Shown: positions 1 through 64,000 of the stretch, one piece after another
Layout: the number at the start of each line of letters is the position of its first letter
How positions within the stretch are numbered: the first letter of the stretch is position 1
Source of the DNA: Bacteriovoracaceae bacterium
GTDB taxonomy: Bacteria > Bdellovibrionota > Bacteriovoracia > Bacteriovoracales > Bacteriovoracaceae
NCBI GenBank assembly: GCA_016784965.1
Contig: JADHTQ010000004.1
Location: 17,990-81,989 of the forward strand
Length of the DNA: 64,000 bases
Reading direction: 5' to 3'
Notes under the pieces: generated by a model
Told to the model about the DNA's origin: nothing
The model's database searches: none
Seen by the model: the letters and a program-made list of their open reading frames with translations, nothing else
Position numbers and translations under genes: made by a program

Positions 1-1
1 A

Positions 2-529
2 CAAAAAATCGAGCCTCCTGACATTGAAGTTATCACTTTAAACCCACGTGATTATAGATTTTTCTTGTTAGATTTGTGGAATATGAGAGGTAAAAACATG
101 AAAGACTTCTCTGGTGAGGAGTATAACTACAACAGAAGAGTCATCGATGACTTAAATTATGCAGATCGCGAAAAGGCCTTAACCTTTTTTATCGAACACA
201 AGATGGTACATGCAGGTTCCAACCAGTTAACTGATGCTGCAAACAAATTTCTCCTTATTGAAAAAATTGCAGATGTGGTAGATCGTGGGATGTACCAAGA
301 TGCTAGGGCCGAGTTTGGCAAAAAGATGTTGCCTGCCAGTGAGTTTTTAAAAGATGATTTTGACCGAAAGCTTGCGAAATCACTGGAAGAGCACTACCAT
401 GAAATCATTAATGGCCATTTTGGTACGATACAAAACAGTAAACTAAAAATGAGAAAAAACTGTGCCGCTCTAGTAATGAGTATAATGAATGATATCGCCC
501 ATACAAGCAAAGCAAAACCAGCAATTTGA
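2..529 (+). CDS. 5'-truncated protein, paralog of 1006..1806 (possible HD-domain family)
   Basis: The frame is open from base 2 (QKIEPPDIEVITLNPRDYRFFLLDLWNMRG...). It aligns with QKIEPPRLNSRSTNPNDFRFFLLDLWNIRG of the ORF at 1006..1806, and similarity continues to the C-terminus. The ATG at 65 on the ORF track is therefore internal and the gene starts upstream of the window. Confidence 0.6.
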   Translation, partial: QKIEPPDIEVITLNPRDYRFFLLDLWNMRGKNMKDFSGEEYNYNRRVIDDLNYADREKALTFFIEHKMVHAGSNQLTDAANKFLLIEKIADVVDRGMYQDARAEFGKKMLPASEFLKDDFDRKLAKSLEEHYHEIINGHFGTIQNSKLKMRKNCAALVMSIMNDIAHTSKAKPAI

Positions 530-674
530 AGGTAACACGCCATAACTGGAGCCCAAACTGTTTTTGCTGCAGTTTTTTCTGTTGAATGTTTTTCATTTCT
601 GAACATTTGCCCTTTACGCATAGCGCATTCCAATGTACACTGTTATTTTTTTAACAAAGCTCAAGGTAAAAGAT

Positions 675-1019
675 ATGAATTGGCTAAAGTATATGTTGGT
701 TTTTGTACTAATCTCCAGTGCCCAAGCAACCACTGGTACACTCCTAGTTATTACTACCTCGTGGTGTCCAAGTTGTAAGAAGTTTGAAAAAGAAGTAGGG
801 CAAATGTATAACAAAACTGATGAGGCCAAACAGTTACAAATGATTAGAGTTTCCAAGGAAGAACTTGAAGATAGATACTTCCTAACCGCATACATGGTTC
901 CAACTTTCATTATTATCGATTCTGCTGAAAACGAAATTAATCGTTTTAGGGGATATCACTCAAGTGAAACATTTTGGATGAATATAGGTAATGCCTTAGG
1001 TGCGCTCAAAAAGCAGTAG
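675..1019 (+). CDS. secreted thioredoxin-fold protein (CPSC active site)
   Basis: WCPSCKKFEKE is a CxxC motif in thioredoxin-like context. MNWLKYMLVFVLISSAQA looks like a signal peptide. AAGGTAAAAGAT precedes the ATG at 675, which is preferred over the ORF-track start at 633. Confidence 0.6.
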   Translation: MNWLKYMLVFVLISSAQATTGTLLVITTSWCPSCKKFEKEVGQMYNKTDEAKQLQMIRVSKEELEDRYFLTAYMVPTFIIIDSAENEINRFRGYHSSETFWMNIGNALGALKKQ

Positions 1020-1806
1020 CACTAGCGCTTGCTGAACCATTCATGATACCCATGATTGCGCCGGCACAGTGTTTTCTCTGCTTCAATCTACTGTTACTAA
1101 TGGCAACAGCATTGCTGCCTATAACTTCATCGTAGTGCTCTTCAAGTGACCGAGCAAGCTCTCGTTCTAAGTCATCTGTCAGAAACTCACTAGCAAGCAA
1201 CATCTTCTTACCAAACTCCTTGCCAGTATTTTGATGCATTCCTCTATCAACTACATCCGCAACTTTTTCAACCAAGAAAAAACTTTTTGCACTGCTAGTT
1301 AGGTGCTGGCCATGAGGTTGAACCATTCCATTGTTTATAAAAAAAGTCATCGCCTTATTGTGATCTGACTCATTAAGCTTATCAATAACATTGCGATTAT
1401 AAGTATACTCATCTCCTTCAAAGTCTTTAAGGCTCTTGCCTCTTATATTCCATAGGTCCAGTAGAAAAAATCTAAAATCATTCGGGTTTGTACTTCTACT
1501 ATTAAGCCTTGGAGGTTCAATTTTTTGTCTATCGTGAAGTTTTAAAAACATCCTTAGTCGCTTTTTATCCAAATCACCAAATCTTTTTGGATGCAGCCGA
1601 ACTAACTCGAGTCCCAAATATTCAACTCTAATAATATGAAATTCAATTTCTCTTTGAAACGTCATTATATTATTAGCGCTTTGGGTGGAAATCTGATCCA
1701 GCCGCTGTGCAGCTTCTGGACTGAAGTTTACAAACAGTGTTAAAAAAAGCCACACTATTATCTGAAATCTATAATTCACTAACGTCCCTCTACCACTGTT
1801 TGACAA
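1006..1806 (-). CDS. secreted protein, possible HD-domain phosphohydrolase fold; full-length paralog of 2..529
   Basis: N-terminal hydrophobic signal-like segment (IIVWLFLTLFVNFSPEAAQ). H...(about 35 aa)...LHDRQK spacing resembles the H-x-HD signature. High similarity to the truncated ORF at the window start. The 3' end overlaps the thioredoxin-like gene by 14 nt, convergent. Confidence 0.5.
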   Translation of the reverse strand: MSNSGRGTLVNYRFQIIVWLFLTLFVNFSPEAAQRLDQISTQSANNIMTFQREIEFHIIRVEYLGLELVRLHPKRFGDLDKKRLRMFLKLHDRQKIEPPRLNSRSTNPNDFRFFLLDLWNIRGKSLKDFEGDEYTYNRNVIDKLNESDHNKAMTFFINNGMVQPHGQHLTSSAKSFFLVEKVADVVDRGMHQNTGKEFGKKMLLASEFLTDDLERELARSLEEHYDEVIGSNAVAISNSRLKQRKHCAGAIMGIMNGSASASATAF

Positions 1807-1894
1807 CTAATCTTATAAGGGGTGATTTGAACATAACTTCATTAAGTAACTATTACAAAAGTGTGTTAGTTCGTTCATAGTGCACAGGAGTAAA

Positions 1895-3784
1895 TTATTT
1901 AACAAAAAATTTTAATTCAGCCAGCGTAAAATCTTTAGTGTAAATGCGTTTATAATTCCAATAATTTCTGAGTACTCTTTTTACATAGTTTCTAGTTTCA
2001 GGGTAAGGGATACGCTCAATGTTTTCATCCCAAGGCCCCCTGAATATTTTTTTTCTCCTCCACTTTCGTACTCTGTGCGGCCCGGCATTGTAGGCAGCAA
2101 GACTTAATATGATGTTGTTATCAAAGCGTTTCAAGAGTTTTTTAAAATATCTAGTTCCTACATATATATTAGTTTTTGGGTTAAATAATTGTTTACTTTT
2201 TTTCATTTTCCGTATTATTTGTCGACCAACTGAAGGCAAAACTTGCATGAGCCCCAGGGCATTTGCTACAGATTGTGCCTTAGGATTGTATAAAGACTCT
2301 TTTTTTATAATTCCCAGGGCCAAATATTTATCTATGGGTGAGCTCTCCAAGTACTCCAGGTGCACTTGTGGGTAAAATATTTTGGGATATTTTTTTAAAA
2401 CTGGCAATAACTCCTCTTGTGGATACTCATAAAGAAAATTAAATGATTCATAGTGTTTTCCTTGGGCATGCATCTCTTTGACTAATACAAGAGCATTGCT
2501 CAATTCTTGTTTAAAATCTTTTAGGTGCTTTAGATAGTGGTCAGACACTTCATCACTGCTTAAGCGTAAAAACCAAAGCTCCTTTGGTAGTTTGTCCACT
2601 TTAAACTCATCCACCACTACTTTTGGAACTTGTTGAATTCGAGCAGACGCTATTAGGGCATAATATCCCAAGTGGTTTATTTCAATAAGCTGCTTAAAGA
2701 CTTCTTGGGCCTCTTTCTTTTTGTTTTTCTTTCCTAGAAGTCTTGCGTACCAATAGAGAATGCGCTGCTTATCTCGCTCCCACTTTAAACGTGTTAAGTC
2801 CTGCTTGATTACTTTTTCAAGAAGCTCCAAATCTCCTTGCTGGTAAGCAAATTGGGCCACATCGAAAACTATTTTACTAAAATATTTATCCTCTTCCTTT
2901 GAAAGATATGCGGTGGACAGCTTTAAAAATCTATTGGACTCAAGTGTGCGCTTTAAGTCTCTAAGTATTAGACTTTTAACCCATAACAAGTAGGCAAAAT
3001 TTTGTTTTTTGTAGACCTTAATTAACTTCTCAATTCGTGCTAAAGCAGTCTTTTTGCGTCCTCTGGTCCAATGAGTGATTAAGGCATTGAGTGAGTGTTT
3101 AAAGTATGCTTGCTTGTCTTTAGTAAAAAATTTTGCAAATTTTTCACTCTGCTTTATATACTCATTAGATCCATGAATCAGCTTTGAAATTTGAGTAATT
3201 TCAAATGAGACTTTGGCATTTTCTTGTGGAGTAAGCTTAAGTTTTTGCCACCCCCTTTTTAAGTATTTATATGCCTTTTTGTAATTTCGATTTTTTTTGA
3301 AGTCACGTCCTACCAAAATGAAATTTGTTAGTTTTGGTCGCTTAATTAGGCGCGGAGAAATCTGCATTAAATAGGCCCGAAGTTGTGGGGTAAATTTTTT
3401 GGGTACAACTTTTATTGCATTATTAATTTGCTCTTCTGCTTTGGCCTGCTCTGGTTGTAGTTTTGCTTTTTTGATACTCAGCTTACAAAATTGATCATAA
3501 CTTTTTTGCTCAAGGGCCAAATCAGCTTTAAGTGTTAAATAAAGGGAGCTCGACCAGTGGTCAGGGGGCAACTCACTATTCATACTTGTAATAATTTTTG
3601 TGCAATAACGATCATGGTAATACTTGAAAATAGCTGCCACTTCTTTGTTTTTGTACTTAGGTTTAGAAGTTAAGTCTTTACAAGCACTTTCTTTGGATAC
3701 GATTAATTTGTCTAATAGCTCCAAAGAATCAAATGGATAAGCTAGGTAAGGGACAAATAATATTAATAATAATAAATTTCTCAT
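1895..3784 (-). CDS. slt: soluble lytic murein transglycosylase (Slt70-like)
   Basis: C-terminal SLT motifs: KKESLYNPKAQSVANALGLMQVLP (catalytic Glu-Ser, GLMQ) and AAYNAGPHRV. Long helical-repeat N-terminal region and a signal peptide. Confidence 0.8.
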   Translation of the reverse strand: MRNLLLLILFVPYLAYPFDSLELLDKLIVSKESACKDLTSKPKYKNKEVAAIFKYYHDRYCTKIITSMNSELPPDHWSSSLYLTLKADLALEQKSYDQFCKLSIKKAKLQPEQAKAEEQINNAIKVVPKKFTPQLRAYLMQISPRLIKRPKLTNFILVGRDFKKNRNYKKAYKYLKRGWQKLKLTPQENAKVSFEITQISKLIHGSNEYIKQSEKFAKFFTKDKQAYFKHSLNALITHWTRGRKKTALARIEKLIKVYKKQNFAYLLWVKSLILRDLKRTLESNRFLKLSTAYLSKEEDKYFSKIVFDVAQFAYQQGDLELLEKVIKQDLTRLKWERDKQRILYWYARLLGKKNKKKEAQEVFKQLIEINHLGYYALIASARIQQVPKVVVDEFKVDKLPKELWFLRLSSDEVSDHYLKHLKDFKQELSNALVLVKEMHAQGKHYESFNFLYEYPQEELLPVLKKYPKIFYPQVHLEYLESSPIDKYLALGIIKKESLYNPKAQSVANALGLMQVLPSVGRQIIRKMKKSKQLFNPKTNIYVGTRYFKKLLKRFDNNIILSLAAYNAGPHRVRKWRRKKIFRGPWDENIERIPYPETRNYVKRVLRNYWNYKRIYTKDFTLAELKFFVK

Positions 3785-3909
3785 TATGTTAAAACATTAT
3801 ACCTAAGCAGAGTATAAGGGCCAGGATCATCTAATCAATTTGATTTATTGCAAGTTTCTTTGTAATGTGTGAGTTCGTTTTATATGGGTGTTTTGCTGGA
3901 GGAAGAGCT

Positions 3910-5598
3910 ATGAGTCAAAAAAAAATGGGAACTGATATTCAAATTGCACGCGAAGCGTCAATGAGGCCAATTCAAGAAATTGGTAAGATACTTAATATCC
4001 CAGATGAGGATCTCTTTCAGTATGGACCCCACAAGGCCAAAATTAGTGGGCGCTACATAAACTCACTGCAAAGCAAGCAAGATGAAGGAAAACTGATTCT
4101 TGTAACCGCCATTACTCCCACACCTGCAGGCGAGGGTAAAACGACCACAACCATAGGGTTAGGAGACGCCTTAAACCGTATCGGTAAAAAAGCAATTATG
4201 TGTCTTAGAGAGCCAAGTCTTGGTCCGTGTTTTGGCGTTAAAGGTGGTGCCGCTGGTGGAGGATACTCACAAGTTGTTCCCATGGAGGACATTAACCTGC
4301 ACTTTACAGGTGACTTTCATGCAATTGGGGCAGCCAATAATTTGTTGGCAGCTGCTATTGATAATCATATTTATTGGGGCAATGAGCTGCAAATTGATGA
4401 GCGGCGAATTGAGTGGAATCGCGTTGTCGACATGAACGATCGCGCTTTAAGAAATGTCGTGTGTTCTCTTGGGGGCTTAAGTAACGGTTATCCCAGAGAA
4501 GATAGCTATGATATTACAGTTGCCAGTGAGGTGATGGCAATTTTTTGTTTAGCAGAAACTCTAGATGATCTACAAAAAAAGTTGGGAAATATTATCGTCG
4601 CATACACTAGAGGCAAAAAACCCATTACGGCCCGGGACCTTAAGATGGACGGTGCTATGACTGTTTTACTTAAAGATGCTTTTATGCCCAATTTGGTACA
4701 AACTCTAGAAAATAATCCCGTGATGATTCATGGTGGGCCATTTGCCAATATCGCTCATGGATGCAACTCTGTGATCGCCACAAAATCAGCGCTAAAAATG
4801 GCAGATTATGTGGTAACTGAAGCTGGCTTTGGAGCTGATCTCGGTGCTGAGAAATTTTTTAACATAAAGTGCAGAAAAGCTAAGCTTAAACCTGCTGCAA
4901 CAGTTGTAGTTGGTACAATTAGAGCTTTAAAGATGCAAGGTGGAGTGAAAAAGGCCGATCTTGCGCTGGAAAATACTGCTGCCTTAAAAGATGGCTTTGT
5001 AAACCTTGCACGTCATATTGAAAATATTAGAAAATTTAAAGTTCCAGTTGTGGTGGCCATTAATAAATTTGTTAGCGATACAGATGAAGAAGTTCAAACT
5101 CTTACAAAGTGTTGTAATGATATAAATGTGGATGTATTTTTATGTACCCACTGGTCAGACGGTGGCGCTGGCACGCAAGAGCTTGCCGAGCATGTCGTTA
5201 AAATGGTTGATAAGCATGATAGCGACTTTAAGTATTTGTACCAAGATGACTTAGAGCTGATTGAAAAGGTGAGAACCATTGCCCAGGATATTTATGGCGC
5301 TGATGATATCTCTTTAGACAAAAAAGTAACAAAAAAGCTTTCTGATCTGCAGGGCAGCGGCTTTGGACATCTACCTGTTTGTATGGCAAAAACTCAATAT
5401 AGTTTTTCTACCGATCCAAAAGCATTGGGTGCGCCATCAAAATTTATTGTACCCATCAAAAATGTCCGTTTATCGGCCGGTGCTGAGTTTGTGGTTATTA
5501 TAACTGGAGATGTTATGACTATGCCGGGCCTTCCACGGGTTCCTGCTGCAAACCATATCGGACTCGACAGCAATGGTAACGTTGAAGGACTTTTTTAA
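3910..5598 (+). CDS. fhs: formate--tetrahydrofolate ligase
   Basis: [16 protein letters not shown]-loop and full-length FTHFS-like sequence. GGAGG precedes the ATG at 3910 ([16 protein letters not shown]), preferred over the ORF-track start at 3865. Confidence 0.93.
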
Positions 5599-5657
5599 AT
5601 TTCAATCGAACTATTATAAAATCTTAATTATTTATTCATAATTCTTACTTACCAGCT

Positions 5658-6647
5658 ATGTATATAACTTTTATGTACAAATTGCTTATGCTACTCACTC
5701 TGATTATTTATCACGCCCAGCAAGTTGCACTTGGAACAACAGGGCTTATGACCAACTGTCACAGCAATTTAATGCATCTATTATTTGACCGAACCATTGA
5801 CAGTGCGATGCAAGCGCCCCTACCAATAAAGCAAACTGTGCGGGGGTTGTTTCCTGAAGAACTTTTTCAAACAGGGATTGTGTACTTTAAAGATGAACGG
5901 ATAGGTCCTTTGGAAAATGGTGAATACATATATCTTATTGATCACCATGACCGCATCAATATTGCTTTGCGCGTACCGACGCTTCAAGCAAATAGTGAGC
6001 GCTACCTTGCCTCTCACCTAGGCCTTCATAATCATTTGTTGCAAATTGCTCATGTTAGAGGACAACTAGGTGTCGTATCTCCTACTCTTAAAAAGTCAAT
6101 AAAAACACCATTACGCCAACTATTTGTACTCGCAGCTGGAGAATTTCGAGTAGTTAATAAAACTGTTATAAAAATGAACAACCGTTCTGGCTCGTGGAGA
6201 GGAAACAACACTCATTTGGATTATGCTCGTTATAAACTAGCTAATGCTGGTTTAGAGATTCACCCTGAAGCAAGAATATTAGATGAAGGGAAAAAAGCAA
6301 GTAACTTGGAGCATGTAGATGCCAGAAAAAAGGGCAAAATTATCTATCAAATACGTAGTGATGAGCACTCAAACTATACTGCAGAAAAAATTAACACATT
6401 TTATAATTTATTAATGACAAGGTTTGCAACTGGCCAACCTGGGGATTTCGACATCAATAAACTTCTTGAGGTCATACATGTTAATAAAATGCCAGATGAG
6501 TATTTTGTAACAATCCTAGGAGCACATGGATCGATAATGAGTGAGGGGGTTGAGTATTTTCTCTATCAAGTTAACAAGCCAAACAGTCATTTTCCACTTG
6601 ATAAGCTACTTGAAACCATCGATATTTTAACCAATATACTCAATTAG
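5658..6647 (+). CDS. hypothetical secreted protein
   Basis: 329-aa ORF with a hydrophobic N-terminus (LLMLLTLIIYHAQQVALG). No recognisable motifs. Its stop overlaps the convergent giant gene by 4 nt. Confidence 0.45.
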   Translation: MYITFMYKLLMLLTLIIYHAQQVALGTTGLMTNCHSNLMHLLFDRTIDSAMQAPLPIKQTVRGLFPEELFQTGIVYFKDERIGPLENGEYIYLIDHHDRINIALRVPTLQANSERYLASHLGLHNHLLQIAHVRGQLGVVSPTLKKSIKTPLRQLFVLAAGEFRVVNKTVIKMNNRSGSWRGNNTHLDYARYKLANAGLEIHPEARILDEGKKASNLEHVDARKKGKIIYQIRSDEHSNYTAEKINTFYNLLMTRFATGQPGDFDINKLLEVIHVNKMPDEYFVTILGAHGSIMSEGVEYFLYQVNKPNSHFPLDKLLETIDILTNILN

Positions 6648-9600
6648 TATTCAATAGGAGTAGCACATCTAAAGCCAATTTCCTCTGAGTCATACTTATA
6701 AGGACTCACTACTTCTAGTGAATATCTACCGGCATTGCCTTTATTAGGCTCTTCATTAGGCTCTTCGACATCATACCTAAAGCTTCCTCCCGTTACAAAA
6801 CCACCAACGCCTGGATTTATAATTTCAGGAAACAAAGATAGCACTTCCAAACCATTAACTTCTGCTGTGATAAATAGATCATTAGAGGTCAAAGTGAGAC
6901 CCCACGATGGGCTTTGAGGTTGATAAATGGGAAGTCCTGCATTATGAGGAACTGTACGATCAATTAGGTTGACAATTACTAAACCGTTATTTCTATCTGA
7001 AATGTAGACATAATTATTTTTAACCTCTATGTATCTAGCATCTGGATTTGTTGCATAACCTGAGAATGTGCTAACCACCTCTTTTGGTGAAGAGCTAAGG
7101 TCGACCACCATTAATCCCTCTACCCCGTAAGCAACATAAGCGTAATTTGCATCCATGGCCACATCATAAGCAATTGCAGTGGCATTTTCTGACACAATTG
7201 TGTTGCTATCACTGACAGGGGCATTAGGTAGTGTTATATCGACAAACACCACACCATTTACTCCGTCGGCCACTACTGCCAAATTGCCATTTACATCTAC
7301 ACCTAGGGCCTGTTGTGATTCTATATATGTAGATAGAAGCTGTGGGGTATTGCCGCTGGCCAGTAGTGCTTGAGTGACATTTAAAATGACAAGTCCGCCC
7401 TGATCATCAGCTACATAAGCAACATCTTGACCAATGCCGTCGTGGTATTGGTGAATGATATCTTTTGCACTACCTAGTGTATCATATGTATTTAAATTAC
7501 TTGAGTCAAAAATACTAGCACTATCTCTAAGCCCCATCGTTATAATACCATCTGGTCCAAACGCACCCAATACATTTGATGTGCCAACCAATGCTAGTTT
7601 TAAAGCAGGCCCTGCAAGTGAGGTGTAACTATCCACTCCACTGCCATCTTCTGTTTTATAGACACGCAACCCTGCTAACCCTTCAGCTACTATTGCATAT
7701 TCAGTACCATCATTTTTATTGACGACTACCACATCTTGCACAGTCCCCCCCCCTGTGGCGGCTATAGTATAACTGAGCTTGGGTTCTGGCATTGTGGTCT
7801 CATCTAACAGTAATTTGTCGGTATCAAATATATAAACGTCATCGTGAAGGTTCTCCGCTGGCAGAGTAGCACCTTCTCCTGTAAGCAAAAAGGTGCTAAA
7901 GTCTGGAGAAGCTTGACTATCGGCCGGAAGCCCCATGGGTAGAAAGAATTTCTTGGCATCAAACTGGGGTTCTGCAATTTTCCATGAACCAATGGCAGTA
8001 TTGGGGTCACACACACCGTCTGGTTCTATCTTGCCCTCAGCATCTAAAACATCGGCACATGGACCAGTTATTTGACTAACATTTGGGTCACCTAGACTGT
8101 AGCGAAAAGGGATACCCTTGCTAAAAAAACTAAAGTCATCACTGGCACCTGCTAAAAAGTACTCCTCATTAAAATCTTCGGAAACTTGTGAACAATACCT
8201 ACCATCTTCTAACGCGCAAAAAATACGATCACTCGTCCACTCTTTGACGTTGCCTACCATGTCTTGTACACCATATCTTGAAACGCAGGACCTAGTGTTT
8301 GTCGAGGCGGTCACTACTAATCTAATGCCTGTTGAGTAAATTCCTGGTAAATAATCACCAAGACCTGACGCAGGTAAGTTTGTATTGGTAAATAAAAGTC
8401 CATCTAGCAAATCAGTGTTACAGACTTCTTCTTCAACGTTAGCAATCGATGCATGATCTGTACTATTCCAAGCCGTTGTTGCAATTTGCTCCTTTCTACT
8501 AAGTAGACGTGCAGAAAATGCTAAGGAGCTAAGCTGGGTAAAGTTTAGATCGTTTACTGTCGAGTTGCACATTAGTTGAGCTTCTAATTGGTTGAGGTGA
8601 GTAAGTGGTGGAAGTTTGGCCTTATTAAATTGCATGTTTATGAATGCGCCCATATCAGCTGGATCAGTGGAGTCGTGCTGTCCTCTTCTAACATCGGCTA
8701 TGGTTTCCCACTCCGTGCTGCCGGCCGATATGCTGGTTAGACATTCGCCAGTAGAGCGGTCGTAGTAGAATCTGTCGGCTTCCTGGGCAACAACGTTATC
8801 TGACGGGTCTGTAACCCCTAAACAACCATTGCCAGAACAAACTGTAGTGCCACTAAAATTACAACCTGCTTCAAAACGATCTACCAACAGGTCGTAACCT
8901 AGATCGTAGTAGTCAGTATAGCCATTACTAGCGGGGTCAGTAATCTCTCTAAAATTACCAGGTCCTGAGTATTCACACCTAAAATGGTTAAAGCGATCGG
9001 TTTCTCTACCAATCTTACCACAAATTTCTTGGTTGACACTCCACCGATGTATTAAGGCCTTGTTAGGAGGCGGTATTACTATACGTACGCTTTTTAAATC
9101 CACTTCATTTGTGGCGGTTATTATCCCATTAATCACAGGACGCACGCGGTACCACTTAACTTCTCCAGTTGTCAGATCTGGGTCGACTAGATTTGTATCG
9201 CTGTAAGTCCTACTAGCACTATCTTCCAAAATGAGTATGGGACTGGCAAAATCAAAATTGTTATCGTTGCTATCTGGAGCCATCTTCCTAGAGCGATATA
9301 CCGCCCAGCCTGTTGAAGATACGGGTGTTATGACATCGTCAATATTTTCATAAGCTATAACGTCAGACCAGTTAAATTTTAATTGCGCTTTTCCGGCATC
9401 TCCATCTTGAAGAATATCATTGGCATCTCGCTTGCTGCCAATTGCACCGATAAAGCCCCAACCACCATGAGTGGCGACCGCATTTTGTACAGACACTTTA
9501 ATTGTCTCAGTCACTATCTCTGTCGGGGTTGCATCATCTCTGATTTCAATGATTATGTTGGCATCTCCAATGTGTGTCCCACTTTCCAAGTCAGTATTTG

Positions 9601-12600
9601 GAACGATGTCTAAAAACATTTTACCACTCATAAGTGAGAGATCGTTGGCGTCTAATACATTGTAATTTGGGTCTAGATCATTAGTATCATCGATGTAGTT
9701 TGTATCAATCGTTGCACGGTCAAAGATCAGGTCTGTAAAGTCTGTGCCGTTAACATTGATTCGATTAGTCCACGCCATGGCCCGATTCTTTCCAAAATAG
9801 ACACGTATATTATCACTGGGAAATAATGTGGGATTATCAACCGAAACTCTGACTTCTACGCCTTGAATATCCTCGTCAATGCCTCCACCTTCATCTACAT
9901 CGAAGGAAAGATAGATTCCAGAACTGCGATTTGTTTTAAATACTTCGTCTTCTAAGACTATATAACTGTCATTCGCTGTATTGCGAGCAATTGTGGGTTT
10001 GTCATTAACTGACGTTACATCGAGCTTAAAAACTGCAGCAACGGTATTTACATCCCAACACTGAGGATCTGGCAGCCCATCTTGATCACATACATCAACA
10101 GTAAAAATAATACCGTTGGTGTCTTGTGTGGAATAATTGTCATTGGGGGTAACCTTTAATTGCACGCTTGCACTGTTGGCGTCAAGACCTCGATCATTTA
10201 CTGTAAAATAACTCACCGTCGTCGTAGAGGTCTGTGACATGGAGGTTCCACCCCATGTTGCCTCTAGGGTAAAGTTATCAAGCATATTTGTATCGTTGGG
10301 GTTGTCCACTGGTGTTGAGGTAACTTTAAGCTTCATTCCTTGATAGTCTTCACTTACTCCCCCTCCCTCATCAATTTGAAAGGCCACATCTAAGGTGTTA
10401 TTTTCTAAAATAGTGAACGCATTGGGATCACTGGGCACTAAAGCTATGGTGGGCAAGTCATCATTTGGATCCCAGTCAATTGTAAAAGTCTGATAAACGT
10501 CAAAGGTCCGTGGTGTTGCACTTTCATCAGATAACTCTACCTTAAACTCTACTGTCCCATTGTAATCAACATTGGAGCTAAGAGAGATTTCTACTGGTAT
10601 GTTGGCATCACTGTCATGAGTACTAGCACCTGCTGCCTCTGTACTGGTATATACATTTGATCCACTGCCACCTACATTGATATCCAGCTCATCATTTACT
10701 ACACTTTGATCGCTTGATGTAATCCTAATGGTTACTTGTTGATCATCTTCATCAGCTCCCCCACCTTCATCCAAGGTTAGAAAAAAGTTTACTGGACTGC
10801 CTTCTGGTATATTGTTGCGATTGAGCAAAACATTTGGTTCATAAAAAACAGGAGGGTCATCAACTGGTTGAATTGTCACCCTTAGTGTAACATTGGGATC
10901 CTCATCGATATCTGGAACTTGTCCATCATCACTGATGCAAATTGTAAGGTCTACAGGTGTGGGGGGATCTTGGCTAGTGGTGTTTATGTCTGGGTTTGCC
11001 GGTAAAAAAGAAAGTGTCAGAAGTGATGAGTTGGCATCACTACTTCCATCGCCCACATAATAGACCAGGTAATTAGGGTCAGTGTTGCTTCTAAGTAAAG
11101 TCGTGCCTCCCCACTTGGCCTGTATATCTGAGAGACTAACAAAGTTTGAGTCACTTGTATAAACTCTCAGAAAAATGCTTTGTGAGTCTTCAGCACTGCC
11201 TCCACCTTCGTCTATTAGAAGGTTGGCATCATGTGGGATAGTGATACCTTCATCTATAGTTATGTTAAAGTTTTCTTGCGAAGAAATTGTTGGCTCATCA
11301 TTTACATCTAAAACAATAATTTTAAAGTTTTTGCTCACAACTCCAGGTTCGGCTGGATCCCAAGTCATCGTCTCTGAATCTTTAAGAAGCATTGTAAATG
11401 AAACTGGTGTTTCAGAGTAGACATGTTCCCCATTTGCCACTAACTCCAACCGCAGTGGAAAGTTTGAGGAATCTACACTGCCATCACCTATAGCAAAAAC
11501 ACCATTTCCATCTGCCACGATACTACTGCCGTTCCAAGAGGCAGTAACATCATTGATATCAAAAACACTTGGATTGCTGCTTGATAATTTAAACTCTAAC
11601 GACTGATAGTTTTCAAAATCCAAGCCTCCTTCATCTGTAGTGAAACTAACAACTGCATTATTTGGATCATCTTCATTAATTGTTAATGCCTCACCAGTAT
11701 AATCTGGATCTGAAATAGTCGGAGGATCGTTTACTGGGTTTATCGTTACATTAAATGATACTTTTTGTGATGTAGGCCAGTCATCGTTATCATTGGACTC
11801 GTTGACTGTGACCGTAATCAAAACAGGTTCAATATTTCCGGTTACAAGTGAAGTTGAGGTGGCATCAGTTGGAGGTGTTATATTTAGCTGCAAATCACTA
11901 ATGAGAGCATCCATATTACCATCTCCCACAAAAAACGTTTCGGTGGGAGTGTCGCCTGATCTACTTAAAGTAACTCCATTCCATACTGCACTAATTGCAG
12001 AAGTTGGTATTTGCTGGATATTACTCGATGTTACCTGTATTGCTAATGATTGGTAGTTTTCACCGCTACTGCCCCCCTCATCTATTCTAAATTTGTGGCC
12101 TATTAAACTAGTATCTTCGAGGATATTGGCGTCACCAGACAGGTTTACTATGGTTGGCCGGTCATCAATTGATGCCCATGTAAGCTGTCTTGTCTCTATC
12201 GTCTTATTGATGCCATCATCTACTTCGATCGTAAAATTTAAAGTCCCTTCAAAGTCGGGATTTACTCCGGGAGTAACTTTCACGGAAATTAACGAAGAGT
12301 TTGCATCCTCATCGTCAGGCTCAATAAATGTATTGGTTCTTGTATCATTTACATCAATGTGGGCCCTACTATCTACTACCGCCTGATTTGGTGCAGTTAT
12401 TGTAACCTGTACTCTTTGTCCATCTTCATCTTCTCCTCCACCTTCATCAACACGAATATTAAAGTTAATATCTGCTCCCTCAGAAGCACGAAGCAAATCT
12501 GGGGTCACACTAACTAATTTTGGCGAATCATTATCTGCATTAATTGTCCAGTTCAAAAAGGCAGGACCAGCATAAGTAGGGGCAAAATTTGGGTCACCAC

Positions 12601-13912
12601 TATCTCTGTCTCTGATATATGCCCACACGGTAACCGGAGTCGAAGATTCTGTGGTCGTTGTGTTTTTGTTAAGGTTTGGCATTATATTTAGATAAAATGG
12701 ATGCAGGGATGCATCTGCAGTCCCGACATCATTAACGTTAAATAATCTGCCCCACCTTTGGCCTTGATCAACACAAATACTTTCATTTTCTAAGGTGGGA
12801 TCTACACAGCCTTCTCCGGCAACAATTAGGGGTATTATTCCCCACGAGGCAGTTATGTTATTTAAATCTACAATTTCACGGGAGGTATCACTAGTGGCTA
12901 TTAGTACTTGTAAGTCTTGCGAGTCTTCGGATGGACCACCACCTTCGTCAATACCAAAAGGGTGAGCAAAAAGCATTGTATCTTCATCGGTGATAACATT
13001 GTAAATTAGAGAATCTCCTGAAATTAAATTCACTATTGAGGGAGGATCAGAGTTTGGTGGCTCTATGGATACAATCAAATCCGAGCGATCATACCAAGTT
13101 TGGCCATTATCATCAGTGACAACTATTGTGATAGTGACGGGGCCACTGTCAACAGTGTTAACATTGGCGTCTGCAGGATTAACGGTTAGGGTTATAGGGG
13201 TAATATTGGCGTCAAGGTTACCATCACTTAAAGAATAGGTACCATACTCTGATTGCATTGCACCTACCATCAGGTCTGACACCTTAATAATGTCTTCATT
13301 GCTGGATGAAATTTTTAGGCCCAAGCTTTGAACATCTTCATAAGGGCCTCCTCCCTCATCAACCTTGAAGGTAACAGAACCATTTGCACCCTCTGCAAAG
13401 CCAAGGGTACTGGGCAAATCTGAAATCGTTGGGGCATCATTTACGGAGATTATATTTATAGTGACAACAGCAACCTGCTCTGAACGCATCACACCGTCAA
13501 AGACCTTGTAAGAAAAAGAAAGCTGGCCAAAAGCATCCCCTACAGGATCATAGGTGCAGTTTCGACTATAGCGGTCAACAAAGTTCAAGCAGCCTGTCAG
13601 CTCATTAATTAGTGGTGGCCAAAATAGTTCATACTGGAGAAGACCATAAATCGAACTGGTTCCAGCTTCTAGAGGAAATGATATTGCCGTATCTTCATAC
13701 GTATTAAATACTTGATTATTGCCAACAGTAGGAGCGATCCAGGAAGGTTGTGGAGCAGGTGGATCAATTGGCCCTCTATTGGGATCAACTTCATCCAGTC
13801 CTTTATTTTGAGTTTTATCAACCAAGCACCCCTGTAAAATTAGGAACATCGCAAGTATTAGGGAAAAGGTTTTTACCAAATTAATTTGTCTCATTCTTAT
13901 ATTTTCCGACAT
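6644..13912 (-). CDS. giant surface lipoprotein: 9 cadherin-like repeats + FGE-sulfatase-type domain + LVIVD beta-propeller repeats
   Basis: Continuous 2460-codon ORF. The likely start is the ATG at 13912 or 13894 (MSENIRMRQINLVKTFSLILAMFLILQGC, a signal peptide with a lipobox-like LQGC). Nine repeats each carry a xNDxPT boundary motif and a DEGGGxxED.Q core. RYGVQDMVGNVKEWTSDR and the terminal GFRCATP are FGE-type motifs. There are five to six LVIVD-like strands. Confidence 0.85.
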   Translation of the reverse strand: MSENIRMRQINLVKTFSLILAMFLILQGCLVDKTQNKGLDEVDPNRGPIDPPAPQPSWIAPTVGNNQVFNTYEDTAISFPLEAGTSSIYGLLQYELFWPPLINELTGCLNFVDRYSRNCTYDPVGDAFGQLSFSYKVFDGVMRSEQVAVVTINIISVNDAPTISDLPSTLGFAEGANGSVTFKVDEGGGPYEDVQSLGLKISSSNEDIIKVSDLMVGAMQSEYGTYSLSDGNLDANITPITLTVNPADANVNTVDSGPVTITIVVTDDNGQTWYDRSDLIVSIEPPNSDPPSIVNLISGDSLIYNVITDEDTMLFAHPFGIDEGGGPSEDSQDLQVLIATSDTSREIVDLNNITASWGIIPLIVAGEGCVDPTLENESICVDQGQRWGRLFNVNDVGTADASLHPFYLNIMPNLNKNTTTTESSTPVTVWAYIRDRDSGDPNFAPTYAGPAFLNWTINADNDSPKLVSVTPDLLRASEGADINFNIRVDEGGGEDEDGQRVQVTITAPNQAVVDSRAHIDVNDTRTNTFIEPDDEDANSSLISVKVTPGVNPDFEGTLNFTIEVDDGINKTIETRQLTWASIDDRPTIVNLSGDANILEDTSLIGHKFRIDEGGSSGENYQSLAIQVTSSNIQQIPTSAISAVWNGVTLSRSGDTPTETFFVGDGNMDALISDLQLNITPPTDATSTSLVTGNIEPVLITVTVNESNDNDDWPTSQKVSFNVTINPVNDPPTISDPDYTGEALTINEDDPNNAVVSFTTDEGGLDFENYQSLEFKLSSSNPSVFDINDVTASWNGSSIVADGNGVFAIGDGSVDSSNFPLRLELVANGEHVYSETPVSFTMLLKDSETMTWDPAEPGVVSKNFKIIVLDVNDEPTISSQENFNITIDEGITIPHDANLLIDEGGGSAEDSQSIFLRVYTSDSNFVSLSDIQAKWGGTTLLRSNTDPNYLVYYVGDGSSDANSSLLTLSFLPANPDINTTSQDPPTPVDLTICISDDGQVPDIDEDPNVTLRVTIQPVDDPPVFYEPNVLLNRNNIPEGSPVNFFLTLDEGGGADEDDQQVTIRITSSDQSVVNDELDINVGGSGSNVYTSTEAAGASTHDSDANIPVEISLSSNVDYNGTVEFKVELSDESATPRTFDVYQTFTIDWDPNDDLPTIALVPSDPNAFTILENNTLDVAFQIDEGGGVSEDYQGMKLKVTSTPVDNPNDTNMLDNFTLEATWGGTSMSQTSTTTVSYFTVNDRGLDANSASVQLKVTPNDNYSTQDTNGIIFTVDVCDQDGLPDPQCWDVNTVAAVFKLDVTSVNDKPTIARNTANDSYIVLEDEVFKTNRSSGIYLSFDVDEGGGIDEDIQGVEVRVSVDNPTLFPSDNIRVYFGKNRAMAWTNRINVNGTDFTDLIFDRATIDTNYIDDTNDLDPNYNVLDANDLSLMSGKMFLDIVPNTDLESGTHIGDANIIIEIRDDATPTEIVTETIKVSVQNAVATHGGWGFIGAIGSKRDANDILQDGDAGKAQLKFNWSDVIAYENIDDVITPVSSTGWAVYRSRKMAPDSNDNNFDFASPILILEDSASRTYSDTNLVDPDLTTGEVKWYRVRPVINGIITATNEVDLKSVRIVIPPPNKALIHRWSVNQEICGKIGRETDRFNHFRCEYSGPGNFREITDPASNGYTDYYDLGYDLLVDRFEAGCNFSGTTVCSGNGCLGVTDPSDNVVAQEADRFYYDRSTGECLTSISAGSTEWETIADVRRGQHDSTDPADMGAFINMQFNKAKLPPLTHLNQLEAQLMCNSTVNDLNFTQLSSLAFSARLLSRKEQIATTAWNSTDHASIANVEEEVCNTDLLDGLLFTNTNLPASGLGDYLPGIYSTGIRLVVTASTNTRSCVSRYGVQDMVGNVKEWTSDRIFCALEDGRYCSQVSEDFNEEYFLAGASDDFSFFSKGIPFRYSLGDPNVSQITGPCADVLDAEGKIEPDGVCDPNTAIGSWKIAEPQFDAKKFFLPMGLPADSQASPDFSTFLLTGEGATLPAENLHDDVYIFDTDKLLLDETTMPEPKLSYTIAATGGGTVQDVVVVNKNDGTEYAIVAEGLAGLRVYKTEDGSGVDSYTSLAGPALKLALVGTSNVLGAFGPDGIITMGLRDSASIFDSSNLNTYDTLGSAKDIIHQYHDGIGQDVAYVADDQGGLVILNVTQALLASGNTPQLLSTYIESQQALGVDVNGNLAVVADGVNGVVFVDITLPNAPVSDSNTIVSENATAIAYDVAMDANYAYVAYGVEGLMVVDLSSSPKEVVSTFSGYATNPDARYIEVKNNYVYISDRNNGLVIVNLIDRTVPHNAGLPIYQPQSPSWGLTLTSNDLFITAEVNGLEVLSLFPEIINPGVGGFVTGGSFRYDVEEPNEEPNKGNAGRYSLEVVSPYKYDSEEIGFRCATPIEY
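6650..9070 (-). other. FGE-sulfatase-like domain apparently interrupted by an LVIVD-repeat propeller (domain-level annotation of the giant CDS)
   Basis: FGE-like motifs lie N-terminal to the insert: LVDRFEAGC, RLLSRKEQIATTAW and GVQDMVGNVKEWTSDR. LVIVD-like strands follow (GGLVILNVT, NGVVFVDIT, EGLMVVDLS, NGLVIVNLI, NGLEVLSLF). The FGE closing motif comes only afterwards (TGGSFRYD...AGRYSLEV...EEIGFRCATP). Boundaries are approximate. Confidence 0.5.
9480..13456 (-). repeat. nine tandem ~130-aa cadherin-like coding repeats (boundary VNDAPTI/VNDPPTI/VNDEPTI/VDDPPVF/VNDKPTI; core DEGGGxxEDxQ)
   Basis: Nine DEGG cores counted: VDEGGGPYEDVQ, IDEGGGPSEDSQ, VDEGGGEDEDGQ, IDEGGSSGENYQ, TDEGGLDFENYQ, IDEGGGSAEDSQ, LDEGGGADEDDQ, IDEGGGVSEDYQ, VDEGGGIDEDIQ. 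Each is followed by a (S/T)S(S/T)(N/D)-type strand. The copies are divergent at the DNA level. Boundaries are approximate. Confidence 0.8.
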
Positions 13913-14030
13913 CGCGGACAATCCTCCGCATAATTTATCGGTATTTTTGGCATTTAACTTTAAAATCAAAGGGTTGTTGTGGCCCTGTTTGCCAATTTTT
14001 AAGTGCCTAGGGCCCAAACAAAGCATTTAG

Positions 14031-15383
<1,353 letters not shown>

Positions 15384-15397
15384 ACCGGAGGCACATT

Positions 15398-15934
15398 GTG
15401 AGTGTGGTGGAATATATTTCCAAAAAAGAAATTGATAAAGCTGTTTCTAGGTTAGCAAAAAAAATCACCTCTGATTATAACGATGAAGAGCTTGTTATAA
15501 TAGGTATTTTAAATGGTAGTTTTATTTTTTGTGCAGATCTGGTGCGTAAGATTCAGTTACCTCTTATAGTAGAGTTTTTGGCCGCTTCATCTTATGGTGA
15601 TAACACTACAAGCTCTGGTAAAGTTGATATCACCTATGACCTGAAAAAAAATATTTATGATAAACATGTTCTAATTGTCGAAGACTTAATCGACACAGGA
15701 CATACCATCAAATACTTACAAGAATACCTCAAATGTAGAAGACCTAAGTCTTTAAAAGTGGCAACCTTACTTACCAAACCTGCAAGAAGAGTGCACAACC
15801 TCAAGATTGATTATATTGGACTTGAAATTGAAGATCGCTTTGTAATCGGTTATGGTCTCGATTTTGCGGGCAAATACCGAGAGCTACCATTTATTGGCGT
15901 TTATCAAGAAGATGCTGATGAAACCCCTTCTTAA
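15398..15934 (+). CDS. hpt: hypoxanthine(-guanine) phosphoribosyltransferase
   Basis: VLIVEDLIDTGHT PRPP-binding motif, 178 aa, typical Hpt length and layout. GTG start preceded by GGAGG. Confidence 0.85.
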   Translation: MSVVEYISKKEIDKAVSRLAKKITSDYNDEELVIIGILNGSFIFCADLVRKIQLPLIVEFLAASSYGDNTTSSGKVDITYDLKKNIYDKHVLIVEDLIDTGHTIKYLQEYLKCRRPKSLKVATLLTKPARRVHNLKIDYIGLEIEDRFVIGYGLDFAGKYRELPFIGVYQEDADETPS

Positions 15935-15940
15935 GTTAAA

Positions 15941-17425
15941 TTAGCGGGATATCACACCTGATGCTTCAGAATGCTCACTTCTGGCCCTTTTTGATCTTGG
16001 CACAGACCAGTGTAATAGCTCAGCTTGACATGCCCTAAAGTCTTTTGCGTTTTTACATGTGCAAAGTAGCAGCTGGGATGTAAATGGTTCCCTTGTAAGT
16101 GAGCCACTATCTTGTGTACACCGAATTGGATGGGCACATAAATCACAATCAGACATTCCCTGTGTGGTATCTTTTGCTGGTGAAAAATCACTTACACAGG
16201 TATTACCTGGAAAAACGGGGACACCGCCCTGACAGGCCTTATCTGTTAAAAAATCTTCTTGAAAGTTACTAATGGCAAGCTTTTTGTTTACTTGCAGTGG
16301 TTTTAATTGCTCAATCATCTTTGGACTTGCATAACCGACAGTGGTTAGATCTTCAGTCATACCTCTAAGTTTTGCATGCCAGTTCACGCACTTAACTAAA
16401 ACTTTGTTACAACCCCACTCATTATTCATCTCTTCCACCTGACAGTTTTGCTTACTCATAAGTGGCCTCATAACCATCTGTATTCTTTTTTTCAAAGTGG
16501 TGCAAGGATCAGTATACCCCTTTTTGGAGGCCTTTCTATCAATTTTTTTATCACAATATAAAAGTACTTGCTGCCTTAAATTTTTAAACTTATTAAACTT
16601 ATCTTCATTATTTAAAATTTCATTTATAATTTCTTCACTGTTGTCTCCAGCAACTTCAGAGCAGGTATCACTAAGATTTTTATAGCGACTCTTGCGCCAG
16701 AAATCTCCACTTTTTGATAGTACACAAAATCCTTTTGTACCTTTGATACCAGAAGCATTTCGAATGAGGTTGCCCTTGGGTTTGTTGCCAAAAAGCACCG
16801 GATTACAGCGAATAGCGCCCTTTTTGCCACAACTTTTGTATGCCTGAGACTCAAGTTTTACACCGCTGGCAGAAAGCATCTGCTGCCTTTTACTTTTGAT
16901 ATTTCTATTCCATGGTGAGTAACAAACTCTATTGTTTGTAGTGGTAACAGATGGCCAACCCCCAAAAAAGCAAACACTACGACTATTTCTCGCGTATACA
17001 ACATCTAAAACATAACTCTCAAAGTAGGTGGTCACTTGCTCAGCAGTACTGGGGATGTGTGGTGTAAACTCACCTTTTTCATACTCTATGACAAAATCAA
17101 CATAAGCTCGATGGAGTTTTGCGAGCGCTGGTATTTTCATGGCCCGAATAACTGGATCGGGCAAATCTAAGTAATCAAACTTGTGAGGTGGAGTAAACTT
17201 ATTTATAAACTGAACTTTTTGATTTTGATGAAGTTTATTAGTAGAAATAATATCTTTTCTTAAAACCTCGTATACTTGACCGCGATAGTCTTCAATGATT
17301 ACTCGTTTTTTATCAAAACTCTTAATCAAACCATCAACTATGTTTTTTTTGAAGTGTCCAGCAATGCTATGCTGGCAATTTACAACCACTAAAACAATAA
17401 GTAACTGCTTTATCATTTTTTTCAT
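15941..17425 (-). CDS. secreted cysteine-rich hypothetical protein
   Basis: Signal peptide MKKMIKQLLIVLVVVNCQHSIAG. Many Cys residues are spread over 494 aa, and no known motif is recognised. Confidence 0.5.
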   Translation of the reverse strand: MKKMIKQLLIVLVVVNCQHSIAGHFKKNIVDGLIKSFDKKRVIIEDYRGQVYEVLRKDIISTNKLHQNQKVQFINKFTPPHKFDYLDLPDPVIRAMKIPALAKLHRAYVDFVIEYEKGEFTPHIPSTAEQVTTYFESYVLDVVYARNSRSVCFFGGWPSVTTTNNRVCYSPWNRNIKSKRQQMLSASGVKLESQAYKSCGKKGAIRCNPVLFGNKPKGNLIRNASGIKGTKGFCVLSKSGDFWRKSRYKNLSDTCSEVAGDNSEEIINEILNNEDKFNKFKNLRQQVLLYCDKKIDRKASKKGYTDPCTTLKKRIQMVMRPLMSKQNCQVEEMNNEWGCNKVLVKCVNWHAKLRGMTEDLTTVGYASPKMIEQLKPLQVNKKLAISNFQEDFLTDKACQGGVPVFPGNTCVSDFSPAKDTTQGMSDCDLCAHPIRCTQDSGSLTREPFTSQLLLCTCKNAKDFRACQAELLHWSVPRSKRARSEHSEASGVISR

Positions 17426-17437
17426 ACATTCCTCATT

Positions 17438-18232
17438 TTAATCATCAAGGTCACCAACCCATAGATCATGGCCAAAACCGCGTCCACGTTTTTTATTGAT
17501 AGACTTGATAATCGCAATCTCTTCTTTACCACTAAAAGTTGACTTTTTTCCTGTAAATCTGGAAGACCCTTGGGGAGAGCCAACACAGCGAAAGTCCTCT
17601 AAAGAAGCTGTTTCAATTTTACCAGTTTGTATATTTTCCACAAATAATCGACTATGACCACTACCTCGCAATATTTCTTTGGCCCGATAGTTTTTATTTT
17701 TTGCAACAACTCCATGGCTACAAAGTAGATTCTGTCCAAGAGTACTAGTGCCCATATGCTTTGGAGACAGTGATATCCACTCACTTCCACTATAAATGAT
17801 TTGGCTATTAAATTGCTTTTGAAACTCATCTTCTAGAGTTGGCCAGTTAAAAGATGGGGTATTTAAAAACTTACAACCTCTTGATCTACCCATTAAGTAT
17901 GAACTTAAAGCACTTGGACAACTATTACTGGTTACCCTACAAGAAATCATACGATATGCTGTCGTACCAGTTGGTGCCAACAAGTAGTTGACTCTATCTC
18001 TTTTTTTTATACGAGCAATATTTTTTTTGCTTGCTGTACATTTTGCCATTCCTACACAAAACTTATTTCTGTTAAATTTACATTTTGCATTACTAGCATC
18101 TGTCTCACAGCTAACAAGAGACGGCTCTCCACTTGACCAACGACAACTATAAGCAGAAACAGAAGCAGCAGCATATATGGAGTAACTAAAAAAAATAGAT
18201 AGGCCCAAAGTAATTAGACATTTTTGCATCAT
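17438..18232 (-). CDS. secreted cysteine-rich hypothetical protein
   Basis: The start is placed at the ATG at 18232, 8 nt after AAGAGG. Signal peptide MMQKCLITLGLSIFFSYSIYAAAS. Many Cys in the mature part. Separated by 12 nt from the downstream Cys-rich gene. Confidence 0.5.
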   Translation of the reverse strand: MMQKCLITLGLSIFFSYSIYAAASVSAYSCRWSSGEPSLVSCETDASNAKCKFNRNKFCVGMAKCTASKKNIARIKKRDRVNYLLAPTGTTAYRMISCRVTSNSCPSALSSYLMGRSRGCKFLNTPSFNWPTLEDEFQKQFNSQIIYSGSEWISLSPKHMGTSTLGQNLLCSHGVVAKNKNYRAKEILRGSGHSRLFVENIQTGKIETASLEDFRCVGSPQGSSRFTGKKSTFSGKEEIAIIKSINKKRGRGFGHDLWVGDLDD

Positions 18233-18413
18233 TTTCATTTCCTCTTTAAAACGACTACAACAGTCGGTCTTTAACACACCCTCACCCCATAATCTTATGA
18301 CATATAATGATGAATTGCAGGAGGCAATATTTGCACATTAACCCTTAAAAATTGCCCACTGACAACATTGACCAAAAGCTGAGAATACAATACCCTATTA
18401 CTTAATACATCTC

Positions 18414-19328
18414 ATGGAAGAAGCGTATATGAAGGAAACCAAAATACCTACGGGCAAAGTACAGCTTGAATTAGACATTGAAACTCCTAAAGAAAAGGAT
18501 CGCAATTTTGATAAAGGTGGAAGAAGTTTTTACTTTTTTGACTTTGATGACAATATTTTAAACCTGTTAACTCCTATTGTACTATTTCACAAAGAGACCA
18601 AAGAAGAAAAGTTAATAAGCTCAGAGGCCCTAGCAAAAGAGGGGCAAAATGTTGGCAAAAGTGGGGAATATCAAAATTATGAATTTGATTATGACGACAG
18701 CATTGGTTCTTTCCGCTATTTTCGAGACCTTAAATTGGGAGTACTCGAGCGGCTTAGAGGAAGAAAACAATATTTTGTCAATGATGTCGCCAAAGCGTTG
18801 ACAAGGCCCCATGAGGAGTGGAAAGGTCCCTCATGGGACTACTTTACATATGCAGTTTATAACAAAAGACCTATTTCAATTATTACAGCAAGGGGCCATA
18901 ACCCGCGCACAATTAAAGACGGCATTAGGGTACTACTAAATGAAGGACACCTTACCAATCCACCAAACTACCTATCAATTTTTCCTGTAAGTAATCCCGA
19001 CATACGTAGACAATTGTTAGGGTATGATGGAATGGCCGATACAGCTGCCTTGAAAAAATTGGCCATAAAAAAATCTGTAGAAACTGCTATCTTACAATAC
19101 GGCAACAATCCCCACCATCGCTTTGGCATGAGCGATGACGACATAAAAAATATCGAGTTAATTACTCAGGCAATGGTTGATTTAAAAAAAGAGTATCCTC
19201 TTATGTCTTTTTTTGTTTTTAACACCAGTGGTGGAATTTGTCGGCGTACTGAAATTTTTGAAGATCACTTAGATATAAAAGAAGATGAGGTATTGGTTGA
19301 TGGCCACCCCTCTCTTTTTGATTTTTAA
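18414..19328 (+). CDS. hypothetical protein, possible HAD-superfamily hydrolase
   Basis: FYFFDFDDNIL resembles HAD motif I (DxDx[T/N]). IITARG resembles motif II and GMSDDD resembles motif IV. The start could also be the ATG at 18429. Confidence 0.35.
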   Translation: MEEAYMKETKIPTGKVQLELDIETPKEKDRNFDKGGRSFYFFDFDDNILNLLTPIVLFHKETKEEKLISSEALAKEGQNVGKSGEYQNYEFDYDDSIGSFRYFRDLKLGVLERLRGRKQYFVNDVAKALTRPHEEWKGPSWDYFTYAVYNKRPISIITARGHNPRTIKDGIRVLLNEGHLTNPPNYLSIFPVSNPDIRRQLLGYDGMADTAALKKLAIKKSVETAILQYGNNPHHRFGMSDDDIKNIELITQAMVDLKKEYPLMSFFVFNTSGGICRRTEIFEDHLDIKEDEVLVDGHPSLFDF

Positions 19329-19400
19329 AATTTGATTTAAAAATTATATTTATTGCTTTATACTTTGTAAGTAATAAAAATTCTTCAACTTAAGGTAGAG

Positions 19401-20648
19401 ATGAAGCTATTTCAACAATTTGTCCTCTTGAGTATCTTTGTACTATTACCCCGCTTTGCATATGCAATCATAAGTGTTCAGACAACAGCATCAAGTGGCT
19501 ACTATAAGGATATAAATCAACAAGAGCACGTTTCAATGTTTTTAAATTGGAGAGTAAATCACATTCACCAAAGTGGAATTGAAACTGTACTAGATTTTGG
19601 TTTAGACAACAATTTCATACGCGATAAATGGGCCATATACCCGTATCAACTCTATGTTACATACCCGCTTAGTAATGGTTTTGCACATGCTCCTTTTTAT
19701 AGATCTAGAATTCAGCTGGGCCGCCAATTATTGACTGAAGGGTTTGAGTTAGATGTAATTGATGGCGCGGTTATACCTTATTATTTTACCCCAGAATTTG
19801 GAATTAAGATATTTGCAGGTGGAGTTCACATCCCAGAAGAGACCAATTTAACTTTTGAAGACCAAATTTATGGAACCTCCATTTTTCTTAAAAAATGGGA
19901 TACTCTAATTCGCTTTGGGCCAATCATTAAGCAATCGAAGGTTAATGGTGGTTATAATGGCACCTATCAAGCATTTTTGTCCTTGGCCAAAACTTGGGAT
20001 CATTTATATTTGTCACCTACACTTCTACTTAAAGATCAGTGGGATATTGAATATGTTAAACATGACCAGGCTTTAGCCGAACTGCAATTATCTAGGAAAC
20101 GAAACTTCCTCGCTTTAAGTTATACATCTCGTCGATTAGAGTCTAATTTTTTAAAAGATCGAAGTTTTATTTTCAAGTTATTTTCAATCTCAGCGGGAAA
20201 AACGGCTTCAATCTCTTATCTATATGATTGGCCTATTCAAGATAATGTTAGGCTACAAATAAATGCCAAAGCAATGAAGGTCGACTACATTTCTCCCAAG
20301 GGAGAAGAAACCGGTGATAAAGAAGAGCTTAGCGCCAACTTGTGGTTTGATAAAATTAATATTGCTCCAGTAATCACTAGAATTTCTTCTTATGGTGGAG
20401 AACTTTGGGATTTTGGTTGTGTCTTTAAGTATGCCTTTAATCCCGAGATGGTTCTAAGGGTCGAGGGTGATGCTTTGTGGGTAGACAAAATTAATGGAAT
20501 AAAGGGATGGGCCTATAATGTAAGAAGTGGCTTGGACTTTGATATTTTACCGCGTTTTCGTACCAATCTATTGGTAGAAGTGCAAAGAAATCATCTTTTT
20601 GAATTTGATGTAAGGGCGATAGCATATGTTACGCATTTTTATTACTAA
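19401..20648 (+). CDS. outer-membrane beta-barrel protein (porin-like), first gene of the multihaem cytochrome operon
   Basis: Signal peptide (LSIFVLLPRFAYA), alternating amphipathic beta-like segments and an aromatic C-terminus (AYVTHFYY). AAGGTAGAG RBS. Confidence 0.55.
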   Translation: MKLFQQFVLLSIFVLLPRFAYAIISVQTTASSGYYKDINQQEHVSMFLNWRVNHIHQSGIETVLDFGLDNNFIRDKWAIYPYQLYVTYPLSNGFAHAPFYRSRIQLGRQLLTEGFELDVIDGAVIPYYFTPEFGIKIFAGGVHIPEETNLTFEDQIYGTSIFLKKWDTLIRFGPIIKQSKVNGGYNGTYQAFLSLAKTWDHLYLSPTLLLKDQWDIEYVKHDQALAELQLSRKRNFLALSYTSRRLESNFLKDRSFIFKLFSISAGKTASISYLYDWPIQDNVRLQINAKAMKVDYISPKGEETGDKEELSANLWFDKINIAPVITRISSYGGELWDFGCVFKYAFNPEMVLRVEGDALWVDKINGIKGWAYNVRSGLDFDILPRFRTNLLVEVQRNHLFEFDVRAIAYVTHFYY

Positions 20649-21258
20649 GCAACTGCTTACCATTAGTATGGTTGTTTTTACAAGTTATGCGATGTCTTTT
20701 GACGGCCATCAAGGACAGGTCCTATCTTCTTACCAAATACCAAAAATGGTAAAGCCATTATCAAAGCTTTTTTCACATAAAGCGCATATGCCTCATCTTG
20801 AAACACTCAATTTAACTTGCCAAAATTGTCACAATTTCTCTATTAAAAACAAAATTAAAGGACCACTGTCAAAGCCTGTCCAGGGACGATATTTAAAACC
20901 GGCAAAGGCCATTTGTCACCAATGTCACTTGGGTAGAATTTCTCTGCCAAAACGTAACCAGTGCACCCTCTGCCATAAAAACAAAAGCCAAGGATTAAAG
21001 CCAATCGATCACGCCGTAGACTGGGCGGCAAGACATGGTAGAATTGCTCAATTTGATTCAGACTCTTGTACTAAATGTCACAGAAAAAATGACTGTTCTG
21101 ATTGCCACCTGCACAGAATGCCAATGAAAAAAAATGTTCATAGAGCAAATTTTAGATTTTCTCACTCTATTGAGGCAAGGTTAAATCCACAAAAGTGTAC
21201 CAGTTGTCACCAATATGCAAGGTTTTGTATGAATTGCCACTTAGGAAAGGCCCAATGA
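20626..21258 (+). CDS. periplasmic heptahaem c-type cytochrome
   Basis: Seven CXXCH motifs: CQNCH, CHQCH, CTLCH, CTKCH, CSDCH, CTSCH, CMNCH. Signal-like N-terminus. Overlaps the upstream barrel gene by 23 nt. Confidence 0.8.
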   Translation: MLRIFITKQLLTISMVVFTSYAMSFDGHQGQVLSSYQIPKMVKPLSKLFSHKAHMPHLETLNLTCQNCHNFSIKNKIKGPLSKPVQGRYLKPAKAICHQCHLGRISLPKRNQCTLCHKNKSQGLKPIDHAVDWAARHGRIAQFDSDSCTKCHRKNDCSDCHLHRMPMKKNVHRANFRFSHSIEARLNPQKCTSCHQYARFCMNCHLGKAQ

Positions 21259-21530
21259 AAATAATAATTATTTTTATCAGCGTTCTAATTTTATCATGTG
21301 ATGTAGATCGACAATTTGAAAAGAATAATTTTGATACAACTAACTTAAACCTAACACAACAAAATCATCCATACGGATATGCTAAAAAAGAGTGCTTTTA
21401 TTGCCATGTAAGGTCCAACATTCATCAACAAAATACTTTAGGAACAGATCTTTTAGATGCTGCTCGCGGTTATACAATGATTGGTGACGTTACAAGGTGC
21501 AAAGACTGTCATGGGGACAATGGGCTATGA
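21255..21530 (+). CDS. small dihaem c-type cytochrome, lipoprotein-like
   Basis: ATG at 21255 forms an ATGA overlap with the upstream stop. MKIIIIFISVLILSC is lipobox-like. Two CXXCH motifs (CFYCH, CKDCH). Confidence 0.7.
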   Translation: MKIIIIFISVLILSCDVDRQFEKNNFDTTNLNLTQQNHPYGYAKKECFYCHVRSNIHQQNTLGTDLLDAARGYTMIGDVTRCKDCHGDNGL

Positions 21531-22030
21531 AAAATCGACCTTCTGCTTTAATCATAGTTCTTATTTGCTGGATTAATGTTTCCAGTGCTTATGGAAATAG
21601 CTCTGGGAGATTAGATCCTCATGGAAAAAAAGAGATTACATCTGTTAATTTTAATCAGGTCACATGTAGTATTTGCCATGAAGAAAACAAGTTACATACA
21701 GTAAGTGCCAAGATCATTTCTCACTGCCAAACTTGCCACAATAAATCTCCACATAGTGGGCTCAAAGAGCACCTAGGCAAAGATTTGACTAAATTGAACA
21801 TTGGCATAAAGGGCAATTTAAATTGCCTTTCATGCCATCGCCCCCATCGCTTTGTTATCAAAGATAAAAAGCAACATAAATTGATAAAAAGCAACAAATC
21901 TCCATCTTTAATTTTGCGACAAAAGTGGACAAAGGAAGAACTTGCTGACAATTTTATAGTTAAAGAAAACAAAACCCCCATGTTAAGAAGATCTTGTAGT
22001 GATTGCCACACCAAGGAAAATTTACAATGA
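21527..22030 (+). CDS. periplasmic tetrahaem c-type cytochrome
   Basis: ATG at 21527 forms an ATGA overlap with the upstream stop. Signal peptide MKNRPSALIIVLICWINVSSAYG. Four CXXCH motifs (CSICH, CQTCH, CLSCH, CSDCH). Confidence 0.75.
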   Translation: MKNRPSALIIVLICWINVSSAYGNSSGRLDPHGKKEITSVNFNQVTCSICHEENKLHTVSAKIISHCQTCHNKSPHSGLKEHLGKDLTKLNIGIKGNLNCLSCHRPHRFVIKDKKQHKLIKSNKSPSLILRQKWTKEELADNFIVKENKTPMLRRSCSDCHTKENLQ

Positions 22031-24009
22031 ATACCTCAAATCTTCTTTTTTGTTCAATGCTTTTATTGCTAAGCTCTAGGCTGCTTGCCGGTGGAGAGCT
22101 GCAGTTGCGCTATAAATTTAGAACAAAAGTAATTTCACCATCGATCACAACAAGATGTGGTACTGATATTTGTGTATATAGCTTGTACAACAATCAAATT
22201 ATTAGGCTTGATAAAAACTCGGGGAAAGTAAAGTACAACATTGATCTAGGCAAAAGGATATCTAACAATTTTAAAGCGACTGCTATCGAATTCTTGCAAA
22301 ATAGTTTTCTAATTGCAGGAGTATTAAAATCTGACCCAAAAAGCTATCCTCTCTACCTGTTACCTCTAACTGATAGTGCAAAAAAAATCACTTGGCCAGG
22401 TGAGCAAAAAACCCATATTAGAGATATTAACTGCACCCAAAGAGGTTGCTTGCTGTTTGCAAACAAAGTCCATATCAGCAAAAACCAAAAAAATTGGCAA
22501 GTGTTCTCTATTCCACGAAGTGTTGACATATTGCCGGTTGGCGGCGATCTAAAGAGCAACCCATTTTTTAATTGGCAAGAAAAATTTATCGTAAGCAGAG
22601 GGAGGTATACAAGTAGTACCACGGATAATGATAATAACTTATTTGTTTTAAACTCCCTACGCAGCACTGTTGCATTTACAGATGATTCAAAGTGGGATAA
22701 CTGGAAAAAATGGGGAAAGTGGGGCGTTTGGGAAGGACAAATGATGTCTCCTAAGGCCATAGCCTACCTTAATAACTACAATGCTGTAGCAGTCGCCGAC
22801 TCCGGTCTCAAATTCATTTTTGTCTTCGATAGACAAGGCCTATATATCGGTAAAATTTCTAGCAATCCAGATAATGAAAGGCGCTTTTTATATCCTATTG
22901 ATGTGGTGGCCATTAATGATGATCTGTTTGTCGCAGATTTTTTTGCTGGTGAGCTGATTGCAATCAATATTGTTAGTCTCACTAAACCAGATAACAAAAG
23001 GCCAAAAACTGTAGACGAATTTCTCCACAAAGACTTACTAAAAGACCTACTAGACACTCCACAAGCAAAACTTAATTACTCTAAAGAAAAATGTCTAGCT
23101 TGCCATGATGGCTCTGAGAGTTTTAACTTAGATAAGTTTGTAGGTATAAAAAATCACCACCCAATAAATGTTGAAGTAAAATCAACAATTAGCTTGCCTT
23201 TAAAAGATGGAAAGTTCATCGCTTGTAATACATGTCACGATCAACATCACGACAAAACTTTGCGCAAAGAATATAAGAGTCTATGCCTTACATGCCACCA
23301 GGATAAAGCTAAACAATCTTCCAATCATTTCAACCTAAACCTGGATTTAAAGTCAAAATTAGTGCCAGGGAAAAAAGTTTCAACTTGTAAGTCGTGTCAC
23401 GCTATCCATGAAAGTGAACATAACCTAAAAATAAAAACTAACTCCCAGTTATGCTTAGACTGTCATGGAACAAAGCAAGCACCAATCTCCCATCCTTTTA
23501 AAGAAGATCACGTCCATTGCCTATCATGTCACGCACTCCATGGAGCAAAAAAATCACATAAATTTGCAAGGCATTCCAAGCCAGAAGTTAGTGATACCTG
23601 TGTAACTTGTCACTATCAGCTAAAAGTTCACCTGGGCAAAAATAAGCATTTATCTAAAAAAGATGGAAAAGTTGCCCATCCCTGGCCAGGTGGTGAAGGC
23701 GTTTGTATGGATTGTCATAATCCCCACAAGCGTAAAAAGACGGTTAAAAAACTATGTCTTAGCTGTCATAAAGACAAAAAAAGAAGCCATGTCAAAAATA
23801 ACATTATCAGTAAAACAAAAAGGGCGAAAACGGTAAAACTTGATAAGGGTCAAATGAGCTGTTTTACATGTCACAACCACCACGGAATAAGTGAGAATAA
23901 AAAATTCATAAACAACAAAAAAGATATTTTAGGGTTTTGTTCAAGCTGCCATGGGGCGAAGTCCTCTAAACTACTTAATAATTATCATAAAAGATTAAAA
24001 AGAAAGTGA
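22027..24009 (+). CDS. NHL/beta-propeller-like domain fused to an undecahaem c-type cytochrome
   Basis: ATG at 22027 forms an ATGA overlap with the upstream stop, followed by a signal peptide. The N-terminal ~330 aa has NHL-like strands (YPIDVVAINDDLFVADFFAGELIAINI). The C-terminal half has 11 CXXCH motifs, many in CxxCHxxH paired context. Confidence 0.75.
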   Translation: MNTSNLLFCSMLLLLSSRLLAGGELQLRYKFRTKVISPSITTRCGTDICVYSLYNNQIIRLDKNSGKVKYNIDLGKRISNNFKATAIEFLQNSFLIAGVLKSDPKSYPLYLLPLTDSAKKITWPGEQKTHIRDINCTQRGCLLFANKVHISKNQKNWQVFSIPRSVDILPVGGDLKSNPFFNWQEKFIVSRGRYTSSTTDNDNNLFVLNSLRSTVAFTDDSKWDNWKKWGKWGVWEGQMMSPKAIAYLNNYNAVAVADSGLKFIFVFDRQGLYIGKISSNPDNERRFLYPIDVVAINDDLFVADFFAGELIAINIVSLTKPDNKRPKTVDEFLHKDLLKDLLDTPQAKLNYSKEKCLACHDGSESFNLDKFVGIKNHHPINVEVKSTISLPLKDGKFIACNTCHDQHHDKTLRKEYKSLCLTCHQDKAKQSSNHFNLNLDLKSKLVPGKKVSTCKSCHAIHESEHNLKIKTNSQLCLDCHGTKQAPISHPFKEDHVHCLSCHALHGAKKSHKFARHSKPEVSDTCVTCHYQLKVHLGKNKHLSKKDGKVAHPWPGGEGVCMDCHNPHKRKKTVKKLCLSCHKDKKRSHVKNNIISKTKRAKTVKLDKGQMSCFTCHNHHGISENKKFINNKKDILGFCSSCHGAKSSKLLNNYHKRLKRK

Positions 24010-24016
24010 ACATTTT

Positions 24017-24181
24017 ATGACTAAAAACTTAGAACACATTCTATCAACAATATTGGCAAAAAAGACTAACAGAATTTTACTGGCCATTGTTTCTGTCGGG
24101 TTGGGCCTATTTATATCTTTATTTACGGTGTTTCAAGTTCTATTTTTGGCCAAAGTTCTTCCCCATGGAGGTCTTTGGTGA
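24017..24181 (+). CDS. unannotated 54-aa single-pass membrane protein
   Basis: Below the ORF-track size cutoff. ATG at 24017, 8 nt after the preceding stop. Translation is MTKNLEHILSTILAKKTNRILLAIVSVGLGLFISLFTVFQVLFLAKVLPHGGLW, with one clear TM helix. Its TGA overlaps the GTG at 24178 of the next gene (GTGA). Confidence 0.5.
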   Translation: MTKNLEHILSTILAKKTNRILLAIVSVGLGLFISLFTVFQVLFLAKVLPHGGLW

Positions 24182-24906
24182 AACCAATTTGGAAACATAC
24201 CATAACAATCTTCAAGTATATGCTGCCCTTTTTGGCCTTTGGCGCCCTACTTGGAGTCTATCCTGGCTATAAAGTTTACGAGCATGTTTGGAAAGACTCC
24301 AGCTTTTGTTTTAACTGCCACGTTCACGATTATGCTCATGTATCATGGACCCAAAGCTCTCACAAGGAGTTAACCACTTGCCACGATTGTCACCATCAGC
24401 CCTTGAAGGCCTATATGCTAGATGCTTACCATTATTTTATTCATGGTGCAAAATTCCCTAGAGACTTAGATCATGTTCCTCATGTTCCCAAAGATATCTG
24501 TGAAGCATGTCACTTAACCAACCCAAAAGATACCTCAACAATTACAGGTCCACTTTCGATGGACGAGATAAAGAAACTACCAAAGGTAGACCAGAAATAT
24601 CTACACAGGGTACACCTGGCAAAGAAAGTAAAACTAAAACTTTTCAAAGAATATAAAATGGGTATGAAAGAGAGAAGGGCCGAAGAAGTTGTCCTTCCCC
24701 TAACCACTCAAAAAGCAGACAAGGCAAGGCCCGTTACCTGTTCTGATTGTCATGGAGGCCTTCCCAATCGTGGACACAATTTTTCAGTAGCGGATAACTC
24801 ATGCTTACGATGCCATCCAAAAATTCACAATACCAAAATGGGGCAAAAATATGGATGTCGAAATTGTCATTTTCAAGACTTCATTAAACTATATGAGAGG
24901 AAATAA
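24178..24906 (+). CDS. NapC/NirT/NrfH-like membrane-anchored multihaem quinol dehydrogenase (six CXXCH)
   Basis: N-terminal TM helix (YMLPFLAFGALLGVYPGY) is followed directly by CFNCH, as in the NapC/NirT family. Five further CXXCH motifs follow (CHDCH, CEACH, CSDCH, CLRCH, CRNCH). Start is non-ATG: GTG at 24178 or TTG at 24175. Confidence 0.65.
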   Translation: MKPIWKHTITIFKYMLPFLAFGALLGVYPGYKVYEHVWKDSSFCFNCHVHDYAHVSWTQSSHKELTTCHDCHHQPLKAYMLDAYHYFIHGAKFPRDLDHVPHVPKDICEACHLTNPKDTSTITGPLSMDEIKKLPKVDQKYLHRVHLAKKVKLKLFKEYKMGMKERRAEEVVLPLTTQKADKARPVTCSDCHGGLPNRGHNFSVADNSCLRCHPKIHNTKMGQKYGCRNCHFQDFIKLYERK

Positions 24907-25706
24907 TGAATAAATTAATATTGATATTAGTAGTGACATTTTTTTGTATTCAACAAGTATTTGCTGACCAAAAGTTTGTCTATAAGGCCCGCAAGTCATT
25001 TGTTTTTTCTGCTAAATTTATTTATACCGTAAAAGAGTCGCAAATTGATCAAACAAAAGTTAAAACCGTAGAGACTTCAGGCAACATAAAGGCATTTGGA
25101 ATTTCAGTATCTACAATTCAACACCGAAGCATCAACAATCACAGCGACTTTCTTCCAGTTATCAACACCCAGTGTGATATTTCATCTGATCGCAAAAAGT
25201 GCTATTCACAAAAATTTACAACTCTGCCTAACGATCCCTACACTACTGTCTTAAAAGAAGATGGGCTCTATTTATTTAGACAACACAATGACGAACCATT
25301 TGGTCTTAAAAACTTCGATGAAACTTTTGCCAACACTCAATCTGTAGATATCGCACACTTTTATCCAAGTTTTGATCCACTCACCGATAGGTTACATGAT
25401 TTTTCCTCAATTATACTAACGGCCAAAGACTTACAGTTATCAAATCAGTGGCCAGAATCATATGCTTTCATTGCAAACCAAGAAAATGTGGTCAAAATTA
25501 AGTTCACTCTAGTAAAACAAAGCAATAACTTGCAAGAAATTAAATTAGATATTGTGCCCTCACCCAATGTTGAAGTGAGGGCCAAAAACCTTCCCAATAA
25601 GATTCTTTTGGATACTAAAAAAGGGGTCGTATTACAAATTCACGGCAATGTCCCAAAAGCTGGTGCATATACCCTCAAACTTGATAAATCAGCAAGCTCT
25701 TATTGA
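24906..25706 (+). CDS. secreted hypothetical protein, last gene of the cytochrome operon
   Basis: TAATG 1-nt overlap with the upstream stop. Signal peptide MNKLILILVVTFFCIQQVFA. No haem motifs. Confidence 0.5.
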   Translation: MNKLILILVVTFFCIQQVFADQKFVYKARKSFVFSAKFIYTVKESQIDQTKVKTVETSGNIKAFGISVSTIQHRSINNHSDFLPVINTQCDISSDRKKCYSQKFTTLPNDPYTTVLKEDGLYLFRQHNDEPFGLKNFDETFANTQSVDIAHFYPSFDPLTDRLHDFSSIILTAKDLQLSNQWPESYAFIANQENVVKIKFTLVKQSNNLQEIKLDIVPSPNVEVRAKNLPNKILLDTKKGVVLQIHGNVPKAGAYTLKLDKSASSY

Positions 25707-25855
25707 TTCACATAAATTGGATACTGTATATGCAGAGATACGGATTTAATGTCAAATACATCAACCAACGTAACTGGTCGCATTTTTAGAGTTATAGAAT
25801 AAAAAACAGGCAGTTTTTCTCTTTTTATAATGAGTTTTTTACTCTCTAGTTTATC

Positions 25856-25901
25856 ATCGAATGTTCCCAAATTTGGGTACCCAAAAATGGGAACATTCGA
25901 T
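25856..25901. repeat. 46-bp near-perfect palindrome between convergent genes
   Basis: ATCGAATGTTCCCA-AA-TTTGGGTACCCAAA-AA-TGGGAACATTCGAT: 14-nt outer arms are exact reverse complements and the inner 14-mer is self-complementary. No T-tract follows. Confidence 0.8.
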
Positions 25902-26014
25902 TATGAAATAGAAGCAAAATAAGCTTTCTTCATGCAGTATGAAATGTTTCCTGAAATAACCTGATTGATGATAGTAAAGTCGTTCTATGATTTAAGTAAT
26001 TATACGTAAAAGCC

Positions 26015-26275
26015 TTATGCCTTTTTGTCGCTTATAAATACTTTTCTAAGAACATCATTAATTAGAGAAGTGTAAGAAACATTATTCTTTTTTGCGATAC
26101 TTCTAATTGTCTCAAGTAGGTCTGCGTCAAAATTAGCGGTAATTTTTTCCTTGGTTGGCTTACTAAAACAAGGGAGCGACTTAATATCAATGTCTATTTT
26201 TCCAAAATAACTATCTGACATATTGTCTACCTTATTCAAAGCATTTTTCAAGTTAGGTTTATTTCTTTTTGCCAT
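26015..26275 (-). CDS. ribbon-helix-helix antitoxin-like protein (BrnA/CopG-like)
   Basis: The C-terminal ITANFDADLLETIRSIAKKNNVSYTSLINDVLRKVF matches the BrnA/RHH pattern (beta strand, helix, helix). GGGAGG lies 6 nt before the ATG. Overlaps the upstream small gene by 17 nt. Confidence 0.6.
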   Translation of the reverse strand: MAKRNKPNLKNALNKVDNMSDSYFGKIDIDIKSLPCFSKPTKEKITANFDADLLETIRSIAKKNNVSYTSLINDVLRKVFISDKKA

Positions 26276-26516
26276 GAAGGACCTCCCACTGATTCATTAA
26301 GAGATCATAGTTTCTGTAAACATATCTGATGATCCCTTTAACCGATTTTTTAGAAAACCTGGTCTTTCCCGATACTTCCAAGGTTTCTAGATATATCTTT
26401 ACTTCGGCATTGTCTCCTTTAGAGATAATATGTACATGTGGAGAACCATGTTCACGAGGGGGAGAATATACCTTTATTTGCCATTTATTGTTTTCTAAAA
26501 CGGTTCTTGTTTTCAC
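26259..26516 (-). CDS. DUF4160-family small protein (toxin-like partner)
   Basis: IKVYSPPREHGSPHVHIISKGDNAEVKIYLETLEVSG...NYDLLMNQWEVLHG follows the DUF4160 pattern (H-x-PPHxH, then a helical C-terminus ending in W). The ORF has no ATG. Candidate starts are GTG at 26516, or TTG at 26594 / GTG at 26591, and none has a clear SD. Confidence 0.55.
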   Translation of the reverse strand: MKTRTVLENNKWQIKVYSPPREHGSPHVHIISKGDNAEVKIYLETLEVSGKTRFSKKSVKGIIRYVYRNYDLLMNQWEVLHGKKK

Positions 26517-26785
26517 TGATAAATTATACCATATATTAATATGGCATTCAAGACATATATTGTTCCATATAAAGGTATGGCTGTATGGCACCAAGGTTTA
26601 TGAAATAACAGTAGCTTGGTAGTAAATTAGCTCTATGAAAAAAGTACAATTACACAGTGTTTTTCCTATTAACATAAATACATCAAAGAAAAGTTAAAGG
26701 TGGCAACCTAACTTTTTATTTTAAGTATAGGGCCTAACCGACAAAAAGTATTTTGTTTGGTTCTTGTTACTTATTAAGATTAACT

Positions 26786-27088
26786 CTAATTCTCAACTTG
26801 TAATTTTGTTTCCAACTCTACGATACGGTCCTCAAGAGTATTTATCGTTTTTATCATTTTTTGCATAACTTTTATTAAGCTATGAATGTCGGGCACTTCT
26901 ACTGTTGATATTGGTGACCAACTACAGAGATGTCCGTTAATTCCTGAATCAAAATCAGAAACATACTTCCAATTAGTACATGGATTAAAGCGATGATAAG
27001 TTACCACGTCCTCGCCAATAAGTTGTTCTTGAGCAAACACAGAGGTTGAAGTCAATAGTAAAAAAGCTGCAATTAATAATTGTTTCAT
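26786..27088 (-). CDS. small secreted protein with a C-terminal helical segment
   Basis: Signal peptide MKQLLIAAFLLLTSTSVFAQE and AAGGAG RBS. The C-terminal LIKVMQKMIKTINTLEDRIVELETKLQ is heptad-like. Confidence 0.5.
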   Translation of the reverse strand: MKQLLIAAFLLLTSTSVFAQEQLIGEDVVTYHRFNPCTNWKYVSDFDSGINGHLCSWSPISTVEVPDIHSLIKVMQKMIKTINTLEDRIVELETKLQVEN

Positions 27089-27516
27089 CTTTTGTCTCCT
27101 TGGTAAAATGTACTAAAATGGTCACTCACAAAAACTGTAAAGTCAAAATTATTTTAGCTTTACTACCCAAGTAATCGCCTTAAATTATGGCCTTGCTAGG
27201 CAAAATAATCCTGGTGTCAAGATGAAACCACTTGTAAATTTCACACTCTCAACACACTGCTCAGCCCTTAATAAATGACTACTTAGCCCTACAGTTCGAT
27301 TAAAGGCGCCTGTAGGCCTTTATTGGCCCAAAATTGTATTCACCTGAATACTTTTCTATGTATAATTATCTAGACTCTTATAAAGATCTCAAGGGGAGGG
27401 GGTTTTTAAAAAAAAGTTTAACAATTATCAAATGGCGTATTTTAAGGAGGATTACAAACACGCATTAAAAAACTTTTAATTAAAAACAATGATCATAAAT
27501 AGGAAGGAGTCTTATT

Positions 27517-29037
27517 ATGTTAAAAAAAATGGCGCTTGTATTTTTGCTTCCATTTGTTTTTTACAGCTGTGGCAAAGAGGAAATATCCAAGGAAAATTTA
27601 AAACTTAATCTCTCAGGTATTATTGTCGGTGACCTTGACTGGACTAGCATCACTACCCTGCCCACCACTGATCCAAAACGGATTGTAGGAAGTGCTGTTG
27701 GTGATGTGGCAATTCCAGCAAGAGGAACTAGGTGTACTGGCTTTTTAATTACTCCCAATGTTGTAATGACAAATCAACATTGTATTAGGTCTGCCAGTGA
27801 CGCAGAAGGTGTAACAGTTGCTTTTAAACACCTCGAAGGAGTGTCTGAAAGTAATTGGGAAAAGATTGATTGTAGTACTTTTATTGGTAACAATACAACG
27901 TTGGACTTTGCACTGCTTGAGTGTGTCGGGAATCCTGGAGAACGCTTTGGTGTAGCTTCTTTGGCATCAAGAGAAGCTGTGGTAGATGAATCAATTTATG
28001 TCGTTCAACAAAACTGTGATTATTATAATGACAGAGACTGTGATTGGAGTAAAAAGTTTTCGCTGGGAAAAGTGCTCGAAGTTGATGATGAAGTATCTCA
28101 TAATGCAGATACTCTCGGTGGCTCTTCTGGTAGCCCTGTTTTATCTGCACAGGACAATCTGGTAATAGCTATCCACCATGCAGGCTATGGCAACAATGGT
28201 TATGGCCGTGGATATAAAAACACCGGTGTTGCTATGTCATCTATTGTGCCCGTTTTAATTGCTAACTACCCCCAGTTAAACTTAGGAGGTACAGATCCTG
28301 TGGACCCCGTTGATCCGGTTGATCCGGTAGACCCAGTCGATCCACCACCTACAGATCAAACAGAACCCAATAATGATTCGCAATCGGCAACATTGATCAG
28401 TAGTACTCCGGCAGAGATTACAGACAAGGCCATTGATGAAAGTGGTGACCTCGATTACTACAAAGTGGTAATTGATGGCAGTGGCAAACTAACTGTAAAT
28501 TTAAGCTTTACTCACAGAAATGGTGATCTTGATTTAAAAATCTTAGATGCAAGCAAGAGCGTTGTGGGCACTTCTGCAGGAGTTAAAAACTCGGAAAAAA
28601 TTGAAATTGATGTCGAGTCTGGCGAGTATTTTATCATGGTTTATGGTTACAGAGATGCCGCAGGTGCATATCAACTCAATGTCGATACCCAGCTTACAGT
28701 GGTAACAAATGATGAGCCAAACGATTCAAGGGAAACGGCAACCAAAGTCGCTCTGCCTTATAGTGGGACTGAAAAAGAGATTCATGATAGCAGTGATGTG
28801 GATTATTATAAGTTTACTATAGGAAGCGCAAAATCTGTCTCTGCGAAGATCATGTTTTCCCATAGTGTCGGAGACCTTGATTTAAAACTATACAACAGCA
28901 GCAATAAGCTTGTAGCAAGTAGTACCAGTGTCAAAAATGAGGAAAAGATTGTTAAGTTTTTGGCAGCTGGAAGCTACTATCTTCGTGTATATGGATACAG
29001 AGGGGCAGTAGGCGAGTATGACATGCTGCTAGAGTAA
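27517..29037 (+). CDS. secreted trypsin-fold serine endopeptidase (V8/Glu-specific-like) with two PPC (pre-peptidase C-terminal) domains
   Basis: TGFLITPNVVMTNQHC (catalytic His) and GGSSGSPV (catalytic Ser). A (PVD)5 linker. Two ~100-aa modules start with EPNNDSQSAT / EPNDSRETAT and contain DLDYYK / DVDYYKF and GDLDLK motifs. AGGAAGGAG RBS and lipobox-like FYSC. Confidence 0.75.
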   Translation: MLKKMALVFLLPFVFYSCGKEEISKENLKLNLSGIIVGDLDWTSITTLPTTDPKRIVGSAVGDVAIPARGTRCTGFLITPNVVMTNQHCIRSASDAEGVTVAFKHLEGVSESNWEKIDCSTFIGNNTTLDFALLECVGNPGERFGVASLASREAVVDESIYVVQQNCDYYNDRDCDWSKKFSLGKVLEVDDEVSHNADTLGGSSGSPVLSAQDNLVIAIHHAGYGNNGYGRGYKNTGVAMSSIVPVLIANYPQLNLGGTDPVDPVDPVDPVDPVDPPPTDQTEPNNDSQSATLISSTPAEITDKAIDESGDLDYYKVVIDGSGKLTVNLSFTHRNGDLDLKILDASKSVVGTSAGVKNSEKIEIDVESGEYFIMVYGYRDAAGAYQLNVDTQLTVVTNDEPNDSRETATKVALPYSGTEKEIHDSSDVDYYKFTIGSAKSVSAKIMFSHSVGDLDLKLYNSSNKLVASSTSVKNEEKIVKFLAAGSYYLRVYGYRGAVGEYDMLLE

Positions 29038-29046
29038 ATTAATTTT

Positions 29047-29087
29047 ATGCGTGTAAAATAGATCTAGTTATGCTATTTTGCACGCAT
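29047..29087 (+). promoter_or_regulatory. 14-bp-stem hairpin whose 3' arm includes the first two bases of the PHP gene start codon
   Basis: ATGCGTGTAAAATA (29047-29060) pairs with TATTTTGCACGCAT (29074-29087), giving 13 Watson-Crick pairs plus one G-U with a 13-nt loop. The ATG of the next CDS begins at 29086. Confidence 0.5.
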
Positions 29088-29925
29088 GTCACAAAAGTTT
29101 GCCGATTTACATATTCACACCGTTTTTTCTGACGGACAAAGTACTCCTGAAGAAATTGTGCAACTTGCAAAACAAAATAACCTACAGGCCATTGCCATTT
29201 CTGATCACGATACATTTGGTGCACTAGAGAGGGCAAAGGCGTGTGCTGGTGACGACTTGATGATCATTCCCGCAGTTGAGTTATCTACAGAGCAGGATCA
29301 AAATGATATCCATATCTTGGCCTATTTTGTAGATCACAACAATACACTTTTGGCCAAAGAGGTGGAGGCCTTTCGGGAGACCAGAACCACAAGGGCCAAA
29401 AAAATGGTCCAAAAATTAAATGAGTTAATGAATATTCCTATCGACTACGCCCTGGTATTAAAGTTTGCTGGCAGTGGAGCTGTGGGGCGGCCACACATTG
29501 CCAGAGCACTCATCGATATGAAGGTAACTGAAACTTTTCAAGAAGCATTCACAAAATACTTAGGTGTTGACTCTCCAGCATACTTTCCAAAGCATAAAAT
29601 AACCCCCCAAAAGGCCATTGAACTAATTAAACAAGCGGGAGGGATACCAGTTTGGGCCCATCCAGGCACCAATCAAGTTGATCATATGTTGGAAGATTTT
29701 GTTTCTCATGGATTAATGGGGATTGAGGCTTACCACTACACCCATTATGTTGGCGAAAGTATCGATCACTACATCCATCTTGCTAACAAATTTGACCTGC
29801 TCATTACCGGAGGATCTGATTTCCACGGAAAAGCAACAGATCACTATGATCCAGAGTTTGGAGTTACCAAAGCTGATTTTGACCGCTTAATGAATAAATA
29901 CAACAGTCTAAGCAAGTTAAAGTGA
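29086..29925 (+). CDS. PHP-domain metal-dependent phosphoesterase (TrpH/YciV-like)
   Basis: ADLHIHTVFSDG N-terminal PHP motif, ISDHDT, WAHPG and GGSDFHG motifs, 279 aa. Confidence 0.75.
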   Translation: MSQKFADLHIHTVFSDGQSTPEEIVQLAKQNNLQAIAISDHDTFGALERAKACAGDDLMIIPAVELSTEQDQNDIHILAYFVDHNNTLLAKEVEAFRETRTTRAKKMVQKLNELMNIPIDYALVLKFAGSGAVGRPHIARALIDMKVTETFQEAFTKYLGVDSPAYFPKHKITPQKAIELIKQAGGIPVWAHPGTNQVDHMLEDFVSHGLMGIEAYHYTHYVGESIDHYIHLANKFDLLITGGSDFHGKATDHYDPEFGVTKADFDRLMNKYNSLSKLK

Positions 29926-31956
29926 AGCTGGTGTGCGCATTAGGGCATCCTGCTGATATTTGGCAATAATTCCAAGGCCCGTGAAAGTACCTTCATTAAA
30001 ATAAGTTAAAAAAGGCACCTTTTGTTTGGTCATGGCCTTCAGTGAACCATTAAAATATACATTCTCAGCTCCAAAAATCCTGGTCAAATCATGTCTGTGA
30101 TCAGAATACTTATTAAAATATCGCAAAAAATCCTTCAGTTTCCAAAGCGGAATCTCTTGCGTTTGATTGAGTTCACTTAGATATGAAACAAATTTTTTAG
30201 TCAATTTTTTATAACAGCGCGTGCTTTTTGATGAGTAGGAGCTAAACCACCCAAAACCACTTTTTTTATAGCGACAGACACTGGCGAGTATATCAAACAT
30301 GTGCGAAATAGATATATTATTAAAATGGGTTATTCCTGGCTCATCAATTCTGGCGGTAACTTCCATCGAAAGTGGGCCTATAATTTTTTTGCGCTTTATA
30401 TGCTTTATTACGTCTGATGGTAGATTAGTAAAGTTTTTGGCAAAATGAACTGCATATCTTCTATACTTTCTGTTAAAAAATCCTTTGGTCTTTTTAGTGC
30501 TAAAGTTGTGGGAAATTTTTATTGATAGATCTGCTTCTGATTCGATATAAATGTCTTTTGTAGCATGTGGTGTAGTTGACTCTTGGAACTCCATGGTAAG
30601 CTTGCGGGCCCTGGTAGATTTATATTTACTAAAAAACGAAAAGGGCAAAAACCTAGCAACCAAAGCATTTAAAATGGTTCCAAATAATCCCCTTACGTAT
30701 TTGATTTCCTCTGAACGGTTGGTAAAAAAAGTTTCTATTATACCATTTTTTTGAAATGTAACCTGCTCAGTATTATATTTTTTTGCGCCTCCAAATAGTA
30801 AAATACCATAGTAAGTGTTTGATTTTTCGGATATTCTTCTCTCTGTAGATACGATATAAGGGGCCAAAATTTCAGTGTTAGAAGGCCTTAATTTTAATAC
30901 TTCACAGACGGCAGAAAAAACAGGTGTTCCAACAATTAAGTTATCTAGATCATCTTCGTAAAAACTAAAATATAGTTTACTGGCCCTTGAATACTCCGAC
31001 TCTCGTTCATAGGAAAGAAGGGTTAACTTTAATAAGTTAAAAAATTCGAACTTTAAGGATAATTCACTAGATCTGGTTTTTACCTCCTCTTTTTCAAAGG
31101 ATAATCTAAGCTTCTCACCTACTTCTTTGATGTCACTGGGACCAAGGGCCAAAATTGAAGCAGATGCGATACGAGTTTTAAGGGCCATTGCCCCTGCCCT
31201 CAAGCGACCAAAACTGGTGATTGGAATGTTGCCATATGCTCCAACACTGGTTGTCAGATAATCCTCTTTTACCAGGTATTCATAGGGCCTAAGTTTGGTA
31301 AAATTTCCACCTCTAAAATTGGTAAAACTAAAAAATAGTTTATTAAAATCCTTTTTCAAACCATCTTCAAAACTACCTGCAAAATGGACATAGCGATACT
31401 CTCTTCGAAAAACAATTCCAGCAAATGCTGCCAATTGCTTTTTACTAATTTCGATCGTACCATCTTCGTTTAAATTGTGCAGATAAGTGTGAGCATCGAT
31501 ATTCAATATAAATTTATCGGTAACAATCCACCTAGTGTCGTCAAAAAGGTCAGGGGCCAGTTGTCGGTCTACCCCAATTACAAAGTTGCCCATAGGTTTT
31601 TGCCAAACAAAGCCAGAGTAGTTTCTTTTACCGAGATTAAATTGCTTGTTCTTTTGCATTATAGAGGTAGCAAGACTGTCTCCTACCTGTTGATAGTTAG
31701 GACGCAAAAAACTAGCAATTTGCTCAAACATACCATTTTCATTATCGTCCTCATCGGGAGCTGAAAATTCAATTGGAGTATGTTCTTTGATAGATGATGA
31801 GTGAAATTTGTTGAGTGCACTAGCAGTTTTGTTATTTTTTACTTGTAACTTAGGTCCCAATTTAAAACTTTGAAACTTATATCCAGATGCAAAAGAGAGG
31901 TTAACTATACAAAAAGCACAAAGAACGTATGCAGCGCGTCGTAGGGTGTCTTCCAT
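29917..31956 (-). CDS. large hypothetical secreted protein
   Basis: 679-aa ORF with AAGGAGGAA RBS and a hydrophobic N-terminus (AAYVLCAFCIVNLSFASG). No recognisable motif. Confidence 0.45.
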   Translation of the reverse strand: MEDTLRRAAYVLCAFCIVNLSFASGYKFQSFKLGPKLQVKNNKTASALNKFHSSSIKEHTPIEFSAPDEDDNENGMFEQIASFLRPNYQQVGDSLATSIMQKNKQFNLGKRNYSGFVWQKPMGNFVIGVDRQLAPDLFDDTRWIVTDKFILNIDAHTYLHNLNEDGTIEISKKQLAAFAGIVFRREYRYVHFAGSFEDGLKKDFNKLFFSFTNFRGGNFTKLRPYEYLVKEDYLTTSVGAYGNIPITSFGRLRAGAMALKTRIASASILALGPSDIKEVGEKLRLSFEKEEVKTRSSELSLKFEFFNLLKLTLLSYERESEYSRASKLYFSFYEDDLDNLIVGTPVFSAVCEVLKLRPSNTEILAPYIVSTERRISEKSNTYYGILLFGGAKKYNTEQVTFQKNGIIETFFTNRSEEIKYVRGLFGTILNALVARFLPFSFFSKYKSTRARKLTMEFQESTTPHATKDIYIESEADLSIKISHNFSTKKTKGFFNRKYRRYAVHFAKNFTNLPSDVIKHIKRKKIIGPLSMEVTARIDEPGITHFNNISISHMFDILASVCRYKKSGFGWFSSYSSKSTRCYKKLTKKFVSYLSELNQTQEIPLWKLKDFLRYFNKYSDHRHDLTRIFGAENVYFNGSLKAMTKQKVPFLTYFNEGTFTGLGIIAKYQQDALMRTPASL

Positions 31957-32125
31957 ACCTTATTCCTCCTTTTAATCGGCCACTAGATCGAGTATACTCT
32001 TTTGTGCCTTTTATAAAGAGTAGCGAGCATAATTATTATAACGCAACGCGCGTCAATGTGTAGCTTTTTCTTCGCTTGTCAAGTCCAACGCATTTTCAGC
32101 ACGTTGTGTAGGAGGTAGTTGTTAA

Positions 32126-32386
32126 ATGCATTATAAAAATGCCAACTTTATGGGCCTATTGGATTCAAGGTATCAATGGCCTGCCAAATATCGTTTTAAG
32201 TTTATTGTTACAAGTGATAACTTAGCACCTTTATCTGACCTATTAGAAGGAGGAAAGCTCACAACCAAACCATCTAAAAATGGAAAATATATAAGTGTTA
32301 CTTATGAGTTGACCATGAACTCCAGTGATGAAGTTGTGGCCATTTATAAAAAGGCCAGTAAAATAGATGGCATTATATCTTTATAA
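32126..32386 (+). CDS. DUF493/YbeD-like small protein
   Basis: 86 aa. YQWPAKYRFKFIV resembles the YbeD F-P-x-x-F-x-F-K-V opening strand. GGAGG RBS. Confidence 0.4.
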   Translation: MHYKNANFMGLLDSRYQWPAKYRFKFIVTSDNLAPLSDLLEGGKLTTKPSKNGKYISVTYELTMNSSDEVVAIYKKASKIDGIISL

Positions 32387-32407
32387 TTATTTTTAGGAGT
32401 TAGTTCT

Positions 32408-33448
32408 ATGATTAAAAAATATAAAACTTGCTTACTTATAGGTGCAGGTGCATTTGGTACTTCTATTGCATCAGTCTTGGCCAATAATTTTCAAAGAGTT
32501 ATTTTAAAAGTAAGATCAGCTGATGTGTATGAAGGGCTAAAAAGTGGTGAGAATAAAATCTATTTACCGGGTAAAAAGTTGCCATCAAATATCACTCCCG
32601 CTCTTACATGGGAAGAGGTCGACCAACTGGCAACATCTGAGGTCCAGCTCATAGTTTCTGGTCTTCCCACAACTGCCATCTCAGGATATTTAGCAGATCA
32701 CTATGATCATGTGGCAAAATATTTTAATACTACAACTCCAGTAGTTTCTCTATCTAAAGGAATTGATCCGGTAACTCTAGAGCTTTCTGATGATCTCTTT
32801 TTTAACTTCTTTCCCGAGGCAGTCGACCAGTTTGTATTTTTATCGGGACCGTCTTTTGCAAAAGAAATTCTAGACCAACAAATTACTTTGGCCTCCATAG
32901 CTGGCAGATCAAAGAAAATGCTAGAGTTAGTATACGACATGTTTGGTACATCATATTTTAAGCTCTTTCCCAGTTATGATGTAAAAGGTGTACTGCTTGG
33001 TGGAGCTCTAAAAAACATTTTAGCAATTGCAGGGGGCATAATTAGAGGTCTAGGGTTTACCAACAATACCAATGCAGCAATGATTACCAGAGGCATAGGT
33101 GAAATGTTACGTTATGGGAAAATTTTTAATGCCAGACCTGAGACCTTTTATGGACTTAGTGGAATGGGTGATCTAATTTTGACCACAACAGGAGATTTAA
33201 GTCGCAATCGACAATTTGGTCTAGAGATTGCCAAAGGTAGATCTGCTCAAGAGATTATTGACTCACAAAGAACGGTAGTCGAAGGATATAAAACAACAAA
33301 AGCGGTTCACCGCCTCTCTGAAAAATATGATATTAGGGCCAGGATATTTAATGGTGTTTACTCTGTATTATACGAAGATAGACGTCCCAAAGAGGTTTTG
33401 CAAGAGCTTATGACCGTTCCATCAAGTTTTGAAATTGATTTAATGTAG
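32408..33448 (+). CDS. gpsA: NAD(P)H-dependent glycerol-3-phosphate dehydrogenase
   Basis: GAGAFGTSIASVLA Rossmann motif, LSGPSFAKE, GALKN and LSRNRQFG motifs, 346 aa. Confidence 0.9.
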   Translation: MIKKYKTCLLIGAGAFGTSIASVLANNFQRVILKVRSADVYEGLKSGENKIYLPGKKLPSNITPALTWEEVDQLATSEVQLIVSGLPTTAISGYLADHYDHVAKYFNTTTPVVSLSKGIDPVTLELSDDLFFNFFPEAVDQFVFLSGPSFAKEILDQQITLASIAGRSKKMLELVYDMFGTSYFKLFPSYDVKGVLLGGALKNILAIAGGIIRGLGFTNNTNAAMITRGIGEMLRYGKIFNARPETFYGLSGMGDLILTTTGDLSRNRQFGLEIAKGRSAQEIIDSQRTVVEGYKTTKAVHRLSEKYDIRARIFNGVYSVLYEDRRPKEVLQELMTVPSSFEIDLM

Positions 33449-33451
33449 CAC

Positions 33452-34780
33452 TTAGAGTGATTTAGAGATATTTTCTAACTCTTTTTTGATTAGGTTCTCT
33501 GCCAAATCGGGGATAACATCCCAAGCTACTTGCTCTACAGTTTTTTCACAAAATTGTTTAACCATTGCTTCTATGGCAGGAGATAGCGATTCTTTCAATG
33601 CATTCACCAATGCTTCTTTATCAATTGGTTCTTGTGCTGATTGTGTCTCATTAATTTCTGGCCCATTTTGCTTCTTGGGTGTCAGCTGAATTGGTCGAGC
33701 ATCTGTTTGACTTTCAGGTGCATTTGTATCGTCATCTCGATCAACTGCCCAAAACTCATCCGGTGACATATCCTTTTGAATTTCTTCTTCTAAATCAAAG
33801 CCATCTGATGAATCAAAGTTGTTTTCCTCGTTGAGTCCTAGAAAGTCAATTTCTTCTTCAGTCATACTCAATTTATCTGAAAGATCTAGTGGCCGAACCA
33901 CTTCTTCTTGATCACTTGGTTGTTTGTCTGCCTCAATATCTTCGAGCTCATCTGGTGTAATGGACTCCTGAGGTTGTATCGGTTCCTCAGGCTCAATAAT
34001 TGGTTCCTCAGGCTGAATCATGGGCTCATCTTGCTCCTTAACTGCTTCAAAACTTATAGAATCTATGAGGTTCTCAATGCCCTGGGAAATGACTGGCGGA
34101 ATTTCTAACATTTTTGCTTCATCTTCTACTTGTTCTACGCCATCAATCACTTCTGGGATCTTGATACCCCACTGCTCTATTTCTTCAGATAACATATTAG
34201 TATCAGTCTCATTTTCTAAAGGAGTCTCTTCTACTTCTAGGGGATTGTCATCTTCAACATCCATAGAAGGAGTATCAACTTCTGAGCTATCTTCAACAAT
34301 AGGTGCGTTTAGGGTCCATTCTTGATCTTTATCCTCTGGTGTCTCATCTTCAATTGCTTCAAGTTCAACTTCTCCACCAATATCTTGTTCAACAGGCCCG
34401 GAATCAATAGTAATTCCCTCACCTAACAATTTTTCACAAGTACTAATAAACTGACGGCCTTCAAAGGGTTTTACTATAGTATCGTCAACACCAACTTCTC
34501 GCAAAATATTTTCGTCAACTGTATCAAATGTTCCAAGTAGTGCCATAACTTTGCATTTTGGATTAAGGTCTTTGATACCTTTTGTAAGTTCATGGCCAGA
34601 CTTATTTTCAGACAAGGTAAAGTCTAGTAGTACTAAATCAAAGTTTGCATCCTTTAACTTGTCAAATAGGGCTTCCTCACTTGTACACTCTGTAATTTCG
34701 TATGGAGAATTTGCCAAGGTAATGCGGACAACTTTTTGGATAGTTGGACTATCATCTGCCACTAATATTTTTGATACCAT
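33452..34780 (-). CDS. response regulator: receiver domain + long acidic/Pro-rich linker + conserved C-terminal helix (RomR-like architecture)
   Basis: ILVADDSPTIQKV...DLVLLDFTL...KPF receiver motifs. The ~250-aa linker is rich in E/D/P with IQPEEPIIEPEEPIQPQE repeats. C-terminal VEQVAWDVIPDLAENLIKKELENI. GGAGG RBS. Confidence 0.7.
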   Translation of the reverse strand: MVSKILVADDSPTIQKVVRITLANSPYEITECTSEEALFDKLKDANFDLVLLDFTLSENKSGHELTKGIKDLNPKCKVMALLGTFDTVDENILREVGVDDTIVKPFEGRQFISTCEKLLGEGITIDSGPVEQDIGGEVELEAIEDETPEDKDQEWTLNAPIVEDSSEVDTPSMDVEDDNPLEVEETPLENETDTNMLSEEIEQWGIKIPEVIDGVEQVEDEAKMLEIPPVISQGIENLIDSISFEAVKEQDEPMIQPEEPIIEPEEPIQPQESITPDELEDIEADKQPSDQEEVVRPLDLSDKLSMTEEEIDFLGLNEENNFDSSDGFDLEEEIQKDMSPDEFWAVDRDDDTNAPESQTDARPIQLTPKKQNGPEINETQSAQEPIDKEALVNALKESLSPAIEAMVKQFCEKTVEQVAWDVIPDLAENLIKKELENISKSL

Positions 34781-34834
34781 TTTGTACCTCCATACATATT
34801 TTCTATCAATTTCAACTAGTTTTCAACTATAACT

Positions 34835-35578
34835 TTAATACTGCAACAGAACTGTCGTTTGATTGTCCATATTGCCTCTTGAATTAGAAATCTTAAACAA
34901 TTCTTCAATTTTGCTCTCTAAGTTGCTATGTGCAGCTTCTAAAATATACCTAACCTCCTTATCACTTATTCTGCCATAAACCCCATCTGTCATCATAATG
35001 ATTAAATCACCTGGCAAGATCCTATATTCTTTAATCATAAGCCCCAGTTGATCAAACATTCCAAACCCATTAAGTGGAGTCGTATAGAGGTGTCTGGAGT
35101 TAAAATAGTCTTGTGCAAGAGTACCTATACTTTCAGGATTTATAATTGTCTCCAGTGCTCCTTTTCGCAGAAGCAAGGTTTTGCAGTTACCAACATAAGC
35201 AAATGTTGCTACATTTTCGGCCATGGCTAAACAAATGGCCGATGCCCCTCCTTTACCAGACATTTCCTGCTTTGAATTTTCATTTTTAATTAATTCATGT
35301 GAGTGATGCATGGAATTTATTAGAGCATTTCCTTCTACTAAATATTTTGGACTATAAAAAAAAGGAAAGGTAGAATCTGGGTCGCCCCCGATTTTGGTAT
35401 ACATTGCTTTAATGTTTTCTTTTAACAGTTTGACACATTTATCTCCAACTCCAGTACCACCAAAACCATCGTAAATAGCATATAGTTTGTTCAACAAATC
35501 AATATCATAATCGTCTTCATTTACCTGAAGATATGGTCCCTGGGAAGTCTTTGCACAGTAGCTTTTAAGTGTCATCAT
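34835..35578 (-). CDS. PP2C-family Ser/Thr protein phosphatase
   Basis: YAIYDGFGGTGVG, IIMMTDGVY and NMDNQTTVLLQY match the PPM motifs. 247 aa. Confidence 0.8.
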   Translation of the reverse strand: MMTLKSYCAKTSQGPYLQVNEDDYDIDLLNKLYAIYDGFGGTGVGDKCVKLLKENIKAMYTKIGGDPDSTFPFFYSPKYLVEGNALINSMHHSHELIKNENSKQEMSGKGGASAICLAMAENVATFAYVGNCKTLLLRKGALETIINPESIGTLAQDYFNSRHLYTTPLNGFGMFDQLGLMIKEYRILPGDLIIMMTDGVYGRISDKEVRYILEAAHSNLESKIEELFKISNSRGNMDNQTTVLLQY

Positions 35579-35581
35579 AAT

Positions 35582-37825
35582 TTAGTCCAAATAGTCTTTT
35601 AGTTTTTCATCTGCCTTGCGATAATATTCGCCATCAGATGGTGAAATTTGCTTCACTTCCTGTAGTTTTTCTTTTGCATCTTCAAATAAACTTAATGACT
35701 CTGAGATAATTGCTTCCCGATAAACTTTCTTGGCCCTATTTTTGAGAGTTCTTTTAATCTCCCCCATAGATGCCAGTGATTCACTATTGGATGGGTCATG
35801 ATTTAAAATTTCTAAATAATTTTCATAAGCTCCTTTTAAATCTCTTCCCTCTCTTAATGATCTGGCTTTGCCAAGCATGGGTGCCACTACTGCTTCAAGC
35901 TCCTTTTTTGAGTCTTTTAACATTTCAATACCCTGCTTGGTCAAGTCTTCATCCATCTCTTTTATTTGCAAAAATTCATCTAATTTAATTATGGCATTAT
36001 ACCATTCTTTGCGCAGAAAGTACTTTCTGCTAGGGATTAGCATCGCCTCTTTTCGTTTTCTTTCTGCTTCTTTTGCGGCTTTTTCTCTGGCTATTTTCTC
36101 CTGCTCTTTTTGCCAAGCTTGCAATTCATTTCTAAGCAGTGGAACTTCAAAATTTTCTGGATCCATTTCTAAAATTTTGGAAAATAGCCCCTCAGCTAGT
36201 GCCATATTTCTCTCTTTTGCCGCTTTTGTCGCCCTCTCCACCAATGTTTTAATTTTATCAGCTCTTTGTTTGCGCTCTAGCTCCTCTTGTTTTTTCCTTT
36301 CAATCTCTTCTAATCTAGCTACCCCATGCTTTGCTAGCTCATACATATCTTTTGAGTGTTTATACTCCTTATCAACTGGAAACATTAGTTCAAATTCATA
36401 TATAGCATTATTGTATTTTCCACTTTCAAAATGAGATTTTGCGACTTGATAGTGGGATTCTAAAAACTCTATCTGTTCGGGAGTTAACTTCTTTTTCAAC
36501 TTGGCCATTTTTGTGCTGTTTGGATCGATATTATTAAGCAATCGAGACTTCTTCGGTTTGCCCTTTTTACCCGTTTGCTTCTTACCTCCCTCATCATCAC
36601 CCATTACCAGCCATAATACTGCAAGGCCCACAAGACCATATATTAATTTTTTTCTCTTGACCGGATCTTTTAAAATTGAAGTTTTTTCTCCTGGCTTGAC
36701 TTCAGCTCCGGTTGATCCATCTTCTCCTTCCATCCCCTCTTCAAAGGCACCACTTACTTCTACAACTTCTTCTACCTCAACAATTTGGTTTTCCTCCACC
36801 GGCATTAAGCGTTCTTCTTCTGAACTAATCAGATCAGAAGTAATCCGAACGGTGAAAGTAGTGCTACCAATTATAAATTCGTCTTCATTAATTATCTCAG
36901 AACTATTAACCCTAACTCCGTTTAACAACGTTCCATTGGCAGATTGCAAATCTGTAATGCTTACCGCACCTTTTGCTTTTTTTATTACAGCATGGGTGCT
37001 AGAGACTTCTGGATCATTGAGGATTATCTGGCACTTATCTGCATCTCTACCAATTACCACATCTTGATCTTCAATGGTAAAACTGTCATATGGAGCATAC
37101 TCGCCAAATAATTCTAATGTATATCTAGAAAAAAACTGTACTATTTGAGTGCCACCATCGCTATCATCAAATGTATCTACTGGATATTCATCGGAAGTAT
37201 CTTCACCAGAATCATCCATTTGAAATTCGCTTGCAGATCCTTCTTGGTCGCTACTAAATTCATCGCCGCCTACTTGAGAATCATCATCACTGCTTGATTC
37301 ACTATCAAATGATTGGTCTTGTTCATCACTATCAGCGTCACTCTCATTATCACCACCGATGTCGCTCTCACCCTCGGCATCGCTGCCCGGCTCACCTTCT
37401 ACTTCACTTTCACTGTCATCTTGTAAACTCTCATCCCCCTCGCCAGCTTGTTCTTCTTTGGTAGTAGTAGTCTGTGTTTCCTCACTTTCATTAGTTTTTT
37501 TTTGAGCAAAGACTTGCTCAAGCATTACATAAATCGTGTACGGACCAACACTGATAATATCTCCTGCTGCAAGCTCCTTACTTGTGATAGTGTTGCCGTT
37601 GACAAGAAGCGTGGCAAAAGTTGCAATTTTTTCAATTTTCCATTGACTATTGTAAAAAGATATTTCCGCATGTTCGCGAGAAATTTGTTTGTCATCTAAA
37701 ATTACATGGCACTCTGGCGACCGACCAATATAGAACGAAACCTTATAGTCTTTGATATTTTTAACTTCATCAGTTAAATCTAGGTCTGTTTGTTTGTTGC
37801 CATTTTTATAAATACTAAGTCTCAT
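35582..37825 (-). CDS. double-FHA domain, single-pass membrane protein with TPR-like C-terminal region
   Basis: FHA1: FYIGRSPECHVILDDKQISREHAEI...NGN. An acidic Ser/Asp/Glu linker follows. FHA2: VVIGRDADKCQIILNDPEVSSTHAVI...SANGTLLNG. TM helix LIYGLVGLAVLWLVMG, then helical-repeat/coiled-coil sequence. Confidence 0.8.
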   Translation of the reverse strand: MRLSIYKNGNKQTDLDLTDEVKNIKDYKVSFYIGRSPECHVILDDKQISREHAEISFYNSQWKIEKIATFATLLVNGNTITSKELAAGDIISVGPYTIYVMLEQVFAQKKTNESEETQTTTTKEEQAGEGDESLQDDSESEVEGEPGSDAEGESDIGGDNESDADSDEQDQSFDSESSSDDDSQVGGDEFSSDQEGSASEFQMDDSGEDTSDEYPVDTFDDSDGGTQIVQFFSRYTLELFGEYAPYDSFTIEDQDVVIGRDADKCQIILNDPEVSSTHAVIKKAKGAVSITDLQSANGTLLNGVRVNSSEIINEDEFIIGSTTFTVRITSDLISSEEERLMPVEENQIVEVEEVVEVSGAFEEGMEGEDGSTGAEVKPGEKTSILKDPVKRKKLIYGLVGLAVLWLVMGDDEGGKKQTGKKGKPKKSRLLNNIDPNSTKMAKLKKKLTPEQIEFLESHYQVAKSHFESGKYNNAIYEFELMFPVDKEYKHSKDMYELAKHGVARLEEIERKKQEELERKQRADKIKTLVERATKAAKERNMALAEGLFSKILEMDPENFEVPLLRNELQAWQKEQEKIAREKAAKEAERKRKEAMLIPSRKYFLRKEWYNAIIKLDEFLQIKEMDEDLTKQGIEMLKDSKKELEAVVAPMLGKARSLREGRDLKGAYENYLEILNHDPSNSESLASMGEIKRTLKNRAKKVYREAIISESLSLFEDAKEKLQEVKQISPSDGEYYRKADEKLKDYLD

Positions 37826-38859
37826 TACTTACTATCCCGACTTTTATCACCAAAACATTCTGTCGTTCCGACCTCAACACCCATTTTTTCTTCTACTGTA
37901 GTAATATTTTTAAGTGCTGCTTGATAGTCTTCGTGTTCTGGATATTTTTCCAATAGTCGAATTACAGAACAATAAGAAATAAATGCCGATTCATATTTCA
38001 AAGCTTCTGTTTCCTGCCTGGCCCTTTGAAAATGTACATCTATTTCAGCATCTAAATTTTGTTGGGCCTTATTTAAATAATAACTAGCACGACCATTTTT
38101 GGGGCTTAAAATAAGCGCTAAGTTAAATTCTGCTATGGCCCTAAAGAAATTACCTTCGCGCAACTCTCTTTGCCCGCGATGAAGTATCACATCTAATTTG
38201 CCTTTAATTTCATTGTCCTCTTCACGCATTTTTTTTTGCACAAGCTCAGTAAAGCTGTCTGTTGCGTCCTGCAAACCCGTCATGTTTTTTTTACTATAAA
38301 CTCTTTTCTTTTTTGGTTTTTCATCTCCCATAAACATATAAAGCAATACTCCCACACAACCAAACAGTACCAACCTAACACGGGTTTTTTGTTTTTGTTT
38401 CTCAGCTAATTCGTGCTCACTAAGGTTTGTCTCTTTTGTGTCCTCTTCCTCCTCGTCATCATCTTCATCTGTATTTTTTGCCTCTACTAGTGCCTTTTTT
38501 TGGGGATCATCTACATTAACTATATTGTACTTAAAAACTGTTTTGCCAATTATAATCGTATCTGCGTCTTTTAAACTTTGTTGTCCAATTTTTAAATCAT
38601 TAACTATCAAACCATTTTGTGAACCTAGGTCTGTGACCACATAAGTATTTTTAAATCTTTGTAGTTCTGCATGCTCTCTGGATGATTTATTATCTATGAC
38701 CATAATATCAGCTTTATCACCTCTGCCCATAACAACTCTGTTACCCTCAAGAAAGTATGACACTCCTTTGTTTTTTCCCGTCATGCATAGCAGGCGGTGA
38801 TGAATACCTGGCGCTGTCGGTAACTTGAAATTGCTAAGCTGTGTTACATTTTTGGACAT
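37825..38859 (-). CDS. FHA domain, single-pass membrane protein with TPR-like C-terminal region
   Basis: VVMGRGDKADIMVIDNKSSREHAEL...SQNGLIVN FHA motifs, DEDDDEEEED linker, TM helix VRLVLFGCVGVLLYMFMG and TPR-like repeats. 1-nt TAATG overlap with the downstream FHA gene. Confidence 0.8.
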   Translation of the reverse strand: MSKNVTQLSNFKLPTAPGIHHRLLCMTGKNKGVSYFLEGNRVVMGRGDKADIMVIDNKSSREHAELQRFKNTYVVTDLGSQNGLIVNDLKIGQQSLKDADTIIIGKTVFKYNIVNVDDPQKKALVEAKNTDEDDDEEEEDTKETNLSEHELAEKQKQKTRVRLVLFGCVGVLLYMFMGDEKPKKKRVYSKKNMTGLQDATDSFTELVQKKMREEDNEIKGKLDVILHRGQRELREGNFFRAIAEFNLALILSPKNGRASYYLNKAQQNLDAEIDVHFQRARQETEALKYESAFISYCSVIRLLEKYPEHEDYQAALKNITTVEEKMGVEVGTTECFGDKSRDSK

Positions 38860-38866
38860 TTACTTT

Positions 38867-40432
38867 TTAACTCTCCTGGATAAAGGTTATATAAAATGCC
38901 TTGGCAAAATTATCCTTTCCCATAATTGAGGTTACATATAAATTAAAATTCCTACCTGTAAGCTCATAACTACCATCTTGGCTAGTACCTCCATTGTTTG
39001 CAGAATTATCACATAGCTCAATTAAAGTTGCAGCAAATCCTCTCTCTTTGGCCACATCTAGAATGTTTTGTCCTTGAGAGACTGACATTCTAATACCGGT
39101 AATGTCTTCAGCATCTACATTTAACCGTTGTACATTTTTGGAAGAATCCAAAATCATAACCGGGACACCTGCTCCATTCATAAATTCTGCCAAAGATGTT
39201 ACATAAGGGGCATCATCTTCGGCTTCACCAAATTCTTCCTCTGTTCCATCACTTTGCAATTCTCTAATTCGCTGCAAAGTAGTATTTACTGCATTTTTTA
39301 AACTATCCAGCTCACCCATTAAATATTTGCCTTCAATCCCTTTTCTTTTGCCCCTTAGGGCCTCTTCCATTTGTAATGTCAGCTCTTCGATCGGTCTTAA
39401 AGTTAAAAAATAAATTACACCAAAAAATAACACTGCCACCAAAGCAGAAGTGGTGAGCGATTCTAAGTATGCCTTCGAATTTTTTGCGGCCTCTATCGCC
39501 AAAGATTTTGGACGAAATCTAATGGCAATTATTCCAACGGGCTCCATCGCCCCAGATTTAGCGTTATAGGCCATAATCCTTCCGGCAATACCGATTTGTC
39601 CACCTGGGAGCATTTTCTTTATAATACTGGTTCCTTCCCCCTTTACATTAACTGCCCACTCTCTGGCTTGAATGGAGAATGTATCTGAAATGAAATCATT
39701 GAGCTGTCCAATTGGCCTAACAATTCTACCTTCCAAATCAAACAGTTCGTAAGAAGCGACTCCCTGTTCTTTTTCCAAAAAGTTGGTGTTAACATTATCA
39801 AGATTATTTTGCTCAAGGGCGACAGCATTCATCCTGGCTATCTCATCAGCAAAGTGCTCCCCTCTTTTTGCAGTTTCCCATAGCAGAAGCTTCTTGCTAT
39901 CTTGTAAAACTGGAAAAATTGTAAGAGTAATTGTCACAAAGACAAATAAAGTAAGAATTAGCGCTATTAATATTTTCCACTCATATTCCTCATTGATTCC
40001 ATAAAGCAAAAGCATCAGCTTATACTTGAATTTATGCTTAATTTTTGCAATTAAACCAACAGGTACTTCATTACTACCATCAAGTGCTAACTGGGCACCA
40101 TCTTCATCGCTTTCTACTTCTTTGTGGATAATGATCTTTTTTTCCTTAACCAAAACTACTTGAATAATCAAGTTAGGTAGAGCAATTTTATCACCGCTTT
40201 TAACCGTCGCTCTTTTGATCATTTTTCCGTTCAAAAAAGTACCATTGGCACTTCCTTGATCTTCAACATACATTGCATCTTCTGTCACTGTAACACTAAG
40301 ATGTTTTTTAGAAACTCCAGGAACATCTATGCTTATATCTGCATCGGGGTCTCTTCCTAAAATATTTTCTCCCTCAGCAAGCTCAAACTCTTGCCCCCTT
40401 AATTTCCCAGCAACAATTACTAATTTATACAT
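38867..40432 (-). CDS. FHA domain, two-TM sensor-like protein with HAMP-like and PAS-like C-terminal regions
   Basis: NILGRDPDADISIDVPGVSKKHLSV...SANGTFLNG FHA motifs. Two TM helices flank a ~150-aa loop. An amphipathic HAMP-like linker precedes a C-terminal ~110-aa alpha/beta module. Confidence 0.7.
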   Translation of the reverse strand: MYKLVIVAGKLRGQEFELAEGENILGRDPDADISIDVPGVSKKHLSVTVTEDAMYVEDQGSANGTFLNGKMIKRATVKSGDKIALPNLIIQVVLVKEKKIIIHKEVESDEDGAQLALDGSNEVPVGLIAKIKHKFKYKLMLLLYGINEEYEWKILIALILTLFVFVTITLTIFPVLQDSKKLLLWETAKRGEHFADEIARMNAVALEQNNLDNVNTNFLEKEQGVASYELFDLEGRIVRPIGQLNDFISDTFSIQAREWAVNVKGEGTSIIKKMLPGGQIGIAGRIMAYNAKSGAMEPVGIIAIRFRPKSLAIEAAKNSKAYLESLTTSALVAVLFFGVIYFLTLRPIEELTLQMEEALRGKRKGIEGKYLMGELDSLKNAVNTTLQRIRELQSDGTEEEFGEAEDDAPYVTSLAEFMNGAGVPVMILDSSKNVQRLNVDAEDITGIRMSVSQGQNILDVAKERGFAATLIELCDNSANNGGTSQDGSYELTGRNFNLYVTSIMGKDNFAKAFYITFIQES

Positions 40433-40767
40433 ACAACCTCTAACTTTTCCCCTTTAGTGGCATCTGGTGGGAATTGCCCCCCAGGTAACTCTAAGACCTG
40501 AGTCGCACCAAAGTATGGCAGTGTCATACGCCACGGGGACATGTTGGTAAGAACTTTTATGATTTTAAACTCTGAATCTAAAAATATAACATCAATTTTA
40601 TAGTACATAAAACAGGTATGAACCGAGTTACATGTTTTAATTATTAACCCGTCATACCCCTCCATTTTTTTTTTAAACATAAGTCCAATAAATCTAGTCA
40701 TAAACTTATCTGCAATTTTTACATTTTGGGCAATTTCACTTCCCCTAAATTGTACCTTGTATCGCAT
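40420..40767 (-). CDS. DUF192-family protein
   Basis: RFIGLMFKK...DVIFLDSEFKIIKV...ATQVLELPGG follows the DUF192 pattern. 115 aa. Overlaps the downstream FHA gene by 13 nt. Confidence 0.6.
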   Translation of the reverse strand: MRYKVQFRGSEIAQNVKIADKFMTRFIGLMFKKKMEGYDGLIIKTCNSVHTCFMYYKIDVIFLDSEFKIIKVLTNMSPWRMTLPYFGATQVLELPGGQFPPDATKGEKLEVVCIN

Positions 40768-40887
40768 AAATTGCTTCCCATCATCTTGGACTATGCTCTT
40801 TAATATATTTTGCTTACAACTATTATGATATCAAACAACTAGAGAAAGTCATAGTGCGTGATACTTTTGCAGGGGGCATGGCATCAA

Positions 40888-41958
40888 TCAGATAACTTGA
40901 ATCCGTTCGGCCAACTCTTCCAAAAAAACCTGAGAGGACCTAGCATTGATTTTATCACTAATTTTTGGGATATAAACCGGTTGGTATTCTGATAAATTTC
41001 GTCTTTTACAGTCGAGAATTCTTTCAATCTTTTCATTAAAAGCGTCGTTTTTAATTACCTTTGTTTTCATAGCATCCTTGATGCCAGCTATGGCCTGCTT
41101 TGCTACTTCACTATCCCGATATAATAAAACATCGGCACCCGCGTTTAAGGCCAAAACGGCAGCTTCTTCAGCGCTATAGCGATCAGCGATGGCCTTCATT
41201 TGCATATCATCGGTAATAATAATTTTTTTAAACTTCAAATCAGAGCGCAACAGTTGATAGAGTTTTGGACTCAAGCTACAAGGTAGCTGCGGATCAATGG
41301 CATCAACTAATAGGTGAGCTACCATCATAAACTCAACTCGCGAGCGAACAGCACGACTAAAAGGAATAAACTCCTTGCTTTTTAAATCATCTAGAGATGT
41401 TTTGACAATAGGGAGTTCATAATGTGAATCTTTAGTAGTAGAGCCGTGTCCGGGAAAATGTTTGCTACATGCTAATACATTATTTGTTTGCAATCCTCTT
41501 ATTGCTGCCGAAATAAACTTAGATACTTCTTCTGGCTCGTCTCCAAAAGATCTATTGCCTATTACTTTATTGTTTTTGTTTGTTAAAATGTCACAACAGG
41601 GAGAATAGCTAACATTAATGCCGCACACCGAAAGCTCTGTTGCCATGATTTTATGCACATGAAAGCAGATCTTTGGAGAATCTAGTTTTGCCAGGTCCTC
41701 CATTGCTGGAAATTGGGAAAAATATTTTTTAAAGCGAATTACTCGTCCACCTTCATGGTCAACTGAAATAAAAAGAGGATATTCCTTTCTGGTTTGTTGA
41801 ATGTTGTTAACGAGTTCAGCTAGCTGAGCAGGAGTTTCAAAATTATGAGAAAATAAAATCACTCCCCCAACATCTTCTTCTTCAAGAAATGCTCTTTCTT
41901 GCGGGCCTAATGCAATTCCTTTAATTCCTGTAATTATTAGCTGTCCAACATTGCTCAT
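40888..41958 (-). CDS. nagZ: beta-N-acetylhexosaminidase (GH3, NagZ-like)
   Basis: KHFPGHGSTTKDSHYELP and SVDHEGGRV motifs, 356 aa. Confidence 0.85.
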   Translation of the reverse strand: MSNVGQLIITGIKGIALGPQERAFLEEEDVGGVILFSHNFETPAQLAELVNNIQQTRKEYPLFISVDHEGGRVIRFKKYFSQFPAMEDLAKLDSPKICFHVHKIMATELSVCGINVSYSPCCDILTNKNNKVIGNRSFGDEPEEVSKFISAAIRGLQTNNVLACSKHFPGHGSTTKDSHYELPIVKTSLDDLKSKEFIPFSRAVRSRVEFMMVAHLLVDAIDPQLPCSLSPKLYQLLRSDLKFKKIIITDDMQMKAIADRYSAEEAAVLALNAGADVLLYRDSEVAKQAIAGIKDAMKTKVIKNDAFNEKIERILDCKRRNLSEYQPVYIPKISDKINARSSQVFLEELAERIQVI

Positions 41959-41963
41959 AATTA

Positions 41964-42800
41964 TTATTCCTTGCTTGAATGAGGGTCAAGGTAGTCTCTT
42001 AACCCATCTCCTAAAAGGTTCAATCCCATTATAGGCAATACCATCGATAAACTCAAGATTATCACTAAATATGGTGCTTCTAAAAGCACATTCTTGGCCA
42101 TAGAGAGCATTGTCCCCCAAGAATATTCGCTACCACCTAAACCTAAAAAACCCAAAGTAGCTTCAGAGATTATAACTCCACTAATACCCATTACAAAATG
42201 CACAAGCAAAAGAGGTAAAATTGAGGGTAACACTACAGTAAAAAACAATCGCATATCTGACATGCCGACGGCCTTTGCACTTTCTACATAAGCTAGACCC
42301 ATAACTCTCATCGTTTCCCCTCTGGCAATCTTGGCATAACCGGGCCAGCTAGTTATCACTAGTGCAAACAAGAGCCCAGCAAATGACTGGCCAGTCACTG
42401 ACATGATCATAATGGCAATTAAGATTCTTGGAAAGATGAATATGAGGTTGGTCGACAAATCGCTGACAACTCTTACCCACTTGTGTCCCACAACAGATAA
42501 ATACCCTACAATAATCCCAATCGAGACCGCACTAAAGCTCACCAGCAAGGCCATGCTAAGAGAATACGACAAGCCTATTGATAGGATCTCTAGGACAGAA
42601 CGACCATATATATCAGTCCCAAGTAAATAGTCTCCACTGCCAGGCGGGATTAACTCTTTTTGGATATTTGATGCTGGAGTATAGGGACTTAAAAAACTGC
42701 CCATAACAAATCGGCCATAAAGTTCCCAACCAATAGACCAGAAAACTAAAAAAGCAATAATTATAATTCCCAAACTAATTTCTGTGTTAATTTTTTTCAA
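41964..42800 (-). CDS. ABC transporter permease (DppC/OppC-like)
   Basis: Six-TM protein with the EAA-loop region YVESAKAVGMSDMRLFFTVVLPS, typical of the binding-protein-dependent family. Confidence 0.8.
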   Translation of the reverse strand: MKKINTEISLGIIIIAFLVFWSIGWELYGRFVMGSFLSPYTPASNIQKELIPPGSGDYLLGTDIYGRSVLEILSIGLSYSLSMALLVSFSAVSIGIIVGYLSVVGHKWVRVVSDLSTNLIFIFPRILIAIMIMSVTGQSFAGLLFALVITSWPGYAKIARGETMRVMGLAYVESAKAVGMSDMRLFFTVVLPSILPLLLVHFVMGISGVIISEATLGFLGLGGSEYSWGTMLSMAKNVLLEAPYLVIILSLSMVLPIMGLNLLGDGLRDYLDPHSSKE

Positions 42801-43708
42801 AACTCTATCCTGGGATCTATCAGACTATTTAAGTAATCTATTAAAAAATAAACACACATATAAATAATCGTTGAATAGATAATCACTCCTTGCACTATGG
42901 GATAATCTCTATTTTGAATCCCTTCAAATAAAAGGCTACCCATACCTGGTATATCAAAAATTGTCTCTGAAATCATAGCACCTGCTAAAACAATTGATAG
43001 CTGTATTGCCACTACATTCAAAATTGATGGTAAGCAAACTTTAACCAATCTTAAAAAAACACCAAACTCACTCATTCCTTTTGCTTTTAATACGGTAATC
43101 CATGGAGCAGAAGATTCTTCTAAATATTTATTTCTGGCAACTCTTAAAATAATAGAAGACAGTGGTATCACCAAGGTTACAACGGGCAGTATAGCATGTC
43201 TAATTTCCCCCCACTCAGATACCGGTACAAGCTTCAGCTTTATGGCAAATATGTACACCAAAATTGGAGCAAGTGAAAAGATGGGAAAGGATAATGCAAG
43301 CAAAGAGATGGTCCTTGATACATTATCATATGTTTTGGACTTATAAAAAGCAGCAAGAGCACCCAAAAATGTCCCCAGGATACAAGATATAAAAATTGAA
43401 AGCAGTGCTAAAGTAAATGTTGGTATCATCCGGGCCTTAATCAGTGAGAACACATCCTTTTTTTTATAAAGGGAGCTGCCCAAGTCTCCTTTACTCAAGT
43501 TTAGAAAGTAAGTTATATATTGTTTATATAAAGGCAAATCTAGTCCAAGTTGTTGGCGATACAAAAAAACCTCTTCTAAGGAAGCCTCAGGTCCTAAGAT
43601 CCTACTTACAGGGTCTCCAGGGGCCATCCGAATTACAAAAAAAATGGCGGTTACTGCCAAAATAATTGTAAAAAAAGAATATGCAAGCCTTTTAACAACA
43701 TTCTTCAT
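42797..43708 (-). CDS. ABC transporter permease (DppB/OppB-like)
   Basis: N-terminal FFVIRMAPGDP motif and the EAA-like region WITVLKAKGMSEFGVFLRLVKVCLPS. 4-nt overlap with the downstream permease. Confidence 0.8.
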   Translation of the reverse strand: MKNVVKRLAYSFFTIILAVTAIFFVIRMAPGDPVSRILGPEASLEEVFLYRQQLGLDLPLYKQYITYFLNLSKGDLGSSLYKKKDVFSLIKARMIPTFTLALLSIFISCILGTFLGALAAFYKSKTYDNVSRTISLLALSFPIFSLAPILVYIFAIKLKLVPVSEWGEIRHAILPVVTLVIPLSSIILRVARNKYLEESSAPWITVLKAKGMSEFGVFLRLVKVCLPSILNVVAIQLSIVLAGAMISETIFDIPGMGSLLFEGIQNRDYPIVQGVIIYSTIIYMCVYFLIDYLNSLIDPRIEF

Positions 43709-43715
43709 GGGTTAA

Positions 43716-44510
43716 TTATTTCTTTTTAATGCGTACCAAAGATACACCTTGTTCCACCCAAAACATCTTCTTAAAATCCATACTAGAATCGAGATGATAT
43801 TGGATAATTTGATCTGCAATAGTTAGTTCAAAGCGAACATCTCCAAGTTTTGACTGACCTACATAAACAAAATTGGCCATACTAAAAACGGCCTCGGGTA
43901 CATGGCCATATTGCTGCTGAAAATATGGATAGCCATCCCAAATCACATGAAACGTCATTTGTCCCACTTTGCGTGAGGTAGCTTCTGTAAAAAAATTAGT
44001 TGCCTTCACACATTCAATCAACTGAGAAAAAAAGCAAAATACACCCGTACCTTTAGGAAATGGAATACTTTGGGTTCCATTCCACTGCTTTTTGGGAGAA
44101 TTCAATCTAATATCCAAGTTTCTTGTATAGGTATTAATCTTAAGTTCAGAAAAATACTTTTTTTTATCAAACCACACTGTGTATTGTGAAATATTTGGTC
44201 TTAGAGATGGAATCTTATTCAACATACCCGGTGTTGAAAAGCTGATATTTTTTTCTAAAACCTTACTCTGATTCTCTTTATCTACAACTTTTCTCTTTAA
44301 AACAAAGTTTTTTGTTTTGCTATCAAAAAAACGCTCCCTTATCTCTACGTATTGTCCAGACTTATCAGTTAAATAGTACTTAGACTGCCGATGTGAGAGT
44401 TTTTTTTTCAAAGAGTGAGGTGATGTTGCCTTGGGCGAAGAAGGCGCCCAAATTGCACATGAAGTAGCAAGTGTGATATTAAACCATGTAATGATAAACA
44501 AATTGTTCAT
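43716..44510 (-). CDS. hypothetical exported protein
   Basis: 264-aa ORF with a hydrophobic N-terminus (FIITWFNITLATSCA). 4-nt overlap with the upstream gene. No motif recognised. Confidence 0.45.
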   Translation of the reverse strand: MNNLFIITWFNITLATSCAIWAPSSPKATSPHSLKKKLSHRQSKYYLTDKSGQYVEIRERFFDSKTKNFVLKRKVVDKENQSKVLEKNISFSTPGMLNKIPSLRPNISQYTVWFDKKKYFSELKINTYTRNLDIRLNSPKKQWNGTQSIPFPKGTGVFCFFSQLIECVKATNFFTEATSRKVGQMTFHVIWDGYPYFQQQYGHVPEAVFSMANFVYVGQSKLGDVRFELTIADQIIQYHLDSSMDFKKMFWVEQGVSLVRIKKK

Positions 44511-45340
44511 ACAAACTCTTCAAATTCCTTCAAAGCCCCATCATTATTAAACTCTTGACCTAGAAGTTCTTTTATAGTGGTGTTTAATAAGTCCCCTATC
44601 CTTTCAAAGTGCATCCCAATTTTTTTCATGGAAATTGCAGGAAACCTGGAATCTATATAATCTAGACGATATTTGACTGAAGCATTTTTAATTGGAAACT
44701 CATCTTTGTTAAGTGTGATAGAAAAATCATATCCACCAGAGTCCTTGTTAAAAAAATAGTCAAACTCTGTTTGATTAACAATAAAGGATATTCCTTTAAC
44801 CGAAAGGTCCATCACACGAAATCTACAGATATTATCGCCTTGCTCACTTTTTTGCTCTACGAATTTTTTAATCATCTCCACATTGGATTTTTCACTTTTA
44901 TTTAAATAGAGCAGGTTGTTTGAAGAGCTTTTGCCTGATTCTACACTGAAATTGGCATAGGCTTCGTGATGAGGAAAAAGCAGTAAGCGCTCTTTGTCTC
45001 TTTTTTCATGCTTAAACACTGATTCGGTCAGCTTAAGCTGAAACTCTCCAACCACGGGGTGTGGAGTTGTTTGAATAGTCCCTTTTGAAAAATAGGCAAC
45101 GGGTCCAATTGTTAACTTCATGAAGTATATATCTTTGACTTTAATTAGATCTTCTTGGTTGCATCTTAAATAAATTATTGCGTTATTATCTTCAAAGGAT
45201 GTTTGCAAGATATCGCAACTTAGAGCGGCAGCTGTTTTTTGCCAAATTAGCACATTTGAAATCGACTTCAAATTGGAGATCTTGCGAATTGTTTCTGGTC
45301 TAGATAACTTGATAAACAAAGGCCCATCGCTTCCTTGCAT
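44507..45340 (-). CDS. hypothetical protein, possible PilZ/YcgR-like c-di-GMP receptor
   Basis: KRDKER (RxxxR-like) and RVMDLSVKGISF (DxSxxG) are present, but the spacing between them is longer than in canonical PilZ domains. Lies immediately downstream of mreB. Confidence 0.3.
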   Translation of the reverse strand: MQGSDGPLFIKLSRPETIRKISNLKSISNVLIWQKTAAALSCDILQTSFEDNNAIIYLRCNQEDLIKVKDIYFMKLTIGPVAYFSKGTIQTTPHPVVGEFQLKLTESVFKHEKRDKERLLLFPHHEAYANFSVESGKSSSNNLLYLNKSEKSNVEMIKKFVEQKSEQGDNICRFRVMDLSVKGISFIVNQTEFDYFFNKDSGGYDFSITLNKDEFPIKNASVKYRLDYIDSRFPAISMKKIGMHFERIGDLLNTTIKELLGQEFNNDGALKEFEEFV

Positions 45341-45365
45341 GACAGCTTCCTTACTACAAAAGTTT

Positions 45366-46403
45366 TTAAGATATCATGGTTACCTGTTTGAGAAGAGAGA
45401 TCGTCTCAAGACACTTTCCACATCCCCTTACAACACTTGTTAGTGGATCTTCGGCCAAAGAAACTGGTAACCCTGTTTTTTCTTTAATTAAAATATCTAA
45501 ATTAGCTAGCAGCGAGCCTCCCCCTGCTAAAATAATTCCATTATCTACTATATCGGCCGCTAACTCGGGAGGTGTTTTTTCTAATGCAACTTTAATGGCC
45601 TCTACCACTTCTGAAACTGGGTCTGACAGCGCATCTCTTATTTCATCAGAGGTCACTTCAATAATTTTTGGAGCCCCTGCTATCAAATCTCGCCCCTTTA
45701 CTTCGTGGGTTTTGGTATCATCTTCAAATGGGTACGCATTTCCAATATTAATTTTTATCGCCTCAGCTGTCCGCTCTCCAATTAATAGAGAATATTTTTT
45801 CTTGATATAGGATGAAATCGCGTCATCAAATTTGTCTCCGGCAACTCTGACTGACTTTGAAAAGACAATGCCTCCCAGAGAAATTACCGCCACCTCAGTA
45901 GTGCCTCCACCAATATCAACAATCATGTTACCAGATGGCTCGGTAATGGGTAGGTCGGCTCCAATCGCCGCGGCCATTGGCTCCTCGATAAGATAAACCT
46001 CTCTGGCCCCTGCTTGCTCTGCAGACTCTTTAACCGCTCTTTTTTCAACTTGAGTAATACCAAAGGGGATACATATAATAATTCTTGGCTTAATCAGTTT
46101 AGATCCTGCCATTGATTTTTGAATAAAGTAGCGCAACATTGCCTGAGTGACTTCAAAGTCAGCAATTACTCCATCCTTCATCGGTCTAATTGCCTTAATA
46201 GAGCCAGGTGTTCTACCCAACATCAGTTTGGCCTCTTTGCCTACGGCAAGTACTTTACTAACCCCGCCCATCCCTTGGTGCACCGCCACAACTGAGGGCT
46301 CATTTACAATAATCCCCCGATCCTTGGCGTAAACTAAGGTATTTGCGGTTCCAAGGTCAATGGCCAGATCATTTGAAAACCAATCTAAAAATTTTGAAAA
46401 CAT
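45366..46403 (-). CDS. mreB: rod shape-determining protein MreB
   Basis: [37 protein letters not shown] and [11 protein letters not shown] actin-fold motifs, 345 aa. Confidence 0.95.
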
Positions 46404-46415
46404 GAATAATTCCTT

Positions 46416-47348
46416 TTACCAACGATAGTGTCTAATCTTTTCACCACGTGAGGCAATATCCGCCATCGCCTCAATCCCGAGCTCTAAATGTGTATCGGTA
46501 TATTTTCTAAAAACGCTTTTTGCTGATTTTTTGGTCTTAATTCCACCTTTTTTAAAAGGGCAATCTGATACAAGAAGAAGTGCACCAATATTAACCTTAC
46601 TCACAAAGCATGCCGTAAATAGTGCCGCAGTTTCCATCTCCACAGCAAGGACTCGCTCTTTGATTACTTCGGCCTTGAATGTTTCATCAAATTCCCAAAA
46701 CCGATAATCTGTTGAGTGAATGGTTCCAGTACGGTATTCATGACCATTTTCTACCAGAATTTGACTGACAAATTTTTGAATTTTAAAGGTAGGCAAAGCA
46801 GGAACTTGCGGTGGTAAAAAATGATCTGAAACTCCCTCTGCCCTTATCGATGCAACTGGTAGAACAAAGTCACCAACCTTTAGCGAAGAATGTACTCCTC
46901 CACACATTCCCAAAAATAAAACTGCTCGCGGTTTGGCCACCGCCAATAGTTCTCCAATTAGGGCCGCCATGGCAGAACCGATGCCAAACTCCACAATAGT
47001 GACACCGGCTTTCTTGGAAGATGCGGCGCAAAACGCAGATCCCTTAGTAAACTTGGTGTCATCGAGTATGCTACAAAAGCGCTTTGTATAGTAATTAAAA
47101 TTGGTAATGATAATATGCTTATGGAACATATCGAGAGTATGGCCTGTATAGCGCTCTAACATATCAATCGCTACTTTCTTTTTGGCCTCATTACCATGGA
47201 TACGCCTAGACCTCAAAAGAACGCGGAGTGGATCTAGGTAATCCTTCTCTATAACGTCGTCAAGGCCCTCTTGAGGAATATCTTTTTCCTCTACAGATTT
47301 TATTGAAAAGGTCCTCTTGGACAACATTTTTTTCTTTTTAATTCCCAT
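46416..47348 (-). CDS. AMP nucleosidase-like / PNP-UDP family nucleosidase
   Basis: The FLGMCGG motif, VEMETAALF and overall PNP_UDP_1-like layout match the catalytic domain of short-form AMP nucleosidases. Confidence 0.55.
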   Translation of the reverse strand: MGIKKKKMLSKRTFSIKSVEEKDIPQEGLDDVIEKDYLDPLRVLLRSRRIHGNEAKKKVAIDMLERYTGHTLDMFHKHIIITNFNYYTKRFCSILDDTKFTKGSAFCAASSKKAGVTIVEFGIGSAMAALIGELLAVAKPRAVLFLGMCGGVHSSLKVGDFVLPVASIRAEGVSDHFLPPQVPALPTFKIQKFVSQILVENGHEYRTGTIHSTDYRFWEFDETFKAEVIKERVLAVEMETAALFTACFVSKVNIGALLLVSDCPFKKGGIKTKKSAKSVFRKYTDTHLELGIEAMADIASRGEKIRHYRW

Positions 47349-47514
47349 GGCTTAAACGTGACCCTCAAAATCAAGAATAATTGTTTTTAATCTACATAAA
47401 ATCTAACACTTACTTTTTGACTTGCCAATAGTAAGAACTTCAAATAATATCCATGAGCCTGCTAATTTGAGATTATAAATACTAACTACAGCATCAATTA
47501 AAGAGAGCAATGAC

Positions 47515-47622
47515 ATGGGAATGGGTCGCAAGAAATCAGTACTTAAGATGAAAAGAAAAAAAGCACAAGCCAAGACGAAACAAAGAAGAAAGAGTAAAGT
47601 CGTTACCGCTAGTAAAAAATAA
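47515..47622 (+). CDS. candidate 35-aa highly basic peptide (unannotated)
   Basis: Translation is MGMGRKKSVLKMKRKKAQAKTKQRRKSKVVTASKK. It lies in an otherwise empty 450-nt intergenic region, preceded by a weak purine-rich stretch (AAAGAGAG). Not on the ORF track because of its size. Confidence 0.25.
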   Translation: MGMGRKKSVLKMKRKKAQAKTKQRRKSKVVTASKK

Positions 47623-47799
47623 GTTCTATATAAGTCCTAAAATCCAGCTTATTGCAATGCAGCCACCTGTTAATGTGCAATGCCATCTCATGGCCGTCCA
47701 AGTCTTTTATGACTGCAATGCTTTAATTTTGCCTTCCATTTAAAAATATATGCGATATCCTTAAAATCTAATAATTAAATTGGGATTAAGGCACAAATT

Positions 47800-49161
47800 A
47801 TGACCGCACAAGATTTACTATTTTACAGCACGAATAAAATTTCTAAGCCACTCAACTTCTTCCAAGCGATATTAGAGGGACTGGCTCCCGATCGTGGACT
47901 TTATATGCCTGAGTCGATACCTGTTATCTCTAAAGAGGTTATCAAAGATATGCATGGGTTGGAATATCACCAAATTGCCCACCTCATTTTAGAGCAATTC
48001 ATGGAGGATCCTCAGCAAGACTTAAAGCAAAAATGCCAAGATGCGTATTCTTTTTTTCCACGACTTGAAGCGGTTAGTCCTTCCAATCATCTCTTGTGGT
48101 TGGACACAGGGCCGACTGCCTCCTTTAAAGACTTTGCTGCTCAAATGATGTCGCGCTTGATGGGAACCAAACTAGACAAAGATAAAAAGTTACTAATTTT
48201 AACTGCCACTTCAGGGGATACAGGATCGGCCATTGCCCGGGCCTTTTATCAAATTCCCAATATCAACTTGGTTATTTTATTTCCCATATCTGAAGTTTCA
48301 GATAGTCAAAGAAAGCAGATGACTACACTTGGTGGCAATGTTGACGTTATCGGAATTGATGGAAAATTTGACGACGCCCAAGCGCTTGTCAAGAGGGCCT
48401 TTACCGACAGGGCCTTAACCAAACTCAACTTAACTTCAGCAAACTCTATTAACATTGCCAGACTCCTGCCACAATCAGTGTACTATTTTTGGGCATATTC
48501 TCGCTTAATAAAAAATGCCGATGCCGAGATAATTTTTTCCATCCCCTCTGGAAATTTTGGCGACATGATGGGGGCAATTCTGGCATGGAAGATGGGACTT
48601 CCCATCAAGAAATTAATTGTTGCCACAAATGCTAATGATGAGTTTCCCAAATTTTTACAAACTGGTGAGTATCAAAAAGTTGAACCCTCCAGAAAATGCA
48701 TCTCCAACGCCATGAATGTCGGCCACCCCAGCAATCTGGCCAGACTAATCGATATCTTTGGTGGAGCTATGGACGAAAATGGAGAGGTAAATATTGAGCC
48801 AGATTTAGACAAAATGAGACAGCTTATCTACTCTTGTTCTGTTAGCGATGAGCAAACCAGACAAACCATGCAAACAGTATATAAAAAACACAATATTATT
48901 TTAGATCCTCATGGGGCAGTCGGCTGGTTTGGGATGACAAAATTCCTTAAAGAAAATCCATTGGATGCAGACGTTAAATCCGTCTGCCTGGAGACGGCCA
49001 ATCCTGCCAAGTTTAAAGAAGAGGTTAATAAAATTCTAGGTGTCACACCACCTATTCCACCATCTCTTGCCAATATCGACCAAGCTGATGAACATTTTTT
49101 AAAGATGTCATCAAATTACGAAGATTTTGCCAAATATCTTTTGGAGCATAAATTAAAATGA
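47800..49161 (+). CDS. thrC: threonine synthase
   Basis: GPTASFKDFAAQ (PLP lysine motif), TSGDTGSA and long-form ThrC layout, 453 aa. Confidence 0.9.
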   Translation: MTAQDLLFYSTNKISKPLNFFQAILEGLAPDRGLYMPESIPVISKEVIKDMHGLEYHQIAHLILEQFMEDPQQDLKQKCQDAYSFFPRLEAVSPSNHLLWLDTGPTASFKDFAAQMMSRLMGTKLDKDKKLLILTATSGDTGSAIARAFYQIPNINLVILFPISEVSDSQRKQMTTLGGNVDVIGIDGKFDDAQALVKRAFTDRALTKLNLTSANSINIARLLPQSVYYFWAYSRLIKNADAEIIFSIPSGNFGDMMGAILAWKMGLPIKKLIVATNANDEFPKFLQTGEYQKVEPSRKCISNAMNVGHPSNLARLIDIFGGAMDENGEVNIEPDLDKMRQLIYSCSVSDEQTRQTMQTVYKKHNIILDPHGAVGWFGMTKFLKENPLDADVKSVCLETANPAKFKEEVNKILGVTPPIPPSLANIDQADEHFLKMSSNYEDFAKYLLEHKLK

Positions 49162-50357
49162 AACGACTAATAATAGTGATCGATGGAGTTGCAGATTACC
49201 CCATAAAATCACTTGGGGGTAAAACTCCGCTAATGCAGGCCCATACTCCCCATATGGATCAACTGGCAAAAGAGGGGGTTACTGGAAAGTTTATCACCGT
49301 TCCAGAGGGACTTTTACCAGGGTCAGAAGTGGCAAACCTCTCCATAATGGGATATTGCCCCGTCGAAAACTTTTGCCAGCGGGGAGTCTTGGAGGCCGCT
49401 AGCCTCGGTGTTGAGTTATCGGACCATCAAGTTGCCATGCGTTGTAATCTGGTTTATATCAAAGACCAAAAAATGTGCAACCACTCCGGGGGAGACCTAG
49501 AGCACGAAGACGCAAAACAGTTCATTTGTGCCCTTAACCAAAAACTGGGCAATGATAGATTTCATTTTTATCAGGGAGTCCATTATCGTCATTTGTTAGT
49601 TGTCGATCGCGGAGATTCCCATATTACTTGCTGGCCCCCACACGATCATCTAGGAAAGACTCTTGAACAGTTGCAAATAACTGCAAATACCAAAGAGGCC
49701 CAGGAAACTGCCGATGCGCTTAACAAGTTAATTTTAGATTCACAAGCAGTACTCCAGAATGTGCCCTACAATCAAAATATATCGAGTGAATTAAAGCACC
49801 CCAATTATATCTGGCCCTGGGCAGCTGGTGAAAAACCCAAAATGCAGCCTATTGCAGAACTTACTGGACTTAGAGGTGCAGTTATCACTGCTGTGGACCT
49901 AATAAAAGGACTGGGAATATACGCGGGTATGAAGGTAATCCCTGTGGAAGGGGCTACTGGTAATTATCAAACTAATTACGAAAACAAAGCTACCGCTGCA
50001 ATCAAAGCGCTTAATGACTACGACTATGTTTTTTTACATGTGGAAGCCGCCGATGAAGCTTCTCATGATGGAGACTTAGACTTAAAAATTAAAGTTATTA
50101 ACGATTTAGATTCTAGGCTTTTGGCCAACATCATGAAAGAAGTTAAATCACAGAACTTGGATGTGTCCATTGCACTACTTCCCGATCACCCAACTCCAGT
50201 GGAGCTGCGCTGCCACGTAAGTGATCCTGTACCTCTTGTTATCTGGGGTGGAGCAAGATCTGATCAAGTAGTGGAGTATAGCGAAGAAAGTACCAAACAG
50301 GGCGCTTTGGGCACTATTGATCAAAAAACGTTTTTTAATTATTTTTTTATAGATTAG
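49158..50357 (+). CDS. ApgM-type cofactor-independent phosphoglycerate mutase family protein, possibly the alternative homoserine kinase
   Basis: MKRLIIVIDGVADYPIKSLGGKTPLMQAHTPHMDQLAKEG and VEAADEASHDGD are metalloenzyme-superfamily motifs. ATGA overlap with the thrC stop. Confidence 0.75.
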   Translation: MKRLIIVIDGVADYPIKSLGGKTPLMQAHTPHMDQLAKEGVTGKFITVPEGLLPGSEVANLSIMGYCPVENFCQRGVLEAASLGVELSDHQVAMRCNLVYIKDQKMCNHSGGDLEHEDAKQFICALNQKLGNDRFHFYQGVHYRHLLVVDRGDSHITCWPPHDHLGKTLEQLQITANTKEAQETADALNKLILDSQAVLQNVPYNQNISSELKHPNYIWPWAAGEKPKMQPIAELTGLRGAVITAVDLIKGLGIYAGMKVIPVEGATGNYQTNYENKATAAIKALNDYDYVFLHVEAADEASHDGDLDLKIKVINDLDSRLLANIMKEVKSQNLDVSIALLPDHPTPVELRCHVSDPVPLVIWGGARSDQVVEYSEESTKQGALGTIDQKTFFNYFFID

Positions 50358-50361
50358 GTTT

Positions 50362-50637
50362 ATGGAAAAAAAAGCAATAAAAATTAAAGTTAATGGAAGA
50401 GTACAAGGGGTTTGTTATCGTCACAATGCGGCCAAGATGGCCAAAAAGTTAGGTATTGTAGGGTATGCCAAAAATTTACCTGATGGGTCCGTTGAGCTTG
50501 TCGCCCAAGGCAATCAGCAAGGTATTACCCAATTTATAAACTGGTGCGGACAAGGTCCTACCATGTCTAAGGTAGATGAGCTGACCCAAGAAGCAATTGT
50601 CGTTGATAATGATTTTATTAACTTTGAAACCTACTAA
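50362..50637 (+). CDS. acyP: acylphosphatase
   Basis: VNGRVQGVCYRHNAAKMAKKLGIVGYAKNLPDGSVE matches the V-x-G-x-V-Q-G-V-x-F-R acylphosphatase signature. 91 aa. Confidence 0.85.
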   Translation: MEKKAIKIKVNGRVQGVCYRHNAAKMAKKLGIVGYAKNLPDGSVELVAQGNQQGITQFINWCGQGPTMSKVDELTQEAIVVDNDFINFETY

Positions 50638-50712
50638 TTAACCTTTGACATTCAAGAAGTAGTGGGCCATACCGTTTTTACCTACAATTTATTTTAGGAG
50701 GTCTACTTAAAG

Positions 50713-51201
50713 ATGACTACCACACAGAGTAATGTCCCCAAACTACATCACGAAAAATTACAATCACTTATTACACAAAAGTCAGCATTATTTGATTTTA
50801 ATGAAAGCTTCATTGCTCAAGTCAATGAAGATGTACAAGTGCTAGACTCATACCTTCGATCCAAAACTGTCACCACCCAATGGTCAATTAGTGATTGGTA
50901 CAAACTGTTTTCAAAAAGTGTAATCCCTGATGACGTCATTATTTTTAATGATAAGCACACTCTCGAAGTTGCCCTTTGGAAGGAAGATGAAAAGAGTAAA
51001 ACTCTTCAGTTAACCTGGTGTCGAGCAAAAATTCAGTGGGACGCCAGCTGTTCTAGTAAATTCATATATACTGTGCAAGAAAGTGGTCCTTTGATAAGTG
51101 CTCCAATCGCTGTAAAAACCAAGCTATATAAACAGCTCCCCATCTTGTTGGAGTTTCTCTCAGAAAAAATCGCTAATAATACTGGTTATTTAGAACAATA
51201 A
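50713..51201 (+). CDS. hypothetical protein
   Basis: 162-aa ORF with AGGAGG RBS. No signal peptide and no motif recognised. Confidence 0.45.
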   Translation: MTTTQSNVPKLHHEKLQSLITQKSALFDFNESFIAQVNEDVQVLDSYLRSKTVTTQWSISDWYKLFSKSVIPDDVIIFNDKHTLEVALWKEDEKSKTLQLTWCRAKIQWDASCSSKFIYTVQESGPLISAPIAVKTKLYKQLPILLEFLSEKIANNTGYLEQ

Positions 51202-51406
51202 TTGGGGTCAATATGACACTAAATTTATAGTTTTTTACTACTAAAATATTACTAATCATTGTAATTAATACAAATACTTGAAAATTCCATCCGATACATT
51301 GACAAGTTATGTTGCGAGTGCAAAAGTCGCTCAATTATTTCTTCAGCATCTTTAATGGATTGCTGAGCAGATAAACTTTCAACATAACTTTTTAAGGAGA
51401 ATAAAA

Positions 51407-51634
51407 ATGGCAAAACAAGTTAGATTACTAAAATGTAAAATTGGAAAACCTTTCAGTGAGATCACTACAAGGTATGCAGTTGTTAGACCAAGCTCACTTC
51501 CAGACATGGTCACTCGTTATGGAATTATGCCTATGCCACCAAGGCCCTCATCAAACACTGTAAAAGTGGGAAGAACTTATAACATTGAATGTGAAAATGT
51601 CTTTACAAGAGACACTTACAGTGATGAAGAATAG
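51407..51634 (+). CDS. 75-aa candidate RiPP precursor peptide
   Basis: Strong RBS (AAGGAG 7 nt before the ATG). Lies immediately upstream of the radical SAM/SPASM gene. Internal duplicated motif TRYAVV-RPSS / TRYGIMPMPP-RPSS. Acidic C-terminal tail. Confidence 0.5.
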   Translation: MAKQVRLLKCKIGKPFSEITTRYAVVRPSSLPDMVTRYGIMPMPPRPSSNTVKVGRTYNIECENVFTRDTYSDEE

Positions 51635-51681
51635 GTCATAAAAATCTTTTACATATCTTAATTGATATGTAGTATAAATTA

Positions 51682-51722
51682 GGGTCAGGTTTGTTTTTTA
51701 AAAAGACAAATTTGGCCCTTTT
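51682..51722 (+). terminator. hairpin plus short T-run between precursor candidate and maturase (possible attenuating terminator)
   Basis: GGGUCAGGUUUGU (51682-51694) pairs with ACAAAUUUGGCCC (51706-51718): 13 bp including three G-U pairs and an 11-nt loop, followed by TTTT. A second 8-bp hairpin, TACATATC/GATATGTA, lies just upstream. Confidence 0.4.
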
Positions 51723-51748
51723 AAATTAAGTTAAGGGAAGGGAATGTC

Positions 51749-52837
51749 ATGGTCTCACAAATATCGAAACTATATAAGCCAGACTTTAAACCGTCTGAAC
51801 TACCACCTGAATATACCCCAAGGTCCGTGGTTTTAGAGACCACTTTTGCCTGCAATATGAGGTGCCGCCATTGTGGGACTTCGTGTGGTGATATTAAAAC
51901 TGATGAGTTATCTCTAACAGAACACTTACAGTTAGCTAGTGAGCTGGCGTCTCTGGGTACCAAAGAAATATTTCTTTCTGGTGGAGAAGCATTGATGAAT
52001 CCCGACTGGATCACAATCGCCAATAAGTACGACGAGCTTGGAGTTCGCGTAGTTTTGCTATCTAATGGACTCTTAATTCCAAAAAATATTGAGGCAATTA
52101 AAAAGGCCCCTTTAGATCAAATTGCTATCAGCATTGATGGAATGGAAAAGACCCATGACCATATAAGAAAAGTTAAAGGCTCTTTTAAAAAATGCCTAGA
52201 AGCAATCACACTGATTGAAAAACAAACATCAATTAATACCTCAGTCATAACCACAGTATCAAAGTGGAATATCTCTGAGCTAGAAGATCTATATCAGGCG
52301 TTAATTGCTGTAGATAATCGTTTATGGCAACTACAAAGAGTCTTCCCCACCGGTAGAATGGATAAAGATTTCATTTTAGATTTTGATGATATTGAAAAGC
52401 TTCACAAATTTATCCATGATAAAAGACAAAATCAGTCTAAAATGATTATCACTGCTGCTTGTGATGCAACGCCGTTTTCTAAGTACAATACCAGGGATAT
52501 TGGCGACCAATATATGGGGTGTCCTGCAGGACTTGTCTGTTTGGGAATTGAGGCAAATGGCAACGTTAAAGGCTGCTTGACTCAATCTGAAGAATTTATA
52601 GAAGGAAATGTACGAAAGAAGGGGTTAACTGAAATTTGGAATAACCCTTATAATTTTGCATATAATCGTTTTTTTCACGACGATAAAGTAAAAAAGGGGT
52701 GTGTTGGTTGCGCTTATCTTGAAGATTGTCGTTGCGGTTGTGCCATCCAAGCATTTGCTGAGTCTGGTGACCGCTATGATCAGCTATTTTGTCTAAACTC
52801 ACAATATTTCAAAGACTATAATGAACAAAATAAATGA
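51749..52837 (+). CDS. radical SAM enzyme with C-terminal SPASM domain (peptide-modifying maturase-like)
   Basis: CNMRCRHC (CX3CX2C) near the N-terminus. C-terminal Cys-rich region GCPAGLVCLGIEANGNVKGC...GCVGCAYLEDCRCGCA is typical of SPASM auxiliary clusters. 362 aa. Confidence 0.8.
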   Translation: MVSQISKLYKPDFKPSELPPEYTPRSVVLETTFACNMRCRHCGTSCGDIKTDELSLTEHLQLASELASLGTKEIFLSGGEALMNPDWITIANKYDELGVRVVLLSNGLLIPKNIEAIKKAPLDQIAISIDGMEKTHDHIRKVKGSFKKCLEAITLIEKQTSINTSVITTVSKWNISELEDLYQALIAVDNRLWQLQRVFPTGRMDKDFILDFDDIEKLHKFIHDKRQNQSKMIITAACDATPFSKYNTRDIGDQYMGCPAGLVCLGIEANGNVKGCLTQSEEFIEGNVRKKGLTEIWNNPYNFAYNRFFHDDKVKKGCVGCAYLEDCRCGCAIQAFAESGDRYDQLFCLNSQYFKDYNEQNK

Positions 52838-54953
52838 TGAAAAACGATATTCATATGCTTATTTACTAAAATATTTCTACTCATTTGTAAAAAAATACAT
52901 CTTACAAGAATTTGCCGTTACACTCTTAATTGGACTAAGTATCACCGTTAATATCGGCATTCCTCTTATCAATAAAACCTTGGTAGATGATGCTATTATT
53001 GCCAAAGATCTATCTCTGCTTTTTAATATCTTATATATCTACATCGGTATCATTTTGGGGGGACAGCTAATTAACGTCACTATGGAGTACTTGCAAAACA
53101 GTGTGCAAGAGAAGATCTCCATGGATATTTATAAAATGCTGTTTAAAAAAATGCTTAGTATGAAGATGCTACCTCTTAACAACTTTTCCAACACAGAGAT
53201 AGTTAATCGCTTTATCATGGATGCAGATGCCATCAAATCTTTAATCGCTGACTTTTTTATTACGGTACTCACCCAAATAATTTATTTTTTGGGTATCCTG
53301 GTGGTGATGCTGTCGCTTTCATGGAAGCTAACTATACTGGCATTAATTCCAGTCCCCATTTACCTGGTCACTTTTTTATTCTTTAATAAAAAGATCAGAG
53401 TTATTTCTAGGCTCCTTCGCAATAAGTTTGATAACTTAACCCAATTTATTAATGAGAGTTTTTTGGGGTCTACTGAGATAAGAATTTCAGGTAGCACCAA
53501 TTTTGTGTATTCAAAGTTTCAAGATAAAATCCTCTCTATTTTCAATGTGGCAATGAAAAGTGTCGTCCAAAGTAATGCCATTTCAGTAGTCATAGGTCTT
53601 ATAACCGCTTCGGGCAACTTGATTTTATGGTTTTATGGAGGATATTTAGTTATCGAAGGCCAGCTAAGCTTGGGCACCCTCTTTGCGCTTTCTGCTTATA
53701 TCGGTCAATTATACGATCCCATAAATATCTTGGCAGGTAGAAATTTTAAAATTCAATCTTCAATCTTTGCCATCGAGCGAATCCATGATTTTTTAAACCA
53801 ACCCCAGGAGCCCCTTTGGGATCAAAGCGAGTCTAAATATGAAAAAGGCTTTAGGGATTCTATCAAAGTATCAGGACTATCATTTAATTACCCAGAATCA
53901 ACTGATCTTGTAATCGATAATAAATCATTTGAGATAAATAAGGGTGATCGAATTTTGTTAACCGGTGCTAATGGATCGGGCAAGTCTACATTCATCAATA
54001 TTTTACTTCGCTTATATGATCACCAGCTAGGTGTAATTAAAATTGATAACACAAACATCCAACAAATTCCCATCCAGCAGTATAGAAGCCTATTTGCTTA
54101 TGTGCCTCAACACCCCTTTTTATTTGAAGGAACTGCTACCAGTAACATCTCGATGTTAGATACAAACGCTAACTTAAACAATTTTAAAAAATTCTTATCT
54201 AGGCTGCCTTTTTTAGACTTCTTCTCTAAAAAAAGTGGTCCCTATTCGGTCAGCAACAATGGCAACAACTTATCAGGTGGACAAAAGCAAAAGCTCAGCC
54301 TACTTAGATCTCTATACAAAGATGCACCAATAATCATTATAGATGAAGGGACTTCCAATATTGATGCCGAGTCTCTTTCTAAATTTGATCAATTTATTGA
54401 AAATAATTTGCAAGACAAAACTATCATCAGGGTTTCCCATAACCAAAATGAACATCTAAAAAATTATAAATTTATCCATTTTGACCGCATCATGCCCCAA
54501 GTATATCAAGATAAAATTATAAAATTAATACAAGAAAATAAACTAGACAGTGCAAAAGAGGCAATTGAGTCCCTGTTAAAGCATTATCAAGACATCAATT
54601 TATTTAAAAACTTGGCCTTTATAAAGTATATGCAAGGCAATTTCTCTGAATGCCTTACACTTAATCAAAAGGCATTACAAATTGATCCCGGTGATGTCTA
54701 CGCCACCAAGGGGCTAGGTCTGGCCTTCGCTAAACTGGGAGACTTAGAAAAAGGAATAGAGCATTTAAAGTCGGCCCAAACCCTTGATTCGACATACTTT
54801 GATCCATTTTACGACATGGCCGTAATATACTACGAAAATGGACAATTTGAAAATGCCTTAAAAACACTAAAGTTGACTCCTGTTAGCTCAAATGAGGAGC
54901 GGGACTTAGTTGCAAACTTTATCCAGAGTATAAAAAAAGATGACAAGATATAA
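52821..54953 (+). CDS. ABC exporter (fused TMD-NBD) with C-terminal TPR extension
   Basis: Six predicted TM helices, Walker A GANGSGKST, signature LSGGQKQKLSLLRSL and Walker B IIIIDEGTS. A ~150-aa TPR-like tail follows (FKNLAFIKYMQGNFSECLTLNQKALQIDP...). No N-terminal C39 peptidase domain. Overlaps the rSAM gene by 17 nt. Confidence 0.8.
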   Translation: MNKINDEKRYSYAYLLKYFYSFVKKYILQEFAVTLLIGLSITVNIGIPLINKTLVDDAIIAKDLSLLFNILYIYIGIILGGQLINVTMEYLQNSVQEKISMDIYKMLFKKMLSMKMLPLNNFSNTEIVNRFIMDADAIKSLIADFFITVLTQIIYFLGILVVMLSLSWKLTILALIPVPIYLVTFLFFNKKIRVISRLLRNKFDNLTQFINESFLGSTEIRISGSTNFVYSKFQDKILSIFNVAMKSVVQSNAISVVIGLITASGNLILWFYGGYLVIEGQLSLGTLFALSAYIGQLYDPINILAGRNFKIQSSIFAIERIHDFLNQPQEPLWDQSESKYEKGFRDSIKVSGLSFNYPESTDLVIDNKSFEINKGDRILLTGANGSGKSTFINILLRLYDHQLGVIKIDNTNIQQIPIQQYRSLFAYVPQHPFLFEGTATSNISMLDTNANLNNFKKFLSRLPFLDFFSKKSGPYSVSNNGNNLSGGQKQKLSLLRSLYKDAPIIIIDEGTSNIDAESLSKFDQFIENNLQDKTIIRVSHNQNEHLKNYKFIHFDRIMPQVYQDKIIKLIQENKLDSAKEAIESLLKHYQDINLFKNLAFIKYMQGNFSECLTLNQKALQIDPGDVYATKGLGLAFAKLGDLEKGIEHLKSAQTLDSTYFDPFYDMAVIYYENGQFENALKTLKLTPVSSNEERDLVANFIQSIKKDDKI

Positions 54954-55878
54954 CTTTATAACCTTACTTACAATAGCTACTTTTTTAATCAACACAAGCG
55001 CTACTGCTCTTAACATTACCCTCGACCACAATTTATCTGCCAAACTTGAGGCGGGATATCTCTATCAAAAAAGCTCTAAGACCTCTAAGTTTTTTTTACA
55101 AAGGTTCTATTTGGGCCAAAATTTATTTATTGATCAACAAAGTAAAATCAAGCTTGGAGCAGACCTATATGCTGATAACTATCAAAGTAGTTCCAAGCAG
55201 TTTAAGCTCATCTACGGCTACTATGAAAAAAAACTTTCATCTATTTCAAAAAGTAAATTTAGGATTGGTTTGCTACAAACCCCATGGATTAGCTGGATGG
55301 ATAATTTCTGGGGTAATCAAGTCATCTCAAGTTCGACCCTTTTGCAAATGCAGCACACTCACAGTCAAGTAGACACGCTACCTGAAAAAAGTGAAGTAGG
55401 ACTTTCTTTTGAACAATGGAAAAATAAATTTAATTACTACTTAAGTGTTACTAACAAACTAGATGCCTTAGATCCTACATTTTCTTTTAGAATGGGTTAT
55501 TTTCCCTACGTAAATGAGAAATCACTTAGTAAAAATAGCATCCTTGTATACAGCAGATTAAGTACCAACAGACAAGTTGAATCCAATATTGTTGGAGGTG
55601 TGATCTCCACTGGGTACCAAGATACTTTTCACCTCTACTTTGAGTCAATGTACTTCTTTTTGCCCAAAATTCACTCAAGTGGTATCTACCTAAATGTCAA
55701 GTTACTAGATGAGCTCTACAGTTTTTTTAGATATGTATATAATGATGATAACCTGAACCTCGATTCATCTAATGTTTTTGATATGGGCTTTAAGTATAAA
55801 TTAGACAAATCAACGACGCTATTTCTTTCTTTGGCGAATAGATCCGCCTGGTCCCTCTTTCTAACAGCAAAATTTTAA
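54940..55878 (+). CDS. outer-membrane beta-barrel (porin-like) protein
   Basis: Signal peptide (ITLLTIATFLINTSATA), alternating beta-like segments and a terminal Phe (LFLTAKF). Overlaps the ABC gene by 14 nt. Confidence 0.5.
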   Translation: MTRYNFITLLTIATFLINTSATALNITLDHNLSAKLEAGYLYQKSSKTSKFFLQRFYLGQNLFIDQQSKIKLGADLYADNYQSSSKQFKLIYGYYEKKLSSISKSKFRIGLLQTPWISWMDNFWGNQVISSSTLLQMQHTHSQVDTLPEKSEVGLSFEQWKNKFNYYLSVTNKLDALDPTFSFRMGYFPYVNEKSLSKNSILVYSRLSTNRQVESNIVGGVISTGYQDTFHLYFESMYFFLPKIHSSGIYLNVKLLDELYSFFRYVYNDDNLNLDSSNVFDMGFKYKLDKSTTLFLSLANRSAWSLFLTAKF

Positions 55879-55882
55879 AAAT

Positions 55883-57043
55883 TTAGATCCAGACTCCGGG
55901 TATCTGCTCGCCACAGGAGCACTTGCCACCTTGTAATAAATTATTTTGGATACTATATCCATTTCTTTTAATTACATGGGTTTTGCATTTTGGGCAGATT
56001 GTATCTTGATAGTCACTACCTGGGACATTTCCTACATAAACAAAATGAAGGCCTGCAACTTTGGCCACTCTGTAGGCTTCCTCTAAAAGGGGGATCGGGG
56101 TAGAAGGAAGATAGCGCAAATTGTACGCTGGATGAAATCGAGAAAAATGCAGTGGCACATCCCTGCCTAAATTTTCTACAATCCACTTACACATCTGCTC
56201 TATATCTTTTAAATCATCTGAGTGGTGGGGAACAACTAACCTGGTGATCTCTATCCAAACATCATTTTGTCGCATAATCTCAAGGCCCTTTAAAACTGGG
56301 GCAAGCTGAGCATTGGTCATTTTTTTATAAAAAGAATTACTAAAACTTTTTAAATCTACATTGGCGGCATCAATTGATTTACATAACTGCTTTAAGGGTG
56401 ACTCGTTTATATATCCCGCTGTTACTAACACATTTTTAACATTATTGTTTTTGGCCACAAGGGCCGTATCTTCTACATATTCATAAAAAATTATGGGCTC
56501 TGAGTAGGTATAGGCAATTGAAGTAAGTTTTTTCGCTTTTGTTAGCTCCACTACCTTTTGTGGCATTAGGTCCATATTTGTAGTTTCGCCTGGACGAGAT
56601 TGAGATATTTCCCAGTTTTGACAGTTTGAGCAGCGCAAATTACAACCGGCAGTGGCCAAGGATAAAATACCTGTTCCGGGTAAAAAATGATAAAGGGGCT
56701 TTTTTTCTATGGGATCAATGTGCAAGGCACAGGGGTTACCATAGGCCACAGTATACAACTGATTATTTTTAACTACCCTTGTTCGACAAAAACCTCGATC
56801 ATTTTCGGCCAATATGCATTGATGAGGACATAAACTACATTCCACCATACCACCAACACTACTTTGCCATAGGGCCTTTTTAGACCACTTCCACAAATTT
56901 GCTGGTGCATCGTTATAAAACCCTACTCTGAGCCCATAACGATTATTTCCAGTTATTATGTCATTGATCGTATAAGCGCCTAAAGCTGTGCCACCTGTGG
57001 CTATGATGAACTTTTTTAAAAATGTTCGTCTGGTGACTGACAA
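55883..57043 (-). CDS. AmmeMemoRadiSam-type (PflA-like) radical SAM enzyme carrying an N-terminal twin-arginine signal
   Basis: CSLCPHQCILAENDRGFCRTR, CNLRCSNCQNWEIS (CX3CX2C) and C-terminal CPKC...CSCGEQIPGVW match that family's pattern. The N-terminus (M)SVTRRTFLKKFIIATGGTALGAYT fits the (S/T)RRxFLK Tat consensus. TTG start 7 nt after AAGGAA. Confidence 0.7.
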   Translation of the reverse strand: MSVTRRTFLKKFIIATGGTALGAYTINDIITGNNRYGLRVGFYNDAPANLWKWSKKALWQSSVGGMVECSLCPHQCILAENDRGFCRTRVVKNNQLYTVAYGNPCALHIDPIEKKPLYHFLPGTGILSLATAGCNLRCSNCQNWEISQSRPGETTNMDLMPQKVVELTKAKKLTSIAYTYSEPIIFYEYVEDTALVAKNNNVKNVLVTAGYINESPLKQLCKSIDAANVDLKSFSNSFYKKMTNAQLAPVLKGLEIMRQNDVWIEITRLVVPHHSDDLKDIEQMCKWIVENLGRDVPLHFSRFHPAYNLRYLPSTPIPLLEEAYRVAKVAGLHFVYVGNVPGSDYQDTICPKCKTHVIKRNGYSIQNNLLQGGKCSCGEQIPGVWI

Positions 57044-57121
57044 GATTTCATTCCTTAAAAAAGGTTGGAATCATTTATTCTATCATGAAAACTTGTCTTG
57101 TCATTATTTGCAAGAAGGTAT

Positions 57122-58099
57122 TTAGAAGGCTTTTTTGATCACATTGTCTCGAATGGGGATTGGATCTTGCAAATATTGGTTCAGGGCAGAAACTAGCTTT
57201 TCAATGCTTTCTGATTGTCCCTGTAGAGATCTTACAAGATGTGACATATTTACTACGCCACCTTTATCTTTTGCATGATACCCAACTTTATCCCACAAGG
57301 CCTTAAGGCACTCTTCAAAATCCTCAATGGTTTGGTCTTGCAAGGCATCCGTTGCAAAAAATCCATTTAGTAAGGTTAACACTATAGAGAAAGTAATACC
57401 TACAATACTTGAGTTTAGGGCAAAAGAAATTTGGGTTAAAAAACTTGCAATTACCTCTTTGGCCGATCCCGGATCACCAACTAAGTCAAGTCCGCCAATA
57501 ATGGGCAGAGCACCCATCATTCCCAAAAATGTTCCAAGAATACCAAACACAATCATCAGGCCTGGAATAATTTGTAAAAAGCGACTAAGTGAAGGAATTG
57601 GAAGTATTCCAAATAAAACATTACTATTATTTGATTGCGAAAATATTCTGTGGGAAAACTCTTCAAAATTTGGAGTTCCATCACTTTGGCTGTACAATTC
57701 TTTATGGTGAACATCTTGCACTAGTTCATACAAGCTTATATCATATTTAAAAATAACATCCAACCTAGTCCTACTTTTATCAAACCTTCTGTGTTGATGA
57801 GCTCTTCTTTTGGTTACATACGAATCAAGTGCCTTATCACAAACCTTGTGTACAACCTCTTTATACCTATCGATTATTGACTCATTGTCATGTATATCAT
57901 CTTCTAAGGTTCCCTCTTTGTTGTAATAGTCCATTTCCTTTTTAATAAATACGACAAACCTATTATCGATCTTAAAGCTTTGTTTAATTAACACTTTAAG
58001 GATTATTGAGACAAAAAAGACCACTATCATAGCAGGGACTAAGTTGTTCATGAGACCTAGAACATAAATATTATAAATTTCGCGAAAAATATTTTCCAT
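57122..58099 (-). CDS. MotA/TolQ/ExbB-family proton-channel protein (3-TM ExbB-like topology)
   Basis: IIPGLMIVFGILGTFLGMMGAL carries the family G-x-L-G-T-x-x-GM motif. A second C-terminal TM pair partner is ISFALNSSIVGITFSIVLTLLNG. One N-terminal TM helix and a ~130-aa loop. RBS GAGG lies 13 nt after the upstream stop. Confidence 0.7.
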   Translation of the reverse strand: MENIFREIYNIYVLGLMNNLVPAMIVVFFVSIILKVLIKQSFKIDNRFVVFIKKEMDYYNKEGTLEDDIHDNESIIDRYKEVVHKVCDKALDSYVTKRRAHQHRRFDKSRTRLDVIFKYDISLYELVQDVHHKELYSQSDGTPNFEEFSHRIFSQSNNSNVLFGILPIPSLSRFLQIIPGLMIVFGILGTFLGMMGALPIIGGLDLVGDPGSAKEVIASFLTQISFALNSSIVGITFSIVLTLLNGFFATDALQDQTIEDFEECLKALWDKVGYHAKDKGGVVNMSHLVRSLQGQSESIEKLVSALNQYLQDPIPIRDNVIKKAF

Positions 58100-58112
58100 C
58101 TCTATTACCTCA

Positions 58113-60620
58113 TCACAGTTTTATAGTGTCTAAATATTCTAAATCCTTCTTTGTGAGTGCTTTTACCAGGGAAAGTTTAATTTCTACTCTCCTTGATAAT
58201 CGACAATCATAGGGCCCACATCTTTGTTTATCTGCAACACTGGCCAGCTGTCGTGTAGGAGCAGATAAAACAATGGACTCCGCGTGAGAGCTGCCCTTTA
58301 TAGATGCTATATTTTGCATTTTCCCTCTGTTTTTTAAACTGATGGGAAAAGTTTTATGCTTGTTTATAAATAAAAAGCGGTAAACAGCGGCAGCACGCTG
58401 AAGACTTAGGTCCATATTGTAAGAATGAGCTACCTTATTTACTGCCGTCGGAGAAACATAATGTCCAACGTATCTGGGACTTGAGTGCCCTTCGATGAGA
58501 ATCTTGTCCACTTTGGCCCTTATTTGTTTGTTAGAAAAAAAGTACCTTAAAATTATTTTAGAGGTACGCAAAAGCCTCATTTTCATCCTGGTGCTGAGTA
58601 GATAACTATCAACTTTAAAAAGTAAGTCATTTACAAAGACAAATGAAATTTCATTTTTAATTCTGTCATATTTGACTATGGCATTACCACCAACTGCTCT
58701 TGTTAGTAAGGTCTCTAACTTGTCATAGTTGTTTACTTCTGCAGGGGTGAGAGTTCTATATTTTTGCAGCTGTTGGTTAGCTCGCCTCAAATGACCGAGG
58801 CTCTCTCTTAAAGTGGAGTTGTCCTTACTTAGATCTCTATTTTTTTTGCCTAATCTATCAAGCCCCAATAACTTTAAAAGAGACTTCTCCTGCTGTTTGG
58901 CCTGCTTTGCAAAAGCTCCCCTTTTTAGAGTTTGAAATGGATCAACAGCAGACTGAGCTCGTACAATTTGAGCAGATTTTTCTTTGGCCTTTACTAGTTG
59001 TCTTCGCAGTTTTCCAATTACATTTCTGCTGTTTTGAATTGCCTTATCATTTTCACCAATCATCTCTTTGAGCTGCCCATTGGTCTTTGCTATGCCTTCT
59101 AACTTCTGTCTAACTTTACCACCCATAAGCTTACTCTCGCCCAGGGCATTCTTCAGATCACCAATTTGTTTACGCAGAGCTGACAACATTTCTTGCTGTC
59201 TTTTGACCTGACCGGCAGCATTTTTATTTAACTCCTCCAGTGCCTGCTTTTGACTTTTTGCAACTGAAGCTGTTTTGCGACTTGCCTCTATCATTTTTTC
59301 TTTGGCATGTAGTTGGGCAGTCTTCTCGTTGATTTCATTTTGATTCTTCTGCAGCATCTGTTTATATTTTTCATTAGCCGCTTTTAAATTATTTAACTCA
59401 AGTTGTGCGGCTGTTGCTGTTTTGCGACTTGCCTCTATCATTTTTTCTTGTGCATTTAGTTGGGCCGTCTTCTCATTGATCTCATTTTGATTCTGCTGCA
59501 CCATTTGTTTATATTTCTCATTGGCGACTCTTAAAGTATCTAACTCTTTTTGAGCACTGGCATTTGTCATCTCCCTTTGTTGCAGGGCACTTTTTGCTTC
59601 CGCCATGTCTTTTGAAATTTTATCAATTTTAGCTTTTCTTATTTTTGCTAGCTCTATACTTTTTTGATATTCATCTTTATAGTCTTCTAGTACCTTCTTA
59701 CTATGAACTAGCTCTAATTTAGCGAGTTTTGCGGCCTTGATTAGTTTATCTGTCTGCTTAATTAGCTTTTGCTTCTTACTAATTTCAAGTTGTTTTTGTT
59801 CAATTGTTTGCTTTAATTTACTATTAACTTCCTCAGTTTTAGCAAACTTTTGTTGAACTTGTGAACTCTCCAACTCTCTTTGCTTTAAGCTTTCTTTCAT
59901 CACGTCAATTTTTTTACTTAGCTGTGTTATTTGCTCTTGTTTGTTCTGTGATAGTTGTTCAACTTTTTTATAATCTTCTTCGACAATCTTTTTCTGCTGC
60001 GCCATGGCCTTTTCATGGTCCCTGGCAGCTTTTATCATTTTATTTTTAATCCTTATGACTTCTGCTTTTTTAGATATTTTTTCCTTATTATTTTCAATCT
60101 GTCTTTCATACTCTCGCTTTACATCTTCAAGTTTTTTGAGCTTCACTTTATTTTTTACTACCTTGTCAGCTTCAACTTTTAAATCACTCTCAAGCATCTT
60201 AACTTTTTGAGCAAGGGCCTCAAGTTTGGTGTGCTTTCTTTTACTAAGTGCCGCAATTTTCATGTAATCGGTCTTATAATCTTCAATGATCTTCTTTTGA
60301 TTTTTAACCGTCTCAACAAAGGTATTCATCTCCTGAAGCTTTTGTTGCCAATCTTCCATATCCTTATACGTCTGCTCTAAGGACTCGGTTCTTTTTTGTA
60401 CATTATGGGTAATTTTAGTTGGGATATCTTTGTCAACGTTGATCTTTTCGTCTTCAAATTCCTGCTTTAAAACAGCAGTATTGATCCCTTCTTTTACCGC
60501 ACTAAAAATGTACAACATCAAAAAGATGATAAACAAGACAGTAAAAAGATCACTGTAGCTTGCCCAAAACGTACCATCTTCACCTTGTTTCTTTTTTAAT
60601 TTTTTTGCTAATTTATTCAT
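58113..60620 (-). CDS. MotB-like protein: MotB-type TM/plug with conserved Asp + ~570-aa coiled coil + OmpA-like peptidoglycan-binding domain
   Basis: WASYSDLFTVLFIIFLMLYIF matches the MotB W-x-x-Y-x-D-x-x-T-x-L TM motif. A long K/E/Q-rich heptad region follows. C-terminal IEGHSSPRY...DLSLQRAAAVYRFL...LSRRVEIKL is OmpA-like. Confidence 0.7.
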   Translation of the reverse strand: MNKLAKKLKKKQGEDGTFWASYSDLFTVLFIIFLMLYIFSAVKEGINTAVLKQEFEDEKINVDKDIPTKITHNVQKRTESLEQTYKDMEDWQQKLQEMNTFVETVKNQKKIIEDYKTDYMKIAALSKRKHTKLEALAQKVKMLESDLKVEADKVVKNKVKLKKLEDVKREYERQIENNKEKISKKAEVIRIKNKMIKAARDHEKAMAQQKKIVEEDYKKVEQLSQNKQEQITQLSKKIDVMKESLKQRELESSQVQQKFAKTEEVNSKLKQTIEQKQLEISKKQKLIKQTDKLIKAAKLAKLELVHSKKVLEDYKDEYQKSIELAKIRKAKIDKISKDMAEAKSALQQREMTNASAQKELDTLRVANEKYKQMVQQNQNEINEKTAQLNAQEKMIEASRKTATAAQLELNNLKAANEKYKQMLQKNQNEINEKTAQLHAKEKMIEASRKTASVAKSQKQALEELNKNAAGQVKRQQEMLSALRKQIGDLKNALGESKLMGGKVRQKLEGIAKTNGQLKEMIGENDKAIQNSRNVIGKLRRQLVKAKEKSAQIVRAQSAVDPFQTLKRGAFAKQAKQQEKSLLKLLGLDRLGKKNRDLSKDNSTLRESLGHLRRANQQLQKYRTLTPAEVNNYDKLETLLTRAVGGNAIVKYDRIKNEISFVFVNDLLFKVDSYLLSTRMKMRLLRTSKIILRYFFSNKQIRAKVDKILIEGHSSPRYVGHYVSPTAVNKVAHSYNMDLSLQRAAAVYRFLFINKHKTFPISLKNRGKMQNIASIKGSSHAESIVLSAPTRQLASVADKQRCGPYDCRLSRRVEIKLSLVKALTKKDLEYLDTIKL
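59269..59562 (-). repeat. tandem duplication, 2 x 147 nt (49 aa), inside the coiled-coil region
   Basis: GCTGTTTTGCGACTTGCCTCTATCATTTTTTC... recurs at 59269 and 59416. The protein copies are ANEKYKQMVQQNQNEINEKTAQLNAQEKMIEASRKTA and ANEKYKQMLQKNQNEINEKTAQLHAKEKMIEASRKTA. Confidence 0.85.
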
Positions 60621-60690
60621 AAAAACTCTTTTGCAAAAATACCTCGTCCTCTTATCGAGGTTTCTGCTGAAAACTTAAGTAATTTTTGAC

Positions 60691-63537
60691 TCATCGCGCC
60701 AAGCGACTGAAATTAGTTACTATGCCAATAGGACACAGCAGACGACAAAAACTTCTGCGAATAAATATAGACAAAATATTGAAAAAAATGACAGCACCCA
60801 CGATTGTAGCACTGGTGGTGTAGCTGTTATGAAAAAAATAATTATACCAGTCAAAATTAGATGAAGACAGCGATTTAGAGGGACCATCAACTTTTATATA
60901 TAGCCCAATAACCACAATGACAATTACAGCTGAAACAAAGCTGATCAACTTTGATTTTTTTAAACTACTGCGACAAATTTGGGCCTGACCATCTTCTAAA
61001 GTGCCGATGGGACACATTCCATAGCACCACATCTGGCGGTCTAAGTTGATAAGCAGTGCCGCTGGGATAAAATATGCTCGCATAATGCCAAAAACACACT
61101 TTCTAGGACATGCATGACAAAAAATATAAGGTACACTAAAGTAGCATCTAAACAATGGATAAATTGCTAAAGGCCAAAAAGCAAAAAAATAAATCCATGA
61201 AGTATACTTCACATTGAATTGCCATTTGGGGTTGTAGGCGACAGTAATTTTCCAAGCAAGTATTATCAACAAAACATAGTGCAACCAGGGCCTAAGAGAA
61301 AAGGCATACACAATTGCATTGGTTTTTGGTATAACCATTGAAAGTCCAATCCCCCAAAAGATAAATAACATCAATCCATAACTTAAAAATTGCTCTAAAT
61401 TTACGTCCTTAAATGGCCTATAAGCGGATGTAACTTTTGGGATTACAACTAATCCCAAAATTGATGTGATCTTTATAAGCATAATGATCAACAAGGACTT
61501 GTGAATTCCCAAATAGGGGATCATAAATGCACTTATTAAAAATGCTCCCAGCGCTCCTCCCAAAAAATCTAAAGCATAGACAAATCCAGCGGTTTCAGTG
61601 GCGTTTACGGGTGACGTTTTTGCAATGTAGGCCAACTGGCCCCCCAATAAAATACCAAATAGGGTGTTATAAACTGGTGTTGCAAATGCTGAAGATAAGG
61701 GGCCAATTACAATTACAAAAATAAACAAAACAATCAAAAAGTCAGCTTTTAAAAGCAGCCTGGAGGTGTTTAACTTAGATCCAAAGAAGGCACCAATTGC
61801 CAAGCCAAGAATAAAACATGTAATAATAAAACTTAGTTGGTTGTAAAGATATCCAAAACGTATTTGGTATAGCAAAATGAGAATTACTTGCATTCCCATT
61901 GCACTAAAGCTACTAGACAAAAGAGTAAATGAATCCGCAAGCTCACTGCTTTTTGCTAATAAAATAAAGACAACAATAACAATTCCCAAAATTAATAATA
62001 TGGGAATTAAAAGAGTTGCATCTAGCTTTTTTAACCAGTATTGAAAATGATAGTAGTATCCAATGGGTGATAGATCCCGATTTACAAGTGAGTTCGACTG
62101 CACTAAAACTTTTGCCTGTCTTAAGCGATCTGGGGTTAAGATACTTTTTAGATAATTGGAATTGACAAACTTGGTATCTAACTTCTCTTTTTTAATTTTG
62201 TCACCAATGTTGTAACTTAAAGCACTAGCAGATGCCAGAAAATAGTTTTGACCCCCTGGAATTATTATTATCTGCTCAAAACAATTTGCCAGGGCCTTAT
62301 AAACTGATGATGAAAATTGCTTTAACTCTTCAGAGTCGTAATTGGCAGAACTGCTAAGGGCAAAAGACAAAATACCACCTTTACCAAGTGCACCTTTTAC
62401 AATTTTAAAAAATTCTTGAGTATAAAACCTTCCAATTTGTGCATTGATTGGATCGGGCAGATCAATTATAACGACATCGTATTTATGCTCACCTGAAGTG
62501 TTTGCCAAAAATTTGATAGCATCACCACTAATGAAATTAACTTTTGGTTTAGTGATAGTTGATGCTTGTTTTTTGGCAAGAGCTAAAATTAATGGGTTTT
62601 GTTCTACCAGATCAATACTGTTAGCGTCATGGTATTTGGCAACTTCAAATATCAAATTATTAACACCTCCAGAAACAAGCAAAACCCTCTTAGGCAAGGG
62701 GTGTTGAATCATGGCATAATGAACTATCTCTTCTGACTGGCCAACATGAGGTATTGAAGCAATTGGAGTTCCATTTTCATAAATACTTACTTGACCTCTA
62801 TCTTCAGTTATAGCAACAACACCATAAGGAGTTGATTGATGTAGCAATATTTTTTTTGTGGGATATTGTGCTTTTAGTATTTTTTCTTCTAAGGAACCGC
62901 TCACAATTACAACCGGTACAACAATGGCCAGCAAAGTGGCAACTATGCTTAAGCTCTTATACTGGTAGTAATAAGTTAAAACTGCGGCCACAAGCAAGTT
63001 TATTACACACAACAAGACCAATGTTTGGAAGGAGTCCAAAAAATAAACAAGACAAAAACTAAAAAGCAATCCCCCAACTAAATCGCCAAGAGAATCTAGA
63101 AAATATATTTTAGCAACTCCTGCACCTTCTTGATAATCCTTAGTGATTATAAAAACAAAAAAGGTCATTAGGGCACCAGAGAGCAAACAAATTGGCAAAA
63201 GTCCCACAAAAGAGAGCCAAAAGGCTTGAAACAATCCGACAGAAATGCCTACAACAATGATACTTTTGTAAATCGTTAACGCCCAAAACAAAAGCAGTGG
63301 CAAGATGGCGAGGATAAATTGACAAATAATTAAAAGGACTTTTGTATTTTTAATCTTCTGGCCAAATTGGCCAATAAATGCACCCGTGCCTTGAAGAAGC
63401 GCCCAGTTGCCTAAAACCAGACCAATGGTTAGCTCATTGCCAGAAAATAGTGTGAGAAATTCTCTAAGAAAAACAAACTGAGTGATTAAAGCAGAGATTC
63501 CAAGTGAAGTGATACACAAATATATTACATAACTCAT
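60691..63537 (-). CDS. polytopic membrane fusion: N-terminal multi-TM + spermidine-synthase-like (SAM-fold) domain + second multi-TM block + C-terminal CX3CP (NapH/NosR/CcoG-like) module
   Basis: VLLVSGGVNNLIFEVAKY...DLVEQNP...YDVVIIDLPDP...FYTQEFF are SpeE-like motifs flanked by many TM helices. The C-terminal ~200 aa contains FCHACPRKC, WCYGMCPIG and FCRLLCPIG between TM helices. Confidence 0.65.
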   Translation of the reverse strand: MSYVIYLCITSLGISALITQFVFLREFLTLFSGNELTIGLVLGNWALLQGTGAFIGQFGQKIKNTKVLLIICQFILAILPLLLFWALTIYKSIIVVGISVGLFQAFWLSFVGLLPICLLSGALMTFFVFIITKDYQEGAGVAKIYFLDSLGDLVGGLLFSFCLVYFLDSFQTLVLLCVINLLVAAVLTYYYQYKSLSIVATLLAIVVPVVIVSGSLEEKILKAQYPTKKILLHQSTPYGVVAITEDRGQVSIYENGTPIASIPHVGQSEEIVHYAMIQHPLPKRVLLVSGGVNNLIFEVAKYHDANSIDLVEQNPLILALAKKQASTITKPKVNFISGDAIKFLANTSGEHKYDVVIIDLPDPINAQIGRFYTQEFFKIVKGALGKGGILSFALSSSANYDSEELKQFSSSVYKALANCFEQIIIIPGGQNYFLASASALSYNIGDKIKKEKLDTKFVNSNYLKSILTPDRLRQAKVLVQSNSLVNRDLSPIGYYYHFQYWLKKLDATLLIPILLILGIVIVVFILLAKSSELADSFTLLSSSFSAMGMQVILILLYQIRFGYLYNQLSFIITCFILGLAIGAFFGSKLNTSRLLLKADFLIVLFIFVIVIGPLSSAFATPVYNTLFGILLGGQLAYIAKTSPVNATETAGFVYALDFLGGALGAFLISAFMIPYLGIHKSLLIIMLIKITSILGLVVIPKVTSAYRPFKDVNLEQFLSYGLMLFIFWGIGLSMVIPKTNAIVYAFSLRPWLHYVLLIILAWKITVAYNPKWQFNVKYTSWIYFFAFWPLAIYPLFRCYFSVPYIFCHACPRKCVFGIMRAYFIPAALLINLDRQMWCYGMCPIGTLEDGQAQICRSSLKKSKLISFVSAVIVIVVIGLYIKVDGPSKSLSSSNFDWYNYFFHNSYTTSATIVGAVIFFNILSIFIRRSFCRLLCPIGIVTNFSRLAR

Positions 63538-63625
63538 CCTTAGAATTTTATAAATTTTTAAACATAATTGACATCGGTTTTATTGTCACAATGAAAAAAA
63601 ATTTTAAAAATTTGATACCTTCGCT

Positions 63626-64000
63626 TTATAGTTCAGTATTGAGCTTACAAGTTAAAAGAACGTCTCCAAAATCTTCAAGCTGCATTTTGCCTGTAATCAA
63701 AACTTCATCATCTGAAGCAACAGCAAGCTTCAACCAAAAGCGATGAATAGTTTCACCACCGTTTACTTCACCATCATCTGCATCAAATGCAAACGAGCCA
63801 TCTATTTTTTCAGGAAGCCCCATATCTTCTTTTGTTTTTGCTAAAAATGGTCCTGTTGCCAGCATAAAATGCACATCATCTATCTGTTGTGATAGTGCAG
63901 CTATGAAAGTTGGTCTTTTGGTATCGGGGCTGCTGATTTTGGCCACATCTGCTAGAATTCTCAATGTAACCTTTACTTTTTCCTCCTCAAATTGAGCTGA
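63626..64000 (-). CDS. hypothetical protein, probably 5'-truncated by the window edge
   Basis: The frame stays open to base 64000 (SAQFEEEKVKVTLRILADV...). The TTG at 63964 on the ORF track lies 17 nt after GGAGG, which is poor spacing. No motif recognised. Confidence 0.35.
   Translation of the reverse strand, partial: SAQFEEEKVKVTLRILADVAKISSPDTKRPTFIAALSQQIDDVHFMLATGPFLAKTKEDMGLPEKIDGSFAFDADDGEVNGGETIHRFWLKLAVASDDEVLITGKMQLEDFGDVLLTCKLNTEL

Follow-up and report, generated by a model that had tools for sequence, protein, structure and literature searches.

A membrane protein that joins a spermidine-synthase fold to an eight-cysteine redox module is a probable subunit of an exported AmmeMemoRadiSam variant

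The analysed window, a stretch of 64,000 nucleotides from a contig of a Bacteriovoracaceae bacterium, contains the gene of a large membrane protein that we refer to as P0001 (Table 1). Both the ORF list and the translation give a single reading frame without interruption, and the three Cys-Pro motifs pointed out in the initial sequence-only reading are indeed encoded in it. The G+C content of the gene (0.34-0.37) agrees with that of the genome (0.372). AlphaFold2 models the protein with a mean pLDDT of 90.7 and a pTM of 0.90 as three groups of seven, seven and six helices. At a distance of 3.6 kb downstream, and in the same direction, lies the gene of a radical SAM enzyme. The MotA/MotB-like pair encoded in between has no homologue in 66 related loci, and a secreted protein of 168 amino acids encoded upstream has no counterpart in these loci either; both were therefore rejected as components of the system. 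The MotA/MotB-like pair is probably a lineage-specific insertion. The operon of the host is thus broken by this stator-like pair, and the gene for the fused Memo-AMMECR1 protein is not located on the contig of P0001: It is found on a separate contig and encodes a protein with a lipoprotein signal (MNRLLIIICLLITGC) that scores 202 and 154 bits, above the curated AmmeMemoRadiSam cut-offs (TIGR04335, TIGR04336). The host genome also has two TatC genes and a second radical SAM paralogue that lacks a signal. In a comparison with 40 relatives of the host, no orthologue of the P0001 gene was found.

Table 1. Position of P0001, its parts and the neighbouring genes in the window.
Feature	Position	Strand	Basis
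Whole gene (P0001); 948 aa, 20-helix membrane protein	60691..63537	minus	ORF list and translation; AlphaFold2
First six-helix repeat (TM1-6) and TM7 to the outer face, residues 1-214	62896..63537	minus	model helices, repeat homology
Complete spermidine-synthase fold, predicted periplasm-facing, residues 216-504	62026..62892	minus	Pfam, PDB, Foldseek, topology, conservation
TM8 (chain back inward) and second six-helix repeat (TM9-14), residues 508-698	61444..62016	minus	model helices, repeat homology
Six-helix Fer4_5 (NapH/NosR/RdhC-type) module, residues 714-948	60694..61398	minus	Pfam, family, invariant columns
C798-X8-C807-X2-C810-P-X2-C814, between helices c and d of the module, predicted outer face	61096..61146	minus	
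First CX3CP (CYGMCP), residues 838-843, predicted cytoplasmic face	61009..61026	minus	
Second CX3CP (CRLLCP), residues 931-936, predicted cytoplasmic face	60730..60747	minus	
AmmeMemoRadiSam radical SAM gene, twin-arginine signal TRRTFLKK	55883..57043	minus	TIGR04337, 387 bits (cut-off 220)
Intervening MotA-like and MotB-like (Zorya-like) pair	57122..60620	minus	Pfam, NCBIfam

The membrane core of P0001 consists of two parallel, transporter-like six-helix repeats that are separated by TM7, the SpeE-fold domain and TM8. This internal duplication is evident from the homology of residues 2-192 to residues 531-700 (hhalign, 96.5%, E 8e-10). The helices of the model comprise residues 2-30, 35-61, 65-93, 102-132, 137-166, 169-190 and 194-213 in the N-terminal part, and 510-529, 533-561, 565-586, 593-611, 619-641, 646-676 and 678-698 in the second part. 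The K+R average is 28.6 for the inside loops vs. 7.8 for the outside loops, as expected from the positive-inside rule; this bias agrees between the two sides of the SpeE-fold domain, which is bounded by the strongly hydrophobic TM7 and TM8. Taken together, the AlphaFold model, the positive-inside rule and the duplication predict that the SpeE fold faces the outside or periplasm rather than the cytoplasm, and that four of the cysteines are located outside and both CX3CP motifs inside. A cytoplasmic SpeE-like domain, which had to be considered initially, is thus at odds with the predicted topology. The earlier description as a polytopic SpeE-fold protein agrees with the NCBIfam family NF037959 ('fused MFS/spermidine synthase'; 47.8 bits, cut-off 40), which shares with P0001 the polytopic core with a SpeE-fold domain. 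However, the name of this family implies a polyamine enzyme whereas the catalytic residues are not conserved in the P0001 family, and P0001 adds the predicted outward orientation of a domain bounded by TM7 and TM8 as well as a redox module of 235 amino acids with eight cysteines. The two halves of the membrane core, scanned on their own as well as in three homologues, gave no Pfam match to MFS or any other transporter family at E values up to 10.

The SpeE fold itself is complete: Pfam Spermine_synth (PF01564) matches residues 268-434 with 75.5 bits (cut-off 22.9), the sequence matches in the PDB reach an E value of 4e-18, and the Foldseek comparison with SpeE structures yields TM-scores of 0.69-0.74 over 270-290 residues, including the N-terminal beta-hairpin domain. 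The domain has the whole fold and the acidic residues that bind ribose and adenine in common with the soluble SpeE proteins (PDB 1inl, 1uir, 2o06); conserved are E312, D314 (Asn in P0001), D339, D354, R370, T373 and E375. In contrast to these proteins, it is inserted into the membrane and predicted to face outward, its GGGDG loop reads SGGVNN, and the catalytic aspartate varies within the family.

The C-terminal part of P0001 is a module of the NapH/NosR/RdhC type. The match to Pfam Fer4_5 (PF12801) at residues 915-944 scores 20.5 bits if the whole protein is scanned and 26.6 bits (cut-off 22) with the C-terminal 235 amino acids alone, and all 36 family members tested match this model, in support of the initial view that the SpeE-like part runs on into a CX3CP module. 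The unit of a helix followed by CX3CP that defines Fer4_5 occurs twice in the module. Thus, the proposed domain scan recovered both Spermine_synth and Fer4_5, but the cut-offs of the NapH equivalogs were clearly missed (TIGR02163, 17.7 vs. 213 bits; NF007013, 19.6 vs. 234 bits). Of the three Cys-Pro motifs, CHACP (residues 807-811) turned out to be part of a larger outer set, and the conserved cysteines number eight: C798, C807, C810, C814, C838, C842, C931 and C935 are present without exception in 44 full-length and 35 stand-alone homologues, and the spacing from CxxCP to the first CX3CP is constantly 31 residues. This invariance and the fixed spacing argue against a chance occurrence of the motifs, and the cysteines do not vary among orthologues as had been feared. 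RdhC, NapH and NosR share a four-helix module with two CX3CP motifs and have been proposed to donate electrons to exported enzymes (PMC5928378). The likeness to these proteins, including PceC from reductive dehalogenase operons, extends from a membrane module whose two CX3CP motifs lie at the cytoplasmic face to the location of the gene next to that of a Tat-exported iron-sulfur enzyme, for which the module is the proposed electron feeder (PMC5928378). Like RdhC, P0001 has no C-terminal 2x[4Fe-4S] ferredoxin domain, since the chain ends 12 residues past the second CX3CP. P0001 differs from all of them by the outer CX8CX2CPX2C set, by the lack of the FMN-binding outer domain of NosR and RdhC (no match to Pfam FMN_bind, PF04205), by its radical SAM partner and by the fusion of the module to a SpeE-fold transporter-like protein. 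Neither a sequence profile search nor a Foldseek fold search detected relatives of the module in the PDB.

The family of the C-terminal module comprises 147 clusters, among them 44 in which it is fused and 61 in which it stands alone; separate genes for the module, as looked for in the initial plan, do therefore exist. Of the 66 species genomes that have the module, 31 carry it as a fusion to the SpeE-like protein and 14 as its neighbour, whereas the two are unlinked in 21. Even so, 18-19 of these 21 genomes have a gene for the SpeE-like partner at another site, and it adjoins a Memo-AMMECR1 or radical SAM gene in seven of 12 sampled loci. The fusion had been thought unusual, a view that does not fit these numbers. 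It is genuine and no artefact: A frameshift or misassembly that joined two genes might be suspected from the existence of the stand-alone versions, but the same fusion is found in at least eight phyla, relatives often encode the two parts as one chain, the fused state requires three changes on the module tree as compared to 22.5 with shuffled labels, and the full length is modelled confidently as a single chain. The probability of such an artefact is negligible.

What had escaped the sequence-only reading is the genomic context. Within 10 kb of the module, a SpeE-like gene is present in 45 of the 66 genomes, a radical SAM gene in 41 and a Memo-AMMECR1 gene in 35, and 32 loci combine all four. 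The radical SAM gene follows immediately downstream of the module in half of the loci (33 of 66), usually succeeded by the Memo-AMMECR1 fusion. Nearly all linked radical SAM proteins start with an RR motif, and the Memo-AMMECR1 proteins carry lipoprotein or Sec signals in the loci L001, L004, L007 and L008, as in the host genome. Homologues without the module in L001, L004 and L007, and a NosR-type fusion in L008, are embedded in the same gene context. Moreover, the sister architectures P0022-P0025 have a NosR-like module with FMN_bind and Fer4_5 domains at the position where the eight-cysteine module otherwise stands. In L067 and L068, the domains Spermine_synth, Fer4_5 and Radical_SAM are even united in one triple-fusion protein, which retains an RR motif in the linker, although the h-region is only weakly hydrophobic. 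An internal twin-arginine segment after Sec-type helices is also a feature of actinobacterial Rieske proteins, which are inserted by Sec and Tat together; this parallel concerns the insertion route only and implies no sequence relationship. The association has exceptions: The genome of L001 lacks the module, and some exported systems thus do without it, and the stand-alone module genes of Omnitrophota, Methanosarcinales and Nitrospirota share no common context (GH1, DEAD helicase, PAP2, MoxR and others). The canonical AmmeMemoRadiSam system (TIGR04335, TIGR04336, TIGR04337), whose cut-offs are passed by the radical SAM and Memo-AMMECR1 proteins of the host, consists of three soluble proteins without signals, whereas here a radical SAM enzyme with a Tat signal and a fused lipoprotein Memo-AMMECR1 are accompanied by a dedicated membrane protein. 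The literature on AmmeMemoRadiSam and on Memo, AMMECR1 and radical SAM proteins covered by our search contained passing mentions only, and the key comparative paper, Burroughs et al. 2019, was outside this search.

Linkage and synteny with the Tat-signal radical SAM enzyme and the exported Memo-AMMECR1 protein, and the fusion to the radical SAM enzyme in two genomes, suggest that P0001 is the membrane subunit of an exported AmmeMemoRadiSam variant, and we consider this probable. Its membership of the AmmeMemoRadiSam set is well supported by the comparative genomics, and judging from signals and predicted topology the radical SAM enzyme set appears to work outside the cytoplasm. By analogy, P0001 may supply this enzyme as a redox relay and possibly as a dock or exporter for SAM. 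Drawing on the cytoplasmic side or on the quinol pool, the cysteine module would carry reducing equivalents across to the outer face, where the exported radical SAM enzyme could use them to reduce its cluster; this would resemble the roles proposed for NapH, NosR and RdhC with other Tat-exported iron-sulfur enzymes. The transporter-like core and the outward adenosyl-binding SpeE-fold domain might supply or dock SAM outside, or remove 5'-deoxyadenosine there. The complete version of this idea is more tentative and, on balance, doubtful: P0001 would be a self-contained supply, composed of a Cys/Fe-S electron relay and an MFS-like SAM-docking exporter, for a Tat-exported radical SAM enzyme that acts with Memo and AMMECR1 on a substrate in the envelope. 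Several points speak against the relay and supply role. Without an input of energy, quinol is not a strong enough reductant for a radical SAM cluster, and to our knowledge SAM has not been found in the periplasm. We also know of no route by which a protein inserted by Sec could acquire an iron-sulfur cluster in one of its outer loops, so that the four cysteines outside may form dithiols or bind a metal instead. Further arguments against the reading as a whole are the lack of Pfam MFS matches in the membrane core, the exported systems that do without the module, the broken operon of the host with Memo-AMMECR1 on another contig, and the lack of an orthologue in the 40 relatives.

The cysteine module might serve a purpose other than electron supply for SAM cleavage, either as a thiol-disulfide relay in the style of DsbD/CcdA or DsbB/VKOR or as a copper device in the style of CcoG. 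It would then maintain exported cysteines in the reduced state, or provide the exported Memo domain with a metal. This is unlikely, but it has several points in its favour: The outer set of CX8C and CX2C beside a helix resembles the cysteine layouts of VKOR and DsbB, no machinery for iron-sulfur assembly is known from the periplasm, CcoG belongs to the Fer4_5 family and is a cupric reductase, and Memo has been reported to be copper-dependent. Buttet et al. consider disulfides likelier than a cluster at the CX3CP motifs, since NosR holds only eight Fe (PMC5928378). However, the presence of an FMN-binding NosR-type domain in the same place in the sister architectures points to electron transfer rather than to thiol exchange or metal delivery, and it is the radical SAM enzyme, not Memo, to which the module can be fused directly.

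An active SAM/dcSAM aminopropyltransferase that faces the cytoplasm, acts on a polyamine or lipid and is coupled to or regulated by the redox module is improbable. P0001 does keep both aspartates of the DxxDP segment (IIDLPDP) in a complete SpeE fold, and there are partial matches to PRK03612. Yet all aminopropyltransferase equivalog cut-offs are widely missed (TIGR00417, 78.6 vs. 249.55 bits; PRK03612, 134.9 vs. 472 bits), Tyr79 is replaced, and the three lines of topology evidence place the domain outside. The aspartate of the GGGDG loop selects dcSAM over SAM, and it is never present in the 44 + 25 relatives. A check of the catalytic aspartate had been recommended: The residue (D173 in the human enzyme) corresponds to D359 in P0001, but it is an Asp in only six of 25 relatives, and in the fused set the position is taken by A, F, N, L or G. 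Given the absence of the one aspartate and the frequent replacement of the other, aminopropyltransferase activity of the SpeE-like domain is unlikely, and polyamine synthesis is not expected. Slightly less credible still is a system that is not exported at all, with RR- and signal-like N-termini that are anchors or due to chance, a cytoplasmic SpeE fold, and P0001 as the scaffold of an ordinary AmmeMemoRadiSam system. No radical SAM enzyme is indeed known to work outside the cytoplasm, and the poor hydrophobicity of the triple-fusion h-region fits with such a view. Against it stand the hydrophobicity of TM7 and TM8 with their consistent charge bias, the RR motif of the linked radical SAM proteins, the independent export signals of the Memo-AMMECR1 proteins, and the separate signal-less radical SAM paralogue of the host.

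If P0001 is the membrane subunit of an exported AmmeMemoRadiSam variant, this bears on the view that radical SAM enzymes, with their need for SAM and low-potential electrons, are confined to the cytoplasm; we know of no description of radical SAM chemistry outside the cytoplasm. Our work also adds to the NapH/NosR/RdhC module a new subfamily with eight cysteines, which is without a known structure, and provides a context for the 'fused MFS/spermidine synthase' family. Memo and AMMECR1, both linked to disease, are conserved in organisms from bacteria to humans. The membrane partner offers testable hypotheses on where the system may be located, i.e. in the cell envelope, on how it may be powered, and on the proteins that may be needed for its reconstitution.

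The gene for P0001, the SpeE-like/Fer4_5 fusion protein, has a G+C content (0.34-0.37) that matches that of the 4.59-Mb genome (0.372). In a Pfam scan, Spermine_synth matched residues 268-434 with 75.5 bits and Fer4_5 residues 915-944 with a borderline 20.5 bits (cut-off 22), the latter becoming significant at 26.6 bits when the C-terminal 235 aa were scanned alone. Both parts of the fusion proposed in the sequence-only reading were thus recovered, and its three Cys-Pro motifs were all located (see table). P0001 also passes the NCBIfam model NF037959, 'fused MFS/spermidine synthase' (47.8 vs a cut-off of 40), and stays far under every cut-off of the NCBIfam aminopropyltransferase and NapH equivalogs.

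Features of the target protein, its genomic partners and the triple fusions
Feature	Position	Strand	Remarks
Target ORF P0001	60691-63537	minus	single uninterrupted frame, 948 aa
MotB-like/MotA-like (Zorya-like) pair	57122-60620		between target and radical SAM gene
AmmeMemoRadiSam radical SAM gene	55883-57043	minus	same strand as target; 387 bits, cut-off 220
168-aa signal-peptide protein gene	63626-64000, on to C90:82121		just upstream of target
Memo-AMMECR1 gene	C108:38943-40439 (other contig)		TIGR04336 202 bits, TIGR04335 154 bits
Second TIGR04337 radical SAM paralogue	C108:57170-58264	minus	602 bits, no signal peptide
P0001 model layout	2-213; 216-504; 510-698		seven helices; SpeE fold; seven helices; then module
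Module helices (AlphaFold2)	714-735, 750-768, 776-796, 815-830, 863-888, 910-922
CHACP motif	P0001 807-811
CYGMCP motif	P0001 838-843
CRLLCP motif	P0001 931-936
Triple-fusion frame L067	L067:7517-11788		1424 aa; SpeE-like, 8-Cys module, radical SAM
Triple-fusion frame L068	L068:354-4433		1360 aa; same content

An exhaustive HMMER search with the C-terminal module (residues 714-948) returned 147 cluster representatives, and all 36 members tested matched Fer4_5. In 44 clusters the proteins have at least 850 aa and carry the module C-terminally as in P0001; 61 clusters are stand-alone proteins of 170-300 aa. Eight cysteines (C798, C807, C810, C814, C838, C842, C931 and C935) are invariant in 44 full-length and 35 stand-alone homologues; Pro, Gly and Arg residues next to them show conservation as well. 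Scanning species-representative genomes yielded 66 module loci, all in metagenome-assembled genomes, from Myxococcota, Planctomycetota, Verrucomicrobiota, Binatota, Thermodesulfobacteriota, Nitrospinota and Omnitrophota as well as Woesearchaeota, Nanoarchaeota and Methanosarcinales. The module shares an open reading frame with the SpeE-like protein at 31 loci, is encoded separately but at most 10 kb away at 14, and has no SpeE-like gene inside 10 kb at 21. On the module tree the fused state requires 3 changes (22.5 with shuffled labels), bacterial lineages being mostly fused and archaea and Omnitrophota split. It had been considered that a frameshift might have merged two genes or that the Cys motifs might not be conserved; since the fusion recurs in relatives and the cysteines are invariant, neither objection holds, and there is practically no chance that P0001 is an assembly artefact. 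At L032:6032-10840 and L033:4981-8964, the open frames reach about 600 aa beyond the SpeE-like start on its upstream side. No Pfam domain lies in this stretch, which may be either an additional N-terminal region or a frame extended spuriously in high-GC DNA.

The AlphaFold2 model of P0001, built with 44 homologues, has a mean pLDDT of 90.7 and a pTM of 0.90. Its central domain superimposes on SpeE structures with a TM-score of about 0.7 over 270-290 residues (Foldseek); for the module, no relatives were found in the PDB by sequence or fold. TM1-6 (residues 2-192) are homologous to TM9-14 (531-700; hhalign 96.5%, E 8e-10), so that at the sequence level the membrane core is two parallel 6-helix repeats in an MFS-like arrangement; Pfam MFS models matched neither membrane half. 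Because TM7 and TM8 bracket it, the SpeE fold and the inter-repeat loop are on opposite sides. If the N-terminus is taken as inside, K+R average 28.6 in 'inside' loops across the alignment vs 7.8 in 'outside' loops; in the topology so predicted, the SpeE fold and the CX8CX2CPX2C set (C798-C814) are external, and the two CX3CP motifs face the cytoplasm, as does the C-terminus. The short basic N-terminus of the stand-alone modules is consistent with this topology. The homologue P0005 (L004:6001-8484) has about 110 additional N-terminal residues with more hydrophobic helices, which could alter the orientation of its N-terminus.

Would P0001 then be an active cytoplasmic aminopropyltransferase? 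Aligned to solved SpeE proteins, it retains IIDLPDP, but the GGGDG loop reads SGGVNN and Gln stands in place of Tyr79. The catalytic Asp, suggested earlier as a check, proved not to be conserved: it occurs in only 6 of 25 broader relatives, and the GGGDG Asp in none of these or of 44 fused proteins. The same proteins conserve E312, D339, D354, R370, T373, E375, D488 and P491, among which we take E312 and D339 to be the ribose- and adenine-binding acids of SpeE structures; D314 and N369, likewise conserved in the family, are Asn and Gly in P0001. We infer from these alignments that the domain probably binds an adenosyl ligand without aminopropyl transfer, and consider the active enzyme improbable. 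That the linked system is not really exported seems still a little less probable: the radical SAM enzyme in the window begins with a consensus twin-arginine motif (MSVTRRTFLKK), RR stands at the alignment start of nearly all module-linked radical SAM genes, Sec or lipoprotein signals are present on Memo-AMMECR1 of L001, L004, L007 and L008 and of this genome (MNRLLIIICLLITGC), and the genome has two TatC genes. At L008, a NosR-type locus, the radical SAM gene has no obvious Tat signal, and a 60-aa ORF (L008:4218-4400) lies between it and Memo-AMMECR1.

The neighbourhood ties the module to AmmeMemoRadiSam, i. e. radical SAM (TIGR04337), Memo (TIGR04336) and AMMECR1 (TIGR04335). A TIGR04337-like gene lies at most 10 kb from the module in 41 of the 66 loci, directly downstream on the same strand in 33; Memo-AMMECR1 is present in 35, and in 32 the complete set of four runs SpeE-like, module, radical SAM, Memo-AMMECR1. 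Among the 21 genomes with an unlinked module, 18-19 have a gene for the polytopic SpeE-like protein at another place (E at most 1e-117), and in 7 of 12 fetched loci this gene adjoins Memo-AMMECR1 or radical SAM. The module-less homologues P0003, P0005 and P0012 and the 1293-aa P0024, which has a NosR-like FMN_bind and Fer4_5 module, are likewise encoded next to radical SAM and a Memo-AMMECR1 fusion. A genome search found one exported-system genome (L001) without the module, which is a caveat for the role proposed for the module below. In Omnitrophota (L034, L063 and others), the stand-alone module gene keeps its place between genes for a GH1 glycosidase and a DEAD-box helicase, the SpeE-like partner lying far off beside Memo-AMMECR1. 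The MotA-like/MotB-like pair of this genome includes a coiled coil of great length; none of the 66 loci has a similar pair, so it was probably inserted into the operon. The only Memo-AMMECR1 of the genome is a lipoprotein fusion 17 kb from the second radical SAM paralogue, next to which neither Memo nor AMMECR1 turned up as a gene of its own. For the 168-aa upstream protein, Pfam and NCBIfam gave no match, and the 66 loci contain no homologue.

Two Myxococcota genomes join Spermine_synth, Fer4_5 and Radical_SAM in single open frames. Their linker retains a twin-arginine motif, DRRLFLRR, after the module, followed by a short hydrophobic stretch, so the C-terminus of the module must be cytoplasmic. 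This layout, which resembles that of proteins whose membrane insertion uses both Sec and Tat, suggests a combined route. Apparently new are the eight-cysteine family, the near-obligate pairing of its members with the SpeE-like protein, and the fusion of the module to a radical SAM enzyme; in the literature covered, AmmeMemoRadiSam receives passing mentions only.

NapH, NosR and RdhC have a common four-helix membrane module with two CX3CP motifs of unresolved chemistry and are proposed electron donors to Tat-exported enzymes (PMC5928378). Like them, the P0001-type module is paired with a Tat-signal enzyme, here radical SAM, fused or linked. Sister proteins have, at the same position, a NosR-type module that includes an FMN domain on the outer side. 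Because of this pairing and this exchange, we propose that the module may be a two-sided redox relay serving the exported radical SAM enzyme. Quinol is too weak a reductant, and we know of no route for iron-sulfur cluster assembly on the outer face, which counts against the relay. A thiol-disulfide or copper-handling role of the module is unlikely, if the least unlikely of the alternatives. We also propose that the transporter-like core and the outward SpeE fold might bring SAM to the outer face or dock it there, or remove 5'-deoxyadenosine.
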